Shown here piece by piece: positions 1-64,000 of a DNA stretch of 64,000 nt. The stretch is taken from the NCBI GenBank assembly GCA_031289755.1, contig JAITOU010000001.1:3316-67315 (forward strand), in the 5' to 3' direction. A program made the translations under genes and the position numbers. This DNA is from Clostridiales bacterium. GTDB taxonomy: Bacteria > Bacillota > Clostridia > Christensenellales > JAISNN01. Below the pieces are notes generated by a model. It saw only the letters and a program-made list of their open reading frames with translations, was not told where the DNA came from and made no database searches. The first letter of the stretch is position 1. The number at the start of each line of letters is the position of its first letter.

Positions 1-668
1 TCGTAGCTTCCCGACGCACCGCCGATGTTTTGGTAGCACTCAATGGCGGTGTAGTGTTTTGCTCCGAGAGCGATTTCCGCGTCTCTGGCGGCAATATAAC
101 GCCCCAAAACAGACGTCGCGCTCGGAGAAGTGTTGTTTGTGAGCGGAAAATCTATAATCGTATCGACTTCGTAAGCTTCAAAGATTCCGACAACTTTGCC
201 GCTGCCGCTGCCGTTACTGTAAAATCCGGCGATGTGGTCTTCGTGCGCATGGGTAGCGATGACGTATTCGATTTTGCCGTCCGTTATGTAACCGTCCAAA
301 TAATTTGTAATGGTCGAAGCCGATTTGTTTACCGAGCCTGCGTCTATCAGAATATCGGTATCTCCGCTCTTAATATACACGCTGTCGCCCGTAAATTTAT
401 TGCCGAGTTCGAGAAAATGTATGCTCAAATCACCGCTTACAATGTCGTGTCCTTCGCCGTGTCCTTCGCCTTCGCCTTGTCCTTCGCCGTTGCCTTCGCC
501 TTGCTCTTGTCCGTTGCCCGAAGTGCCGTTTCCGCCTGTGGTGTCGTTCGGCTTAAAGGGCCATAGCCTGCATCCCGCTAAAACGGCGATAAGTATCAGG
601 CATAATATTATCGTCAGACCGCTCTTTTTTGTAATAGTCGAACCGTTGTTTTTTGTCGGCTTTTTCAT
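1..668 (-). CDS. Lipoprotein MBL-fold metallohydrolase (ComEC/Rec2-like), runs off the window start
   Basis: Not in the ORF track. Manual translation from ATG 668 (GAGG SD): MKKPTK...LIAVLAGC lipobox, Gly/Glu linker, then SIHFLELG...GDS...ILIDAG...VIATHAHEDHIAG (HxHxDH motif). Confidence 0.85.
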   Translation of the reverse strand, partial: MKKPTKNNGSTITKKSGLTIILCLILIAVLAGCRLWPFKPNDTTGGNGTSGNGQEQGEGNGEGQGEGEGHGEGHDIVSGDLSIHFLELGNKFTGDSVYIKSGDTDILIDAGSVNKSASTITNYLDGYITDGKIEYVIATHAHEDHIAGFYSNGSGSGKVVGIFEAYEVDTIIDFPLTNNTSPSATSVLGRYIAARDAEIALGAKHYTAIECYQNIGGASGSY

Positions 669-705
669 GATTACCTCAGCTTTTGCGTTTTGTTTTTTGT
701 ATTAC

Positions 706-724
706 TTAATTTTGCAACAAGTCT
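706..724. repeat. Solo end of MITE-like family 1
   Basis: TTAATTTTGCAACAAGTCT matches 21159-21177 at 18/19 positions. Confidence 0.6.
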
Positions 725-1068
725 ATTATACTACAAAAAAACGGTTTTGTCTAATATTAGACTTGTATCCTAACTTAGACGGCGGCAAGCGGCGTTCGGC
801 GCAAGGGGTATATATAGAGAAACGCGTATTTACTGCGGTGTTTTGCTTTTGCTATATACTTAATACTACGGCGATAAACGGCGTTCGGCATTATTCGCAA
901 TATATATAGAAAAAATACGGCTCTATACCGCCGTTTTTGCGCCGCGATACGGCTCGTCGGAGCAATCGAGCCGAACTAATTTCTTTTTGAATGAATAAGA
1001 TAAATTATACGGAACAATTCAAAAAACGATTTGTTTTTTACATTCTTATATCTAACAGAGGTGGCTAA

Positions 1069-2586
1069 ATGACCAATGCAAACAGATTTTCTCAATGCAG
1101 ATATTGCGGTGAAAATATAGTACCGTCGCTTAATGAAGAACCGTTATCACAAAACCCTTGCTCTCAAAACCTTCCCTCGTCGGAAGGTCCGGTCGGCCCC
1201 GAAGGACCTATCGGACCCGTCGGGCCTATGGGACTGAGAGGCCCTAAGGGCAATCAGGGCGACACGGGACCTATCGGGCCGCAAGGCTGTATCGGCCCTG
1301 CCGGACCCGTAGGACCGACGGGGGCGCAGGGACTGACGGGACCGCAAGGCGTGCGCGGCGACTTGGGTCCGCAGGGCGACCCCGGCTGCTCCGGCACACG
1401 CGGTCCTAAGGGTGACTTAGGTCCGATAGGACCTGTCGGGCCTCGCGGACCGATAGGTCCGCAAGGCGACACGGGACCGCGCGGACTGCCCGGCGACTTA
1501 GGTCCGGCAGGTCCGGCAGGGCCTGTCGGACCGATAGGTCCTATGGGCGACTCCGGACCTATGGGCTTTGCGGGACCGGAAGGTCCGCAAGGTCCGTCAG
1601 GTCCGGCAGGTTGTTCGGGTCCGCAAGGACCGCAGGGATTGCAAGGCGACGCGGGACCGGAAGGAATACAAGGTCCTATCGGCATACCCGGTCCGCAAGG
1701 TATACAAGGAGAACGCGGCGACGACGGCACTGCTATGACTATACTCGATACCTACACTTCTTATAACGACCTTATAGCTGCTCACCCTACGGGCAAGACG
1801 GGCGACGCGTACCTTGTAGACGGTCGGCTGTATGTCTGGGATGACGCGTCCGGGTCTTGGAAAAACGTCGGAGACCTAAAAGGTCCGCAAGGTCCGCAAG
1901 GTCCGCAAGGCTATCAAGGCACACCCGGCGCACAAGGAAATCAAGGCATACCCGGACCGGAAGGTCCGGAAGGACCGGCAGGTCAAGCCGGTCCGGCAGG
2001 GGCGCAAGGACCTGCCGGACTTGCCGGAGCGCAAGGACCGGCAGGACCTGCCGGAGCGCAAGGACCTGCCGGACCGGCAGGGGCGCAAGGTCAACAAGGA
2101 CCGTCGGGAGCGGCAGGGCCGCAAGGTCCGGCAGGCAACGACGCTCAATTAGGATTGCCGGAATATGCCAACATTGTCAGAAATTACGGAGGACTTGTCA
2201 GAGACGGCGAAAGCATTCTATACAGCTGGGCGGAAAATTACGGCGGCTTTACCGTTACGACTACGCAAAATGATTTGTCATGGGTCAGAACCGGCATGGG
2301 CGGCTGGAAAATCGTCAATATATCATGCAGTATAAGCGTCGTCGATACGGTCAATTTTCCGCGCATGGCGATTTATGTAAACGGTTCTTATCAAAACACC
2401 TTAGGCACTCCCGACGAGCCGAGAAAGAGCCGCGCTATCCCTATCCCCGTCGCCGGAAATTATTCTTTGACCTCGACTCTCTATCTGGCGGAAAATTCCT
2501 TGATAGAAATCAAAATCATCGGCGGCAGCGTCAATCTGTCGTCATTAGGCACTTGCGCCGCCCTGAGCTGTTGCAGAATAAAATAA
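1069..2586 (+). CDS. Collagen-like (BclA-type) spore/surface protein
   Basis: Two long G-X-Y runs interrupted by a globular [13 protein letters not shown] insert; beta-rich C-terminal domain; GAGGTG SD. Confidence 0.85.
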
Positions 2587-2782
2587 CGGCACGGTAAAAT
2601 TTTATCACCGCATGGGCAAGAGCCAAAAATAAGGATATCTGGAATATTTTTTCGGTATCCTTTTTTTGACAAAATTGAGAAGTCTATACCGCGCTTAGAT
2701 ATGCCCTTATGTAATTGCCTATTCGGATATTGTAAACTGCTTTACTTGATTTTATCTTTAAAAAATGTTATCATTATATGCG

Positions 2783-4327
2783 ATGAGCATTTTAACGATA
2801 CAAAACCTAACGCATACCTTTGACGGAAACGTCATCTTTGAAGGGGCGAATCTCAGTGTCAACAACGGCGAACATACGGGTATCGTCGGGCTTAACGGCG
2901 CAGGCAAAAGTACCTTTATGAATATTTTGACGGGCAGGCTGATTCAGGACGACGGCGAGGTCAAGTGGCTTAACGGTATCAAGCGCGGCTATCTCGACCA
3001 GCACGCCGACATCGACCGCAATCAAACGATATCCGAATATCTCCAAAGCGCGTTTAAGCGGCTCTATTCCCTAAACGAAAAGCTCGAACGGGTCTATACC
3101 GAAATGGAAACGGAGAGTGACCTTGACGCCTTAGACGCTCTGATTTCACGGTCGGCATCTATGCTCGACGAGCTGACACGGGCGGGCTTCTTTGACTTGG
3201 ACAGCGAAATCAAAAAGGTCGGCAACGGTCTCGGTATCGGCGCATTCGGCTACGATACGCCTATCGCACATCTTAGCGGCGGACAGCGAGCAAAGGTCGC
3301 TTTGGCGAGCCTATTGCTTTCGGATTATGACATTTTGCTTCTCGACGAGCCGACAAACTTTTTGGATATCGAACACATCAAATGGCTGACAGACTATATC
3401 AACGCCTATCAAGGAACGATATTGGTCATTTCTCACGATACGGATTTTTTGAACGGCGTTTCGCGCAATATCATAAGCATAGAAGGACGTGAAATCAAAA
3501 AGTATTCGGGAGATTACAACAAATTTCTTACGGCAAGCGAAATCAACGCCAAGCAGCACGAAGAAGGCTTCGAGCGTCAGCAACAGCAAATCAAAAAGAT
3601 TGAAGAATTTATCGCAAAAAACAAGGCGCGCGCCGCGACCGCCGGAATGGCAAATGCACGAAAAAAACAATTGGAAAAAATCGAAATCATCGCCAAACCG
3701 ACCGTCGTCTACCCTTCCGTCTTTCGCTTTCCCTATGTCAATATCCACACAAAAGAAATCTTAACGGTCAAGGATTTGGTCATCGGCTACAACAAGCCGC
3801 TGCTCCCCCCTATCAGTTTTAAAATGACAAGCGAAACAAAATTGTTGGTCAGAGGCACTAACGGTATCGGCAAAAGCACCTTGCTCAAAACCTTGATACA
3901 CAAGATTCCGGCAATTTCCGGTACGGGGCATTTTAATATGAATGCAAAAACCCTCTATCTCGAACAAGACCTCGAATTTTTTAATACGGAAGAAAGCGCG
4001 GCATTATATATGGCGCGCTGCTATCCGCGCATGGACACAAAAGAAATACGCACACGGCTCGGCGGCGTCGGTATCAAAAACGACCTTGCCGTAAAGCCGA
4101 TTAGTAACCTGAGCGGCGGCGAACAGGTCAAAGTCAAGCTCTGCTCACTCATGCAAAAGGACAGCAACTTCTTGCTCTTGGACGAGCCGACAAATCATCT
4201 CGACATCAAAGCAAAGGACTCTCTCGCCGAAGCCCTTATCTCCTACTCCGGCGCGGTGATTTTGGTCACCCACGAACGCGCCTTTGCCGATAGGGTCTGT
4301 AACGACGTACTCGATTGGAAGCTGTGA
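2783..4327 (+). CDS. ABC-F family ATPase
   Basis: Two NBDs (GLNGAGKST/GTNGIGKST, LSGGQ/LSGGE, LLDEPTN), no TM segment. Start moved to ATG 2783, downstream of TTGATT-N17-TATCAT. Confidence 0.95.
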   Translation: MSILTIQNLTHTFDGNVIFEGANLSVNNGEHTGIVGLNGAGKSTFMNILTGRLIQDDGEVKWLNGIKRGYLDQHADIDRNQTISEYLQSAFKRLYSLNEKLERVYTEMETESDLDALDALISRSASMLDELTRAGFFDLDSEIKKVGNGLGIGAFGYDTPIAHLSGGQRAKVALASLLLSDYDILLLDEPTNFLDIEHIKWLTDYINAYQGTILVISHDTDFLNGVSRNIISIEGREIKKYSGDYNKFLTASEINAKQHEEGFERQQQQIKKIEEFIAKNKARAATAGMANARKKQLEKIEIIAKPTVVYPSVFRFPYVNIHTKEILTVKDLVIGYNKPLLPPISFKMTSETKLLVRGTNGIGKSTLLKTLIHKIPAISGTGHFNMNAKTLYLEQDLEFFNTEESAALYMARCYPRMDTKEIRTRLGGVGIKNDLAVKPISNLSGGEQVKVKLCSLMQKDSNFLLLDEPTNHLDIKAKDSLAEALISYSGAVILVTHERAFADRVCNDVLDWKL

Positions 4328-4380
4328 GAAAAGAGTATTTTTTGCGTTATAGTACGTTTGGGGAATATAATAATGAAAAT

Positions 4381-4428
4381 AAAAAAGGGCTGTGTTGTCG
4401 ATAGATAGTATAGCCCTTGTTTTTTTTG
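4381..4428. terminator. Bidirectional intrinsic terminator
   Basis: AAAAAAGGGCTGTG...TATAGCCCTTGTTTTTTTT between convergent genes. Confidence 0.7.
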
Positions 4429-4440
4429 GTATTGATTTAA

Positions 4441-4725
4441 TCAAATTGTATATATTCTTAAAAGACGCTGATATTCACTTGCGCTGTAACGATATTTTTC
4501 AGATAGTACTTCCATAATAGCTTCGCGTACACTCGTCTTGAAAGAGCCGAACATGACGTCTTTTTCCTTTAATTGCTCCGCATAACGCTTTGCAACGGCT
4601 TCTCGCTGATAATAATCCGTGATTTGTCTGTTGATAATTTCCGAAGCGGCATCCTTTGCGAACTCACTCACCGTTGGCGGTGAAAATACTGCTCCGTTGT
4701 CATTTCTTGTCCAATCTGATTCCAT
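4441..4725 (-). CDS. Hypothetical 94-aa helical protein
   Basis: Strong SD AAAAGGAGA; last gene of the AT-rich cassette. Confidence 0.7.
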   Translation of the reverse strand: MESDWTRNDNGAVFSPPTVSEFAKDAASEIINRQITDYYQREAVAKRYAEQLKEKDVMFGSFKTSVREAIMEVLSEKYRYSASEYQRLLRIYTI

Positions 4726-4798
4726 ATTATATATCTCCTTTTCAGTTGCTATGATTTTTTATTTTATCTTAATAACTGTTTTTCTCACTTGATAAGCA

Positions 4799-5013
4799 TC
4801 ACTCCCATATGTGACCGCATCTAAGGCAAACATAAGCATTGCACGGTTGGGCGCTAATGGCGCACCATAGACATTTTTACACATTCTGCAATTCGGACAA
4901 TGCTGATAAAGTAGAAGTTTTCCGTAATATGTAAAATCCAAAGCAAAATCCATACTATATCTGTATAGCAATAAGATTTCAATTACCTTTTCCCTATCTT
5001 CGCCATAAATCAT
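4799..5013 (-). pseudogene. Frameshifted Zn-ribbon mini-protein, paralog of 5042-5296
   Basis: Shares the MIYGED N-terminus and CPxC. The C-terminus YVCLRCGHIWE* lies in a shifted frame ending at TGA 4799-4801. Confidence 0.7.
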
Positions 5014-5041
5014 AAATATTTTTTCCTAAATTTTCACTTGT

Positions 5042-5296
5042 TTAAAACCAAAACCATATGTGACCGCAACCAATTGAAATATATAAATATGAGCCAGACC
5101 CCACTATACCAATGCAATCTGAGCGTGCAGCATATGTTTTTGCATAGCATTTATCTTCTGAATTTCCGCAAGTCGGGCACTCTGTATATGATGGAACAGT
5201 ATCACCATAATAGGCATAGTTTGTTGCCGCATCCATACTGTACCCGTGTTGCAACATGATTTTGATAACTTTTTTGCCATCTTCGCCATAAATCAT
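5042..5296 (-). CDS. Cys-rich Zn-ribbon-like mini-protein (84 aa)
   Basis: SD AAAAGGAGA; CPTCG...KC...C...GCGHIW. Confidence 0.75.
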   Translation of the reverse strand: MIYGEDGKKVIKIMLQHGYSMDAATNYAYYGDTVPSYTECPTCGNSEDKCYAKTYAARSDCIGIVGSGSYLYISIGCGHIWFWF

Positions 5297-5357
5297 AATC
5301 TTTATCTCCTTTTCCGCTTTTGCGGTATTTTATTTTTATTTTATGCTATGTTATCGT

Positions 5358-5876
5358 TCAATAACGTTCTTTTTCGCGCCGTATAACTATGATTGCCTTT
5401 ATCAAACGAAACGGCGGATACCAGATAAAGCCGCCAATTCCTACGAATAAATCGGCTATGAACAAACATATGAGCGTTGCAATAATTGACTTACCACCAA
5501 AACGGCTAAGAACCACTCGAAAACACAGAAAAACTCCGCCGAAAGAATAAATACAAGTTAATAGCGTCAAAACTTTATCCCCAAAGGAATCATTATCCCC
5601 AAAGAAATCATTATAAAATATAAGTATTAAAATATCAAGTACTCCCCCTACTGCACACCCGATTAGAAACAATTTTATATCTTTCTTTGCGGTGACATAT
5701 TCGTAGGCGTGATGAACGGCAATATCATGCTCACAAAACTTACCATTATATTTATCAAAACATTTCCGACACAAGTTTCTTCCGCAAGTTTCACATTTGC
5801 CAACGGGAGAGATATCTTCATGATAATAGCAGGTATGCCCGAATGCTCCTTGACCTAAATTTTCTTCGTTTGACAT
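5358..5876 (-). CDS. B-box-like zinc finger membrane protein
   Basis: CYYH...CETCGRNLCRKC...CEH followed by about 3 hydrophobic helices; GGGAGG SD. Confidence 0.8.
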   Translation of the reverse strand: MSNEENLGQGAFGHTCYYHEDISPVGKCETCGRNLCRKCFDKYNGKFCEHDIAVHHAYEYVTAKKDIKLFLIGCAVGGVLDILILIFYNDFFGDNDSFGDKVLTLLTCIYSFGGVFLCFRVVLSRFGGKSIIATLICLFIADLFVGIGGFIWYPPFRLIKAIIVIRREKERY

Positions 5877-5915
5877 AATGAAATCCTCCCGTATTTTTTG
5901 TCGTTTTATTTTTCA

Positions 5916-6116
5916 TTAATAATTCATTCTGCCGCATTTAACGCAAATATAACAAGTTTCAAGTAAAACCCAAGGCTGATATACAACTTTCCAAATTTCT
6001 CCGCCGCATTGCGGACAAATTGAACTCTCGTAGCAAGCACCAATATTAACCAATGTAAGGACTTGGGAGTTAGGGAATTTTTTTGTCAATGCTAAAATTA
6101 AATCATTTTTACTCAT
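5916..6116 (-). CDS. Zn-ribbon mini-protein (66 aa)
   Basis: CPQCGG...YICVKCG; AAGGAG SD; first gene after a consensus promoter. Confidence 0.75.
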   Translation of the reverse strand: MSKNDLILALTKKFPNSQVLTLVNIGACYESSICPQCGGEIWKVVYQPWVLLETCYICVKCGRMNY

Positions 6117-6145
6117 ACATCAATCTCCTTAATTTATTATTTTCC

Positions 6146-6196
6146 ATTATAGTCGTTTTTTCGACTATTGTCAACTAATTGACTATACATTATAAT
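6146..6196. promoter_or_regulatory. Divergent sigma-A promoters with palindromic operator
   Basis: Minus: TTGACA(6174-6169)-N17-TATAAT(6151-6146). Plus: TTGTCA(6168-6173)-N17-TATAAT(6191-6196). Palindrome ATAGTCG-T6-CGACTAT at 6149-6168. Confidence 0.85.
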
Positions 6197-6202
6197 AAAA
6201 AT

Positions 6203-6415
6203 ATGATTTCGTACAGACCATTTTGGGAAACACTAAAAAACAGCAGCGAATCGACTTATACACTAATCAACAAGCACAACGTCAGCAGTTCGACAATCAA
6301 CCGTTTGCGTAAAGGGTTGGGTATCAGTACCGTGACAATAGACGATTTATGCAAGATTTTGTCTTGTAATGTTGGTGAGATTATCGAATATGTTGATACG
6401 GATATACAATTATAA
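6203..6415 (+). CDS. Cro/C1-type (HTH_26-like) transcriptional regulator, leaderless
   Basis: MISYRPFWETL...VSSSTINRLRKG...TIDDLCKILSCNVGEIIEY; ATG 6 nt after the -10 box. Confidence 0.9.
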   Translation: MISYRPFWETLKNSSESTYTLINKHNVSSSTINRLRKGLGISTVTIDDLCKILSCNVGEIIEYVDTDIQL

Positions 6416-6574
6416 AAGCTTGACATTTCAAAAAAGTCATTCAAAAAAAAAGCACAGGATATCGCTATCTTGTGCTTTTATCTTTTTATCGGATTGTATT
6501 TTCATCAAATCAGCTTAGATAAAAATCTAACAGCACTTGACCTATTCGGCGTTAATGTGATATAATCTGTATAT

Positions 6575-7267
6575 ATGGTAGCCGCGATAAGCGTCGCTAC
6601 GCTAAGCGTAGCGGTAATACTCTGCAAAATATTGTTTTTAAAAAATGCCGGTATAAAGGTCGGCTTTTTGAGCAAGCTCATCTCTTCCGCTCTTTTTTGT
6701 CTTACCGGAATAATCGCCGCGTTTTCACGCGGACGCCTTGATATATTTGCCGCGCTCATGCTGATTGCTCTCGCCGCCGCGTTTGCCGGAGATATTCTGC
6801 TTGCCGCTCCGGCTTTTCTCAAAGACGAATACAAAGGCTTATTCTCCGCGGCGGGCGGCGCAGCCTTTCTCTTCTCACATCTTCTCTATATCGTCGTCTT
6901 TTTATGCGCCGCGCCGCCGATTCTTTATCTCATACCCGTCGCGGCGGTCGTACCTATCCTATACGGCTGCTTTATCAAAGCCAAGCTCCTGTCTCCCAAA
7001 AAAAACTCCGTTCCGATTGTAGCCTACGGCGCGGTGCTGGGTTGTCTGATTTTTTCGGCGTCGGGGCTTGCGCTCAACGGTCTTGTTTTGGGCTATCTTG
7101 CTCTGCCTGCCGCACTGCTCTTTGTCTTGTCCGATACGGCTTTGTTTTTTTACAACTTCGGACACCGACCGTTCGCTGTTTCGCGTACGGCGGTAAACTA
7201 CTTGATTTTGCTTCCATACTATGCCGCGCAAGCTCTCTTCGCCGTCGCCGTATTCTTCCTGCCTTAG
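6575..7267 (+). CDS. YhhN/lysoplasmalogenase-family membrane protein
   Basis: Multi-TM; motifs AGDILL, FLFSHLLY, LFVLSD, YYAAQ. Confidence 0.85.
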   Translation: MVAAISVATLSVAVILCKILFLKNAGIKVGFLSKLISSALFCLTGIIAAFSRGRLDIFAALMLIALAAAFAGDILLAAPAFLKDEYKGLFSAAGGAAFLFSHLLYIVVFLCAAPPILYLIPVAAVVPILYGCFIKAKLLSPKKNSVPIVAYGAVLGCLIFSASGLALNGLVLGYLALPAALLFVLSDTALFFYNFGHRPFAVSRTAVNYLILLPYYAAQALFAVAVFFLP

Positions 7268-7377
7268 ACCGACATGACCTAATCGCTCTCGGCTCTTTTG
7301 CGACCGCCCGTCTTGACACTTACTTCCCGCCCGTCGCTGTCATATAGAAAAATATTTTATCAAATCGGAGGTGTTCC

Positions 7378-8343
7378 GTGTTCGATATTATCCAAAAAAT
7401 TAATTTGGGAAGCTTTCCCCAAAAAATACATATACGGGGCGAAAAAGAAACAAATCCCGTGCTTCTAATCCTGCACGGCGGACCGGGTATTCCCAACCGT
7501 TCGTCTTTTTTTAAACATCATTCCGACCTTTGCGAATTTTTTACCGTAGCGGCGTGGGACCAACGCGGCACGGGCGGCTCTTATCGCGGTATAGACAAAA
7601 ACACCTTGACGGTGGAACGGCTTGTCATAGACGCACGCGAGCTTGTAGAGTATCTCTGCGAGCGGTTTTGTCAACAAAAAATCTTTTTGCTTTGCGGCAG
7701 CTGGGGAACGCAGTTAGGCACGATACTCGCCTATCGCTACCCGGAACATATAGCGGCTTATGCCGGACTCGGGCAGACCGTCAACGGCTGTGAAAACGAA
7801 CGGATAAGCTATGAATTTGCCTTAAAAAAAGCGTCGGAAGCCGACGACTCAAAAAGCGTCGCGCTTCTGCAAAAATACGGACCGCCCGTCAACGGACAGT
7901 ACAAAGAAGGGCTTAAAGGCTTGCTCGCACAACGGCGCGTCATGAAAAAATACGGCGGCAATTCCACAAAAAAAGGCGGTTGGTTTAAGACGCTGGGCAT
8001 TCCGATTTTGTTTTCTAAGGAATACACCTTGGGCGACAAAATAGGCATCATCAAAGGATATAAGCTCGTACTGTCTACTATGTGGCCTCTCTTGACGGAT
8101 TATGATTTTATCGCCGAATGCGCCGATTTTCAAATGCCTTATTTTATCTTTCAGGGCAGACTCGACAACAACACTCCGTCCGCACTCGTCAGTGATTTTT
8201 ATGACCGCATTACCGCACCACAAAAGGACCTTGTCTGGTTTGAAAAGTCAGCCCACAGTCCGCTCGGCGAAGAGCCGGAGCTGTTTAAACGCATATTAAA
8301 ACAGAAGTTTTTAGATTCGGGCATATCTGCAAAATTGATATAA
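7378..8343 (+). CDS. Alpha/beta hydrolase (proline iminopeptidase-like)
   Basis: HGGPG, WDQRGTG, GSWG nucleophile elbow, SAHSP. Confidence 0.9.
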   Translation: MFDIIQKINLGSFPQKIHIRGEKETNPVLLILHGGPGIPNRSSFFKHHSDLCEFFTVAAWDQRGTGGSYRGIDKNTLTVERLVIDARELVEYLCERFCQQKIFLLCGSWGTQLGTILAYRYPEHIAAYAGLGQTVNGCENERISYEFALKKASEADDSKSVALLQKYGPPVNGQYKEGLKGLLAQRRVMKKYGGNSTKKGGWFKTLGIPILFSKEYTLGDKIGIIKGYKLVLSTMWPLLTDYDFIAECADFQMPYFIFQGRLDNNTPSALVSDFYDRITAPQKDLVWFEKSAHSPLGEEPELFKRILKQKFLDSGISAKLI

Positions 8344-8422
8344 ATTTATTTGTAGGCAACGTCGGTGCGACTATTGCACCGGTTTTTTCAGCTCGGTAAA
8401 ATTGATATAAATTTATTTGTAG
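8331..8422. repeat. 25-bp direct repeat flanking a hairpin
   Basis: AAAATTGATATAAATTTATTTGTAG at 8331-8355 and 8398-8422. Confidence 0.85.
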
Positions 8423-8566
8423 CAACCGTTTTATATGGTGATAACGGACTGGCGGATATGGAATCGCGTTCACCTACAAAAAAAGCCGAGAGTTCTTCTC
8501 GCGGCTTTTTTATCTGTCTTATAGCTTTTTAAACTTAAAATGTTCTTGCCGTAGCACCGAAACTCA

Positions 8567-10114
8567 TTACGGATTTTCACTTTCGGCAGCTTCTGCACCT
8601 TCGGCAGCTTCTGCTGCTTCACCGACGGAGCTTATCCAAAGCTTTTCGTAAGGTATGCCTGTTATTTTTTCCAAAACCGTGCGCTCGTCGTCCGAAACAA
8701 CGGCTGCGCCTTGCGTTCTGCGTTCGGCAATAAGGCGTTTGATAAGAGCGTGCGCCTTGCCGTCAAGCTTGTAGGATGTGCTTATAAAGAGAACTATGAC
8801 ACACATAATGACGGGAATGACGGCAAGCATAATCTTTACCGCCCATATCGCCGACGGCGACGCGTCCACAGGCGACAAATCTTCTCCGGACGACAGACCG
8901 AACGCCGTCAAAACTATGCCGAAGACAAGCGTCGAGAGTCCGCCGACAATTTGCTTTCCGAAGGTATTTAGTCCGGCATTTACTCCGTCGGCGCGTTTAC
9001 CCGATATCAATTCTTGCGCGTCCGCCAAATCGGGCAGCAATGCCATCGGAACAAACCCTAAGCAAGACACGCCGCCTCCAAGCAAGCCCATTGCTATCAA
9101 AAAGAGCCATACAGGCGTTCCCGAGCTTGTAAACAAAATAATGACCGACGCCGCTATCAGCATAGGAATGTCCATAAGATACGGTCGGTGTTTATTAAAT
9201 TTTTTCATGTACAGCATATTAGGGACAAAGAAGCCTATCTCGATTGCGCCTTTGACATTGACGACGAGAAATGCCAGCGAAAAAGTAGCGATATAATTTG
9301 GATAGTCGCCGTATATCAGCCTGACAAATATGACCATAGCCGTCAAAACCGCTCCCGATATAAAAGCTCCCGAAAGTACAAGTCCGAAAAATTTCCTATA
9401 CGACTTCGAGCGCAAGACGTCGCCGTAGCTTTTGAATATAGATTTGAAGGTAATTCGTTCTCGGCTTTGCAACGGCAATTCCGGCGGTTCTTTTATCCCC
9501 CTTGCCGTGATAAAAACAAATACGGCAAAATACAAGCCAAAGACCAACCCCATTATTCCGAAGTCACGCGAGAATGCCGGCGAAAGCGGATTATTATCCG
9601 ATGTCCTGATGAGCATATCGTATATGTAGGTCGCGGACACGCCGCCGATACCCGAAAATATCATGCGCGCTACTGTATAATTTGTCCGCTCCTTGTATTC
9701 CGGCACAATCTTGGACAAAAGCGAATCGTAAGGCACGGTCGCCAACGAATACGACGTCGTCCACAGCACATAAGCAAATGCAAAATAAATCGCCTTACCG
9801 ACGGTTCCGCTTATCCCGAAGGTATTCCACAGCATAAAAAACGCGACGATTATCGGAATGACCGACGCCGACATCAAAAAACGCACCGAGCCCTTGCTCT
9901 TGCGCGTCCTGTCTACGATAATCCCCATTGCCGGGTCGATAAGCCCGTCCCAAATACGACCGATACCCGTAACGATACCTGCGGCAAGCGGATGAAGATT
10001 AGCCACCGTCGTCAAAAACAAAAAGTAATAAAGCCCGACTATCTGCCCCGCGCCGCCGCCCATTACGTCCGCCGCCCCGTATGCCGCCATGCGTAAAAAT
10101 TTGTCTTTTTTCAT
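8567..10114 (-). CDS. MFS glycoside-pentoside-hexuronide (MelB-like) symporter
   Basis: GRIWDGLIDPAMGIIVDRT motif, ERT motif, about 12 TMs. Confidence 0.9.
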   Translation of the reverse strand: MKKDKFLRMAAYGAADVMGGGAGQIVGLYYFLFLTTVANLHPLAAGIVTGIGRIWDGLIDPAMGIIVDRTRKSKGSVRFLMSASVIPIIVAFFMLWNTFGISGTVGKAIYFAFAYVLWTTSYSLATVPYDSLLSKIVPEYKERTNYTVARMIFSGIGGVSATYIYDMLIRTSDNNPLSPAFSRDFGIMGLVFGLYFAVFVFITARGIKEPPELPLQSRERITFKSIFKSYGDVLRSKSYRKFFGLVLSGAFISGAVLTAMVIFVRLIYGDYPNYIATFSLAFLVVNVKGAIEIGFFVPNMLYMKKFNKHRPYLMDIPMLIAASVIILFTSSGTPVWLFLIAMGLLGGGVSCLGFVPMALLPDLADAQELISGKRADGVNAGLNTFGKQIVGGLSTLVFGIVLTAFGLSSGEDLSPVDASPSAIWAVKIMLAVIPVIMCVIVLFISTSYKLDGKAHALIKRLIAERRTQGAAVVSDDERTVLEKITGIPYEKLWISSVGEAAEAAEGAEAAESENP

Positions 10115-10264
10115 AATAATTTGTATAATACCACAAGATTAAAATAAAAGCAACTTATTTTACATATATGTTTTATATGTTTTAGCGGTAGTGGGTAAAA
10201 AAATCGCCTTGCCGGTTAGAGCAAGGCGGATTTTGTGACGTGTACGCATAAAAATTATACAAAG

Positions 10265-10972
10265 CTATTCTTCCCCGACATACTTCGCTCTCACTTCGGA
10301 CAAAACCTCGTTGTCGTCGCGGTATCCGCCGTCCTTTGCTTGTCTTATCTCTTCGGCCAAGGCTTTGTGTAGCTTTGCCACCGAAGCGTCCGTCAAGCGA
10401 AAAAATTCCGTGAAATTCGTGAAGAAAAGCACGGCAAAGCCGAGAATCAAAGGGATAAATTCGTAAAGAGCCATTTGCTTAAAGATTATAAGCATGACGA
10501 TATCGACAAAAATCAACGCGAAGAACACTAAGATGAGTATGCGGAATTTTAAACCTTTTTTGAATATATTAAGCAAGCCGAACGCGACCGAAGCAAAGCC
10601 GAGTACGGCAAAAAGAATTGCCGTTCCGACGTGTATCCAATATAAAACCGGCTCTCTCGACATATTAGAGAATGTGCAAACAAGAAAAAATAAGCCTAAA
10701 TACAGACAGCTCCTGCCGACCTTAGACGCATAACCTATCCTTGAATAAAATCTGCGGACGTTTAAAAGAAGCGCAAGACCGCTAATCACGCTCCACAAAA
10801 TAAAAAGCGCGGCGTTGTGTCTGCCGATTTCGCTCAACGAATATTCCAGCGGATTCATAATGTCGAGATAATACATATCGTATGCCAACGCAACAATCAA
10901 GGAAGCAAGGCACACGACTTCGTTTTCCGAAAACTTCTTAATGCGCCCGAGCGCGCTTTTGATAAAATTCAT
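10265..10972 (-). CDS. Membrane protein (DUF998-like)
   Basis: YSLSEIG motif, conserved His in a TM, about 6 TMs; start at MNF after GGGAG. Confidence 0.65.
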   Translation of the reverse strand: MNFIKSALGRIKKFSENEVVCLASLIVALAYDMYYLDIMNPLEYSLSEIGRHNAALFILWSVISGLALLLNVRRFYSRIGYASKVGRSCLYLGLFFLVCTFSNMSREPVLYWIHVGTAILFAVLGFASVAFGLLNIFKKGLKFRILILVFFALIFVDIVMLIIFKQMALYEFIPLILGFAVLFFTNFTEFFRLTDASVAKLHKALAEEIRQAKDGGYRDDNEVLSEVRAKYVGEE

Positions 10973-11123
10973 ACTCCCGCTATTCTCCCCTTTAAAAACA
11001 ATGACTTTCATAAGGTTCATCGGCATTTCTCTTTTGATACTTAACGCTTAAAAAAACAAAAAACCGTCTTTTCGGACGGTTTTTTGAGCGCATTCCGATT
11101 TGGACAAATGGAATACAAATAGG

Positions 11124-11209
11124 TGGTGCCGGGGACCGGACTCGAACCGGTACGGAGTTGCCCCCGAAGGATTTTAAGTCCTTTGCGTCTGCCATTCCGC
11201 CACCTCGGC
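11124..11209 (-). tRNA. tRNA-Leu(UAA)
   Basis: Cloverleaf, anticodon loop CTTAAAA, long variable arm, encoded CCA. Confidence 0.95.
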
Positions 11210-11242
11210 ATATTTCGGCGCGCCGAGCGCGCCTTTTAATAT

Positions 11243-11317
<75 letters not shown>

Positions 11318-11377
11318 GTGAGCTTTCTTTACAATAAACCGCCTTGCTCAAAAGACAAGGCAAAATTTAAAATAAAT

Positions 11378-11452
11378 TGGAGCGGGAAACGGGATTCGGA
11401 CCCGCGACATTCGCCTTGGCAAGGCGACGCTCTACCACTGAGCCATTCCCGC
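11378..11452 (-). tRNA. tRNA-Gly(GCC)
   Basis: GCGGGAATGGCTCAG...TTGCCAA...CCA; T-loop TCCGAAT. Confidence 0.95.
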
Positions 11453-11496
11453 AAAAAAAACGGCAAAAAGCTTACCGTTTTACGAACAGCCTTTAT

Positions 11497-11525
11497 ATTA
11501 TAAAATATAGCGATAAATTTTGCAA
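11497..11525 (-). promoter_or_regulatory. Sigma-A promoter of the tRNA cluster
   Basis: TTGCAA-N17-TATAAT. Confidence 0.75.
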
Positions 11526-11674
11526 GTATTTTTAATTAATTTTTAAGGTTTCTCATTAAATATTACCGAGACGGCAGACGGCAGGCAATTCGGAGAATAG
11601 CTTTTTGCCGTATTCGGCATTATATTTCGGGCAATGCGGCATGATTTAAGACGCGCAAGTATTGCTGCGGAGCT

Positions 11675-12967
11675 TTATTTGTCAAAAATCTTTTTTAACG
11701 ACTTGCGGCGGCACTCCCTTACTCTCGTTATGTCCGCCCCCAATCCTTTGAGCGTCTCTTCAAAATTTTCGTATCCCCTGTCTATGTAATCCACGTCGTT
11801 GACAATGCTTATCCCTTTTGCGTTTAACGCCGCTATGACGAGCGCCGCGCCGCATCTCAAATCGCGTGCGGTGACTTCCGCGCCTTTATATTCGTCAATG
11901 CCGCGAATTATCGCGGTTTTGTCGTTGACATATATTTGCGCGCCCATTTTTTCGAGTTCCTTTACATGGTTAAAACGCTTTTCAAAGACCTTTTCGGTAA
12001 TGCGCGTAGTGCCGTAACACAAGGCCGAAAGCGCGGTTATTTGCGGCTGTAAGTCGGTAGGAAAATACGGATAAGGGTCGGTAAAAATATCCGGTAACGC
12101 CGCCAACCTACCGTCGCTCTTGATTGTGATAATATCGTCGCCGTAGTCTACCGAACAATAATTGTTTTTTAAAAGCTCGAAGAGCGAAAAAATATGGTAA
12201 GGACAACAATTCGTCACGGTCACCTCTCCGCCGCAAGCTAAAACCGCTATCACAAGCGTTCCCGCCGCAATCCTGTCGGGTATAGGCTTGTAAATCGCTC
12301 CGTGAAGCTTCCTGACGCCTTCGATGCTTATGAGAGAAGTGCCTGCTCCTTCTATCTTTGCGCCCATCATATTCAAAAGATTTTGCAAATCGTTGACTTC
12401 GGGTTCTTTGGCGGCATTCGATATCGTCGTTTTTCCGTCGGCGCATACGGCAGCCATCATGATATTTTGAGTAGCTCCCACGCTCGGATATTTAAATACG
12501 ATGTCGCCGCCCTTCATTGCGGAAGCGTCGCATATTATGCGGTTTTTGTTTTCGGTTATCCTTACTCCCAATTTTCTCAATGCGTCCAAATGTATATCGA
12601 CCGGTCTTGCGCCTATATCGCAGCCGCCCGGCAAATAGACCTTAGCGCGTTTAAAGCGCGCCAATACAGGCCCTAACAGTACAAAGGACGACCTGAGCGT
12701 CTTTGCAAGAGTATTCGAGATATCGGTGTTCGACGCGTTTTTTGCGTTGATAAAAATATCCTTTCCGTTATACAGAGCCTTTGCGCCCATACTGTTGATG
12801 ATTTTGAGCTTGTTTGCGATATCGACGAGGTCGGGGCAATTTTTTAAAACCACGTCCTCCTCCGTCAAAACCGACGCGGCTATAAGAGCCAAGACCGAAT
12901 TTTTTGCGGCTTTGAGCGCGACGGTTCCCTTTAACTTATTTCCGCCGTGTATTATATATTTATCCAT
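11675..12967 (-). CDS. murA: UDP-N-acetylglucosamine 1-carboxyvinyltransferase
   Basis: AKNS, LPGGCDIGARPVDIH with catalytic Cys, FPTDLQ, IDRGYE. Confidence 0.97.
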   Translation of the reverse strand: MDKYIIHGGNKLKGTVALKAAKNSVLALIAASVLTEEDVVLKNCPDLVDIANKLKIINSMGAKALYNGKDIFINAKNASNTDISNTLAKTLRSSFVLLGPVLARFKRAKVYLPGGCDIGARPVDIHLDALRKLGVRITENKNRIICDASAMKGGDIVFKYPSVGATQNIMMAAVCADGKTTISNAAKEPEVNDLQNLLNMMGAKIEGAGTSLISIEGVRKLHGAIYKPIPDRIAAGTLVIAVLACGGEVTVTNCCPYHIFSLFELLKNNYCSVDYGDDIITIKSDGRLAALPDIFTDPYPYFPTDLQPQITALSALCYGTTRITEKVFEKRFNHVKELEKMGAQIYVNDKTAIIRGIDEYKGAEVTARDLRCGAALVIAALNAKGISIVNDVDYIDRGYENFEETLKGLGADITRVRECRRKSLKKIFDK

Positions 12968-12995
12968 ATGTAAGCTCCTTGCTGTCTGATATATA

Positions 12996-13022
12996 ATTAT
13001 ATGAAAAAGCGGAAAGCATTGT
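12996..13022 (-). promoter_or_regulatory. Mother-cell (sigK/sigE-type) promoter of murA
   Basis: ACA-N16-CATATAAT. Confidence 0.55.
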
Positions 13023-13080
13023 TCGCGGTGCGTTTATCCGATACGGTTGCACGCTTTAATTATTGAGCCGTGTCAGGCTA

Positions 13081-13180
13081 TTGCCTACTGCAATGTCGCA
13101 ATGTTGCCGTTTTGTGTGTCGTCATATTGCAATGTCGCAATGTTGCAATTTTACTATGTTGCCGTATTGCCGTATTGCGT
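13081..13180. repeat. Degenerate 8-bp tandem repeat
   Basis: Units TTGCAATG/TCGCAATG/TTGCCGTA between ftsW and murA. Confidence 0.7.
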
Positions 13181-14310
13181 CAACGCAAATCTGCGGCAAG
13201 CGGATTTCTCTTTCGGGAAATATTCAGCGTCAAGCCGACGGCGGTCATATACGCGACGAGCGAAGTGCCGCCTGCGCTCATAAAGGGCAGCGGCAGACCG
13301 GTCGGCGGTATAGAGCCGCTAACAACCGCTATATTTATCGCCGTTTGTACGGCTATCAAGGCGGCTATTCCGGCGGAAAGGCAGCAATAAAATTTGTTTT
13401 CGGCGCGGAGCGCGGATTTGACAAGCCTTATGACCAAAAAAACAAAAAGCGCGATGACGAATGCCGACCCCAAAAGTCCCAACTCTTCGCCTATGATAGA
13501 AAAAATAAAATCCGATTCCGAAAACGGCAAGAAAAGATACTTTTGTCTGGAATTAAAAAGTCCGACCCCAAAAAAACCGCCCGACCCCAGCGCGTAATAC
13601 GATTGAATGAGCTGATAACCTTCGTCCTTAGGCGACGCCCACGGGTCTAAAAAGGCAGTCAGCCGCTTCATTCTGTACGGCTCTAATACTATCATGAGTA
13701 CGACGCCTATGACGATAGGAATAACCAGCATGAGCAAGGTCTTCATCTTCATTCCGCCTATAAAGAGCATTATTATCATGACAAGCCCTACGCACATCGT
13801 TATAGACATATTAGGTTCGAGCATGATAAGCACGCACATTCCGCCGCCTGCCGCAAAGACCGGCAGGGTGTTTTTGAATTTGCTCATATCGCGTACGGAC
13901 ATCTCGGCGGCGGCATAGACGATAAAGCCGAATTTTGATATTTCCGACGGTTGGATTGTAGTAAAGCCGAGATTTATCCATCTCGTCGCGCCGTAATTGC
14001 TGACCGATATTCCGGGTACAAATACGAGCGCGAGCAGGACGAGCGAAGCGATTAATATGATGTACCGCAGTTTAACTAATTTTTTTAAATCAAAATACCC
14101 TATGCCGAGCATCAATACAAGTCCGGCGGCAAACGAAACCGCTTGTTTTTTGACATAAAAAAACGAATCGCCGTAAGACAGCTCCGCACCGTAGCTGCTT
14201 GCGGAATATATCATCAATATTCCGAAAAGCCCCAAAAAAACAGTGATAACGGCGATGAGATAATCGCCTCTATGATTTTTAGCCGTCATTGCCGTAGTCA
14301 TAATCAACAA
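13180..14310 (-). CDS. ftsW: SEDS peptidoglycan polymerase FtsW/SpoVE
   Basis: GATRWI, QPSEISK, SDFIFSIIGEELG, PPTGLPLPFMSAGG. Confidence 0.95.
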   Translation of the reverse strand: MLIMTTAMTAKNHRGDYLIAVITVFLGLFGILMIYSASSYGAELSYGDSFFYVKKQAVSFAAGLVLMLGIGYFDLKKLVKLRYIILIASLVLLALVFVPGISVSNYGATRWINLGFTTIQPSEISKFGFIVYAAAEMSVRDMSKFKNTLPVFAAGGGMCVLIMLEPNMSITMCVGLVMIIMLFIGGMKMKTLLMLVIPIVIGVVLMIVLEPYRMKRLTAFLDPWASPKDEGYQLIQSYYALGSGGFFGVGLFNSRQKYLFLPFSESDFIFSIIGEELGLLGSAFVIALFVFLVIRLVKSALRAENKFYCCLSAGIAALIAVQTAINIAVVSGSIPPTGLPLPFMSAGGTSLVAYMTAVGLTLNISRKRNPLAADLR

Positions 14311-14320
14311 AAATCCTTTT

Positions 14321-15646
14321 TCAAATCAATTCTTCGGTAATGCGTACAAAATGTTTTCCGCGTTCTTCATAGCTTCTATACCTGTCAAAGCTTGCGGACG
14401 CCGGAGAAAATAACACGTTATCGGGAGCGGCGGCATAAGCCTGTTTGACGCATTCTTCGAGCGTCGCCGTCTCAGATATCTTTATAGCTTCAAAACCGCT
14501 TGCCGCCGCGAGTATTTTGTGTGAGTTTTGACCCGTTACGAATATCTCTTTGACGCTCTTCGGCATATCCTTAAACAAATCGCCGAAATTCTCGCCCTTG
14601 TCGCTCCCCCCCAATATCAAAACCGTTTCACCGACCATACTCTTTACGGCGGCGACCGTCGCGTGTACGTTCGTTCCCTTGCTGTCGTCAAAAAAATCCG
14701 TGCCGCCTATTCTTCTGACAAATTCTATCCTGTGACGCGGCGGCTCAAAGCTTTTTAAAGCCGCTTCTATATCGTCGCTCCCGATGTTTTTTAAGTATGC
14801 GGCGCAAATGGCGGCGAGAGCGTTTTCGAGATTGTGCCGTCCTTTGAGCGGTATATCGCTTACCGTACAAATCTTCTTTGCCGTCCTGCCGTCGTCAAAG
14901 ATTATATCGCCGTCCTTGACATATACGCCCTTGACGCGCCTTTCCGCCGAAAAATAAAAAAGCTCCGACTCATATCCTTGCGGCATTCCGTTGCCGAATT
15001 TTTCTCTCAAATACGGGTCGTCCGCATTTATCACGGCGAAATCGTTTCGGGTCTGATTTAAAAACAGGTTTAGCTTTGCGGCAAAATACTCCTTAATATC
15101 GGCGTGTCGGTCGAGATGGTCGGGGGCAAAATTTAAAAAGACGGCGATGTGCGGACGGAAGGTTTTTATGCTCTCCAACTGAAAGCTGCTGACCTCCAAC
15201 ACCGCTTCGTCGATACCAAGCCAAAAAAATTCTGAAAAAGGCGTACCGATATTGCCGAGCGCGGCACACCTTATGCCCGCCTTTTCAAAAATACCGTGTA
15301 TGAGCATTGTCACCGTCGTCTTGCCGTTTGTACCCGTTACGGCGGTCACGCCGCCGCCAAACGCCGCGTATGCCGTCTCCGTTTCGCCCACAACGGCTAT
15401 TCCCCTGCTTTCGGCTTGTTTTACAAGGGCTGAATTTATCGCCGCAGACGGACTGATAATGACCGAGTCTATCCCGTCAAAAAGTTTTTCCGTCTCATAT
15501 CCGCTTCTGTTCTCTCTGACAAAGCACGGGATATCCGCTACCGCTTTTTCATCGTAAATATAAACATTATCGCCCGTTTCGTTGACAAGCTTCGCCGCCG
15601 ACCGTCCGCTGCGTCCAAATCCTATGATAAGCACATTTTTACTCAT
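14321..15646 (-). CDS. murD: UDP-MurNAc-L-Ala:D-Glu ligase
   Basis: TGTNGKTT, EVSSFQL, DHLDRH, DDSKGTN, SPASASFD. Confidence 0.97.
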   Translation of the reverse strand: MSKNVLIIGFGRSGRSAAKLVNETGDNVYIYDEKAVADIPCFVRENRSGYETEKLFDGIDSVIISPSAAINSALVKQAESRGIAVVGETETAYAAFGGGVTAVTGTNGKTTVTMLIHGIFEKAGIRCAALGNIGTPFSEFFWLGIDEAVLEVSSFQLESIKTFRPHIAVFLNFAPDHLDRHADIKEYFAAKLNLFLNQTRNDFAVINADDPYLREKFGNGMPQGYESELFYFSAERRVKGVYVKDGDIIFDDGRTAKKICTVSDIPLKGRHNLENALAAICAAYLKNIGSDDIEAALKSFEPPRHRIEFVRRIGGTDFFDDSKGTNVHATVAAVKSMVGETVLILGGSDKGENFGDLFKDMPKSVKEIFVTGQNSHKILAAASGFEAIKISETATLEECVKQAYAAAPDNVLFSPASASFDRYRSYEERGKHFVRITEELI

Positions 15647-15689
15647 ACGACAAACCCTTCGTTTTTATATATAAAAAAACTCTTACATA

Positions 15690-15716
15690 AATGTATGCAG
15701 AGTTTTTTAAATGTAT
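15690..15716 (-). promoter_or_regulatory. sigE-type promoter of murD-spoVE
   Basis: ATA-N16-CATACATT. Confidence 0.65.
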
Positions 15717-15783
15717 TCCGAAGACATTACTATTCGTTTATTGCTCTAACTCTATAAAATCTAAATATTGACATTACAGAATC

Positions 15784-15808
15784 GTAGGGGCGCGCTTGCC
15801 GCGCCCGT
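15784..15808 (+). repeat. GTAG-family REP-like palindrome
   Basis: GTAGGGGCGCGCTTGCCGCGCCCGT. Confidence 0.65.
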
Positions 15809-16052
15809 AAATTTATTCAAAACGGGTGCGTGCTAAGACAATTCAACCATATATGTGTATGTAAAACTGCTTGTGGATTTCTTGTATATCTTTATTTCAA
15901 ATCCGCTCTACCCCATAACGTACACCCATATAACGGCGGAGAGTGGTGCAGATTGTGGATTTCTTTTGCCGCCGACGCGAGCGCGCGTACTCAAACGTAC
16001 GCGCCTTCGCGGCGGCGGTAAAAAAATCCGCAAGCTGTGCCGCTATACGCCG

Positions 16053-17471
16053 TTATATAATATATTTGGATTTCTTCTTTGGCGACGCTTTTATCTCCGC
16101 TTTTTTCTCTTCATACCCCTGTCTGCCAAAAAGCGCGTAAGTCGCGTTCTTGCCTTCTTCTACGCCCGGCTGATTAAAGGTGTCGATATTGAGCATAGTG
16201 CCGAGATAAGCCGTCTCTATCTGGAAGAACATTATGAGCTGTCCGATAGTGTACGCGTTGACGGACGGCAGGATTATCGTATGATTAAGTCTTTGCGCTC
16301 TTTGCAGAGCGTATTCGGTAGCCAAACGCTCGTTTGTGATAAGCTCGTTGAGCGTATGTCCGCACAAAAAATTTACGTTGGGATATTCCGCGCAGCCGTC
16401 GGCGATTTTGACGGTCTTTCTGTATTTTTCGACGGCGATAAGGGTTATGACCTTATCAAAAGGTCCTTCGGTATAGAGCTGTACCTGACTGTGCTGGTCG
16501 GTCACGCCGAGAGCCTTGACGGGTGTCTGTCCGGCATAAATTTTTTGTCCGTTCAAATCGTTTTCTTTGCCGAGACTCTCGCCCCAGAGCTGACAATACC
16601 AATCCGCCATATATCTCAGGCTGTCGGCATAAGGCATCATGACCGATATATTTTTGCCTTTTTTGATAGATATATATTGAAGAGCCGCGCTCATGAGCGG
16701 CGCATTGGCAAAAACGTCGTCGCTCTCCGAGCATACTCCGTCTATATATTTCGCGCCTTCGAGCATAGCTTCTATGTCGATTCCGAGAACGGCGGCAGGC
16801 AAAAGCCCCACCGGACAAAGCTCGCTAAACCTTCCGCCGACGTTTGCCGGTATATAAAAGGTTTTAAATTTGTTGTCCTTGGCAAGCTTTATGAGATTTC
16901 CGTTTTTTGTGTCCGTCGTAGCTATTATATGTTGATTCCATTTATCTCCGAGCTTCTTTTTGAGAATGTCGGATATGATGAGATATTGGCTCATTGTTTC
17001 GCTTGTCGAGCCGCTTTTTGTTATGACGTTAAAAACCGTTTTGCCGATATCGACGACGTCTAAAAGCGCAGCCATTCTCTCCGGGTCTACGTTGTCCTCG
17101 ACAAAAAATCTCGGACCTTTTCTCTTTCTCTTAGACAGGTCGTTGTATCTCAAATGGCAAAGCGCGTTAAAAACGGCAAACGGTCCGAGAGCCGAACCGC
17201 CTATACCGAGAACGACAAAATTGTCGAATTTTTCTATTATTTCGCCGGCGGTTTTTTTGATATCGGCGACAATTTCGCTTTGATTGTAAGGAAGCTCCGT
17301 CCAACCGGTCATACCCTTGCCGCGTCCTTTTTTGTAGGCGGCGGCGGCTTCGTCGGCAAGCGGCTTTATGAGAGTGATGTCTCTCTGTGCAATGCCTTCC
17401 TTAGAGCCTATAAAATCAGACATCATATTGTTAAAATCGACTTTGATAGGTTTCATTTGTTCTGCTTTCAT
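16053..17471 (-). CDS. pgi: Glucose-6-phosphate isomerase
   Basis: GIGGSALG, TKSGSTSET, VGGRFS, QLWGESLGK, FNQPGVEEGK. Confidence 0.97.
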   Translation of the reverse strand: MKAEQMKPIKVDFNNMMSDFIGSKEGIAQRDITLIKPLADEAAAAYKKGRGKGMTGWTELPYNQSEIVADIKKTAGEIIEKFDNFVVLGIGGSALGPFAVFNALCHLRYNDLSKRKRKGPRFFVEDNVDPERMAALLDVVDIGKTVFNVITKSGSTSETMSQYLIISDILKKKLGDKWNQHIIATTDTKNGNLIKLAKDNKFKTFYIPANVGGRFSELCPVGLLPAAVLGIDIEAMLEGAKYIDGVCSESDDVFANAPLMSAALQYISIKKGKNISVMMPYADSLRYMADWYCQLWGESLGKENDLNGQKIYAGQTPVKALGVTDQHSQVQLYTEGPFDKVITLIAVEKYRKTVKIADGCAEYPNVNFLCGHTLNELITNERLATEYALQRAQRLNHTIILPSVNAYTIGQLIMFFQIETAYLGTMLNIDTFNQPGVEEGKNATYALFGRQGYEEKKAEIKASPKKKSKYII

Positions 17472-17544
17472 GTTGTTATCTATGCTCCTTTAAATAAATT
17501 CGTAAATATTGTAAGTCTTTATAACGCGCTAAAAGCTACGGCGT

Positions 17545-18336
17545 TTAAGCCTTTGCCAGACATTCGCGCAAATAATCGTAGCCTTTTAATATCTCGCCGT
17601 AATCATTATAGTCCTTGCTGTACAATTCCATAAGCAAAGGTCCGTCATAACCGCAATCTTTGAGCCTTTTAAAGAGTGTTACAAAGTCAAACACCCCCTG
17701 ACCCGGAACGCAAAGGCGGTCGCCGTCATAATCGCACAAATGCACGTTGACAAGCCTGTCAGCCATGACGTTCAAAAAATTTTCGTAAGGCAGCTTGGAC
17801 TGCATGGCTTGCTTGATATCGAGACACGCCTTGACGTCGGGCGCTTCTTTTTTGAGATTTTCAAAAAAGTCGGGAACGGAAAAATAAGTCCAATGTACGT
17901 TTTCGTAGGCAAGACCCGCGTCGTATTCGCCTATTATGCGGCAAATCTCTCTCGTTCTTTCGCCGAGATATTTAAAATCAAATTTGTATACCGTTCTCTT
18001 TAAAAGCGCGGGACCGTGAAAGGTATAGTATTTGGCTTTTAAGGCTTGCGCGGCATAGCACAGTTTTTTATAAAAAAACAAAGCGTCGTTATAAGTACGC
18101 GGATTAGCATTATACAGCTCAGGCTCGAATTGCTGATTTAGCGAATGGACGGAGTAGACGGTTATGCCGTTTTGCAAGCGTCTTTGCTCTAAGTCGTCCA
18201 CAAAATCCTTTTCGTATTCGCAAAAGGTCGTCAAAAAAACTTCGGCTGTGTCAAAGCCGAGTTTTTTCATCAGTCCGAAAGAATTTTCGGTGACTTCCTT
18301 GTTAAAAAAAGACGCGCTGCTTATCCCTATTTTCAT
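17545..18336 (-). CDS. Xylose-isomerase-like TIM-barrel sugar-phosphate isomerase/epimerase
   Basis: YEN, CLDIKQ, NVHLCD, MELY metal motifs; 4-bp overlap with hisIE. Confidence 0.8.
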
Positions 18337-19040
18337 TTTTTACCGCCGTCGGACTTTTTATTGTGTTCGGGCTTAGGCTGCTTTTGCTTTTGTTCGGAAT
18401 TTTTATTATACTTAGGGTCGGACGGCTTGCCCTCTCTCGCCGACAAGACCTCAAAGACCTCGTTCAATTCGACGCCCTCGTTTTCGAGTAAGACCAATAA
18501 ATGGTATATCAAATCGGAAATCTCGTTTTTTATCTCTTCCTTATCCTTATTTTTTACCGCTATGATTGTCTCGGACGCTTCTTCCCCTATTTTTTTGCAT
18601 ATCTTGTCCGTTCCTTTTTCAAACAAATAGGTCGTATAAGAGCCTTCCTTAGGATTGAGTTTTCTGTCCTTTATAGTCTTTATCATCGTGAAGAGAATTT
18701 CATAATTTGCAAAATTATTCTCCGTGAGCTTGTTAAAAAAACAGCTGCGGCTGCCCGTGTGGCAAGCCGCTCCGTCCTGCAAAACCTTAAAGAGCAGGCT
18801 GTCGTTGTCGCAATCCGCATAAGCTCCCACGACGTGCTGATAGTGTCCGCTCGTCGCGCCTTTATTCCACAGGGCTTGCCTGCTGCGGCTGTAATACCAC
18901 ATAAGCTTTTCTTTGAGAGTCAATTCAAGCGACTGCTTATTCATAAACGCCTGCATGAGAACCTCTCCCGTCAGCGCGTCCTGCGCTATCACGGGAATAA
19001 GTCCGTCGGCGTTAAATTTTAATTCTTCCGTTTTTATCAT
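18333..19040 (-). CDS. hisIE: Bifunctional PRA-CH/PRA-PH
   Basis: [34 protein letters not shown]. Confidence 0.97.
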
Positions 19041-19099
19041 AATATCTCTCTTTCTCCAAAATTTTATCGACCGTTTTAAAATACGGTTTTACGCTTTGC

Positions 19100-19822
19100 T
19101 TATATCCGTCCGCGCTCGGCTTCGAGTGCGGCGATAAGGTCTATCGCGCCGGTATACAGAGCCTTACCGAGTATCGCGCCGTATATCCCCTTTTCTTTTA
19201 GCTTGATTATATCGTCTACCGAAGCGACGCCGCCGCTCGCTATGACGTTTAAGCCGCTTGCCTTTTGCAAAGCAAAGGTTTTGTCCACGTTTACTCCGCT
19301 CAACGCTCCGTCTCTCGTGATGTCGGTGTAGACGACGGTGGTGATTCCGGCCTTTTTTATCTCCCTGCAAAGCTCTGCGGGCGTCGTTTCGCTGTCGTCC
19401 GTCCAGCCTTTTATAGATACCTTGCCGTTTCTCTCGTCCACGCCGCAGATAATGCGTCCGCCGTAAAGCTCCGCCGCCCTTTTAAAAAGGTCGGGCTTTG
19501 TCACCGCCGCGCTGCCGATAATCGCCCTGTCTATGCCGACGTCTTCAAGACAATATTTGATTCTGTCCATACTCTTAAAGCCGCCGCCGAGCTGCAACGG
19601 AATATTCACGGCTTTTCTTATGCTCTTTATAATGTCATCGTTGACCGAAGTATTGTCAAAGGCAGCGTTCAAGTCTACGATATGCAAAAACTCCGCTCCG
19701 CACGCCGCCCACTTTTTTGCAAGCTCCGCCGGTTCGCCGTAGACTACGGCGGTCTCGCGCTTGCCGAGATGTAAGCGCACCGCCTTGCCGTCGAGAATAT
19801 CTATCGCAGGAAATAAAATCAT
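19100..19822 (-). CDS. hisA: ProFAR isomerase
   Basis: FPAIDILDGKAVRL, TDITRDG, ASGGV. Confidence 0.97.
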   Translation of the reverse strand: MILFPAIDILDGKAVRLHLGKRETAVVYGEPAELAKKWAACGAEFLHIVDLNAAFDNTSVNDDIIKSIRKAVNIPLQLGGGFKSMDRIKYCLEDVGIDRAIIGSAAVTKPDLFKRAAELYGGRIICGVDERNGKVSIKGWTDDSETTPAELCREIKKAGITTVVYTDITRDGALSGVNVDKTFALQKASGLNVIASGGVASVDDIIKLKEKGIYGAILGKALYTGAIDLIAALEAERGRI

Positions 19823-19865
19823 AATATCCTTAAAGCCTTACCGTTGTCTTTTATCTCAAATTCCG

Positions 19866-20462
19866 TTATTCCAAAATGCCCTTGGACGACGGTATCTTAT
19901 CCCCGACAATCCTTACGGCATCCGCCAACGCTCTCGCAAGAGCTTTAAAAATGGCTTCGGCTATATGGTGACCGTTCGAGCCGTATCTGAGATTGATATG
20001 AGCGGTAAGCCCGGCGTTATAGGATAACGCTCTCATAAACTCTTCTATCAGGTCAAGGTCAAAATCACCCGTCTTGCCCTTTAACTCCGCATTAAAGACG
20101 AGAAAGGGTCTGCCCGATACGTCTAAGGTCACTTCGGCAAGCGCTTCGTCCATCGGAATGAGCGCGCTTGCATAACGCTTTATGCCCTTTTTGTCGCCGA
20201 GCGCGGTCTTGACGCACTGTCCGAGTACGATTGCCACGTCCTCCACCGAATGATGATAATCGACGTTGATATCGCCCTTGCAGGAAATTTCCACGTCGAA
20301 GCCGCCGTGTACGCGAAAAAGGTCGAGCATATGGTCGAGAAAACCTATGCCGGTAGCTACCGTGCCGTTTCCGCCGCCGTCAAGATTTATTTTGACGGCA
20401 ATGTCCGTTTCTTTTGTTGTCCTTTTGATTTCCGCCGTTCTCGGCGTTGCTTTTGTCGGCAT
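19866..20462 (-). CDS. hisB: Imidazoleglycerol-phosphate dehydratase
   Basis: RTTKET, HHSVED, HHIAEAIFK, PSSKG. Confidence 0.97.
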   Translation of the reverse strand: MPTKATPRTAEIKRTTKETDIAVKINLDGGGNGTVATGIGFLDHMLDLFRVHGGFDVEISCKGDINVDYHHSVEDVAIVLGQCVKTALGDKKGIKRYASALIPMDEALAEVTLDVSGRPFLVFNAELKGKTGDFDLDLIEEFMRALSYNAGLTAHINLRYGSNGHHIAEAIFKALARALADAVRIVGDKIPSSKGILE

Positions 20463-20472
20463 ATTTTCTCCG

Positions 20473-20982
20473 TTATTCCCGTTCTATTTTTGTGTTTTCC
20501 GTCGTATTGTCTGCGGCATTTTCATGCGGTGCCGCCTTAATTCTTTCCATATATTTTTTTATTTCGCCTCTCGCCAAAACGTCGCACCGATTGTTGTATT
20601 CGTTGTCCGAATGCCCCTTGACCTTTACAAAGACGTATTTGTGGCGTTTAAGCTCCAACAGCAATGATTTCCAGAGGTCGACGTTTAATATATTTTTTTT
20701 TGCCGCCGCGCTCCAACCGTCCTTTTGCCATTCGTCCAACCAATGCTTCTCAAAGGCGTTGACGACATACGCGCTGTCGCTGTATATCTTCAATTCACAC
20801 GGCTCTTTGAGAGCTCTCACTGCGGCGATAACGGCAAAAAGCTCCATGCGGTTATTTGTCGTATCGTTATTGTAGCCGCAAACTTCTTTTTCTGCACCGT
20901 TATATATCAGTACCGCGCCGTAACCGCCGGGACCCGGATTATACGAACAAGCGCCGTCGGTATATATATCAACTTTTTTCAT
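20473..20982 (-). CDS. rnhA: Ribonuclease HI
   Basis: YTDGACSYNPGPGG, TTNNRMEL, SDSAYV, VKGHS. Confidence 0.97.
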   Translation of the reverse strand: MKKVDIYTDGACSYNPGPGGYGAVLIYNGAEKEVCGYNNDTTNNRMELFAVIAAVRALKEPCELKIYSDSAYVVNAFEKHWLDEWQKDGWSAAAKKNILNVDLWKSLLLELKRHKYVFVKVKGHSDNEYNNRCDVLARGEIKKYMERIKAAPHENAADNTTENTKIERE

Positions 20983-21013
20983 ATCTGCTAATCGACTCTC
21001 TTAAAGGTTTATC

Positions 21014-21177
21014 AGACTTCTTTCAAAACTAACTTCGCATATCTACGGCATATCTTTTTGCGTCTGCCGCGCCTTGCAAAACAGTTACATAACTTTGGCT
21101 ATGCGCCTATTTTGTAAGGCGCGGCATACACAAAAATCTATACCTTATCTATACAAATTTAATTTTGCAAGAAGTCT
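21014..21177. mobile_element. 164-bp palindromic MITE-like element (family 1)
   Basis: Terminal inverted repeats AGACTTCTTTCAAAA/TTTTGCAAGAAGTCT; internal arms TGCCGCGCCTTGCAAAA/TTTTGTAAGGCGCGGCA. Confidence 0.7.
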
Positions 21178-21281
21178 ATTATATCAATTCTACGCCAAAA
21201 AATCAAGGAAAATTACGATGTGACGATTATCGGTTGATTTTTTGTAAATATTGCGGCACAACTATGATGATAGAAGGCTTT

Positions 21282-22079
21282 TTATTTGCCAAGCTCCGCC
21301 GACCTGTCCGCCGCCGCGACTACTCCGTCGTACAGCGTTTTGCTCAAATTACCGTCTGCAAAGACTTTGAGCGCGGCTTCCGTCGTTCCGCCCTTGCTTG
21401 TGACGTTTTTGATTAAATCTTTTAGCGGTTTGTCCGATACGGCGGCAAGCTCCGCCGCGCCCTTAAAGACCGATACGGCAAGCAGCTTCGCTTCGTCCAA
21501 AGACAAGCCCTTGTCCATACCGCCCCTTATCACCGCATCCAAAAAAGTATAGACGTATGCCGGACCGCTTCCGCTCACCGCCGTGACCGCGTCAAACTTC
21601 TTCTCCGACAGCTCTATGACCTCTCCGAGCTTATCAAAGATACCAAAGACGAACGCCTTATCGGCGGCGTTGCAGTTTACAAAGGTCAACGCGCTTATAC
21701 CCTTGCCTATCATGCAGGGCGTATTCGGCATAATGCGGCATAGCTTGACATTGCCGAAGGCTTCGATGAGCTTTGACGTATTTATCCCCGCCATTATCGA
21801 TATGACAAAGGAAGCCTTTAATTTGCTTTTGATATACTCCGCCGCATCGGCAAAGGACTGCGGCTTGATTGCAAAAAGTATGTTTTCAGAAAATTCCGCA
21901 AGCTCCGCATTGTCGGCAGTCACTATAAAGCCCACTTGCTTTAAAGCTTCGAGCTTAACCGTATCGATATCGCTGATAATGACGTCGCCGGGCTTTAAGA
22001 CCTTTCCGTTTAAGATGCCTTTTGTGATTGCCGCGGACATATTGCCCGCGCCTATTATTCCGAGCTTGTATTTAAACAT
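21282..22079 (-). CDS. proC: Pyrroline-5-carboxylate reductase
   Basis: GAGNM, RIMPNTP, SGSGPAY, VTSKGGTT. Confidence 0.97.
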   Translation of the reverse strand: MFKYKLGIIGAGNMSAAITKGILNGKVLKPGDVIISDIDTVKLEALKQVGFIVTADNAELAEFSENILFAIKPQSFADAAEYIKSKLKASFVISIMAGINTSKLIEAFGNVKLCRIMPNTPCMIGKGISALTFVNCNAADKAFVFGIFDKLGEVIELSEKKFDAVTAVSGSGPAYVYTFLDAVIRGGMDKGLSLDEAKLLAVSVFKGAAELAAVSDKPLKDLIKNVTSKGGTTEAALKVFADGNLSKTLYDGVVAAADRSAELGK

Positions 22080-22199
22080 ATAATCTCCTTACTCTCAAAA
22101 ATGCTTATACATTATCCTTAGGAATATTTTTACCGCAAAGTCATGCCGCGCGTGCGTTCTAAATACAGGTTTTAAGTTTAAAACTTTTGGCAAAATCCG

Positions 22200-22229
22200 T
22201 TGACAATGCGGACGGCGATATATTATAAT
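22200..22229 (+). promoter_or_regulatory. Sigma-A promoter of tRNA-Trp
   Basis: TTGACA-N18-TATAAT. Confidence 0.8.
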
Positions 22230-22245
22230 ATCGTAGTCGGCACTT

Positions 22246-22320
22246 AGGGGAGTGGCTCAACGGTAGAGTAGCGGTCTCCAAAACCGTAGGTTGCGTGTTC
22301 GAATCGCGTCTCCCCTGCCA
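22246..22320 (+). tRNA. tRNA-Trp(CCA)
   Basis: AGGGGAGTGGCTCAA...CTCCAAA...TTCGAAT...CCA. Confidence 0.95.
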
Positions 22321-22662
22321 TAAGACACCGATGACTCGCGTGAAGTCATCATATTAAGGTTCAAAATTACTAAACACAGTGATTTTGAGCCTTTTTTTTG
22401 AGCCTTACGATACGGCTTTAAGACTAATCTATTATATCAAATTCTCTTTAAAACGGCAACTAATAACAAGCCGAAAAAAATCTTAAAGCACAAAATAAAA
22501 ACGGACTGACTTGTATTTTTATTCAGTCCGTTGCTCTTTGTGCAGGCAAAAGAATTGTTCCGACTTTAATCTCAAGGATATGAGCCGGTCTACCTAATAT
22601 ATTCTAACTCATTGTTAATTTTTAACTTGCCGTTCTTTGCCGTTTCGGGTTGAAAGATTCGG

Positions 22663-24402
22663 TTAATTCACAACACAGACCTCATTATTCTTATTAAATA
22701 ATTCAAAGCAATCTTTATAGGATAGTCTGCAAGATTTTATTTCTTCCGCCAACAATAATAAATTTTGCGAATTTATTGCCGCTCCGTTCGTACTTGTCCG
22801 GCGACTTAATTGTAATAATTTTGCGTTCACGCCATCCGTGAACACCGATGAAACAAACAAGAAATTAAACAGCATAACGTTATCGGGAAAGCCGAGCCAC
22901 CAACGGTTCGGGTTGAGAGCGGAGTCTCGCGTTTTGTTTTCCTCAATATACCGCGCCATTTCATCCTGCTGCCCCATAGGCAAGCTATATCCTTTGGCGT
23001 AAGCCTTATTGTCAATAATCAAGCCGTTCCTATCGTGATGAATAATCCCGTCCGGTCGCCTCGACTCTCCTAATCTCGCGCCCTTAAAACAAAGTTCATT
23101 TGTCAGAAGGTCAATAGTTTGAATTTCAAAATCTCTGTTCGCCGCGCCGTCAAACGAGAGGTCTATCAAACATAAATATTTATGATTGAGATTTTGCAGA
23201 CGCTCTCTAATCCTATCCTTGATAACCGAGATGTCGGATTTTTCCGATTTTTTTTCAAATGCGGGAATGTCAAGCTTGATAATCGTGTCGGTAATTTTGT
23301 ATTGACCGTTTTCATTTTTAACCGACAATCCTATATTTTCCAAGCTATGAATGTCATCCAAGATAGCGGTTTGATTTTCATTAAAGCCGTTTGCTTCCAA
23401 AAATTTTTGCACGTCGTCAATAGACTTGGAAGCGGAGTTCAAGCATTTGATAATGTACGCCCTGCGATTCCGCAAGTAAATTTTGTCGGACGGTTTTGTC
23501 GCAAGCATTTCCCACAATACGATTTTAGGAACTTTCTTTGTGCTTGAACTGCCGTAAACTTGCTTTAACCGCGTCCGTCCCTCTAAAGTAATTGTGAAAG
23601 CGGAATTGATTATTCCGTTATATTCGGTGTTGCCGAGCCTTTCCGAAACAGTTTTCGGTTCGCGTTTTACCCAACCGATATTAGCAAGCCAACCGCAAAT
23701 CATGCGGGCATATTTATCGGAATCGCCTTCGACATTTTGGCTAATCTTTGTTCGCTCCGTTTGACTAACGGCATCATGCAAGCCTTGCAGAAAAAGGTTT
23801 TGAGGAACGGATGTAAAACCTGCCTCACCCATAATTCCGAGCTTGCCCCCGATTTCAAATTTAGTCATGTGCGTATACTGATTCAATAACGACAGTACTC
23901 GAACGGCGGGAGGATAAGAAAGATATGCTAATCCGAGTAAATCTTTTTCCTGCGCGGAGTTATCGGGCGTAGCGGCAAATTTCTTTCCGAAGTCGCTTAT
24001 ATAACAACAATCAGATTCGCGGTCGTATTCAAGAAACCCGAGTGAAATAGCCCACCGTAAAAAACAGTCGGAAGACCAATCGTCCGTATACTCTTTTGCG
24101 CCTTGACCTTTTATCGCGGCTTGAATAATGCCGGAACAGGGAGAGTCCTTGCGTGTACCGCCGCTCGGCTTGCCTTTACCTTTTAAATCTTTGTACGGAA
24201 TTACCATTTTTTGTTCATCGCTCAATAAGCCGATAAATTTATCTCTGCCGTTCTCTGCGGTTATCAGTCGCGGTATTTGTATTTCACGCAAAAATTTATT
24301 AACCGACGAATCGTAAACGAATAACTTTACGACATCCTTTAACGAATTCGTACTTGCGGAATTCTGTATCCAACCCAAGGTTCTAACTTCTTTTACAGGC
24401 AT
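22663..24402 (-). CDS. FokI-family type IIS restriction endonuclease
   Basis: Colinear with FokI as recalled: RTLGWIQN, WSSDCFLRWA, SYPPA, SDKYARMI, WEMLAT; catalytic RPDG...IDNKAY; DEMARY dimer motif. Confidence 0.93.
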   Translation of the reverse strand: MPVKEVRTLGWIQNSASTNSLKDVVKLFVYDSSVNKFLREIQIPRLITAENGRDKFIGLLSDEQKMVIPYKDLKGKGKPSGGTRKDSPCSGIIQAAIKGQGAKEYTDDWSSDCFLRWAISLGFLEYDRESDCCYISDFGKKFAATPDNSAQEKDLLGLAYLSYPPAVRVLSLLNQYTHMTKFEIGGKLGIMGEAGFTSVPQNLFLQGLHDAVSQTERTKISQNVEGDSDKYARMICGWLANIGWVKREPKTVSERLGNTEYNGIINSAFTITLEGRTRLKQVYGSSSTKKVPKIVLWEMLATKPSDKIYLRNRRAYIIKCLNSASKSIDDVQKFLEANGFNENQTAILDDIHSLENIGLSVKNENGQYKITDTIIKLDIPAFEKKSEKSDISVIKDRIRERLQNLNHKYLCLIDLSFDGAANRDFEIQTIDLLTNELCFKGARLGESRRPDGIIHHDRNGLIIDNKAYAKGYSLPMGQQDEMARYIEENKTRDSALNPNRWWLGFPDNVMLFNFLFVSSVFTDGVNAKLLQLSRRTSTNGAAINSQNLLLLAEEIKSCRLSYKDCFELFNKNNEVCVVN

Positions 24403-24411
24403 AATTCCACC

Positions 24412-26352
24412 TCAATAATTTGTAATTAAAACCTCGACGGTTTCGGCGGCTTTTTCTTTGAATTGATAATTGCAATTTGAATAATCGCTGTCAATATAAT
24501 GAACTTTATATTTTTTTGCCCAATCAATAAGTATCTTGTTTTCACGGTTTTTATGGATAAAGACGTTGGATAGCGCAAAGCGAATTGTCCGTTTATTTGC
24601 CCCGTCTAAAAACTTGCACAAATCTCTTTCTTCTTCTTCTCCCCAATCGTGGAAGCCGCGATTGCCGTCATTGTATGAGCCGTTTGTGATTAGATACGGA
24701 GGGTCGCAATAAATAAAATCATTATTACTTAATCCGTCTATATCCATTGAACGAAAATCCCGCGCAAAAAATTCGAGCCTTTTCCGTTTCATTTCCTCCA
24801 TAAAAAGAATAAGATTCTTTTTCGTAATTTCAGAGTATTGACTTCGATTTCTGCCAAAAGGATTATTATATTCTAATTTGCTGTTGAAGCGGAATTGATA
24901 ATTAAACGAAAAGCATGATAGCGTGAATAAATCTATCGGATTACCCGTTGCATTATAACAATCGCGAAACGCCTTATACCCGACCTCGTTTTCTTTGGAT
25001 AAATCAAACTCTTGTATCTTATCGTCAATACGACGCAAAACAATCTCAATGTCCGCATAGCAAAGCGTCCGCACCATCTCCACTACCTTGTGATTCATGT
25101 CGTTACAAATCGTTTTTTTTGCTTTAATATTAGCGGACACATTAAAACCGCCGGCGAATAAATCAATAAAGGTATCAATATCATTCGGGAACAAATCGAA
25201 AAGCTGCGGCAAGATTTTGTATTTTCCGCCGATATAATTCATCGGGCTTTTTACGAAACGCTTTTTATCTATCGCAGTCGTACCGGCAATACTCATATCC
25301 CGTACCGAACTAATCTTTTTTTTCGTTGCGTATTTGGAAGCGTAAAAGATATATTCGTTGTGTTCTTTTTGTTTTTGCTCTAATTTGCCTTTGTATCTTG
25401 CGTAAGGAATGGCAACATAGTCCACGCTTTCGGTACGGCAATGCTTTCGCAGGATAGTCAAAATTTGCTCAACGCTTAATAGACCGTCATCGCTGTAACT
25501 GACGATGATATGCTTAAAATCGGCATCCGCAATTAAATTGCTAAAAGCGGCTTCAACATTCGCTTTCATACAGTAATCGGATTTTTCATGTCCATAGGGG
25601 CGCATACCCGTAATGCCTGTAGCTTTCGGGGAATCGTATCGGGCTATCGTTTCTAAAACATGGTAATTCGGCAGATATTGCCGCTCGTTATACGGGGGGT
25701 CGATATATAGAATATCACCTTTGATTTTTTTGATTAGTTCGTTCGCATCCTCATTGTAGCAAATATTCCGTTTGTTGTTATCGATGATATTTATACGGTA
25801 CATTTCAAATTTTTTATACGCCCGCTTATCCCAATGCTTTAAGTACGCTCCGTAAGTACCTGTAATGTTTGATATAAAAGGCACTCCCTCGATTAAACAA
25901 GCCAAAAGATATTTGTATTCTCCGGCATTAATCAATTTTTCATTTTTCCAACCTTCGATAGTGGAACGTATGAAATCAATACGCCTTGCGTTTTCTTCGG
26001 TAAAATACATTCTTCCGTCTTTACCCGCCGGAGAATAAGTGTCAGTTATATATTGTTTGCCTAAAAAAAGAAACCGTTCATTTTCAAGATATGTAATAGG
26101 CTCGCATATGCCTTCTTTAAGCAATTTTTCAAAACGCGGTTTTTCGTTGTTTTCAATCGTCGCAGCGGTCAATATATGAGAAAACGATAAAATATCGTTT
26201 GATATAATTTGGTAGTAAGGCTTAAAATATCTGGCAACCGCACCCGTGCCGGAAAATAAATCGCAAAAAATCTCGTCGCTTTCATCGCAATGTTGGTCAA
26301 TGACAGCTTTAATCCGGTTTAATAAATTTGCTTTGCTACCTATAAATCGCAT
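24412..26352 (-). CDS. Fused double m6A methyltransferase (M.FokI-like)
   Basis: Two MTase domains (DLFSGTG/IDPPY and DLFAGG/CDPPY); starts MRFIGSK like M.FokI. Confidence 0.95.
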   Translation of the reverse strand: MRFIGSKANLLNRIKAVIDQHCDESDEIFCDLFSGTGAVARYFKPYYQIISNDILSFSHILTAATIENNEKPRFEKLLKEGICEPITYLENERFLFLGKQYITDTYSPAGKDGRMYFTEENARRIDFIRSTIEGWKNEKLINAGEYKYLLACLIEGVPFISNITGTYGAYLKHWDKRAYKKFEMYRINIIDNNKRNICYNEDANELIKKIKGDILYIDPPYNERQYLPNYHVLETIARYDSPKATGITGMRPYGHEKSDYCMKANVEAAFSNLIADADFKHIIVSYSDDGLLSVEQILTILRKHCRTESVDYVAIPYARYKGKLEQKQKEHNEYIFYASKYATKKKISSVRDMSIAGTTAIDKKRFVKSPMNYIGGKYKILPQLFDLFPNDIDTFIDLFAGGFNVSANIKAKKTICNDMNHKVVEMVRTLCYADIEIVLRRIDDKIQEFDLSKENEVGYKAFRDCYNATGNPIDLFTLSCFSFNYQFRFNSKLEYNNPFGRNRSQYSEITKKNLILFMEEMKRKRLEFFARDFRSMDIDGLSNNDFIYCDPPYLITNGSYNDGNRGFHDWGEEEERDLCKFLDGANKRTIRFALSNVFIHKNRENKILIDWAKKYKVHYIDSDYSNCNYQFKEKAAETVEVLITNY

Positions 26353-26489
26353 ATCTCACATCCGATAACATCCTTGTCAATTAATTGTAGCATATAATTC
26401 TATTTATATCAAGAAAAACTTAATACGAAAAATTAAAAACTTTAAGAATCATCTGTAATATTCTCAATATTTCATCTTGCCATGCGGCT

Positions 26490-27407
26490 TTAAAGGATTT
26501 CAAATGAAGCAAAAACCGCAAAATGGTCTGATGTATATACTCCGTCAAATTTTTCTTTAAGCACCTTATATTCTGCGGCACTGAAAACGCCTAAGGCTTT
26601 TGAGAAGATAAAATCTATCGGCGACGCGTCCGCGCCGTCTACATCCCGCACTCCGTAGCCGTGATAACTACCCGAAGACATTGTATTCGGAGCGGAATAT
26701 TTGGCGTCCGATAATGCGGCGGCAACGACCTGATAATTGTCGTCATTTTCGTTAAAATTGAAGTCGCCCGTCAAAAAAATCGGCAGGGTCTCAGCTTCTA
26801 TACGGCTGAGAATTATTTTCAAGCCTTCCGTCCGTGCCTGTCCGCTTGCGTTGTCGAGATGAGTATTATAATGAATAAATTCTATGCCCGTCAGCTTGTC
26901 GCGGAATTTTGCGCGCACGGTCACACGTTTGCTGCCTGCGCCCCACCCTTTTGAAACTTTATCCGGCGTTTCCGAAAGCCAAAAGAAATCACTCTCCAAA
27001 AGCTCGAGTCTGTCGGTACGGTAAAAGATGTATACGCCTTCGCCGACGGCATTTGTCAGCTCGCGGCTTCTGCCCGTCCATGCGTAGCCGGTAAGATTTT
27101 TTTCCAAATACCGACGCTGTATCACCGTGACTTCCTGCATAGCCACGATGTCGGGAGCAATACTTTTGATATGCCCGACGAGCGCGTCGCGGCGATTTGT
27201 CCACTTATCGTCGTCCGCCGCATTAATAGGCACATTTAAACGTATGTTGTACGTCACCGCCGTAAGCAGTCCGCCGTCCGCTTCTTTGAGCGACATATCT
27301 AAGTAACGGCTTTTGGGTACAAAGATTATCCCCGACACACACAACGCGGCTATTAATACGCCGCTCAAAACTAATGCTACGATTGTAATACAGACATGTT
27401 TTTTCAT
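26490..27407 (-). CDS. Secreted endonuclease/exonuclease/phosphatase-family protein
   Basis: N-terminal anchor; TYNIR, MQEV, NTHLD, TGDFN, IDFIF, SDHF. Confidence 0.9.
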   Translation of the reverse strand: MKKHVCITIVALVLSGVLIAALCVSGIIFVPKSRYLDMSLKEADGGLLTAVTYNIRLNVPINAADDDKWTNRRDALVGHIKSIAPDIVAMQEVTVIQRRYLEKNLTGYAWTGRSRELTNAVGEGVYIFYRTDRLELLESDFFWLSETPDKVSKGWGAGSKRVTVRAKFRDKLTGIEFIHYNTHLDNASGQARTEGLKIILSRIEAETLPIFLTGDFNFNENDDNYQVVAAALSDAKYSAPNTMSSGSYHGYGVRDVDGADASPIDFIFSKALGVFSAAEYKVLKEKFDGVYTSDHFAVFASFEIL

Positions 27408-27442
27408 AAAAAAATCTCCGTAGGCGTTTCTCTTTTTATAGG

Positions 27443-27604
27443 AGATTAATACTATAACATAGACGACGAACAGATTTTAGCGGATTTTTGGCTTATACAA
27501 GGCGCATTTGACGACGTGTAGCGTAAGCTACATTAGGATAATGCAACGCTGTATAAGGCAAAAAGACGCAAAATTTGTCGGCGGATAGGTTATAGGAGTA
27601 ATCT
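27443..27604. mobile_element. 162-bp palindromic MITE-like element (family 2)
   Basis: Arms AGATTAATACTATAACATAG... / ...GATAGGTTATAGGAGTAATCT with inner GCTTATACA/TGTATAAGG. Confidence 0.65.
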
Positions 27605-27605
27605 A

Positions 27606-28676
27606 TTATAGCTTAAACAAAATCTTATTATTTGCGAGCGGAACGGTAAGCCAGCCAAACGCCGCCAATGCCACAAAGAAAACCGTCAGCAGACCTTCCG
27701 TATTTTGAAAAAATAACGTCTTTTGAAAGAGCAATATCGGTGTGGACGCAAGCAAGGACAGTATGATAAAAAGGAAAAAATTACGCCCGAAGGTAACCAA
27801 TACCGGAATAGGACGGTCTTTTAACAGGAGCTTGTTCAGGACATACAAGACAAAATATATCGCGTTGACTATCGCCAAAGCCATAATGAGATAAGAGAGA
27901 TTGTATTGACGGTAGTATGCCGCGCCGCCGAAGGTGTACCGTATAAGTGCGGCGACTCCTATAAGGATTAAGGTCGCAATGGCGTAGCTAAACACGCCCT
28001 TTCTCATCATATCCCCTATGACCGTCGCAAGCAAAACGATACCCAAATATCCGAAGCAAGCCGATACTCCGCCTTCCTCCGCAAAAAGCACCTGAAAAGC
28101 CGACGAAGTATTAAAGAAATGATACAAGAGCAAAATACCGGCCCCGCAAGCAAGCCTTATCCATGTATTGTTTCTGATTGACGGAAGCATGAACGGCACA
28201 AGAAATACGCCCGTCATACCGACGCTCATGATAGTATTCCAGCTCCAAGAAAATCCGCCGATTTTGTTGCCGATAAAAAGAATTAAGCCGAACAAACCGA
28301 CAATCGACAAATTTCTCAAAAAGAAATTTTTGTAAGCGACCTTGCCGTATTGCGCTTCTCTCTTACCGAATGAAGTCATTACTATTATACCTATGACAAA
28401 AAAGAACGTGACAGGCCCTAAATCGAGAAAATTGAAATTTAAAAAAGGTATGCCCGACGCATTGCGAACTATTCCGGTCGCATCGTTCATATGGTACGAA
28501 TGCACAAACCAATCGGGAAGCAATTCAAAATAATTTGTAGCCTGAATAAAAATCTGAGAAAAGAGAAATAAGACGATTATCAGTCCCTTTACATTGTCGA
28601 GCAAAACGTTTCTTTCGCTCAAAATTTTCTCTTTGCTTTGTAATACAATTCTTTTGTTTTCTTTTAGCGAATCCAT
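27606..28676 (-). CDS. Membrane acyltransferase (HGSNAT/DUF1624-like)
   Basis: ERNVLLDNVKGL, WFVH, DLGPVTFFFVIG; about 10 TMs. Confidence 0.7.
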   Translation of the reverse strand: MDSLKENKRIVLQSKEKILSERNVLLDNVKGLIIVLFLFSQIFIQATNYFELLPDWFVHSYHMNDATGIVRNASGIPFLNFNFLDLGPVTFFFVIGIIVMTSFGKREAQYGKVAYKNFFLRNLSIVGLFGLILFIGNKIGGFSWSWNTIMSVGMTGVFLVPFMLPSIRNNTWIRLACGAGILLLYHFFNTSSAFQVLFAEEGGVSACFGYLGIVLLATVIGDMMRKGVFSYAIATLILIGVAALIRYTFGGAAYYRQYNLSYLIMALAIVNAIYFVLYVLNKLLLKDRPIPVLVTFGRNFFLFIILSLLASTPILLFQKTLFFQNTEGLLTVFFVALAAFGWLTVPLANNKILFKL

Positions 28677-28905
28677 TTGTAATTCTCCCGATTTGTCTTT
28701 GATGATTATCTCGGCTTTATCAAAATCCCCTTAATTTTAAGATTGCTTTTTATACGGCAATGACAAAACCTTTAAGATTATACCATAATTATATATAATA
28801 AATCAATATCTTTTAGATTTTTCCGACAAAAACATTTGTTTTAACAAATAAGCGATTTTTGTTTTTTTGATAAAACCGTTTCGCCGACAACACCTATTTT
28901 CTTTT

Positions 28906-29787
28906 TTAAAGCGATATGATTTCTTTCAACACTTCCGGCACAAACCGTGCCGTATCCGTCGGCAAAACGCCGTATTGAGTAAAGCTCTCCTTTGCCTTTA
29001 AAGCCGCGCTGCCGGCTATAAATGCCCCTGCGGCGGCGGATATGAGCGGCTCTCGTCCTTGCGCCAAAAGGCCGCCGATGATTCCGGCGAGCAAATCGCC
29101 GCTTCCGCCCTTAGCCATACAAGGGTCGCCGGCGGTATTCAAAAAAATTTTTTCGCCGTCGGTGACGACGGTGTCCGCTCCCTTTAAAAGCACAATAATC
29201 CCGTACTCCTTAGCAAAATCCTTTGCCGTATCTACGGGGTTTTTTAAAACGCCGGAGATTTCTACGCCGCATAGCCGCGCCATTTCTCCGGCGTGCGGAG
29301 TGACGAGTATTTTTCGGTTTTTGAAAGCACGCAAATATTGTTTGTTGTCCGCGAGAAAATTTAAAGCGTCGGCGTCGAGCAATACGGGAATACCCGACAC
29401 GGTAAGGTATTCGGTAATAATTCCGGCATCGGGACACTTCCCCAACCCCATGCCAAAGCACGCCGCAGTAATATCCTTTGTCAGGATATCAAATTCCGAT
29501 GCGTCGAAGCTTATAAATCCGTCTGCCGATTTTAAAGGAAAGACCGTGCTTTCAGTCACTCTGCCGTACACGGCTTGGCATAAAAAATCGGGAACGGCTA
29601 ATACGTTCAGCCCCGCTCCCGTGCGCAATGCCGCCGCGCCGCATTCGGCTATAAGGGGCGCGCCGACATAATACTTACAGCCGCCTATCACGGCAAGCTT
29701 GCCGTAATCCTTTTTGTGAGTGTCGCGGCCGCGCTCCGCAAAAAGCCCTTTCAGCATTTTGCCCGTAACAATTTGCGTATCTGCCAT
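28906..29787 (-). CDS. nnrD: ADP-dependent NAD(P)H-hydrate dehydratase
   Basis: THKKDYG, LDADAL, TPHAGEMARL, GGSGDLLAG. Confidence 0.93.
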   Translation of the reverse strand: MADTQIVTGKMLKGLFAERGRDTHKKDYGKLAVIGGCKYYVGAPLIAECGAAALRTGAGLNVLAVPDFLCQAVYGRVTESTVFPLKSADGFISFDASEFDILTKDITAACFGMGLGKCPDAGIITEYLTVSGIPVLLDADALNFLADNKQYLRAFKNRKILVTPHAGEMARLCGVEISGVLKNPVDTAKDFAKEYGIIVLLKGADTVVTDGEKIFLNTAGDPCMAKGGSGDLLAGIIGGLLAQGREPLISAAAGAFIAGSAALKAKESFTQYGVLPTDTARFVPEVLKEIISL

Positions 29788-29798
29788 ACTCAATTCCC

Positions 29799-30686
29799 TT
29801 ATGCTTCAAAAGCCGACAGAACGGCTCTCGCCATGCACTCGACCGCCGCCGCGCATATTTGAGCAAACTCGCCCTGCTTCTCGCCGCTCGCCATGACAAA
29901 GACAGTGTCGCCGTCAAAGACGGTATGCACGGGTCTTATCGTCAGAGCGTAAGCGTCGTGAGCGATATCCGCAAGCTTATTTGCCTGTGCCTTTGTCAAT
30001 ACCGCGTCCGTCAGGATACAGCCTATCGTCGTATTTTTCCCGGACAAAGACTCCGAGTCGAATGCGCCCTCCGTCATCATCTTTACCGTATCGATATATT
30101 GTCCGCCGGCTTTTGCTCCGGCTATTATTTCGCCCTTCAAATTGTAGATATCGCCCATCGCGTTGACGGCTACGACCGCCGTAACCTCTATGTCTCCGAC
30201 CTTAGCCGTATACAAGCCCAGACCGCCCTTAGCCGCCGACGCCGCGCCGAGTATCTTGCCGACGGTCGCGCCCGTTCCCGCTCCCACCGAGCCTTTTATA
30301 AAATTATCCGCCGAAGCGTTTTTTGCGGCGAGATAGCCCGCGTTCTTGTCGGGGTATGCAAAATCCTTGTATTCCAAATCATACAAAACCGCGCCGCAAA
30401 CTATCGGCACTTTGTAGCGTCCGGCGGTAAAGCCGAAGCCGTTTTCTCTCAAATATTCCATAACTCCCGAACAGCTGTCTAATCCGAACGCGCTTCCGCC
30501 CGAAAGGACGACCGCGTTGATTTTTTCTACGGTGTTTTCGCTCTTTAACAAATCGGTTTCTCTCGTGCCGGGCGCAGCCCCCCTGACAGACACGCCGCCC
30601 GTCGCCCCGTCCTTTGCCAAAATCACCGTCACACCCGTTCCCTTGCCGGCGTCCGCCGAATGTCCTATCAAAAATTTATCGGTCAT
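29799..30686 (-). CDS. P1/S58 (DmpA-like) peptidase
   Basis: VRGAAPGTRETDLL, LSGGSAFGL, NTTIG, DGDTVF. Confidence 0.92.
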   Translation of the reverse strand: MTDKFLIGHSADAGKGTGVTVILAKDGATGGVSVRGAAPGTRETDLLKSENTVEKINAVVLSGGSAFGLDSCSGVMEYLRENGFGFTAGRYKVPIVCGAVLYDLEYKDFAYPDKNAGYLAAKNASADNFIKGSVGAGTGATVGKILGAASAAKGGLGLYTAKVGDIEVTAVVAVNAMGDIYNLKGEIIAGAKAGGQYIDTVKMMTEGAFDSESLSGKNTTIGCILTDAVLTKAQANKLADIAHDAYALTIRPVHTVFDGDTVFVMASGEKQGEFAQICAAAVECMARAVLSAFEA

Positions 30687-30746
30687 AATTTCATTTCTCT
30701 CCGTCGAATATTTTTATTTATATAAGCTTTGAATAATGCGCTACCT

Positions 30747-30774
30747 ACGGGCTGATATGGAATCCGCCCATACA
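30747..30774 (-). repeat. REP-like palindrome
   Basis: Minus strand TGTATGGGCGGATTCCATATCAGCCCGT; related degenerate copy at 8451-8478. Confidence 0.6.
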
Positions 30775-30783
30775 ATCGGCTTT

Positions 30784-31428
30784 TTAATAATCGCCGTTTT
30801 CTTCGTCAAATTCTCCGTCACTATCCGCGCTGATTTTTTCAAAGGCGGCTTTGACCGAAGCGTATGTGCAGCCTTTGGACAAGAGAAAGCGCATGGCTTT
30901 GTTTTTTGTTTTCATATCCGTTATGCTGCCGCCTTTTAAATGCTTTTCCAAAAGGCGAAAGGCAACCTGTGCATCGTCCGCGCCGTCTAATAAATCCGCG
31001 ATAATATTCTTGTCTACTCCCTTGCCTTGCAAATCGTGTTTCAGTTTGAGAACGCCGCTTTTTTGTCCGTAAACGGAGATGTACTGCGCCGCATAATCCG
31101 CGTCGTTTATATATCCGTATTCCTTACCGCGCTCCGCCGCATACTCGATGGCTTCGGGTATATATATCTTTTTTTCCAAATATTCCTTGGCTTGTTTTTC
31201 GGTCAGTCTTTTTCGCGACAAGACCTTAAAAAGGTCGGTCAAGGCTCTTTTCTTTTCATCTTCGGTCACTGCGTCCTTTAAGTCGGCGGACGATATCTCG
31301 CTTCCCGGCTTTAACCGCCGCAATACCACCGTTTCGCAGGAAAGACCGCAGACAAATTCTCCGTCTATAAATACGTTTGCACGCTGTTTGTTTTTCTTTT
31401 GAACCTCGATTTTTGTAATTTCACCCAT
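30784..31428 (-). CDS. recX: Regulatory protein RecX
   Basis: ITKIEVQKKNKQRANVFIDG, GYINDADYA, DLQGKGV, FLLSKG. Confidence 0.9.
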   Translation of the reverse strand: MGEITKIEVQKKNKQRANVFIDGEFVCGLSCETVVLRRLKPGSEISSADLKDAVTEDEKKRALTDLFKVLSRKRLTEKQAKEYLEKKIYIPEAIEYAAERGKEYGYINDADYAAQYISVYGQKSGVLKLKHDLQGKGVDKNIIADLLDGADDAQVAFRLLEKHLKGGSITDMKTKNKAMRFLLSKGCTYASVKAAFEKISADSDGEFDEENGDY

Positions 31429-31755
31429 AGCGTGATTATTATACCATATTTTGCAGCCAAAGACAATCGGTTATTTCCGTAGGAGCGGCTATTTAGCAAG
31501 TTATACAAAATTCATAATACCGAGCGGTATGTCTCGGAATTGATGTAAATGTCGGTCGGTCGGCTCAGTTTTATGGATAACGGGAACACCGTTATGTTGC
31601 TTGTATTCTCCAAATTTATTGTGAGCTTGCAAGTGTCATTAAGTTTTCGCAAGGCGACGCGATTACGCTTTTTTAATCGTTGTGCCGTCGGGGCTTGCAT
31701 TGTCGAATAAAATGTGTTAATATTATCGTATAGCGGCATAAAAGGAACGTTTGAA

Positions 31756-33288
31756 ATGAAGATTTTTAAGAAAATATATCAAATATTTGCGGCTTTATGT
31801 GTCTTTTCGGTCTTCGGTGGACTGACGGCACTCTGTATTTACGCCGGCGAAGTCCGTCTTATCATCGACGAAGACACTGAATATGAGGCAATCGAGGGCT
31901 TTGGGGTGAGCGCGGCGTGGTGGGCGAAGTATTTCGGAAACAGCGGTGCGGTCGTCGACGGCGAGCCTGTGTCCGACTATGTCGCTCGGATGCTTTACAA
32001 CGAAGAAAGCGGAATAGGATTAGACACTTACCGCTATAATATCGGCGCGGGCTCTAAGGACCAGCCGGGGGTGAGCTTTTCCGAAACGCGCCAAACGGAG
32101 AGTTTTTATTATTTCGACGCGTCATTGGGGAAATATACCTATGATTTTTCGCGTGACGCCGCTTCTATGAGTATGCTGGACGCCGCGGTGCGTCAAAATC
32201 CCAAATTGGGTATAGTGTTGTTTTCAAACAGCCCGCACTTTTCTATGACAAAAAACGGCTCCGCGTCCGGCGATTTGGCAGGAAAATCCAATCTGTCTCC
32301 GGATAAATTCGGCGAATATGCAAATTATTTGGTTACGATAACCAAACATTTTATAGATTCCGGTTACAATATCATCGGACTTAGTCCTATCAACGAGCCG
32401 CAATGGAAATGGGGGCGTGAGGGCAATATTCATCAGGAAGGCTGCCATTACGAGCCGAAAGAGGCACTGAACTTGAGCATTGTAGTAGCGGAAAAGATGA
32501 AAGCAGCCGGCATTGACTTCGGCAAAACAAAACTCGTGTTTTTGGAAGACGGGCGCGTGGGACATACTAAAGGGATTTCGCTCTACCGCAACGCGCTTGC
32601 GGAAAATTTATTTCTCCGCGAGGCTACCGGTAATATCTATACCGCTCATTCATATGCCTACGATTTTAGAATGGGATTAAAAACGCTGGCGGAATACCGC
32701 GCAAGGGCAAAGGATAAAAACTTAAAAATAGCGTTGTCAGAGTGGTGCGAGCTGCCGTCGGTAACGGACAGCAGAAGCACGCAGGCGGGGCTGAATCTTC
32801 TACGCGTCATGCAATCGGATTTTGATATCTATAAACCGATAAGCTGGGAAGCGTGGGTCGCCGTAAACGAGTGGGGCGATTACCGCGGCGAGCCGCGCGG
32901 AGACGGCTTTTTTGTCGCCGATTTTGCCGACCTTTCCACAATTACGACGAGCGGCAGATTTTACGCGATGGGGCATTTCTCAAAATTTGTCAATCCCGGC
33001 GATATTCATATCAAGTCGCATATTACCAATCCGATAAAATCGGACGAACTTTACTCCACTGCGTTCAAAACCGCCGCCGGTACTGTCGTCATCATTTCAA
33101 ATAATACCGGAAGACGCGTCAATATCAAATTTCCGACAAATTATTCTAATATAACGGTATATAAAACGGACGGTGTTTTGCAGCTCGATACGGTTTATTC
33201 GGGCGGGCTGAACGCATATCTCTCTATGGGCGAAGGCTATAAATTCGAGGCGGATTCCAAGTCTATCTATACTATTATATTAAATTAA
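31756..33288 (+). CDS. Secreted glycoside hydrolase family 30
   Basis: Signal peptide; EGFGVS, RYNIG, SPINEP acid/base, LSEW nucleophile, GHFSKFV. Confidence 0.88.
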   Translation: MKIFKKIYQIFAALCVFSVFGGLTALCIYAGEVRLIIDEDTEYEAIEGFGVSAAWWAKYFGNSGAVVDGEPVSDYVARMLYNEESGIGLDTYRYNIGAGSKDQPGVSFSETRQTESFYYFDASLGKYTYDFSRDAASMSMLDAAVRQNPKLGIVLFSNSPHFSMTKNGSASGDLAGKSNLSPDKFGEYANYLVTITKHFIDSGYNIIGLSPINEPQWKWGREGNIHQEGCHYEPKEALNLSIVVAEKMKAAGIDFGKTKLVFLEDGRVGHTKGISLYRNALAENLFLREATGNIYTAHSYAYDFRMGLKTLAEYRARAKDKNLKIALSEWCELPSVTDSRSTQAGLNLLRVMQSDFDIYKPISWEAWVAVNEWGDYRGEPRGDGFFVADFADLSTITTSGRFYAMGHFSKFVNPGDIHIKSHITNPIKSDELYSTAFKTAAGTVVIISNNTGRRVNIKFPTNYSNITVYKTDGVLQLDTVYSGGLNAYLSMGEGYKFEADSKSIYTIILN

Positions 33289-33458
33289 CGACTATGGCGT
33301 GTTCACATAAAACTGTAATAGTTCAACGATAAAAGCATATCTTTTTTTATCTCTTCTATGTCTTTCATTATATCATATTGCTTTTTAAATCTCCGCTCCT
33401 TTTCCGTCCGCTCGAACCGTACCCGACGAACAATTTCAGCGCGTACAAACGACAAAAA

Positions 33459-33516
33459 TGTGGATAACTTCACCGATTTATCCACATTTTACCGACAAAT
33501 CGATATCTTATCCACA
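33459..33516. promoter_or_regulatory. Three perfect DnaA boxes
   Basis: TGTGGATAA 33459-33467; TTATCCACA 33478-33486 and 33508-33516. Confidence 0.8.
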
Positions 33517-33646
33517 TTTTTTTGCAATCCGTTAAAAAATTATCACTAAGTAAACAACTCACTCATACAGAGTAATAGCTTAAAATTTTATCTGATTTGT
33601 GCGGTATTTTCCCGATTAATCATGACGCTTAAAGCCGCAAAGGTCT

Positions 33647-34852
33647 TTATCGGGCTTTTAGTCTTTCGGCGACGGCTTTCATAAACGTCTCTCCCGAAAC
33701 GCCTTTCGCCGTAATTCCGTCTTTTTTAAAAAGCGAAACAAGGTCGTTTGTCATGACGCCGCTCTCAATGGTCGCGCAGGTCGCCGCTTCTAAGCTTTCC
33801 GCAAAGGCGGTCAATTCCTTGATTCCGTCTAATTCCCCTATTTTTTTGAGCGCGCCCGTCCAGGCAAAGATTGTCGCGACGGGATTTGTCGAAGTGGTTT
33901 CGCCCCTTAAATATTTGTAGTAATGCCTTGTGACCGTGCCGTGCGCCGCTTCGTACTCAAAGCCGTTCTCCGACACGAGAACCGAAGTCATCATGGCAAG
34001 CGAACCGAAGACCGTAGACACCATATCGCTCATCACGTCGCCGTCATAATTTTTGCACGCCCATATAAAGCCGCCGGAGCTTCTCATCACTCTCGCCACA
34101 ACGTCGTCTATCAAGCCGTAAAAATATACTATGCCGGCTTGCTCAAATTTGTCCTTGTATTTTTCGTTATAGACCCGATTAAAAATATCCTTAAATCTGC
34201 CGTCGTAGGTCTTGCTTATCGTATCCTTTGTGCCGAACCAAAGGTCTTTTTTCTTTTCGAGAGCAAAGGCAAAGCAGTTTTCCGCAAAGCTTTTGATACT
34301 GCCGTCGAGATTGTGCATTGTCAGCAAGACGCCCGATTCTTTAAAGGACATTATTTCGGTTTTTACATCGCTGCCGTTGCCCGATATGACCACCGAAACC
34401 TTTTCGCCGCTTTTGACATCAAATTCGACGTCCTTGTAGATGTCGCCGTAAGCGTGTCTTGCTATGATTATCGGCTCTTTCCAGCCCTGCACTATCGGTT
34501 TGATCCCGTCGACTATGACAGGCTCTCTAAATACCGTTCCGTCCAAAATCGCCCTTATCGTACCGTTCGGGCTTTTCCACATTTTTTTGAGCTTGTATTC
34601 GGCGACGCGCTCGGCATTCGGAGTGATAGTTGCGCATTTTACACCGACCTTATACTTCTTTATCGCGTCCGCCGCATCGAGCGTCACTTGGTCGTCGGTA
34701 TCGTCGCGAGCTTTAAGACCTAAGTCATAATACTCGGTTTTCAAATCGACAAAAGGAAGCAAGAGTATATCCTTGATTTGCTTCCAAAGCACTCTCGTCA
34801 TCTCGTCGCCGTCCATTTCGACGATAGGATTTTTCATCTTGATTTTACTCAT
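33647..34852 (-). CDS. icd: NADP-dependent isocitrate dehydrogenase
   Basis: VEMDGDEMTR, KCATITP, WKSPNGTIR, CKNYDGD, EAAHGTVTRHY. Confidence 0.97.
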   Translation of the reverse strand: MSKIKMKNPIVEMDGDEMTRVLWKQIKDILLLPFVDLKTEYYDLGLKARDDTDDQVTLDAADAIKKYKVGVKCATITPNAERVAEYKLKKMWKSPNGTIRAILDGTVFREPVIVDGIKPIVQGWKEPIIIARHAYGDIYKDVEFDVKSGEKVSVVISGNGSDVKTEIMSFKESGVLLTMHNLDGSIKSFAENCFAFALEKKKDLWFGTKDTISKTYDGRFKDIFNRVYNEKYKDKFEQAGIVYFYGLIDDVVARVMRSSGGFIWACKNYDGDVMSDMVSTVFGSLAMMTSVLVSENGFEYEAAHGTVTRHYYKYLRGETTSTNPVATIFAWTGALKKIGELDGIKELTAFAESLEAATCATIESGVMTNDLVSLFKKDGITAKGVSGETFMKAVAERLKAR

Positions 34853-34912
34853 AATAACTTTCCTTAAAATTATTTATTTTTATCAATGCAGTAATCTATA
34901 CGGCGCGGCTTT

Positions 34913-36568
34913 TTAAGACAAGCCCCTGATGATTTTGCCGTCGTCGGAGATACTCATTTTGAGATAGCCGGGGCTTTTTGACAATGCCGGCATGAGTATC
35001 ATATCTCCGCAGGCGGCTACAACAAAGCCCGCTCCGGCGCGCAATTCTATGCCGTTGACGTGCAGGTCAAAGCATTGCGGCGCGCCCAAAAGCAACGGGT
35101 CGTCCGAAAAAGAATACTGCGTCTTTGCGATACACACGGGTAGTCCGACATAGCCGGAGTGTTCGATATCTTTCAAATCCGCTGCGGCTTTGCCGCTCAA
35201 TACGACGTTTGAAGCCCGATATATTTTGCGTGCGATTTTTGTCAGCTTGACCGTATAGCTATCGTCCAAAGCATAGCAAAAGCTTTGATGCGGATTATCC
35301 GCGTCCGCAAGCTTCGCCACGCCCTTTGCAAGCTCTATGCCCCCGTCGCCGCCCTTCAAAAAACAATCGGCGGCATAGGTCTGCGCCCCTGCTGCGGCGC
35401 AAGCGTCTTTTATTAACTCGATTTCGCTTTGCGTATCGTTTGCAAAACGGTTGAGCGCGACGGCGGCGGGTATTCCAAAGACGTTTTTGATATTCTCTAT
35501 ATGCCGCACAAGGTTTTCGAGACCTTTTTTGAGAGCGGCGGTATTCTCGTTCGAGAGTTCGCAGGCAGGTACGCCGCCGTTCGATTTGAGCGCACGCACC
35601 GTCGCGACTATGACGACGCACGATATAGTAAGTCCGCCTATGCGGCTCTTGATGTCGATAAATTTTTCCGCGCCGAGGTCTGCTCCGAAGCCCGCTTCGG
35701 TGACGACATAGTCGGCGGCTTTCAAGGCTTCCCTTGTCGCTATAAGGCTGTTACAGCCGTGCGCGATGTTGGCAAAAGGTCCGCCGTGTACAAAAGCCGG
35801 AGTACCTTCGAGAGTTTGTACGAGATTGGGCTTGACTGCCTTTGACAGCAATATCGCCATCGCTTCGGCGCATTCCAAATCGCGGCATTTTATCGCTCCG
35901 CCCTTTTTGCCGTAGCCGACGACTATTTCGCCGAGCCGTCTTTTTAGGTCGGCAAAATCCGACGCCAGACACAAGACCGCCATTATCTCGCTCGCGGCGG
36001 TAATATTAAAGCCGTCATGCCTGATATACTTGCTGCCGACGGTGAGCGATATATTTCTCAACGCTCTGTCGTTCATATCGGTACAGCGTTTAAAGATGAT
36101 TCGGTCGGGGTCGAGATTGAGTGCGGTTTCAAAAAAAATGTTGTTGTCTATCGCCGCGCAAAGCAGGTTATTTGCCTTTTCGATAGCGTCAAAGTCGCCC
36201 GTAAATTGCAGATTGATGTCCGACATAGGCGCGATTTGACTGTATCCGCCGCCCGCCGCACCGCCCTTTACTCCAAAAACAGGACCGAGCGACGGCTCTC
36301 TAAGCGCAAGAACGGTTTTTTTGTTTAAGCGGTTCATGGCGTCGGCAAGCCCGATAGATACGGTCGTTTTGCCCTCTCCGCTCTTTGTCGGATTCATCGC
36401 GGTGACCAAAATCAGCTTGCCGAGCTTGCCGCCGTTTGCCGACGGTTCGACCTTAGCGATATATTTTCCGTAATGATACAAACGGCTTTCGGGTATGCCT
36501 ATACTTTCGGCTATTTTGGAAATCGGCTTTAAGGCCGCGCTCTCCGCTATCTCTATATCGCTCAACAT
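34913..36568 (-). CDS. fhs: Formate-tetrahydrofolate ligase
   Basis: GEGKTT, LREPSLGP, VHGGPFANIAHG, TEAGFGADLGAEKF, KTQYSFSD. Confidence 0.97.
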   Translation of the reverse strand: MLSDIEIAESAALKPISKIAESIGIPESRLYHYGKYIAKVEPSANGGKLGKLILVTAMNPTKSGEGKTTVSIGLADAMNRLNKKTVLALREPSLGPVFGVKGGAAGGGYSQIAPMSDINLQFTGDFDAIEKANNLLCAAIDNNIFFETALNLDPDRIIFKRCTDMNDRALRNISLTVGSKYIRHDGFNITAASEIMAVLCLASDFADLKRRLGEIVVGYGKKGGAIKCRDLECAEAMAILLSKAVKPNLVQTLEGTPAFVHGGPFANIAHGCNSLIATREALKAADYVVTEAGFGADLGAEKFIDIKSRIGGLTISCVVIVATVRALKSNGGVPACELSNENTAALKKGLENLVRHIENIKNVFGIPAAVALNRFANDTQSEIELIKDACAAAGAQTYAADCFLKGGDGGIELAKGVAKLADADNPHQSFCYALDDSYTVKLTKIARKIYRASNVVLSGKAAADLKDIEHSGYVGLPVCIAKTQYSFSDDPLLLGAPQCFDLHVNGIELRAGAGFVVAACGDMILMPALSKSPGYLKMSISDDGKIIRGLS

Positions 36569-36689
36569 CAAAAAATTCCCTCTCAAAAAAAGCTTTGGTA
36601 ACGCTCACGCATAAGCGAGTTGCCCTTTCTTCTTAGGGCGTGTGACTCTACGCGCTATCGGTAGTGTCCGCACGCCCTGATTAAATAAA

Positions 36690-36718
36690 AAATGTTTTGA
36701 CGGTAAAATCAAAACATT
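36690..36718 (-). terminator. rplS terminator
   Basis: AATGTTTTGA-loop-TCAAAACATT followed by a T-rich run. Confidence 0.7.
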
Positions 36719-36775
36719 CGGTAGACTTATTACATTTAAAAAATCTGTATAGCTGCAAGAAGTCTATACGGTAAA

Positions 36776-37117
36776 TTATCTTACTTCCTTTATCTTAGCC
36801 GCCTTACCCGTAAGACCTCTCAGATAATACAGCTTAGCGCGTCTGACCTTACCGCGTCTGACAATCTCGACATGGTCGAGCTTAGGCGAATGAAGCGGAA
36901 AGGTTCTCTCTACGCCTATGCCGAATGACATTCTGCGGACGGTAAAGGTTTCCCTTATGCTTCCGTTTCTTTTTGCAATGCAGACGCCTTCGTATGCCTG
37001 CAATCTTTCTCTTGTTCCTTCGACGACCTTAACAAAAACCTTGATAGTGTCGCCTACCTTAAATTCGGGAATGTCCGTTCTCAGACCTTCCTTCTCGATA
37101 ATGTCGATAATGTTCAT
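36776..37117 (-). CDS. rplS: 50S ribosomal protein L19
   Basis: [33 protein letters not shown]. Confidence 0.99.
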
Positions 37118-37140
37118 ATAAAATTCCTCCGTTCAAAAAA

Positions 37141-37176
37141 CGGCGTTCATGCGCGACAAAACACAGCGGACCGCCG
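37141..37176 (-). ncRNA. L19 leader RNA
   Basis: CGGCGGTCCGCTG...GCATGAACGCCG hairpin just upstream of the rplS SD, like the Firmicute L19 leader. Confidence 0.75.
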
Positions 37177-37327
37177 AAAGTCGATAATCATAATAACACA
37201 TCTATGTTATTTTTGCAACCGAAATCAAGGTGATACGCAAAAAAAGTTTTTTCATTTGCACGGTGTTGCAAAGCGTTTTCTGCCTAATTCGTCGGGCGAA
37301 TTAGGCAGATAAAGAGCTTAATAGGCA

Positions 37328-38254
37328 TTATTGGCTAAAATATGTCCTGAAAATAATAGCAATATTTATTATCCATATAACGATATTTATTATCCATATG
37401 AGAGTTCTTCTCTTCAAATCGTGGTACTTGTGCCTTTTTACCGTAGCAATAATCAATAGAACAACAGCAGCTATTATTGAAATTAGCATCGTCAATAGCG
37501 AAAAGGACAAATCAGACAAATCAGACCCATCAAAACCGTTAAGACGAGTAAAAAAGATAATTAGCGCAATAAGAAACGTAAGACACGGAATACAATACGG
37601 CAAACCGCTTATATTGCGTCTTAATTCGTATGTTTTTAGTTTTTTGGCGGCAAGCTCCGCTTTTTCACGTTCCGATTTCGCGGCGTTTTCTTCGGCAATC
37701 GTCTTTTCTTTTACGGCATTTTCTTCGGCAATTCTTATTTCTTCAATTATCTTGTTATTCTCTTCTTCTATCAGTTGTATCTGATTAGCAACGCTTTCAA
37801 GCTCTTCTATTTGAGCGGCGTTAGCAAATTTTATCGCATTCTTATATTCTTTATCGTCTAATATGACATAAAGCTCACATAAGCGGCTATACGTTCCGTT
37901 CGCAAGCTGAATTTTTTTTCTGATTGTAAATTCTTTGAGATTTTTCTTTTTATATCTAATCAAAAGATAATATATCCACAGCTCGGCGCATTCCGCGTTG
38001 ATATCGCTTACCTTATCGCAGGTTATTTTTGCGCCGTCAAAATCTCCGTTCTCGATTTGCAGCTTTGCTTTCTTTAAAAGCGCGGCTTCGTTCGTGCCGG
38101 AAGCATTCGTTTTTTCTTTCGTGACATTTTTGAGCTTTTCGGCGTCATCTACGACATAAACGTTAAGACAATACGGACATTCCGCCGTGTTTCCCGACTT
38201 CGACACCGATAGCTGCGCGCCGCAAGTGGCGCAAGTGAATTTTTTGGCTTCCAT
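37328..38254 (-). CDS. Zn-ribbon + TPR-like/coiled-coil + 3-TM membrane protein
   Basis: CATCGA...CPYC; helical repeat LLKKAKLQIENGDFDGA...; IAEENA repeats; three C-terminal TMs; AT-rich. Confidence 0.8.
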   Translation of the reverse strand: MEAKKFTCATCGAQLSVSKSGNTAECPYCLNVYVVDDAEKLKNVTKEKTNASGTNEAALLKKAKLQIENGDFDGAKITCDKVSDINAECAELWIYYLLIRYKKKNLKEFTIRKKIQLANGTYSRLCELYVILDDKEYKNAIKFANAAQIEELESVANQIQLIEEENNKIIEEIRIAEENAVKEKTIAEENAAKSEREKAELAAKKLKTYELRRNISGLPYCIPCLTFLIALIIFFTRLNGFDGSDLSDLSFSLLTMLISIIAAVVLLIIATVKRHKYHDLKRRTLIWIINIVIWIINIAIIFRTYFSQ

Positions 38255-38297
38255 TTTTTTGCTTTTTCCTATATATTATTTTTTTACATTTTTTTAT

Positions 38298-38347
38298 AAC
38301 AAAAAAAACAACTCCGTTATCTCATATAAGTGAAAGTCCGGAATTGC
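38298..38347 (-). terminator. Attenuator-type intrinsic terminator upstream of 38254
   Basis: Minus strand GCAATTCCG-N22-CGGAGTTGT followed by T7. Confidence 0.7.
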
Positions 38348-38395
38348 TTTTGTTTTTATATATTAAAAATTGTTTTAACGCATTACAAAATACGG

Positions 38396-38485
38396 CTACA
38401 TAATAGGTGTACCCCCCCCCGATGTAACTTGTATCATATCGCGTTTTTCTTCGTTTTTTTCGTTTATTATCGTCGCTTTTTTCAT
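38396..38485 (-). CDS. Leader peptide containing a G9 tract (29 aa)
   Basis: MKKATIINEKNEEKRDMIQVTSGGGTPIM*; C9 at 38412-38420 on the plus strand. Confidence 0.6.
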   Translation of the reverse strand: MKKATIINEKNEEKRDMIQVTSGGGTPIM

Positions 38486-38514
38486 AAATATCTCTTTTGT
38501 TTTTTTATTGATTT

Positions 38515-38562
38515 TTATTATAGTCTTTATTATAGTCTATAATAAAATTTGCTATTTGTCAA
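38515..38562 (-). promoter_or_regulatory. Sigma-A promoter with 12-bp tandem repeat
   Basis: TTGACA-N17-TAGACT; TTATTATAGTCT at 38515-38526 and 38527-38538. Confidence 0.7.
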
Positions 38563-38593
38563 TTATTTTACGGATATTAATTGCACAATGCCG

Positions 38594-39730
38594 TTAATTC
38601 GTTTTGCGACCGCGTGCGGCGGCGACGGCGCAGAGCATTGTTCCTTTGTGCATTCCGGCGTGAACGCCTTTCATGCGAATAAACTCCTTATGCGTCCATA
38701 TAAAAGAATCGCCTATGCCGACGGTTAAGTAGTCGCCGATAAATTCGCTCATGCGCGGATGATTTTCACCCGTGCCGTAGAGCTGCGCGTCCAAGACCTC
38801 TTGTTTTGTAAAGACCTTATATCCCGGCGCGTATTTTCGCATGATTTTTAAAAAATCATCTTCCTTACCTTTTTTGATACGGAAAGAAATCGCAAGCGGT
38901 TCGAGACTCGGCGTTGCGGACAGACACGCTTTCAGACCGGGTATTTCACGCATAAACGTGTTTTTTGCCGCGTCCACCTGTCCGTGATCGCAGGTGACGA
39001 TAAGCGCGGTATCGGAGGGCAAGGCGGCGGCAAGCGATTTGAGCGTTTCGTCCAGACTCCGTGCGGTTTGCTTAGACGCCTCGCTATATACTCCTTTGTC
39101 GTGAAAGGTATTGTCCGGTTCGTTAAAATACGCGTAAATAAACCGCCGCTCGGTATTCTCGCAGAGCTTTTTTATCCGTTCCGCGATACCGCCGAAGGTA
39201 AAATGCCTGTCCGCGCCGGAAGCAAAAGCCGATATATAATTTACCGCGACACCCGTTTCGGCAATTCTCTCGCATACGCTCTTTACAGAATGCGGCAAAT
39301 CGCGGTCAACCTTATTGTAGCCGCGAAGCTTGATTCTCTGACCGTAGGTCTTTCCCGAAAATACCTCGATAGATTTTTTGATATCGCCGAAATACATCGC
39401 CCACCCCAAACGGCAATGAGCGTTGGGGAATTGCTCGCGTTCGATAGAAGTCAGCGCGGCGGCGGTCGTCGGCGGAAAGACCGAACTGACCGTATCCAAA
39501 CGGTTGCCGATAAGGAACGAGGTTTCGTCCAAACAAATATCCTGATTCCACGCCCCGAACCCGTCCGTCACCAAAAAAACGACCTTTTCAAACTTCCCTT
39601 CCGTCAAAAATCGTTCCAAAGAAAACAGCGGCTCATGATAATGCTCCGCCCCGAAGTATGCCGACAAAGCCGAAGAGATATTGACAATCGACTTTTTGTA
39701 ATCGGGGTAGCACAGCTCATATTCGTTCAT
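38594..39730 (-). CDS. Alkaline phosphatase superfamily phosphodiesterase (NPP-like)
   Basis: VTDGFG, SVFPPTT, EPDNTFH, TCDHG, GVHAG. Confidence 0.9.
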   Translation of the reverse strand: MNEYELCYPDYKKSIVNISSALSAYFGAEHYHEPLFSLERFLTEGKFEKVVFLVTDGFGAWNQDICLDETSFLIGNRLDTVSSVFPPTTAAALTSIEREQFPNAHCRLGWAMYFGDIKKSIEVFSGKTYGQRIKLRGYNKVDRDLPHSVKSVCERIAETGVAVNYISAFASGADRHFTFGGIAERIKKLCENTERRFIYAYFNEPDNTFHDKGVYSEASKQTARSLDETLKSLAAALPSDTALIVTCDHGQVDAAKNTFMREIPGLKACLSATPSLEPLAISFRIKKGKEDDFLKIMRKYAPGYKVFTKQEVLDAQLYGTGENHPRMSEFIGDYLTVGIGDSFIWTHKEFIRMKGVHAGMHKGTMLCAVAAARGRKTN

Positions 39731-39765
39731 TTATGCCAACCTCCAAGTCGTTTATTACTCGTTCC

Positions 39766-40830
39766 TTACAAATAAAAAGCCTTCGTCTTTGAGTAATCTC
39801 TATGAAAGGAATACACGGCTTCTTTCTTATCGAGATTGTATACTACCGACCATTGCGTGCCGCCGCCCTGCCAGCTCATCGCCACTTGCGACAGCAGAGC
39901 CATTGCGCCCGACACCGACAATACGCCGTTGCTTGCGTCCAAAACGGCTTTTGCCGCGTCGTATCTGTCCTTGCCGAAGTCATCCGCCTGCGCGTCGTCA
40001 CTCATGAGAAAATTTGTCGTCAAAAGATAACTGCCGTCCTTGTAGATAGTCTTCATCTCGTTGGCGACGTATTCGATAATGACGCTTGCGCCGCTCTTGT
40101 CCGCTATCTGAAAATGATAAGGACCGCCCACGCTGTCGTGCAAATCGTATCGGGCTATCAGCTCTACGGCGTCCGCCGCACTTGCCGCTTTGTCCAAGAC
40201 AAGGCGTATAAGCGTGGTCGTCGTTATATCTTTTTTGGCGGTGCTTTGATTTGCCGATTCGCCGTTGACCATATTTACGGCGATAGACACGCCCTTTTCG
40301 TTCATTCCGTCGAGCGGAAGGTACGGAGCGGCAAGCGTCAAAAATCTGTCCTTCAATGCGTCCGGCAAATAGCCGTAATCGTATCCCAAAAAGCTTAGAT
40401 TGACGGTGGAAATAGATTTATATCCGTTTTTGGGAGAGGTCGCGAGTATCATTATAGGCGTATCTTCAAGGTCAAAATTTCTCGAAAATGTCCTGTCTCC
40501 CGACGGCGTAATCGCCGTAAAGGTCGTACAGGCAATATCGGGTATCTGCACGTCTATCGGCAGACCTTTGAGCAGCTTTTGCATGATAAAGGTCTTTAAT
40601 TCCTCGTCGGAGCTTGCGCCTTTCTCCAAAAAATCGTCGAAATAATAATCGTTCTTATAGGACATTTGATATAAGCCTGCGCCGATTTTTTTTACCGACA
40701 AAAAAGCGTTCGCTTCGTTAAAGAAGATAGCATAAAAGATTCCCGCCGTCAAAAAGACAGCGAGAATCACAAAGCCGAAAATCTTTAAAAGCAACCCGGT
40801 AAGTTTTCGTTTACTTAACTCTCCGCGCAT
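39766..40830 (-). CDS. Membrane-anchored Ntn hydrolase (choloylglycine hydrolase/linear amide C-N hydrolase family)
   Basis: N-terminal TM; ACTTF nucleophile, SRNFD, DGMNEKG, TNF, TQWSVVY; AAGGAG SD before ATG 40830. Confidence 0.85.
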   Translation of the reverse strand: MRGELSKRKLTGLLLKIFGFVILAVFLTAGIFYAIFFNEANAFLSVKKIGAGLYQMSYKNDYYFDDFLEKGASSDEELKTFIMQKLLKGLPIDVQIPDIACTTFTAITPSGDRTFSRNFDLEDTPIMILATSPKNGYKSISTVNLSFLGYDYGYLPDALKDRFLTLAAPYLPLDGMNEKGVSIAVNMVNGESANQSTAKKDITTTTLIRLVLDKAASAADAVELIARYDLHDSVGGPYHFQIADKSGASVIIEYVANEMKTIYKDGSYLLTTNFLMSDDAQADDFGKDRYDAAKAVLDASNGVLSVSGAMALLSQVAMSWQGGGTQWSVVYNLDKKEAVYSFHRDYSKTKAFYL

Positions 40831-40850
40831 AATCAACTCCTTAAAGTTTT

Positions 40851-41768
40851 TCAATCAATAAGCAATTTACCTCTTATTTCCTGTAAATTGCCGAGCTTGT
40901 TTTTTTCGACGTATTTTCTAAGTCCGTCTATAATGTTTGAAGCCGTGAGCGGATTGATAAGGTTGCCCGTTCCGACCTGTACGGCGGTAGCTCCGCAGAG
41001 AATAAATTCTACGGCGTCGTTGGCGGTCATTATTCCGCCCATGCCGATAATAGGTATCTTGACGGCGTTATAGACCTGCCAAACCATGGCGAGCGCGATA
41101 GGCTTGATAGCCGGTCCGGAAAGTCCGCCCGTAATATTCTTTAATAACGGACGTCTTGTGTCGGCGTCCACCGCCATTCCCCTTACGGTATTGATAAGCG
41201 AAACGGCGTCCGCGCCGCCGTACTCCGCCGCTCTCGCGTTTTCGGCGATGTCCGCCACATTAGGAGAGAGCTTGACTATGAGCGGCTTTTTGCTGCGCTT
41301 CTTGACTTCGCGTGTGATAGATTGTATCGTGTCCGGCTTGACGCCGAAGGCTAATCCGCCCTCCTTGACGTTCGGGCAGGATATATTAAGCTCTATCATC
41401 GAAACGCCCGTACCCGATAACCGCTCCGCCAAATAACAATAATCGCTTTCGGTATTGCCGGCGATATTGACTATGACGGCCGCTTTTTTTGACTGCAAAA
41501 AAGGCAGAAAGTTGTTGATAAACACTTCAACGCCGGGGTTTTGGAGTCCGACGCTGTTTAAAACGCCGCCGTATGTCTCGGCTATACGCGGTCCGGGATT
41601 GCCTTCGCGCTTTTCACGGGTCACGCCCTTGACGGATATTCCGCCGAGCTTGTCTATATCGAATAACTTGGAAAATTCAAAGCCGAACGCAAAAGTTCCG
41701 CTTGCCGTTATAACGGGATTTTTAAAGTCTACACCGCAGATTTTGACTGCCAAAGGACTGTATATCAT
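40851..41768 (-). CDS. pyrD: Dihydroorotate dehydrogenase B catalytic subunit
   Basis: TASGTF, LNSVGLQNPG, ELNISCPN, GGLSGPAIKP. Confidence 0.97.
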   Translation of the reverse strand: MIYSPLAVKICGVDFKNPVITASGTFAFGFEFSKLFDIDKLGGISVKGVTREKREGNPGPRIAETYGGVLNSVGLQNPGVEVFINNFLPFLQSKKAAVIVNIAGNTESDYCYLAERLSGTGVSMIELNISCPNVKEGGLAFGVKPDTIQSITREVKKRSKKPLIVKLSPNVADIAENARAAEYGGADAVSLINTVRGMAVDADTRRPLLKNITGGLSGPAIKPIALAMVWQVYNAVKIPIIGMGGIMTANDAVEFILCGATAVQVGTGNLINPLTASNIIDGLRKYVEKNKLGNLQEIRGKLLID

Positions 41769-42523
41769 AGTATTACCTCCTTTAAATTAAAGACGGGACC
41801 GTCGGTACAGACGCGTCTGTTGCCCGTCAAGGTGGCGCAGGTACACACATAACACGCGCCTATTCCGCAGCCCATGCGTGCTTCGGTCGATATAAAGGTC
41901 GGTATGCCGGTATTCAACGCCTTTAAGGCTTTGAACATAGGCGTCGGGCCGCAAGCCAGCACTACGTCGGGATTTACCGCGAAGATATCCTTTTTGAAGG
42001 CGTTTGTGATAAAATTCTTTTCGCCCAAAGACCCGTCGTCCGTCGTGACTGTCAGCTTCTCCGAAGCCTTAGAAAAGTCGTCGACGCAAATGGCTTTGCT
42101 CTCCGAAGAAAAACCGAGATAGGTATAAAACTTCACTCCGCTTGCCTTGTATTTCTCTATGACCGAATAGAGCGGCGGACAGCCCAAACCGCCGCCGATT
42201 AAAGCGACTTTTTTGACATTAGCCCCCAGCTCGAAGCCGTTGCCCAAAAAGAGCGTTGCGGGGATATTGCCGCCTTTGAGTCGGGAAAGAAAGGTCGTTC
42301 CCTTGCCCTTTACTTCAAAAATGATTTCAAAGGTGCTTTCGGCGGCGTTAAACTTGTAAACGCTTATCGGCCGACGCAACAAAACGCCGTCAAAATTTCC
42401 GACGGACAAATTGACAAACTGTCCGGGCGTAAATTCGGGCAAAGAAGAGCAATACAATTTCATTTTTACGATGCCCTTTGCAAGCTCCGTATTTTCTCTG
42501 ACGTTCAAAAAAACTTCTTTCAT
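41765..42523 (-). CDS. pyrK: DHOD electron-transfer subunit
   Basis: LRRPIS, GGGLG, ACGP, MGCGIGACYVC, VCTDGPVF. Confidence 0.95.
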   Translation of the reverse strand: MKEVFLNVRENTELAKGIVKMKLYCSSLPEFTPGQFVNLSVGNFDGVLLRRPISVYKFNAAESTFEIIFEVKGKGTTFLSRLKGGNIPATLFLGNGFELGANVKKVALIGGGLGCPPLYSVIEKYKASGVKFYTYLGFSSESKAICVDDFSKASEKLTVTTDDGSLGEKNFITNAFKKDIFAVNPDVVLACGPTPMFKALKALNTGIPTFISTEARMGCGIGACYVCTCATLTGNRRVCTDGPVFNLKEVIL

Positions 42524-42770
42524 TACCTCACCTACTTTATATTGTTTTTTTATTAGACGACTGTTTTTGCGCGTTTCTGACGCGCCGCGCACAAACGTAT
42601 AATTCTACTACTATTATTATAACCTATCTTATTAAATATTGCAAGCCCCCATGTTACAAATATTTTATAACAAAACAAAAAATAAAGCCAAAAGCGGTTG
42701 CTTTCGGCAAAAACATCATGACAACGGTCAAAAAATTCACATTCCGTATGCGGTTAAGCCGTACGGGCTT

Positions 42771-43109
42771 TTAAAAAGCGTTCTTTATATGCGTTATCTC
42801 GTCTCTCAATATCTCTATGACGTCAAAGCGCATATCCTTGTCCGTGCAGTTGTTTTTCACGGCATAGAACACCGCCGTTTTACGGATTTTTTTGATTTTG
42901 TCGGGCGTAACGGCTTCCGCCGGTCTGCCGTATTTTAGGCTAAGACGGCTCTTGACCTCGACAAAAACGAGATATTTTCCGTCACGCGCCACGATATCTA
43001 TCTCACCGTAATAGCTCGCAAAATTTGTCTCCAAAATCTCGAAGCCGTTCTTCTTTAAATATTCTGCGGCGGCAACCTCTCCGTGAAGCCCTTCGTATTT
43101 TGTGTTCAA
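42771..43109 (-). CDS. yraN: YraN/UPF0102 endonuclease-like protein
   Basis: GEIDIVA, LVFVEVKSR, RFDVIE. Confidence 0.92.
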   Translation of the reverse strand: MNTKYEGLHGEVAAAEYLKKNGFEILETNFASYYGEIDIVARDGKYLVFVEVKSRLSLKYGRPAEAVTPDKIKKIRKTAVFYAVKNNCTDKDMRFDVIEILRDEITHIKNAF

Positions 43110-43139
43110 TTATATACCCTCAAACCGTAAGGAATGCCT

Positions 43140-44420
43140 TTACGATACCGTTGCCGTCAATTTTTCGGCGGCGGCGATTTTGATACAATTTACAAATATT
43201 TCCGAAGCGGTTATAAGCTCGCCGAGCGGCGGAAGCGTCGGGGCAAATCTTATATTGCCGTCGTTCGGGTCTTTGCCGTAAGGATAAGTCGCTCCGGCAG
43301 GAGTCAAGACTACGCCTGCGTCCTTGGCAAGAGCGACGACTCTTTTTGCCGTTCCGTTCAGGACGTCGACGCTGATAAAATAACCGCCGTCGGGATTTGT
43401 CCACGCCGCTATACCGCAGCCGTCAAGGTCTTTTTTGAGAATGGATATCACGGCGTCAAATTTTGGCTTTATAATCGCGGCATGGTTTTTCATGTGAGCG
43501 AGAGTGTTTGCCTTGTCCTTCAAAAACCGTGCGTGCCTTAACTGATTTATTTTATCAGGCCCTATCGTCTGAATAGAGATAACGGCTTTTGCTTCCTTGA
43601 TATTGTTTTCGGACGACGCAAAGAAGCTCACGCCGGCTCCGGCAAACGTCACCTTTGAAGTCGAAGTAAAGATAAATGCCCTGTCGGTATTTCCGACCCT
43701 TTCGCATTCCGGCAATATATCGAGCAGCTCTCTTGTATTGTCTTTGAGTGCGTGTATAGAATAAGCGTTGTCCCAAAATATTCTAAAATCCTTAGCGGCT
43801 TTCATAGACGCAAGGCGTTTGACTGTTATATCCGAATAGATAACGCCGGTAGGATTGCCGAATTTTGGAACGCACCATATCCCCTTGACCGACTCGTCGT
43901 CGGCGCAAAGCTTTTCAACGGCGTCCATATCGGGGCCGTCGTCTTTTAGAGCTACCGTTATCATTTCTATTCCAAAAAGCTGCGTGATAGCAAAGTGTCT
44001 GTCGTAGCCGGGTGCGGGACAGATAAACCTCACACGGTCGAGCTTGCCCCAAGCCGTAGAGCCTGCAAAGCCGAATTGCATACCGCGCTGAACGGTGTCG
44101 TACATAAGGCTAAGGCTGCTCGAACCGCCTGCAATGACGAGATTTTCTTTGACGTTCAAAATTTCCGCATAAAGCTTTTTTATTTCGGGAATGCCGTCTA
44201 CCAAAGCGTAATTTCTCGTATCGAAACCGTTTTCGGTTTTTAAATCGGACGCTTCGTCCAATATGCCGAGCATGGGCGACGACAAGTCGAGCTGTTCTCT
44301 GCAAGGCTTGCCCCTTGACATATCGAGCTTCAAATTTTTTGCTTTATACCCTTCGTATTTTTGTCTTTCTATCTTTAAAATCTCTTTTAATTGATTTTCA
44401 GAAAGCTTTAAGTAATTCAT
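43140..44420 (-). CDS. Class I/II PLP aminotransferase (putative aspartate transaminase)
   Basis: LDMSRGKP, PGYDRHF, WDNAY, STSKVTFAG, GGYFIS. Confidence 0.88.
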   Translation of the reverse strand: MNYLKLSENQLKEILKIERQKYEGYKAKNLKLDMSRGKPCREQLDLSSPMLGILDEASDLKTENGFDTRNYALVDGIPEIKKLYAEILNVKENLVIAGGSSSLSLMYDTVQRGMQFGFAGSTAWGKLDRVRFICPAPGYDRHFAITQLFGIEMITVALKDDGPDMDAVEKLCADDESVKGIWCVPKFGNPTGVIYSDITVKRLASMKAAKDFRIFWDNAYSIHALKDNTRELLDILPECERVGNTDRAFIFTSTSKVTFAGAGVSFFASSENNIKEAKAVISIQTIGPDKINQLRHARFLKDKANTLAHMKNHAAIIKPKFDAVISILKKDLDGCGIAAWTNPDGGYFISVDVLNGTAKRVVALAKDAGVVLTPAGATYPYGKDPNDGNIRFAPTLPPLGELITASEIFVNCIKIAAAEKLTATVS

Positions 44421-44480
44421 TTTTCCCGTTTACCCCGACTCTTATAGTTTTTTGAATGACGCTCCGACTTTGCCGTGCGG

Positions 44481-45539
44481 TTATTTTGAAATATTGACGA
44501 CCCAATTATATTCGTCTTTGAGCTTGCCCGTCTGTATTCCCGTCAATTTGTCGTAGAGATATTCGGTTATTTTGCCCATGCTTCCGTCGCCTACGGTATA
44601 GCTTTTGTCCTTGTAGATAAATTCGCCTACCGGAGAAATAACCGCCGCCGTTCCCGTGCCGAAAATTTCTTTTAAAGTGCCGCTTCTATGCGCTTCCAAA
44701 AGCTCGTCTACGGAGATTTTGCGCTCTTCCGCCTTGTAGCCGTCCTTTCTCAATATTTGCAGCGCGCTGTTTCTCGTTATCCCCGGCAATATGCTGCCGG
44801 AGAGAGCGGGCGTCACGACCGTGTCGCCGATGACAAAAAATATGTTCATCGAGCCGACCTCTTCGATATATTTTTTGTCTGCGGCGTCAAGCCAAAGAGC
44901 TTGGTCGCAACCCAAATTGTGAGCCTTTTCCTGCCCTATCAGGCTGGCGGCATAATTGCCCAAGCACTTTATATCGCCCGTACCGCCTATACTCGAACGG
45001 ACATAAAAATCTTCGATAAAGATTTTTGTCGGCTTCAAACCGTTTGCATAATACGCCCCGACGGGACATACGGCTATAAAAAACCTGTACGTCGCTCCGA
45101 CCTTGACGCCCAAAAACACGTCGGTGCAAAACATCGCCGGCCTGATATACAGAGAAGTTCCCTCCGTCGTCGGTATCCAATCCGCATCCGTCTTGACCAA
45201 TTCGTAGAGAGCCGACAAGATTTTATCGACGTCGAGCTTAGGCATACAGAGTCTGTCCGCACCCTTATTCATTCTGAGAATATTGTCACGCGGACGGAAA
45301 AGCGTTATCTTGCCGTCCGCCGTCTTATAAGCCTTTAAGCCCTCGAATAGTCCCTGTCCGTAATGAAGTATCTGCGTCGCCGGGTCGATTTTGAAAGTAT
45401 CGTAAGGAACGATTTCCGGTTCGCCCCATTTGCCGTCGGCATAATCCATAACAAGCATATGGTCGGACATATACTTCCCAAAACCCAGCTTGGCAAAGTC
45501 GGGTTTTTTCTTTTTGTTTTCAGTCAAGGTTATTTTCAT
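44481..45539 (-). CDS. ilvE: Branched-chain amino acid aminotransferase
   Basis: LHYGQGLFEGLKAY, LYIRP, KCLGNY, EVGSMN, ILPGITR. Confidence 0.97.
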   Translation of the reverse strand: MKITLTENKKKKPDFAKLGFGKYMSDHMLVMDYADGKWGEPEIVPYDTFKIDPATQILHYGQGLFEGLKAYKTADGKITLFRPRDNILRMNKGADRLCMPKLDVDKILSALYELVKTDADWIPTTEGTSLYIRPAMFCTDVFLGVKVGATYRFFIAVCPVGAYYANGLKPTKIFIEDFYVRSSIGGTGDIKCLGNYAASLIGQEKAHNLGCDQALWLDAADKKYIEEVGSMNIFFVIGDTVVTPALSGSILPGITRNSALQILRKDGYKAEERKISVDELLEAHRSGTLKEIFGTGTAAVISPVGEFIYKDKSYTVGDGSMGKITEYLYDKLTGIQTGKLKDEYNWVVNISK

Positions 45540-45751
45540 ATAGTTCACCTCAAAAAAGCATATTAAAATGCTTCCCTATTATAATTTTTACAGTTTAAGG
45601 ATAGATAACAAAGTACCGTATCCGTTTATTTACCGATAATTATATCACAAAAGAATAAAAACAGTTATCTTTATTGCACGCAAAACGGCAAAAAATTTAA
45701 TAGCTTTGTATCCTGTCTTAGACGGCGGCAGACTCGATTGTCTAAGCCCTT

Positions 45752-46381
45752 TTACGCGTCAAAAACGCAGTATCGCTTCTCCGCCGCTTCTATCTCTATA
45801 AGTCCGTTTGTATTATCGATTAAGGCGTTTTGTATAGTACCGCACTTCTCTTCTTTCGCAAAAACCGTATAGGTCACGGCTTCGCCGAAGGACGTTTCCG
45901 CTACTCCGGCATGAGCCTTATGCGCGTTCAAAACCGAGTCGACGCTCTTTATCGACGCGTAGTCAAATTGCAATTTTAATACGCTGCAATAAACGTATTT
46001 TTTGATATCGGCTCGCTCTAAACAGTTTGCTGCGGCATCGGAATATGCCGACACCAATCCCGGCGCGCCCAGCTTGACGCCGCCAAAATATCTCGTTACG
46101 ACGGCAAGGGTTCTTTGGAGCTGTTTTTTCTTTAAAACCGACAAGATAGGCAGTCCGGCAGTACCCTGCGGCTCGCCGTCGTCCGAAAATCTCATGCACT
46201 TTGCGTCTATGATATAGGCATAACAATTATGCGTCGCGTCATAGTATTTTTTCTTTATTGAGTTTACGGAATACTCGGCGTCTTCCGCGCTGTCAACGGG
46301 AAAAACGGACGTTATAAAAACCGACTTCTTGACTACGGTTTCAGCCGTCGTTTCTTTATCGGCGGCAAAAAAATCCTTCAT
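45752..46381 (-). CDS. yigZ: YigZ/IMPACT family protein
   Basis: ATHNCYAY, SDDGEPQGTAG, VTRYFGGVKLG. Confidence 0.93.
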   Translation of the reverse strand: MKDFFAADKETTAETVVKKSVFITSVFPVDSAEDAEYSVNSIKKKYYDATHNCYAYIIDAKCMRFSDDGEPQGTAGLPILSVLKKKQLQRTLAVVTRYFGGVKLGAPGLVSAYSDAAANCLERADIKKYVYCSVLKLQFDYASIKSVDSVLNAHKAHAGVAETSFGEAVTYTVFAKEEKCGTIQNALIDNTNGLIEIEAAEKRYCVFDA

Positions 46382-46423
46382 TGTTTTTCAAACCCCCGTC
46401 GTTTTGTATTATACTTTTCGGCT

Positions 46424-47647
46424 TTACTTGCCGATTTCGATTTTTAAATGAATTTTTTTGCCCTTATGCAGGACAAAGCCGCCCGTAAGCGCGCCGCTCA
46501 CTTCATAATTCACATCGTCTATTTTGTCGTCGTTGACGCGTATGCCGCCGCCTTCTATCAGCCTTCTCGCTTCGCCTTTTGACGGCGCAAGCTTGGCAAA
46601 AAAGAGAATGTCCGTTATCCTTGTCATACCGCAAGGCACGGTGAGCGCGGGCATATCGTCGGCGTTGTTAGAAAAAGCCGCCGCCGCTTGTTTTTCCGCT
46701 TCCTTTGCGGCTTCTTCGCCGTGTATGAGCTTTGTTATCTCGTACGCCAAAACCTTTTTGGCTTCATTTATTCTCTCGTCCGTATAGCGTGTAAGCTCGT
46801 CGATGCGGTCTAATTCCATAAAGGTCAAAAATCTCATGCACTTTGCGACGCTTATGTCTTCTATATTTCTCCAATATTGATAAAACTCGTAAGGCGGTGT
46901 TTTTTCGGCGTCTAACCAGAGTGCGCCTTTCATAGTTTTACCCATTTTTTTGCCGTCGGCGGTCGTCAAAAGCTCGAAGGTCATGGCATAAGCCTCTTTT
47001 CTTAGCTTCTTTCTAATCAAATCCGCTCCGAAAAGCATATTAGACCATTGGTCGTCGCCGCCGCATTGCAGGACGCAGCCGTGTTTTTTGAACAGTTCAA
47101 AAAAATCGTAGCTTTGGAGCAGCATATAAGAAAATTCCAAAAAGGTCAAGCCCTTTTCCATTCTCGATTTAAAGCATTCCGCCGCAAGCATTTTGTTGAC
47201 GGAAAATTCCGCGCCTATGTCGCGTATAAAATCCATGAATTTCAGTCCGAGTATCCAATCGGCGTTGTTGACGATTATCGCGGCGTTTTCGCCCTCGAAG
47301 GATATAAATTTCGTCATCTGTTTTTTGAAGCATTCGACGTTTCTTTTTAATGTTTCGTCGGTCATTACGCTTCTCATGTCCGTCCTGCCGCTCGGGTCGC
47401 CGACCATAGCCGTCGCGCCGCCGATAAGGATTATCGGACGATGCCCGGCTCTCTGCATAAATCCGGCAGCCATGAGCGTGAGATAATGCCCTACGTGCAG
47501 GCTGTCCGCCGTCGGGTCGTAGCCGATGTAGAAGCTGACGGATTTTTCGCCGAGAAGCTTGTACAGGTCGTCTTCAAAAACAATCTGCTTGACAAAGCCG
47601 CGTTCTTTGAGAGTATCTATAATATTTTTCTTTTCCGTGTTTCCCAT
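46424..47647 (-). CDS. tyrS: Tyrosine-tRNA ligase
   Basis: GYDPTADSLHVGH, GGDDQW, KMGKT, C-terminal S4 domain. Confidence 0.98.
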   Translation of the reverse strand: MGNTEKKNIIDTLKERGFVKQIVFEDDLYKLLGEKSVSFYIGYDPTADSLHVGHYLTLMAAGFMQRAGHRPIILIGGATAMVGDPSGRTDMRSVMTDETLKRNVECFKKQMTKFISFEGENAAIIVNNADWILGLKFMDFIRDIGAEFSVNKMLAAECFKSRMEKGLTFLEFSYMLLQSYDFFELFKKHGCVLQCGGDDQWSNMLFGADLIRKKLRKEAYAMTFELLTTADGKKMGKTMKGALWLDAEKTPPYEFYQYWRNIEDISVAKCMRFLTFMELDRIDELTRYTDERINEAKKVLAYEITKLIHGEEAAKEAEKQAAAAFSNNADDMPALTVPCGMTRITDILFFAKLAPSKGEARRLIEGGGIRVNDDKIDDVNYEVSGALTGGFVLHKGKKIHLKIEIGK

Positions 47648-47653
47648 AAAATT

Positions 47654-48835
47654 TTACCGTTCCTTAAAGATATCGCCGAGAATTTTGATACCGCGTTCTA
47701 TTTGCTCGTCCGTGCTGTTGCTAAAATTGAGCCTTAGAGTATTGCGCACGTCCCCCGAAGCATAGAAATCTATGCCATTGACATATGCCACCTTGCTTTG
47801 CAACGCTCTGACAAAATAGTCCGAAGTATCCGTCCCTTCTTTGAATGAGCCGAAGATAAATAAGCCGCCGTCGGGATTTGTACATTCAAAGTCCGTCGGC
47901 ATATATTTTTTTATCGCTTCTCTCATGAGCGATTTTTTTGAGCTGTATATCGGAAGTATCTTCTTTAAATGACCGTCGAGATAATTCCCTCTCAAAAAGC
48001 CGTCGCAAAGAGCCTGAGAGAGAGCGGAGGTATGCACGTCGGTCGCCTGCTTGCAGAGAATCATTTTGGCTATGATTTCCTTGTCGGCGACGCACACGCC
48101 GCAGCGTATTCCGGGCGAGATGATTTTGCTGTAACTCGTATTGTAGATGACGTTGCCGGTAGTATCGAGGCTTTTTATAGATTGAACGTATTCGCCGCCG
48201 AAGCGGAGATGAGAATACGAGTCGTCCTCTAATATAATCGTCCCGTATTTGACGGCGAGTTCGAGTATCTTTTTTCTTTTAGAGAGCGGATAATTTTTGC
48301 CGGTAGGATTGCCGAAGGTCGGCACGAGATAGATAAATTTCGGCTTATATTTTTTTATCTTAGCTTCCAAATCGTCCGTGTCTATACCGTCGTGGTTTGA
48401 CTTTACGCCATAAGCCTTAGCTTCGTAAGTCTTTAAAATATGCAGGACGGCTATATAGGTCGGGTCTTCGACGAGTATGCAGTCGCCTTTGTTGAGAAAG
48501 ACCTTACAGGTAAGGTCTATCCCCTGCTGTCCGCCCGTAATAATGAGAGTATTGTCCGTGTCTATACCGTCTATTCCCATTCTTTTGACGAAATCAACCG
48601 AGCTTTGCCTGAGCGGCATATATCCTTCCGTCGAGCCGTATTGCAGGACGCCGTAAATGCTCTTATCTTTAAAAAGCTTCTCGCTCAATTCCGATAATAT
48701 CTCTACCGGCAACGCTTCTTTATTGGGCATACCGCCCGCAAAGGAAATCATTTGCGGGTCTGACAAATATTTAAAAATCTCTCTGATAGCGTTGGCTTTG
48801 AGTCCCTTCATTCTGTCGCTGAAATCAAATTCCAC
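47654..48835 (-). CDS. PLP-dependent aminotransferase (2-aminoadipate/aromatic type)
   Basis: ISFAGGMP, QYGSTEG, NPTG, EDDSY, SYSKIISPGIR, LRLNFS. Confidence 0.9.
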   Translation of the reverse strand: MEFDFSDRMKGLKANAIREIFKYLSDPQMISFAGGMPNKEALPVEILSELSEKLFKDKSIYGVLQYGSTEGYMPLRQSSVDFVKRMGIDGIDTDNTLIITGGQQGIDLTCKVFLNKGDCILVEDPTYIAVLHILKTYEAKAYGVKSNHDGIDTDDLEAKIKKYKPKFIYLVPTFGNPTGKNYPLSKRKKILELAVKYGTIILEDDSYSHLRFGGEYVQSIKSLDTTGNVIYNTSYSKIISPGIRCGVCVADKEIIAKMILCKQATDVHTSALSQALCDGFLRGNYLDGHLKKILPIYSSKKSLMREAIKKYMPTDFECTNPDGGLFIFGSFKEGTDTSDYFVRALQSKVAYVNGIDFYASGDVRNTLRLNFSNSTDEQIERGIKILGDIFKER

Positions 48836-48921
48836 TTAAAAAATCCTCCGTTAAAAAAACAAATATGTGCGTTGAAAATTAAAGTTATTTCTGCGGTCAA
48901 AAAATCCTTTTGCCGTTTAAG

Positions 48922-50127
48922 TTACAACTTTTCCGCGCCGCCGCACACGACCGCTCCGGCAGTGCCGTCCGCTCCGAAAATAGTTATGCGGTCGCCGTCC
49001 TTCATGCCAGAAACTCCGACCTGCGGAAGCCCTTGCTTTTCGATTTTAAAGTATCCCGATTCAAGTCTTTTTAACGGACTTGACTTGTCGAGAGCTATCG
49101 CCGCTTTTTCAAATAAGCTCCGCTTATATGCCAGCAGGGCGGCGGCGTTACCGACAAGCGCGGACACCGAAGCTTTGAGCAGCATCAGCTTATTGGACGT
49201 GAGCTTTCCGGCGTCTGCGGACAGCGATTTGAGAGCGGAAACAAGTCTGATTTTTTTGTATTCGTAGTTGTTTGACACAAGCTGTTTTTGCCGTCTTATG
49301 AATGCTATAATAACGTCCTTTAAAGCCTGCTCGTCAAAGGCGATATACTCTGCGGCGGCGGTCGGCGTAGGCATTCTCAGGTCGGCTGCCATATCGCAAA
49401 TAGAAAAATCCGTCTCGTGTCCGACTGCGGAAATCACCGGCGTTTTCATATTAAAAACCGCCGTTGCCACCTCTTCGCTATAAAAAGGCATAAGGTCTTC
49501 GAGCGAACCGCCGCCGCGTGCCACGACTACTATATCGAAGCCCAGCTTATCGACGTTTTTGAGCGCGCGCGCGATGTCGTCGGCGGCTCTGTCGCCCTGT
49601 ACCCTTACGTCGCAAACGGTGATATTCAAGCCCTTATTTTTTTTGCGCACGGTCGTTATGATGTCGCGTATTACCGCGCCGCTTTTGCTCGTCACTATAC
49701 ATACGTTGTCGGCATATCTCGGCACGGGGATTTTATTGTCCGCGTCAAAGACTCCGGCTCGGCTCAACTTTTCTTTTAATTCTTCTATTTTTTTATACAA
49801 TAAGCCCTGTCCGTACGGCTCTATGCCGCCGACGTTAAAGGACAGTCGTCCGCCCTTGACATAATAATCCGGCGAGCCTTGTACGATGACCGCCTCGCCG
49901 TTTTTCGGCACATAAGTTTTGCGGTAAGAGAAGCAACAGCATGAAAGCTGTGAGCTTTCGTCCTTTAAGGTAAAATACGCGTGCGCCCCCGAAATATTGA
50001 TACCCGAAATTTCTCCGACGATAAAAATATCGTGAAGCATCTCTTCCGATTTAAAAATGCGGTTTATAATTTCATTCAATTCCGTCACGGTCAACGTGAC
50101 GTTTCCGGCATTTTTCACTAATTTCAA
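48922..50127 (-). CDS. xseA: Exodeoxyribonuclease VII large subunit
   Basis: YFTLKD, VQG, ARGGGSLEDL, SAVGHETD, PTPTAAAE. Confidence 0.96.
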   Translation of the reverse strand: MKLVKNAGNVTLTVTELNEIINRIFKSEEMLHDIFIVGEISGINISGAHAYFTLKDESSQLSCCCFSYRKTYVPKNGEAVIVQGSPDYYVKGGRLSFNVGGIEPYGQGLLYKKIEELKEKLSRAGVFDADNKIPVPRYADNVCIVTSKSGAVIRDIITTVRKKNKGLNITVCDVRVQGDRAADDIARALKNVDKLGFDIVVVARGGGSLEDLMPFYSEEVATAVFNMKTPVISAVGHETDFSICDMAADLRMPTPTAAAEYIAFDEQALKDVIIAFIRRQKQLVSNNYEYKKIRLVSALKSLSADAGKLTSNKLMLLKASVSALVGNAAALLAYKRSLFEKAAIALDKSSPLKRLESGYFKIEKQGLPQVGVSGMKDGDRITIFGADGTAGAVVCGGAEKL

Positions 50128-50158
50128 TCCTCAAAAAAGCAGGCGCGTTCAAAAAAAA

Positions 50159-51016
50159 TCAAAGCGACGCGCCTACCTTTCTTTTAAAGCTTTGCAAGGT
50201 ATTTTTGAGAAGCATAGTTATAGTCATAGGTCCGACGCCGCCCGGAACGGGCGTGATTGCCGAAGCCTTTTCCTTGACGTTTTCAAAGTCGACGTCGCCG
50301 CAAAGCTTTCCGTCCACGCTGTTCATTCCCACGTCTATCACTACCGCGCCGTCCTTTATCATGTCGGCGGTGACAAATTTTGCCTTGCCTATCGCCGCGA
50401 CTACTATGTCGGCATTTTTTACCGTTTCTTTCAGGTTTTCGGTCTTGCTGTGGCAGACCGTGACCGTAGCGTTTTCGCGCAGGAGCAGCATAGCCATAGG
50501 CTTGCCTACCATATTGCTGCGCCCTATTACTACGGCGTTTTTGCCCGACATTTCCTTGCCTGCGGACTTTATCAGCTCTATAACTCCGTTAGGAGTACAC
50601 GAAATAAGGTCGGGTGTGCCTTGCAAAAGCAAGCCCTGCTGGAACGCGCTCAACCCGTCTACGTCCTTGCGCACGTCTATAAAGGGCAATATCGCGTCGC
50701 CGTCGAGCGGCTTAGGCAAAGGCAGCTGTACGAGAATGCCGTCGATATTGTCGTCGGCGTTCAATTCTATTATCGTTCTGATAAGCGTTTCCGCATCGAC
50801 GTCCGCGCCGAATTGCCTATGAACGGAAAAAAATCCCGCTTCCTGACAGGCGAGAATTTTGTTTTTGACATAGACCTTACTCGCCGGGTCTTCGCCTGCG
50901 ATAATCACGGCAAGACCGGGGATTTTTCCGTATTGATTTTTGAGCTGCTCCGTTTCTTTTTTGATATCCAATCGGATTTTTTGAGACAAAGCCTTTCCGT
51001 CTATAATGTAAGCCAT
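50159..51016 (-). CDS. folD: Methylene-THF dehydrogenase/cyclohydrolase
   Basis: GILVQLPLP, KDVDG, GRSNMVGKP, TPVPGGVGPMT. Confidence 0.98.
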   Translation of the reverse strand: MAYIIDGKALSQKIRLDIKKETEQLKNQYGKIPGLAVIIAGEDPASKVYVKNKILACQEAGFFSVHRQFGADVDAETLIRTIIELNADDNIDGILVQLPLPKPLDGDAILPFIDVRKDVDGLSAFQQGLLLQGTPDLISCTPNGVIELIKSAGKEMSGKNAVVIGRSNMVGKPMAMLLLRENATVTVCHSKTENLKETVKNADIVVAAIGKAKFVTADMIKDGAVVIDVGMNSVDGKLCGDVDFENVKEKASAITPVPGGVGPMTITMLLKNTLQSFKRKVGASL

Positions 51017-51059
51017 TCAAACCACCCTTTAAAATTTAAAAAACTTTTGTAAAATACCG

Positions 51060-51623
51060 TTATTCAAGATTATCTTCGATATCCTGCACGGTTATATCCG
51101 ATTCGGTTTCTTCAAACTCCGTTTCGTCGGCTTCGGTGTCGTCAAGCTCGGTTGTATCCGATTCGGTTTCATCAAGCTCCGTTTCGTCAAGTTCGATTGT
51201 ATACGGCTCGGTCAAATCTTCGGTATGCAAATTTTTGAGATAGCCTGACAAGACGCCGTTGACATACGAGTAGCTCTTTTCGGTGGAAAACTTTTTGACA
51301 AGATTGACGGCTTCGTTGACCGAAACGGCTTCGGGAATGCCGTCGCAGGTCTTTATCTCGTATATAGCGACGATGAGCGCGGCAAGGTCGGTTTTAAAAA
51401 TTCTGTCTATTTTAAAATCGATAATATGCTCCGAAATCTCCTTGACCAAGCCGTCAAAGCGACCCGATATGCCAAAATAGCTGTCGTTGATATAGCTCTT
51501 GTCGTCATCGCTCAAATTATTGTCGATAAGCATAAGTTCAAGCGTATCCTTGTTGACGCCCTTCAAAAACAAGTATTCAAAAACAAGCTGGTATAGTATT
51601 TCTCTCGCGACCTTTCTGCTCAT
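51060..51623 (-). CDS. nusB: Antitermination factor NusB with acidic tail
   Basis: SRKVARE, VSVNEAVNLVKKF, YVNGVL. Confidence 0.95.
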   Translation of the reverse strand: MSRKVAREILYQLVFEYLFLKGVNKDTLELMLIDNNLSDDDKSYINDSYFGISGRFDGLVKEISEHIIDFKIDRIFKTDLAALIVAIYEIKTCDGIPEAVSVNEAVNLVKKFSTEKSYSYVNGVLSGYLKNLHTEDLTEPYTIELDETELDETESDTTELDDTEADETEFEETESDITVQDIEDNLE

Positions 51624-51706
51624 AGTATCCTTATGTTACGCGCCGCAATCATATCGGCGGACGGCGCGGTATTATTCCGCATAGTACATTATGCCGTGCG
51701 CCGCAA

Positions 51707-52009
51707 TCATATCGGCATGATGACGCTGATAATATTGACGTTGACCTTTTCGACGGTGTATTTTGTCCTGCGCTCGATATCCTTTTTGATTTTTGTCTGA
51801 ATATTATATGCAAGCTCGGGGACACTGTACCCGAAAGCGGCATTTATATTGACGTCGACAAAAACCTTGTCGCCGGACATATATATCTGAAAATGCCCTT
51901 CATGACTGCCTGCCTGCGGAGCTATTCCGGCAATATCGCTTATCGCCGCGCCCGCAAGCGAAGCGATAATGTCCTCGTTATGATTTAAAGAAGTATTTTT
52001 CTTAGCCAT
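51707..52009 (-). CDS. Asp23/Gls24 family protein
   Basis: FGYSVPELAYNIQ...VNVNI; usual position upstream of nusB. Confidence 0.85.
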   Translation of the reverse strand: MAKKNTSLNHNEDIIASLAGAAISDIAGIAPQAGSHEGHFQIYMSGDKVFVDVNINAAFGYSVPELAYNIQTKIKKDIERRTKYTVEKVNVNIISVIMPI

Positions 52010-52093
52010 AATGCCCTCGTTTTTTTAAGAACCCGTTTAGTTTTTACGAAGTCTATTATATCATAACCGTAAAGATTTAACAAGAAGTTTATC

Positions 52094-52146
52094 GGACTTC
52101 TTGCAAAATTAAATTCACACGTTTTTTGCCGTTTTGCAAAAAGTCT
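52094..52146. mobile_element. Internally deleted family-1 MITE
   Basis: GGACTTCTTGCAAAATTAAATT...TTTTGCAAAAAGTCT. Confidence 0.55.
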
Positions 52147-52253
52147 GTTTTTTGCAACACCTTTCCCCTATCTCAAAAAACAAAAAGACCGCTGCGGTAA
52201 AAATTTGCCGTAACGGTCTTTTTTGTCATATCTGCAAAATGTTTTTTAAAATT

Positions 52254-55200
52254 TTAATAATGATGTCTTAACGACTTGCGTTTGATAACGAGTATGCCCG
52301 CGCCTATCGTGGTCTCAAAGCCCAAGAGTGAAAAGAGCCATAACTTTGTCGGTTTTTTGTTGGCGGCAGCCAAGAGTCTTGTTCTGCCGTCTTCGTAGGC
52401 GGCCGTCGCGTCCGTAAAGCTTTTCGCGGCGTCTATCGCCGCTATCGCTTCGTCGTATATCTTTTTGAGTTCCTTGTCTAACTTATCGCCGGCCTTGTCC
52501 GTCAGTTCGTCGTAGAGTTCTTTTAGCTTCTCTTTCAGATAATCCTTATAGTCGTCATTACCGTCTTCGTCATCGCCGTCGTCCAAAATAGCCTGATACT
52601 CTTCATCGGCTCCGTCTCTTTCGAGTATTTCTTCCATTTCTTTTATAAGCTTGTCGAGCTTGTCGTGTATTTCTCCGTCGTCCGTCTCGTCCTTTGCCTT
52701 GTCCGCATCGTCTATCCAAGAGTTTGTCCTGCCGAAAGCTACGTCGATACTGTGGTTTCCCGTGACGTTTTCAAAGGTATATCCTTCCTTGACCGCCTTT
52801 CTCGGCGCAGTTCCGCTGAGCGGCGGAGTACCTTCGTCTATCTTGTCTATCGTTATCGATTTGACGCGGTAACCGCTGTCGGGCGCAAAGGTAAAGGTTA
52901 TGTTAAGACCTTCGGTGACCTTTAAAAATCCAAAATTCAATGTTCCCGAAGTCAACGAGCCGGGTGATACCGTTCCGTTGAAGTTTGTGTAGATTATTAT
53001 TGTGTACTTAGGTTTTATAGTCCCGAAGCTCACTATGATAATATGGTCTGCCGATACGTTGACAAAGGTATATGTATTGCCGTTTATCGAGTCGTTAAGC
53101 ACGTTATCGTTCACCGCTACGCCGTCAATGGTTATCTTCGCCACTTCATATCCCGTAATCGGAGCAAAGGTGTATGTAAAGTTGCTTCCGGCTAATACGC
53201 TTGAAGATCCGCTCGGACTGACCGTGCCTTTACCGCCGCTCACCTTAGATTGAAGGGTATATGTGGTCGTCGAAACCGCCTTGAAGGTTACTTCTATCGT
53301 GCGGTCCGATGTTACGTTTAAGAACGCAACTCCGTTACTTATCGCGTTCGTGAGAACCGAACCGCTTAGAAGCGTTCCGTCAACGCGTATCGTATCTACC
53401 TGATAACCGGCATTCGCCGCAAATGTGAAGGTCCGATTAGTGCCGCTGACTACATATATCTTGCCGCTCGGTATTATTTTTCCGTTGCTGCCGCTCGTTG
53501 CCAATATATCATATACCGTAGCCGTTCTGAGTGCGAACTCTACGTCTATCGTATGGTCGCCGTTGACTCCGCTAAAAGTATATCCGCCATAATATGCTAC
53601 GTCGCCCCATTCCGACTCGTTCAATGCTACTCCGTCTACTATGATGTTCAGTATATTATAGTTTATTTCGTCCCATGTGATGTCAAATGTACGGCTTGTG
53701 CCTTCTACCACCGATATTGTTCCGAGTGGGGTTACCTTACCGCCTGCCGTCGTCGTTGACTTGATTTTGTATGTAGTCGCCGACGTTGGCGCAAACTCTG
53801 CGTCTATCGTGTGATTTGACGTTACGTTGCTAAACGTATATTTGTTATTGTTTATCGCTGCCGTAAGCGCAGCACCTTCGAGAGCCGCACCGTCTACTAT
53901 TATATTTAGTACCCTATAACCCGAAGTTGGTATGATGTCAAAGACTTGACTTCCGTCATCGTCTACCGATACCGCTCCGAGCGGAGTTATCGTTCCGCCG
54001 GACGTCGCTGTCGACGTGATAGTATGTGTTGCAAGTGACGCAAATACTATATCTATCGTACGATCCCCCGTTACGTTATTGAACGTATAATATCTGTTGT
54101 TTATCGCAGTCGTGAGAGACGTACCGCTCAAAGCAGTTCCGTTTACTACTATATTCTGTATCTTATATCCGCTGTTTGCGGCAAAGTTAAACGTTTGACT
54201 TCCGTTTGTCGCAATACGGAAGCTTCCTAACGGCGTTATATTTCCGCCTGCCGCCGGCGTAGCCGTCGACGTGATAGTATATATCGTAGCTCCTACGGGA
54301 GCAAAGGCTACTTCTATCGTATGATTGCCGTTGACGTTGTTAAAGGTATATCCGTTTGCAAGCGCGTCGGCAAATTCTGAAACGTTCAGGGCCTTTCCGT
54401 CGACAAGTATATTTAATATTTGGTCGTTGACGTTCTGTTCAAAATAAAAGGTTTGGTCATTGCCTGATACGACATTTATCGTTCCGCTCGGTATTATTCT
54501 GCTGTCAGACGGCAGAGTACCCGTTATCGGATATGTCGGCGAAGCAATTATCTGATATATAGTCGCCGAAGTCAGCGCGAAAGTTACGTCAATAGTACGG
54601 TCATCTATTATCATGTTGTCCATCAAATATCCGTTAGCAATCGCATCGGCAAGAGTTGGAGTAGTAGAGCTGCCGAGAGCTATTCCGTCTACTATGATAT
54701 TAAGCACTCTATATCCGCTGTTCGTAGCAAAAGTATACAATTGCTCCTGACCCGCGAGTACGTTTACTACGCCTTTCGGAGTAATATTGCCGTTTGCACC
54801 TGCCGTCGCCGTTATTGTAAAAGATGTCGCTAAGGTCGGCGCGAACATTACTTTTATCGTATGATTTGCCGTTACGTTATAAAATGTATATCCGTTATTC
54901 GATATCACTTCGGCAATTTGCGTGCTATCGATTGCCGTTCCGTCCACTATGATGTTTTGCACTCTGAAATTTGAAGCAGGAGTAATAGTAAAAAACCGGT
55001 CTGTTCCGGACGTTACCGACACATATCCGTCCGGGCTTCCGTCGGGGCTTATATAGCCGCCGGTACTTGAAGCAGGAGCTGTCGTCACCGTAGGCGTTAT
55101 GAAGTACATAACGGGGTCGGCATATGACGTTCCCGACCCTGCGGTATCTATCGCTCCCCCGTTTTGACCGAGATTTAAGGACAACGCAAAAGCAGACGTA

Positions 55201-55319
55201 AGTATTACGGCAACCAAAACTACCGATAAAAATACGCCTTTCAATCCCGAAACTTTTTTAGATAAAGCTATCGCCGCGTCATGGCTGTTTGACGCAGCTT
55301 TTTCTTTTTTTCCAACCAT
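52254..55319 (-). CDS. Large surface protein with about 9 InlB B-repeat-like beta repeats
   Basis: N-terminal TM; repeats GxITPxG...F...GYRVxNIIVDG...YTFxNVTxNHTIxVxF; acidic helical domain; C-terminal hydrophobic segment and basic tail. Confidence 0.85.
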   Translation of the reverse strand: MVGKKEKAASNSHDAAIALSKKVSGLKGVFLSVVLVAVILTSAFALSLNLGQNGGAIDTAGSGTSYADPVMYFITPTVTTAPASSTGGYISPDGSPDGYVSVTSGTDRFFTITPASNFRVQNIIVDGTAIDSTQIAEVISNNGYTFYNVTANHTIKVMFAPTLATSFTITATAGANGNITPKGVVNVLAGQEQLYTFATNSGYRVLNIIVDGIALGSSTTPTLADAIANGYLMDNMIIDDRTIDVTFALTSATIYQIIASPTYPITGTLPSDSRIIPSGTINVVSGNDQTFYFEQNVNDQILNILVDGKALNVSEFADALANGYTFNNVNGNHTIEVAFAPVGATIYTITSTATPAAGGNITPLGSFRIATNGSQTFNFAANSGYKIQNIVVNGTALSGTSLTTAINNRYYTFNNVTGDRTIDIVFASLATHTITSTATSGGTITPLGAVSVDDDGSQVFDIIPTSGYRVLNIIVDGAALEGAALTAAINNNKYTFSNVTSNHTIDAEFAPTSATTYKIKSTTTAGGKVTPLGTISVVEGTSRTFDITWDEINYNILNIIVDGVALNESEWGDVAYYGGYTFSGVNGDHTIDVEFALRTATVYDILATSGSNGKIIPSGKIYVVSGTNRTFTFAANAGYQVDTIRVDGTLLSGSVLTNAISNGVAFLNVTSDRTIEVTFKAVSTTTYTLQSKVSGGKGTVSPSGSSSVLAGSNFTYTFAPITGYEVAKITIDGVAVNDNVLNDSINGNTYTFVNVSADHIIIVSFGTIKPKYTIIIYTNFNGTVSPGSLTSGTLNFGFLKVTEGLNITFTFAPDSGYRVKSITIDKIDEGTPPLSGTAPRKAVKEGYTFENVTGNHSIDVAFGRTNSWIDDADKAKDETDDGEIHDKLDKLIKEMEEILERDGADEEYQAILDDGDDEDGNDDYKDYLKEKLKELYDELTDKAGDKLDKELKKIYDEAIAAIDAAKSFTDATAAYEDGRTRLLAAANKKPTKLWLFSLLGFETTIGAGILVIKRKSLRHHY

Positions 55320-55440
55320 AATTTCTCCTTCGATTTGGTCAAACCCCAACCCTTGCCAAACCGCTAATAAAATTCTAAAACAATACCAAATCGATATAAA
55401 ATATTATTGAAATCGATTTTACACCCTTTGTTTTAATCTA

Positions 55441-55470
55441 AGTATACACCCGTTTTTTTGTCCTTGTCAA
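55441..55470 (-). promoter_or_regulatory. Sigma-A promoter of the surface protein
   Basis: TTGACA-N18-TATACT. Confidence 0.7.
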
Positions 55471-55886
55471 CCTTTTTTGTAAAATATTCAACATTTTTCA
55501 ACATTTTTTAACCATGAACAATGTATCTTGTGGATTAAAAATTTTCTTCCACAACGCCTTTTTAAAAAAACTTCAAAACCCCACGCGCTTCTATACCTTT
55601 TAAGCCAAAAGGTACTATATCGCGCACGTCTTCACGGCTTTTTATATATCAAACATTATCAATACCCTTATCTGCCGACACTGCACATGACCACCGTTTC
55701 TATAAGTCGGCTCGCCTACGGCAGCTGCAAAACCCACCCGAACGCTTTATTAGCATTAAGCTATATCCTTATATTATACTCCGATTGAAAAAAAACAAAA
55801 AAAAGCGTTAGCTCATACCGCCGTATGCGGTAAAATCGCTAACGCCCCGTTTTTTATCTTTTTTGCCTATGCAAAAAAATATGTTT

Positions 55887-58154
55887 TTATCCTTGATTTG
55901 CCGTGCCGTTGGTAGCTTCCGAGCGTGCGCGAACGGCTCTGTTCCATGTCAGCGGCCCTATTATTCCGTCGGGGCTTAGCCCGAAGCGTCTTTGAAAGGC
56001 TATTACCGCATTGCGGAAAGCTTCGTCAAAGATACCGCTGACCGCCACCTGCGGTATTTCTGGATAATAATTGTGCAATTCGTTCATAACGACCTGCATT
56101 GTCGTCACGTCCGCACCCGTCGAGCCGTAACGGAGCAGCGTTCCCGGATAATTAAAAATCGTTTCGTGCCTGCCCCTGACGAGATTGTATATTCTGACTA
56201 TTTGCCGCCATGTAACAGGACCTATCACCCCGTCGGGGGTCAGGACAAATTCGTTTTGAAAGGACACTACGGCGTCTTCGGTTAGCCTGTCGTATTCGCC
56301 GTTGACGACAAGGGGCAATACGGAATTGTATACTATCCTTATCGCGCTGAGATATTGCTGCATGAGCCTTATGTCGGGCCCCGTGTCGCCGAGTCTCAGG
56401 GCTACACCCGGATAAGGAGGCGTATCGTTTTCGTCGCCGTCGCCGTTATCGGGGATTTGGACCGTTCCGCTCTCAAAGATACCCTTGTATACGGAATACA
56501 GCATATTCCAAGTCGCCGCCCCTACGATACCGTCGGCGGTCAAACCGAAATACCTTTGAAATTCCATGACTGCATTGTACACTTCGTAGCCGAAGTAGCT
56601 GTCCTTTGCCACCGTCGGCAGCGAAGAATAGAACGGCTCGACAGCGTCCAAAATAAACTGCAATTCCAAGACGTCCGCTCCCGTGTCACCCGTCCTAAGC
56701 ACGCTCGTCGGCGGATTTAATCCTATACCTATTCTCTCCCCTTCGCTGTCTAATTCGCCCAGCTTGATGACGCCGACATAGACAAAGGAAATCTTGTACC
56801 ACGTCGCCCTGCCGACTATACCGTCGCTGACCATATTGAAGGTCGACTGAAAAGACCTGACCGCCTGCTCGGTCGTCGCGCCGAAGTAGCCGTCAGGGTC
56901 GGCTATAACGGGTATTAGCGGATAGTTTACTCTTATTCTGCGCAAATAATTTTGAATAACAGCCACGTCGCTGCCGGTACTGCCGAGTTTCAGGGAATAG
57001 CCGGGATAGCTTTCGGTAATGCGGCTGATGTTTTCGGTGACGACAAGCTCGATGTCGTTTTCGTAATAATATTTGAGAATATCGATAGGCTGCATTCCCT
57101 GCTCGGCAAGCGGCACCGTTCCCCATTGCGAAAGCCCGGCGCATACCGAAGTCGTACCGTTGCAATACTGCGTAAAATAAGGATTTTGAAAACCGATACG
57201 GCGTGCATAAATATTAAATACCTGGTCTACGGTATTCGATATGTTTTCATAATACGAACGCCCGTCGACAAAATATTGGTCGTATGCCGTAGAATTTGTT
57301 ATGTCAAAATTGTACCCCCTGCTTCTGTACCATTCCGTGTATACCCTGTTGAGCGCAAAGGTCACCTGACAATGGACGTTCGCCAAAATCGAATTTAAGG
57401 GCCACGACGGAAATATCTCACAGCTGGCGACGTTTTTGATATAATCCTCGAAGCGTACCGAAACATTTCTGACCGCATTGTTGTTCGGCGTTCCCAAATG
57501 CACCGTTATGTATTCGGGTATGTAAACGTCCTTTAAGGTGCGGCTGCTTGCGACGGTATAATGCAGCTGATTGGTCGGCAGCAACAGCCCGATAGGCGGT
57601 ATGTTTATCTCTTCGTCCGCTTCGTCTTCGCCGCCGTCGTCCGCTCCGCCGTTATTTACGCCGCCGTGATTTACGCCGCCGTTATTCGCTCCGCCGTTAT
57701 TCACGCCGCCGTTATTTACGCCGCCGCCGTTCGGGTTGCCGTTGCGGCTCTCATATTCCCCCGTTTCAGTCAAATTTGTGCCGTCCGTACCGTTTCCGTT
57801 TCCGCCGCCCCCTTTCGGCGGCGATATGCCTTTTTTTCGCAAAGGGTGCAGATTGACGGGTAGTATACTCGTCTGACCGTCGACGATTTCCACACCGTTG
57901 ACTTTTTTGCCTATAAAACCGTTTTTTGACACCGTTACATCATAGGTTTCATACGCCACCCCCATAAATTCCTGTCCGGCGGTTATACGCACGGCAGGCG
58001 CGTACAAAGCAAACACTCCCGTCTTTCCGTTCCTGTCGGTGTAAGCGTCGTACCAAATCTCTCCGCTTTTATTAGCGACGCGAACCCTTGCGCCGTCAAC
58101 GGGCAAGGCGTCGCCCGCCGTCTGGACGTTTATAGAAAAAAAACCTCTCCCCAT
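55887..58154 (-). CDS. SleC-like spore cortex-lytic enzyme with 4 PG-binding domains
   Basis: IPEYITVHLG, YIKNVASCEI, ALNRVYTEWYRSRGY, QYCNG, LSQWG; four DG(I/V)(V/I)GxxTW repeats. Confidence 0.88.
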   Translation of the reverse strand: MGRGFFSINVQTAGDALPVDGARVRVANKSGEIWYDAYTDRNGKTGVFALYAPAVRITAGQEFMGVAYETYDVTVSKNGFIGKKVNGVEIVDGQTSILPVNLHPLRKKGISPPKGGGGNGNGTDGTNLTETGEYESRNGNPNGGGVNNGGVNNGGANNGGVNHGGVNNGGADDGGEDEADEEINIPPIGLLLPTNQLHYTVASSRTLKDVYIPEYITVHLGTPNNNAVRNVSVRFEDYIKNVASCEIFPSWPLNSILANVHCQVTFALNRVYTEWYRSRGYNFDITNSTAYDQYFVDGRSYYENISNTVDQVFNIYARRIGFQNPYFTQYCNGTTSVCAGLSQWGTVPLAEQGMQPIDILKYYYENDIELVVTENISRITESYPGYSLKLGSTGSDVAVIQNYLRRIRVNYPLIPVIADPDGYFGATTEQAVRSFQSTFNMVSDGIVGRATWYKISFVYVGVIKLGELDSEGERIGIGLNPPTSVLRTGDTGADVLELQFILDAVEPFYSSLPTVAKDSYFGYEVYNAVMEFQRYFGLTADGIVGAATWNMLYSVYKGIFESGTVQIPDNGDGDENDTPPYPGVALRLGDTGPDIRLMQQYLSAIRIVYNSVLPLVVNGEYDRLTEDAVVSFQNEFVLTPDGVIGPVTWRQIVRIYNLVRGRHETIFNYPGTLLRYGSTGADVTTMQVVMNELHNYYPEIPQVAVSGIFDEAFRNAVIAFQRRFGLSPDGIIGPLTWNRAVRARSEATNGTANQG

Positions 58155-58562
58155 ATCAACCCTTCTTTTTTTATGTATATTTACGCTCTCAACAATCACT
58201 GCCGCCTTTAAAGAATAGGCGTGCTTCTTATTTTGAAAGCATTCTCATACATTGTATTGCGCAAGGGAAAATTTAGTGAATAGCGTATTTTGCAACACCG
58301 TTTAAATCGTATAAATTTTATTTTTTTCGACAATCTCTATTGCAATTAGACATGATGTGATGTATAATATTAGAGAATGTTCATACATAATTCACACTCT
58401 TTCTTTTGCGTGCCGCTTATTTTATTTATACACTTTTACTCCTTTGCTTTTATCAATATTTTGCGTTAAATATTTTGAGCTGTACCGACGTTCATTTTAT
58501 TAGAAACCTAAAAGTTTGACATAAACACGACAATACAACAAAATCTAAGGAGCAAATTTATT

Positions 58563-60353
58563 ATGAATCTCTTTAAAAGATTACTCTTGTACATACTGAC
58601 GGCGTTTGCCGCCGCAGACGCGATACTTAATTACGCCTGCTTCCGTATCGGTTACGTTCAAATCGACCACGAGCTTTTTAACGGGTTTTGCTATATGCTG
58701 TTAGGCATAATGTTTTTGAACGCCGCATTTTTGCTTTTTTGTTCGATTTTTTATACAAAAAAGAAAACTAAGCCGCATTTAGCCATAAAAATCATATTTA
58801 TTTTTAATGCACTTCTCACCTTTCTCTTTACGGTGGTCAACTATGTGACCTTAGACCTGGCAAAAGGCGAAGCGACGTTAATACTCTTTATGAATGCTTT
58901 GCCTCTCATTATCGCCGTCGTCGCCGTTCCTTTCCTGCTCTTTGCATTCCCAAAAATCGAAGCAAAAAAGAGAACGGTTATCGCCGTCATTCTCTGCACG
59001 GTTTTTGCCGCGTCGATTTTGTCTTCGGTCTTTAAGGTCTTTCCTTTGGAATTCAAATTTGAAAGTCAGCCGCTCGTTCTCGATATCGGCACGGGCGATT
59101 ATTCCGTAGTATGGAGTACAAACGCCGATTCGGTCGGATATCTCGAATACACCTACGCCGGAGAAGATTATATAGTCTATTCGATAGACGAAGGCAACAA
59201 AAAAGCCGGTCGCGTTCACTCCGCTATCGTACCGCGTGAGCATTTGGAAAACAACGCTTACAGCGTACATTCTTCAAAGGTATTAGACCTGCTCCCTTAC
59301 GGCGGACTGCTCGGCAAGACCATCGATTCAAAAACCTACAACTTTAAAGGCGCACGCGACGGCGGCGCGGACATCAATATACAGTCATATTCCGATTGGC
59401 ATCAGCTCACAGATTTGCTTCTCCAAACGTCGTCATATTTGGACAAAGCCGACCTTGTGCTTTTGATGGGCGACTATGCCGATTATTATGTCAGCGAACA
59501 GCAGGTCATCAACAACGTCCTGCTCGGCGGCGGTCTTGTCACAAATAGCGAAGTCCCGGCGATTTTTGTCAAGGGCAATCACGAAACGAGAAGCGACGGC
59601 TTGTTTAAGCTTTGGCAAAGTCTCGGCATAGACCGTATGTATTATCAGGTCGAAAGAGGCCCTTATATGTTTACCGTATTAGACACCGGCGAAGGCGACT
59701 CGGACGACTTCTGGGAACAAGGTCCTTACAACGCTTTCGAGCAATACATGGCTATCGAAACGGAATGGTTTAATTCCCTGCCCGACAATAACGGCTTGTA
59801 CAACATCGTACTGCTCCACAACAGAAGCTATTCGCCTTATTCCGACTTCAACGAAATATACCGTCAAAAGCTCTTGGATATGGATGTCAAATTAACTGTC
59901 AGCGGACATTCTCACGCTATGCGTCTTACCTATGAAAGAACAAACGCATATTATATGTTAGAGGACGGCGGAAGAAATTCAGCCGAAGGTAACGTTTCGA
60001 TTTTAGACCTGATTCTCGGCAGCAAAAAACGCAATATAGAGAATTTCAAAAGATTATTCGCAAACGTACAGTATTACTTTGCATCACAAATAACCTTCTC
60101 CGGCAATGACGTAATCTTCTTGGGCTACGACAACTTGGGCAACGTCCTGTTGGACAAAACCAAAGACAAATATCCCGTAATTGTAGACCCTTGCGATATG
60201 TGCGAGGACTGCGACCCGTCGTGCGCTGATTGCGAGAAGTGCGCCCCTGACCCCGACGCCATAACCGACCCTACCGACCCCGAATACGAAGACCCTTGCG
60301 AAAAGTGTCCGGGCTGCGCTATGCACGACCCGAAGCCGACTCCTGCCGAATAA
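58563..60353 (+). CDS. Membrane-bound metallophosphoesterase (purple acid phosphatase-like) with Cys-rich tail
   Basis: About 5 N-terminal TMs; SDWH, MGD, KGNHE, LLH, SGHSH. Confidence 0.88.
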   Translation: MNLFKRLLLYILTAFAAADAILNYACFRIGYVQIDHELFNGFCYMLLGIMFLNAAFLLFCSIFYTKKKTKPHLAIKIIFIFNALLTFLFTVVNYVTLDLAKGEATLILFMNALPLIIAVVAVPFLLFAFPKIEAKKRTVIAVILCTVFAASILSSVFKVFPLEFKFESQPLVLDIGTGDYSVVWSTNADSVGYLEYTYAGEDYIVYSIDEGNKKAGRVHSAIVPREHLENNAYSVHSSKVLDLLPYGGLLGKTIDSKTYNFKGARDGGADINIQSYSDWHQLTDLLLQTSSYLDKADLVLLMGDYADYYVSEQQVINNVLLGGGLVTNSEVPAIFVKGNHETRSDGLFKLWQSLGIDRMYYQVERGPYMFTVLDTGEGDSDDFWEQGPYNAFEQYMAIETEWFNSLPDNNGLYNIVLLHNRSYSPYSDFNEIYRQKLLDMDVKLTVSGHSHAMRLTYERTNAYYMLEDGGRNSAEGNVSILDLILGSKKRNIENFKRLFANVQYYFASQITFSGNDVIFLGYDNLGNVLLDKTKDKYPVIVDPCDMCEDCDPSCADCEKCAPDPDAITDPTDPEYEDPCEKCPGCAMHDPKPTPAE

Positions 60354-60472
60354 TTTTCATCAGACTACTTGCAAAAAACAAATAAAAAAAAGACTGTGAA
60401 AACAGTCTTTTTTTGCGGTCTTATACCGCGGTGTTTGTCATAAAAAGCATACTTGCCGACCGCTTTACGCTT

Positions 60473-61018
60473 TTAATCTCCGTTTATCAACGCATAATAT
60501 TTGACCGAATGATACCGCTCTCTCTCATATGCCGCGTCGACCTGCATACCTTCGTAGGTCATGCCGAGCTTCTGCATTACCCTGCCCGACCTTTCATTTT
60601 CGGCAAAGTGCCGGGCTTCTATCCTGTGGATATGCAGCGTTTCAAAGAGATAGTCAATCACAGCCGACATGGCTTCGACGGCGTAGCCGTTTCCCCAATA
60701 TTTTTTATTCAGGATATAGCCTATCTCCGCCGTGTGCGGAAATTTTGAAGTATTCATAACTCCGCCGCCGCCGATGACCTTACCGTTTTCTTTGGACACT
60801 ATCGCATAATCATAAGCCGTTTTGTTCTCGTACCTTATCCGCATATTGCTCAAAAAGTCAACGGTATCGTATATACATTTGTGCGTGTCAAAGGTCGTAT
60901 ACAGCGTCGTTTCGGGGTCGCCGGCATATTCAAATATATCGACGGCATCCTGAAAAGCGTAGGCGCGTAAAATCAGTCTGTCTGTCTTTAAAATAGGCGG
61001 AAAAACATCGTCCGGCAT
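60473..61018 (-). CDS. GNAT N-acetyltransferase (RimJ/RimL-like)
   Basis: TDRLILR, EIGY...YWGNGYAVEA, NERSGRVMQKLGM. Confidence 0.92.
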   Translation of the reverse strand: MPDDVFPPILKTDRLILRAYAFQDAVDIFEYAGDPETTLYTTFDTHKCIYDTVDFLSNMRIRYENKTAYDYAIVSKENGKVIGGGGVMNTSKFPHTAEIGYILNKKYWGNGYAVEAMSAVIDYLFETLHIHRIEARHFAENERSGRVMQKLGMTYEGMQVDAAYERERYHSVKYYALINGD

Positions 61019-61059
61019 ATTATCTCTCTCCCCGTTTTAAAATGCGGAGTTGCTTATCG

Positions 61060-62436
61060 TCACAGATGAAGTATTATCGTAGCCATTCCGAAATAAAACA
61101 ACAAGCCCAGCCCGTCTACTATCGTCGATATGACCGGAGCCGCCATAAGAGCCGGGTCAATCTTGATTTTTTTTGCGACGATAGGCAGCATACAACCGAC
61201 CATTTTTGCCGCGACTATCGTAAACATGACGCTTATGGCTATGACAAACGCCGTTTTGAGCGTTCCCTGTTCGAGATTCGGGTATTGTATCAGCACTCTC
61301 AAAAAATTGAATAGCCCGAGCGCAACGCCTATCATAAGCGACACGCGGATTTCCTTCCACAGAACCTTATAATAGTCCTTGACGGTTATCTCACCGAGCG
61401 CAAGTCCGCGAATAATAAGCGTAGATGCCTGCGAGCCGGCATTGCCGCCCGTTCCCGTAATCATAGGAATAAAGATGACAAGTATTCCTATCAGGGCGTC
61501 CTCAAAGGCTTCGAGCAGTAAGCCTATTAGCATTCCCGACACCATGAGAATACTCAGCCATGTCAGCCTGTTTTTTGCAAGCTCCCAAATGGAAGATTTG
61601 AGATAGGTTTTTTCGGACGGACGGAGAGCCGCCATTTTTTCAAAGTCTTCGGTGTTTTCCTCTTGTATGACGTCTACTACGTCGTCGATTGTCACTATGC
61701 CGACAAGGCGGTTTTCGCGGTCGAGTATCGGAAGCGATAACAGTCCGTACTTTTGAAAAATCGCACTGATATTTTCTCTGTCGTCGTTTGTGTAGGCATA
61801 GATAAAATTTGTGTCCATCAACCGTCCGATGATGTCGCCGTTGTCGGCAAAGAGCAGCTTTCTCAAAGACACTACGCCTTCGAGTACCCTGTTTTCGTTG
61901 GTGACGTAGACGGTGTAGACCGTTTCCTTATTTAGACCTACGCGGCGGATTTTGCTTATGGCGTCCTCGACGGTGTAGTTTTGATTGACATTGATGTATT
62001 CGATGGTCATAATGCTTCCGGCACTGTCTTCGGGGTACTGCAAAAAGGTATTGATATCCTTTCTCATGTCGGGATTTGTCTTAGCCAAGACCTTCAAAAC
62101 CCTGTCCACGACATAAGCCGGCATTTCTTCCAAATAGTCAACCGTATCGTCGAGAAACAATTCTTCCAAAACCGAAGCGATTTCGCTTTCCGAAAAGGAC
62201 ATCGTCAAATCTTCCTGAATATCTCCGTCGAGATGAGCAAAGACGTCCGCCGCCAATTCTTTTTTTAACACGCGGAATGCCAGCATACGCTCCTTTTGAG
62301 TCAGCGTGGCAATAAAGGAAGCGATATCGTACGGAAACATATCATTGAGCGTATCTCTCAATGTCCGATAATCTTTTTGTGCAATCAAAGCGGCTATTTC
62401 ATCGGTGTTTATGCGGTCTTCAAAATTGTCGTCCAT
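61060..62436 (-). CDS. mgtE: Magnesium transporter MgtE (copy 2)
   Basis: YPEDSAGSIMT, CBS pair, GGNAGSQ, DPALMAAP...D. Confidence 0.96.
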   Translation of the reverse strand: MDDNFEDRINTDEIAALIAQKDYRTLRDTLNDMFPYDIASFIATLTQKERMLAFRVLKKELAADVFAHLDGDIQEDLTMSFSESEIASVLEELFLDDTVDYLEEMPAYVVDRVLKVLAKTNPDMRKDINTFLQYPEDSAGSIMTIEYINVNQNYTVEDAISKIRRVGLNKETVYTVYVTNENRVLEGVVSLRKLLFADNGDIIGRLMDTNFIYAYTNDDRENISAIFQKYGLLSLPILDRENRLVGIVTIDDVVDVIQEENTEDFEKMAALRPSEKTYLKSSIWELAKNRLTWLSILMVSGMLIGLLLEAFEDALIGILVIFIPMITGTGGNAGSQASTLIIRGLALGEITVKDYYKVLWKEIRVSLMIGVALGLFNFLRVLIQYPNLEQGTLKTAFVIAISVMFTIVAAKMVGCMLPIVAKKIKIDPALMAAPVISTIVDGLGLLFYFGMATIILHL

Positions 62437-62480
62437 ATCCTTCCCCCTTTAAAAATTTTGTAATTATTATATCTTTAAGC

Positions 62481-63842
62481 TTATATCTTTAACAAGAGCT
62501 TTGCCATGCCGAAATAAAACATCAGCGACATAGCGTCCACCATAGTCGCTATGAGCGGCGCAGCCATAATAGCCGGGTCGAGTTTGAGCCTTTTGGCGAT
62601 GAGCGGAAGCATACCGCCGATGAGCTTTGCCGCGACGACGGTAAAAAGCACGCTTATCGATATGACGAAAGCCGTCTGAAACTGTCCCGTCGGCACGTCG
62701 CGGTATTGTATGATGAATCTCAAAAACATAAAAACGCCGAGTGCCAAGCCTATCAGGAGCGATATGCGAAATTCCTTCCAGAGTACCTTGCGGTAATCCT
62801 TTGTCGTTATCTCCCCCAAAGCAAGTCCGCGTATAATGAGCGTAGACGACTGAGAGCCGGCGTTGCCGCCCGTGTCGGTCATCATCGGAATAAATATTAC
62901 GAGTATTCCGATAAGAGCTTCCTTAAAGATACCGAGCAGCGACCCGACGAGCATACCCGACAGCATGAGTACGAGCAGCCAAACTATTCTGTTTTTTGCG
63001 AGCGTAAAGACCGACGATTTGAGATAAGGCTTTTCGGACGGACGCAATGCCGCCATTTTTTCAAAATCCTCGGTATCGGACTCTTGTATGACGTCTACGA
63101 TGTCGTCGATAGTTATTATGCCGACTATACGGTGTTCGGCATCGATGACGGGAAGCGACATAAAGTCGTATTTTTTAAATATCGCCGAAACCTTTTCTTT
63201 GTCGTCGTTTGTGTTTGCAAAAATCACGTTGTCGTCCATGATGTCGGCTACGATATTTTCGTTTTTTGCCAGCAAAAGGTCTTTGACCGTTACGATGCCT
63301 TCGAGTATTCTCTTGCCGTCGGTGACGTATGCCGTATAGACCGTTTCCTTGTCTATGCCGGTACGCCTTATGCGGCGGATAGCTTCTTCGACGGTATAAT
63401 TTTTATTGAGATTGACGTATTCGATGGTCATCAGACTGCCCGCGCTGTCTTCGGGGTATTGCAAAAACTGATTTATGATTTTGCGCTTGTCGGGGTCGGC
63501 TCTCTCCAAAACCCTTTGGACGACATATGCCGGCATTTCTTCCAAAAAATCCACCGTGTCGTCGAGAAATAATTCGTTCAAGACTCCCGAAATTTCTTCG
63601 TCGGTAAACGACATGATGAGCATCTGCTGCACGTCGGTGTCGAGATACGCAAAGACTTCGGCTGCAAGCTCTTTCGGCAATATTCTATATACGAGCAAGC
63701 GGTCTTTAGCGTCTTTTTCCATGATGTATTCGGCTATATCCGCCGGATTCATGTTGCCCAAAACCGTGCGCAGCTTATGAAACTTTTTTTCGTTCAACAG
63801 CGTCGTCAGTACTTCAAAAACGTCATTTTCTTTTTCTTCCAC
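62481..63842 (-). CDS. mgtE: Magnesium transporter MgtE (copy 1)
   Basis: Same motifs; GTG start after AAGGAGG. Confidence 0.96.
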   Translation of the reverse strand: MEEKENDVFEVLTTLLNEKKFHKLRTVLGNMNPADIAEYIMEKDAKDRLLVYRILPKELAAEVFAYLDTDVQQMLIMSFTDEEISGVLNELFLDDTVDFLEEMPAYVVQRVLERADPDKRKIINQFLQYPEDSAGSLMTIEYVNLNKNYTVEEAIRRIRRTGIDKETVYTAYVTDGKRILEGIVTVKDLLLAKNENIVADIMDDNVIFANTNDDKEKVSAIFKKYDFMSLPVIDAEHRIVGIITIDDIVDVIQESDTEDFEKMAALRPSEKPYLKSSVFTLAKNRIVWLLVLMLSGMLVGSLLGIFKEALIGILVIFIPMMTDTGGNAGSQSSTLIIRGLALGEITTKDYRKVLWKEFRISLLIGLALGVFMFLRFIIQYRDVPTGQFQTAFVISISVLFTVVAAKLIGGMLPLIAKRLKLDPAIMAAPLIATMVDAMSLMFYFGMAKLLLKI

Positions 63843-64000
63843 AACCGCCCCTCCTTTTTTGTTATTACTTGCGAATATCGGCTTATTTAAGCCGCTTTCG
63901 GCGATACCGTACGCCGTACTGTACTGTCTAAAACGTCAGATTATCCCCCGCATATTTGTTTTCGGCGGTACTGTACGCCGTATAGTATAAACCGACGCTT

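Follow-up and report, generated by a model that had tools for sequence, protein, structure and literature searches.

A cassette of about 293 nt, made up in order of a promoter, a leader ORF of 22–25 codons, a G tract, a long hairpin and a two-tier terminator, is present in four full-length copies (77–80% identity by BLASTN) in a 1.98-Mb termite-gut MAG from an uncultured bacterium. The anatomy of the cassette and its conservation are shown here. We propose that it may act as a portable, heritable ON/OFF transcription switch for the gene behind it, a proposal that we find as easy to doubt as to believe. Useful rates of change in tract length, termination of transcription at the hairpin and its relief by translation are all inferred, in the absence of RNA data.

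Anatomy of the cassette

Coordinates are those of the window, the whole 64,000-nt stretch of DNA that was analyzed, and all features lie on the minus strand unless stated otherwise. Alignment of the four loci (MAFFT) bounded the similarity to the three paralogs at 38290..38582, outside which the flanks are unrelated. The cassette opens with a block, aattaatatccgtaaaataa (38563..38582), that lies directly 5' of the −35 element and is nearly invariant in all four copies; it is a possible UP element or regulator site, a role that is only inferred. A promoter-like TTGACA-N17-TAGACT follows at 38534..38562 (TTGACA 38562–38557, TAGACT 38539–38534), and was the top promoter-like match within 37000–40000 in a promoter scan, agreeing at 10/12 positions. 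The paralogs carry TTGACA-N17-TAAACT, and TTGACA-N17-TAnACT is kept in 4/4 copies. A 12-nt unit, agactataataa, is duplicated in tandem at 38515..38538 in this copy only, the other three having a single unit. The leader ATG (38485) is present in all four copies, as is a weak SD-like AAAGAG 6 nt 5' of it (38492..38497), whose SD function is inferred. Compared with the paralogs, the leader at this locus lacks 9 nt, a deletion that keeps the frame. An antisense ORF of 70 aa on the plus strand (38330..38542) was considered and rejected, as neither its frame nor its length is kept in the paralogs.

The G9 tract (38412..38420; C9 on the plus strand) was read directly from the sequence. It occupies the apical loop of a long, imperfect hairpin, P1 (38379..38443; inner stem 38428–38422 / 38401–38395), with two compensatory pairs among the four copies (RNAalifold). 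The inner P1 hairpin, with a dG of about −9.6, precedes a U-rich run. A two-tier intrinsic terminator hairpin is predicted at 38304..38351, with the outer stem AAAAGCAAUUCCGG/ACGGAGUUGUUUUU and the inner stem CUUUCA/UGAGAU, and is followed by a U8 run (38301..38308) that is partly paired with an A run. The predicted hairpin and a U7–8 run are kept in 4/4 copies in the consensus structure, for which there are no 3'-end data. The downstream gene, encoding 308 aa (37328..38254), starts 46 nt past the U tract, and a weak promoter-like TTGTTA-N16-AATAAT (38302–38275) lies between the terminator and this gene. Conservation within the cassette is highest in the promoter, the hairpin apex (the G run and UACACCUAUUAU) and the terminator, and lower in the codons.

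No G/C run in the window is longer than G9, and the only other run of at least 7 is a C7 at 14606–14612. Genome-wide, G/C runs of 6, 7, 8, 9 and 10 nt numbered 111, 8, 5, 5 and 2, a flat tail, whereas A/T runs kept decaying (674, 106, 8 and 1 for lengths 8–11). G/C runs of ≥8 nt are enriched across the whole genus. The genome encodes both MutS and MutL, and slippage rates may therefore be modest. The locus was found in a single DNA run and in no RNA run. In that DNA run, which is its probable source and was searched as contigs (~10x), one contig spanned the stretch with no differences and with G9 only. Contigs from that one run, in which the other pieces were paralogs, carry no information on tract heterogeneity or on expression.

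Leader reading frames and the terminator

The G9 frame of the leader ORF (38396..38485) encodes 29 aa, MKKATIINEKNEEKRDMIQVTSGGGTPIM, and stops at a TAG (38398–38396). With G8 or G11 the leader would encode 33 or 34 aa and stop at a TAA (38383..38385), 31 nt 5' of the terminator hairpin. These short-frame (OFF) stops are 31–49 nt 5' of the hairpin at this locus (44–49 nt for G9 and 31–36 nt for G8). With G7 or G10 the frame is 53 or 54 aa long, ends in NSGLSLI and stops at a TGA (38322..38324) in the terminator hairpin apex. All four copies follow this pattern: two short frames end 10–52 nt before the terminator 5' arm, and the third crosses the 5' arm to the same hairpin-apex TGA. The probability of an open long frame by chance is 0.06–0.08 per copy, and neither a 3-nt indel nor a compensated +1/−1 indel pair in copy C18 closes the frame. 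The long frame is currently used in 0/4 copies; three are one G short of it, and the remaining one (C9, with G8) is in the other short frame. Over the four copies dN/dS was 0.44–1.2 for the leader and 0.24–0.66 for the part after the tract. This weak peptide constraint is consistent, on comparative evidence only, with a leader whose reach matters and whose sequence does not.

The 276-nt leader folded with z = −4.09 against 200 shuffles, and the terminator hairpin, with a dG of −17.8 kcal/mol in this copy, was more stable still in two paralogs (−21.1 to −21.5). A simple terminator scan missed this hairpin because it accepted loops of 3–8 nt only. A crude terminator finder also missed the hairpins at C18 and at three loci in congeners (L096, L099 and L106); its table under-counts, and explicit folds were used at these loci. 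When the part of the RNA covered by a ribosome was masked in folding, the terminator was left intact with the short frames, 7–9 of the 9 bases of its 3' arm being paired, and was abolished with the long frame. No alternative antiterminator structure was found under this masking. The mask folding, a model prediction, shows that the geometry permits translation-gated read-through and nothing more; that read-through depends on translation is inferred. As a control, 767 long ORFs were examined. A terminator-like hairpin lay close to the stop codon in 123 of them; the stop was within that hairpin in 26 cases and 5' of it in 76. A stop in the hairpin, seen in four of six independent families, is only mildly unusual (P about 0.04, by our own arithmetic). 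Rfam 15 gave no family at threshold over 37000–40000 and only two sub-threshold matches, both to mir-4520. These two matches fall on a palindrome at 37264–37327, outside the cassette.

The sequence-only reading had claimed the promoter, leader ATG, G9 tract, terminator arms and gene start, and these held at every coordinate. Its frame predictions (29 aa for G9, 33 aa for G8, and 54 aa ending at TGA 38324–38322 for G10) held on recomputation, its claim that G9 is the longest G/C run held for the window, and the arms that it had proposed (38347–38339 and 38316–38308) do pair. The 22-nt loop that it had placed between these arms failed: an inner stem of 5–6 bp lies there, and the outer stem is lengthened by A-U pairs. 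What that reading lacked, and is added here, is the long conserved hairpin whose apical loop contains the G tract.

Downstream genes and loci of the same logic

The three paralogous copies, at C9:26098, C14:31809 and C18:2470, have unrelated flanks and precede genes for unrelated proteins, and in all four copies the gene that follows has the orientation of the cassette. The 308-aa protein at this locus has an N-terminal CxxC...CxxC zinc ribbon, a helical or TPR-like middle and C-terminal hydrophobic segments (maximum 19-aa hydrophobicity 2.94, at residue 250). Every Pfam match to it fell below the cut-off, and nothing but the protein itself came back from a homolog search of 5.8 billion clusters. 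A strong hydrophobic segment was present in seven of nine scorable downstream proteins compared with 42% of 1201 long ORFs, and the Pfam families of the downstream proteins are of envelope types.

Loci of the same logic, unrelated in sequence to the cassette, were found at C26:94981 and C44:20162 in this genome and at L106, L096, L099 and L092 in congeners. Short-frame stops upstream of a hairpin and a long-frame stop in or past it are also seen at C26, L106 and L096; at C44 the stop is 5–13 nt upstream of the hairpin. The leader ATG lies 6 nt past a consensus −10 in three of the congener analogues, the position expected for a leaderless mRNA. L096 and L099, a pair in genome G001, are alike at the protein level in the distal part of the long frame. 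Taken with the four copies these analogues make ten loci, two of which are in the long frame now, and co-orientation with the following gene holds in 10/10.

The searches found the cassette in its own genome only. BLASTN against 40 relatives (5 of the same genus and 35 of the same order) gave only short A-rich matches; those in genome G003 were considered as homologs and rejected as low-complexity repeats. A covariance model of the hairpin and terminator, run on 41 genomes, scored significantly for the four own copies only, and its next matches, at 38 bits, were rejected as unrelated hairpin pairs. The exact promoter pattern returned only three unrelated promoters from a collection of genome contigs with this genome left out, and metagenome scans gave no cassette match. 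All comparisons are therefore between paralogs of common ancestry. In a search of 5 congeners for orthologous loci free of the cassette, the upstream phosphodiesterase had one match, 31% identical, and the C14 binding protein had none.

These results bear on further claims of the sequence-only reading. It would have been refuted by a tract of fixed length without a frame relation shared among homologous loci; the opposite was found, with tracts of G8, G9, G9 and G10 and the frame relation kept in 4/4 copies. The search that it had suggested for other leader/poly-G/terminator units in the genome yielded the three paralogs together with C26 and C44. Its description of the downstream gene as an orphan Zn-ribbon gene is supported by the zinc ribbon and by the lack of homologs. 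The device, which it had tied to that gene, is amended to a four-copy cassette before unrelated genes. Its proposal of a pil1-like homopolymer attenuator presently in the OFF state is supported by comparative evidence only, as termination, read-through and tract variation are inferred.

The proposed switch, rival explanations and known systems

In the proposed mechanism, transcription would start at the conserved promoter and ribosomes would translate the leader from the ATG at 38485. With G9 or G8 the ribosomes would stop short, the hairpin would form and most transcripts would end at the U tract near 38300, leaving the gene OFF, which would be the present state. With G10 (one G gained) or G7 (two lost) the frame would cross the 5' arm to the apex TGA, where a ribosome would cover both arms; no terminator would then form, and RNA polymerase would enter the 308-aa gene (ON). 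Slipped replication of the G tract would switch between the two states, and the P1 hairpin that encloses the tract is inferred as a possible pause site coupling ribosome and polymerase. Ribosome-polymerase coupling has been reported to be loose in some Bacillota, and this counts against the mechanism. Look-alikes in the Atlas and the style of its SD and promoters tentatively suggest that the organism belongs to Bacillota. The weak SD of the leader, the presence of MutS and MutL and the promoter-like site at 38302–38275 also count against the switch model.

It is possible that the unit is instead a stand-alone gene for a phase-variable small protein, with a promoter, a long-frame ORF of 53–58 aa and its own terminator, the gene behind being incidental. 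The peptide would perhaps be exported, having a tract-encoded Gly-Gly, a charged leader and hydrophobic residues at −4 and −7, in the manner of double-glycine peptides. Consistent with this, the ORF is bracketed by promoter and terminator, the long frame is open in 4/4 copies and conservation is fair over its first 14 residues (YTYY.AVF...LKQ). The pattern [IV]xx[IV]xGG, which we take to be a match to the double-glycine consensus, recurs in the leaders of three unrelated families, the distal long frames of L096 and L099 are alike as proteins, and the genome has one C39-peptidase ABC transporter. Moreover, about 25% of ordinary genes in the control also end within a terminator hairpin, and the small gene is therefore not excluded. 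Against it, none of five leader or long-frame peptide queries matched NCBIfam at E values up to 10 (GG-leader and bacteriocin models included), and a profile of the long-frame peptide had no match in 1.84 billion representatives. The leader dN/dS is near neutral, the C-terminal third of C18 is frameshifted and yet reaches the same stop, and no copy is in the long frame. The sole Peptidase_C39 transporter is on contig C27, off all four cassette contigs, and the 335 nt 5' of it, up to the contig end, contain no GG-leader peptide gene. Co-orientation in 10/10 loci and the enrichment of envelope genes next to them would be unexpected for an independent small gene.

The remaining rivals have less in their favor. 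The attenuator might work as proposed with a frame change that is not inherited and that arises when the polymerase slips on the run or the ribosome shifts by −1 on G GGG GGG. Every cell would then let a constant share of its transcripts past the terminator, a form of tuning and not phase variation. Nine-base homopolymer runs are known sites of RNA polymerase slippage (a related review is PMC5009743), and three of the four copies are one G short, so that a 1-nt insertion in the RNA or a −1 slip would give the long frame. We consider this unlikely: C9 is in the other short frame, the phases of the analogues are mixed, with two in the long frame, which resembles drift between DNA states more than a recoding set-point, and the run is in a hairpin loop with no stimulatory structure 5–9 nt 3' of it. 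Also improbable is a multi-copy non-coding RNA or repeat, in which a promoter would drive a structured RNA of about 225 nt ending at the terminator, with the G run as loop or seed and the frames incidental. Conservation concentrated in promoter, hairpin apex and terminator, the weak constraint on the peptide and the weak SD would fit this explanation. It is opposed by the lack of an Rfam match, the retained ATG, indels in the leader and long frame that are multiples of three or compensated, early stops in both short frames of every copy, the leaderless-type ATG placement in three congener analogues, and the co-orientation of every copy with its downstream gene. Least likely by far is phase variation of a promoter spacer, with the G run between GTTACA (38428–38423) and TATTAT (38405–38400). 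GTTACA-N17-TATTAT scored 9/12 in the scan and TATTAT is kept in 4/4 copies; however, the −35-like GTTACA is in this copy only, the three paralogs having GCTATA or AGCTAT, and an internal promoter with the tract as spacer was rejected for want of a conserved −35. A transcript begun after 38400 would run into the terminator 50 nt on all the same, and the upstream promoter, the ATG and the frame pattern would be left unexplained.

The closest precedent for the switch model is the leader-peptide/terminator phase switch of the Streptococcus gallolyticus pil1 locus, which is experimentally proven (Danne et al. 2014, PMC3894217) and is the only experimentally studied case of leader-ORF/terminator phase variation in the literature that we searched. 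Both systems have a promoter, a repeat-bearing leader ORF, whose translation is inferred for the cassette, and, ahead of the downstream gene, an intrinsic terminator, which for the cassette is predicted. The OFF stop of pil1 is 39 bp upstream of the hairpin and its ON stop is within or after it (PMC3894217); the corresponding short-frame distance in the cassette is 31–49 nt, and its long-frame stop is likewise within the hairpin. A ribosome at such a stop keeps the terminator from folding in pil1, and would do so here. The repeat is a G homopolymer of 8–10 nt in the cassette and about 22 GCAGA pentamers in pil1. The GCAGA pentanucleotide is absent here, and we therefore regard the cassette as a variant of the pil1-type switch and not a homolog. 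Furthermore, pil1 is a single pilus operon, whereas the cassette occurs in four copies before unrelated genes. The cassette tract, unlike that of pil1, lies in the loop of a conserved hairpin, and the function of the cassette is unproven by experiment in an uncultured host.

The poly-G/C loci of Neisseria, Campylobacter and Helicobacter share with the cassette an over-representation of G/C runs ≥8, a link to the envelope and slipped-strand mispairing as the expected mechanism. Their tracts lie inside the regulated gene, where they shift the frame of the protein itself, or in or near its promoter, and in the porA/opc type of Neisseria the poly-G length varies the promoter spacer. In contrast, the cassette tract is in a separate leader ORF, and its output would be transcription termination. 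In trp/his and erm-type leaders, how far a ribosome has moved along a short leader ORF determines whether the terminator that follows can form. The cassette resembles these attenuators in its proposed reliance on ribosome reach and in a possible polymerase-pausing hairpin that overlaps the leader; it has neither regulatory codons nor an antiterminator hairpin, and its signal would be heritable rather than metabolic.

Poly-G leader-ORF/terminator cassettes may serve this genus as a plug-in phase switch of general use, although here we lean slightly toward doubt. This plug-in reading would comprise several sequence-unrelated families, one of them duplicated four times, each before an envelope or accessory gene. 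If true, the cassette would be the first homopolymer-driven translation-gated attenuator and the first sign of a modular switch copied to new genes, and the leader/terminator phase principle would be general, modular and evolvable. It would also represent an extra class of contingency locus overlooked by phasome surveys, because such surveys seek tracts inside genes or promoters, and would suggest that an uncultured termite-gut bacterium varies its surface stochastically. The compact design of about 290 nt predicts a three-state read-out and is a potential synthetic stochastic switch.

Cassette anatomy and reading frames in the window

All of the elements listed in the sequence-only reading were found on the minus strand at the positions it had given: a promoter made up of TTGACA (38562-38557) and, after a 17-nt spacer, TAGACT (38539-38534), a leader ATG at 38485, a G9 run (38420-38412), a hairpin with a U tract, and a downstream 308-aa gene starting at 38254 (ORF listing). 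In a promoter scan TTGACA-N17-TAGACT was the best promoter-like site within 37000-40000 (10/12 matches). The terminator hairpin itself held, but the 22-nt loop ascribed to it did not. Folding gave a two-tier hairpin (38351-38304, dG -17.8 kcal/mol) with an outer stem lengthened by A-U pairs, 3+3 internal loops and an inner stem of 5-6 bp, followed by U8 ending near 38300. A second hairpin, P1 (38443-38379), is long and imperfect and holds the G run in its apical loop.

Translation from the leader ATG with 7-11 Gs reproduced the predicted products exactly. The G9 product is 29 aa and stops at TAG (38398-38396), G8 and G11 give 33 and 34 aa and stop at TAA (38385-38383), and G7 and G10 give 53 and 54 aa with the C-terminus ...NSGLSLI, stopping at TGA (38324-38322), the apex of the terminator hairpin. 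When the ribosome-covered stretch was masked in folding, the terminator remained intact in both short frames and was lost in the long frame, and these folds showed no alternative antiterminator.

Just 3' of the -10, a 12-nt tandem duplication (agactataataa x2, 38515-38538, minus strand), unique to this copy, creates a longer 5' UTR and a second -10-like TATAAT. Directly 3' of the 308-aa gene stop, a palindrome (37264-37327) matched an animal microRNA model in either orientation, but well under threshold; a bidirectional terminator hairpin is its most probable identity.

Four related copies in one genome

A genome search for other leader/poly-G/terminator units had been proposed. Listing every G/C run of at least 7 with its flanks recovered three paralogous copies with near-identical flanks, on contigs C9 (26098, G8), C14 (31809, G9) and C18 (2470, G10). 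In alignment the four copies are similar over ~290 nt (77-80% identity), starting 20 nt ahead of the -35 and ending shortly past the U tract, and the outer flanks are unrelated. Outside its own genome the cassette was found neither in 40 relatives, searched by BLASTN and with a covariance model, nor in one genome-collection scan and two metagenome scans.

The downstream genes are co-oriented with the cassette in all four cases, and their proteins are mutually unrelated: an orphan Zn-ribbon membrane protein in the window and, by Pfam for the paralogs, an SPFH/Band_7_1 protein, a Peripla_BP_2 binding protein with an N-terminal anchor, and a coiled-coil protein without a family. Among 5.8 billion clusters the 308-aa protein found only itself, at that search's sensitivity; its Atlas look-alikes, hypothetical Zn-ribbon/TPR proteins mainly from Bacillota, serve only as a lead.

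The early stops of two frames lie 27-52 nt upstream of the terminator 5' arm in every copy, with the C18 G9 frame (10 nt) as sole exception, and the third frame crosses the arm to a common TGA in 4/4 copies. An early stop has been lost in C14 (TAG to TGG) and in C18 (the TAA), and the following stop is still upstream of the terminator. The long frame contains a 3-nt indel that leaves it intact, a +1/-1 indel pair in C18 garbles ~5 residues before rejoining the common stop, and the leader of the window copy carries a 9-nt in-frame deletion. The frame logic is conserved across the copies, and the peptide much less so: dN/dS is 0.44-1.2 for the leader and 0.24-0.66 for the long-frame part (few sites). 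Conservation is strongest at the nucleotide level, in the promoter, P1 apex and terminator. An open 29-30-codon frame has a chance of 0.06-0.08 per copy at matching composition (26-28% G+C), and these values cannot be multiplied because the copies are related. RNAalifold on the four copies backed P1 with two compensatory pairs and the terminator mainly with invariant or wobble pairs. At present three copies (the window copy, C14 and C18) occupy the shortest frame, from which one added G would give the long frame, and C9 occupies the second short frame; no copy is in the long frame. Consensus tract lengths are somewhat uncertain at ~10x depth.

The 20 nt upstream of the -35 (38563-38582, minus strand) are near-invariant in all four cassettes, more conserved than the leader codons; they might be an UP element or a site for a common regulator. 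Immediately upstream of the C14 cassette, a 492-aa ORF (C14:30139-31617) contains a G8 run (C14:31147-31154) and could be an ordinary translational phase-variable gene adjoining an attenuator-type one.

G/C runs and unrelated units in the genus

G/C runs of length 6-10 number 111, 8, 5, 5 and 2 in the 1.98-Mb genome, a flat tail, whereas A/T runs fall off steadily; the G9 run is not due to chance. Six of the 12 runs of at least 8 are in a leader/terminator arrangement, namely the four copies and the units at C26:94981 and C44:20162. The remainder comprise the run in the 492-aa ORF, two just 3' of terminator-like hairpins, one at a contig end and two without a leader.

The C26 unit (C26:94862-95143; locus L108, about 262-543) combines a perfect TTGACA-N17-TATAAT with a 16-codon leader (MKSTEERTSIICVRGG) and G9, and precedes a 606-aa ABC exporter gene. 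Its long frame (G8/G11) stays open for 29 further codons, and the TAG that closes it falls within a GC-rich terminator hairpin with U8. The C44 unit (C44:19955-20330, minus strand; locus L109) has TTGACA-N17-TATACT, the leader MKDTKVRGCPRRIANVIRGG and G10, and lies ahead of a lipoprotein-like gene (454 aa) that matches Big_3 and beta-helix families; its long frame (G9) stops 5-13 nt upstream of the terminator hairpin.

Runs of 8 or more are abundant in all six genomes of the genus, some at contig ends and possibly sequencing artefacts. The congener G005 has at least 44 distinct tracts of this size, the longest being G16 (C82:11426-11441), with a G14 at C21:18763-18776. One hairpin family, recurrent in G005 and G003, pairs the G run with a downstream C run (gc-Gn-aacttttg..caaaagtt-Cn). 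Most of the 39 tract contexts examined, drawn from four congeners, have no leader ORF, this hairpin family among them. Four repeat the leader/terminator logic in unrelated sequences; their leader ORFs carry G10-G14 tracts and are followed by terminators and membrane-protein genes. In L106 (G003, contig C6) the long frame ends within the hairpin, and in L096 its stop is in the hairpin loop. L099, a paralog of L096, now occupies the long frame and continues through the terminator, and L092 also now occupies the long frame (L092, L096 and L099 are on G001 contigs C78, C113 and C132). A consensus -10 precedes the leader ATG by 6 nt in L096, L099 and L106, which places the ATG where a leaderless mRNA would start and favours translation of these ORFs. 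A strongly hydrophobic segment is present in 7/9 scorable downstream proteins versus 42% of 1201 long ORFs (P about 0.03, our own arithmetic; the loci are not all independent).

Interpretation, alternatives and controls

The best explanation, although it could as readily fail as stand, is a poly-G phase-variable, ribosome-gated attenuator, now OFF. The evidence is comparative; tract instability, termination and translation-dependent read-through are inferred. The sequence-only observation is confirmed as a whole, and its attenuator interpretation is supported and now takes in a family of cassettes and a pattern across the genus. In the S. gallolyticus pil1 locus, the GCAGA repeat number in a leader ORF sets the leader stop position (Danne et al. 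2014, PMC3894217). A short leader peptide ends 39 bp ahead of the terminator and expression is low; out-of-frame repeat changes place the stop within or after the hairpin, where the ribosome blocks terminator folding and expression is high (PMC3894217). The cassette shares the parts of pil1, at nearly matching distances, but differs in its homopolymer repeat and in being a duplicated module. In the open-access literature only the pil1 work was found for leader-peptide/terminator phase switching; subscription journals were outside the scope, and absence is unproven.

A stand-alone phase-variable small gene is less likely but remains possible. That the unit is a non-coding RNA or repeat element is improbable. 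We also doubt that slippage at the RNA or ribosome level takes the place of heritable switching. The proposed check of tract length in reads was limited to the only sequencing run with the locus, its probable source, available as contigs; it gave G9 with no variants at ~10x, and no RNA run was on record. Least credible is a promoter-spacer switch.

One control weakens the stop-in-hairpin argument for the attenuator. An incomplete scan of 767 long ORFs, ended at contig C27, found 123 with a terminator-like hairpin near the stop: 76 stop before the hairpin, 26 stop inside it, and the other 21 contain the hairpin. The baseline for a stop inside the hairpin is near 25% in ordinary genes, and its occurrence in 4/6 independent leader families therefore stands out only mildly.

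No precursor peptide gene was visible in the 335 nt upstream of the genome's single C39-peptidase ABC transporter (746 aa, C27:36478-38718, minus strand; locus L038), which lies at a contig end. MutS and MutL are both present in the genome.
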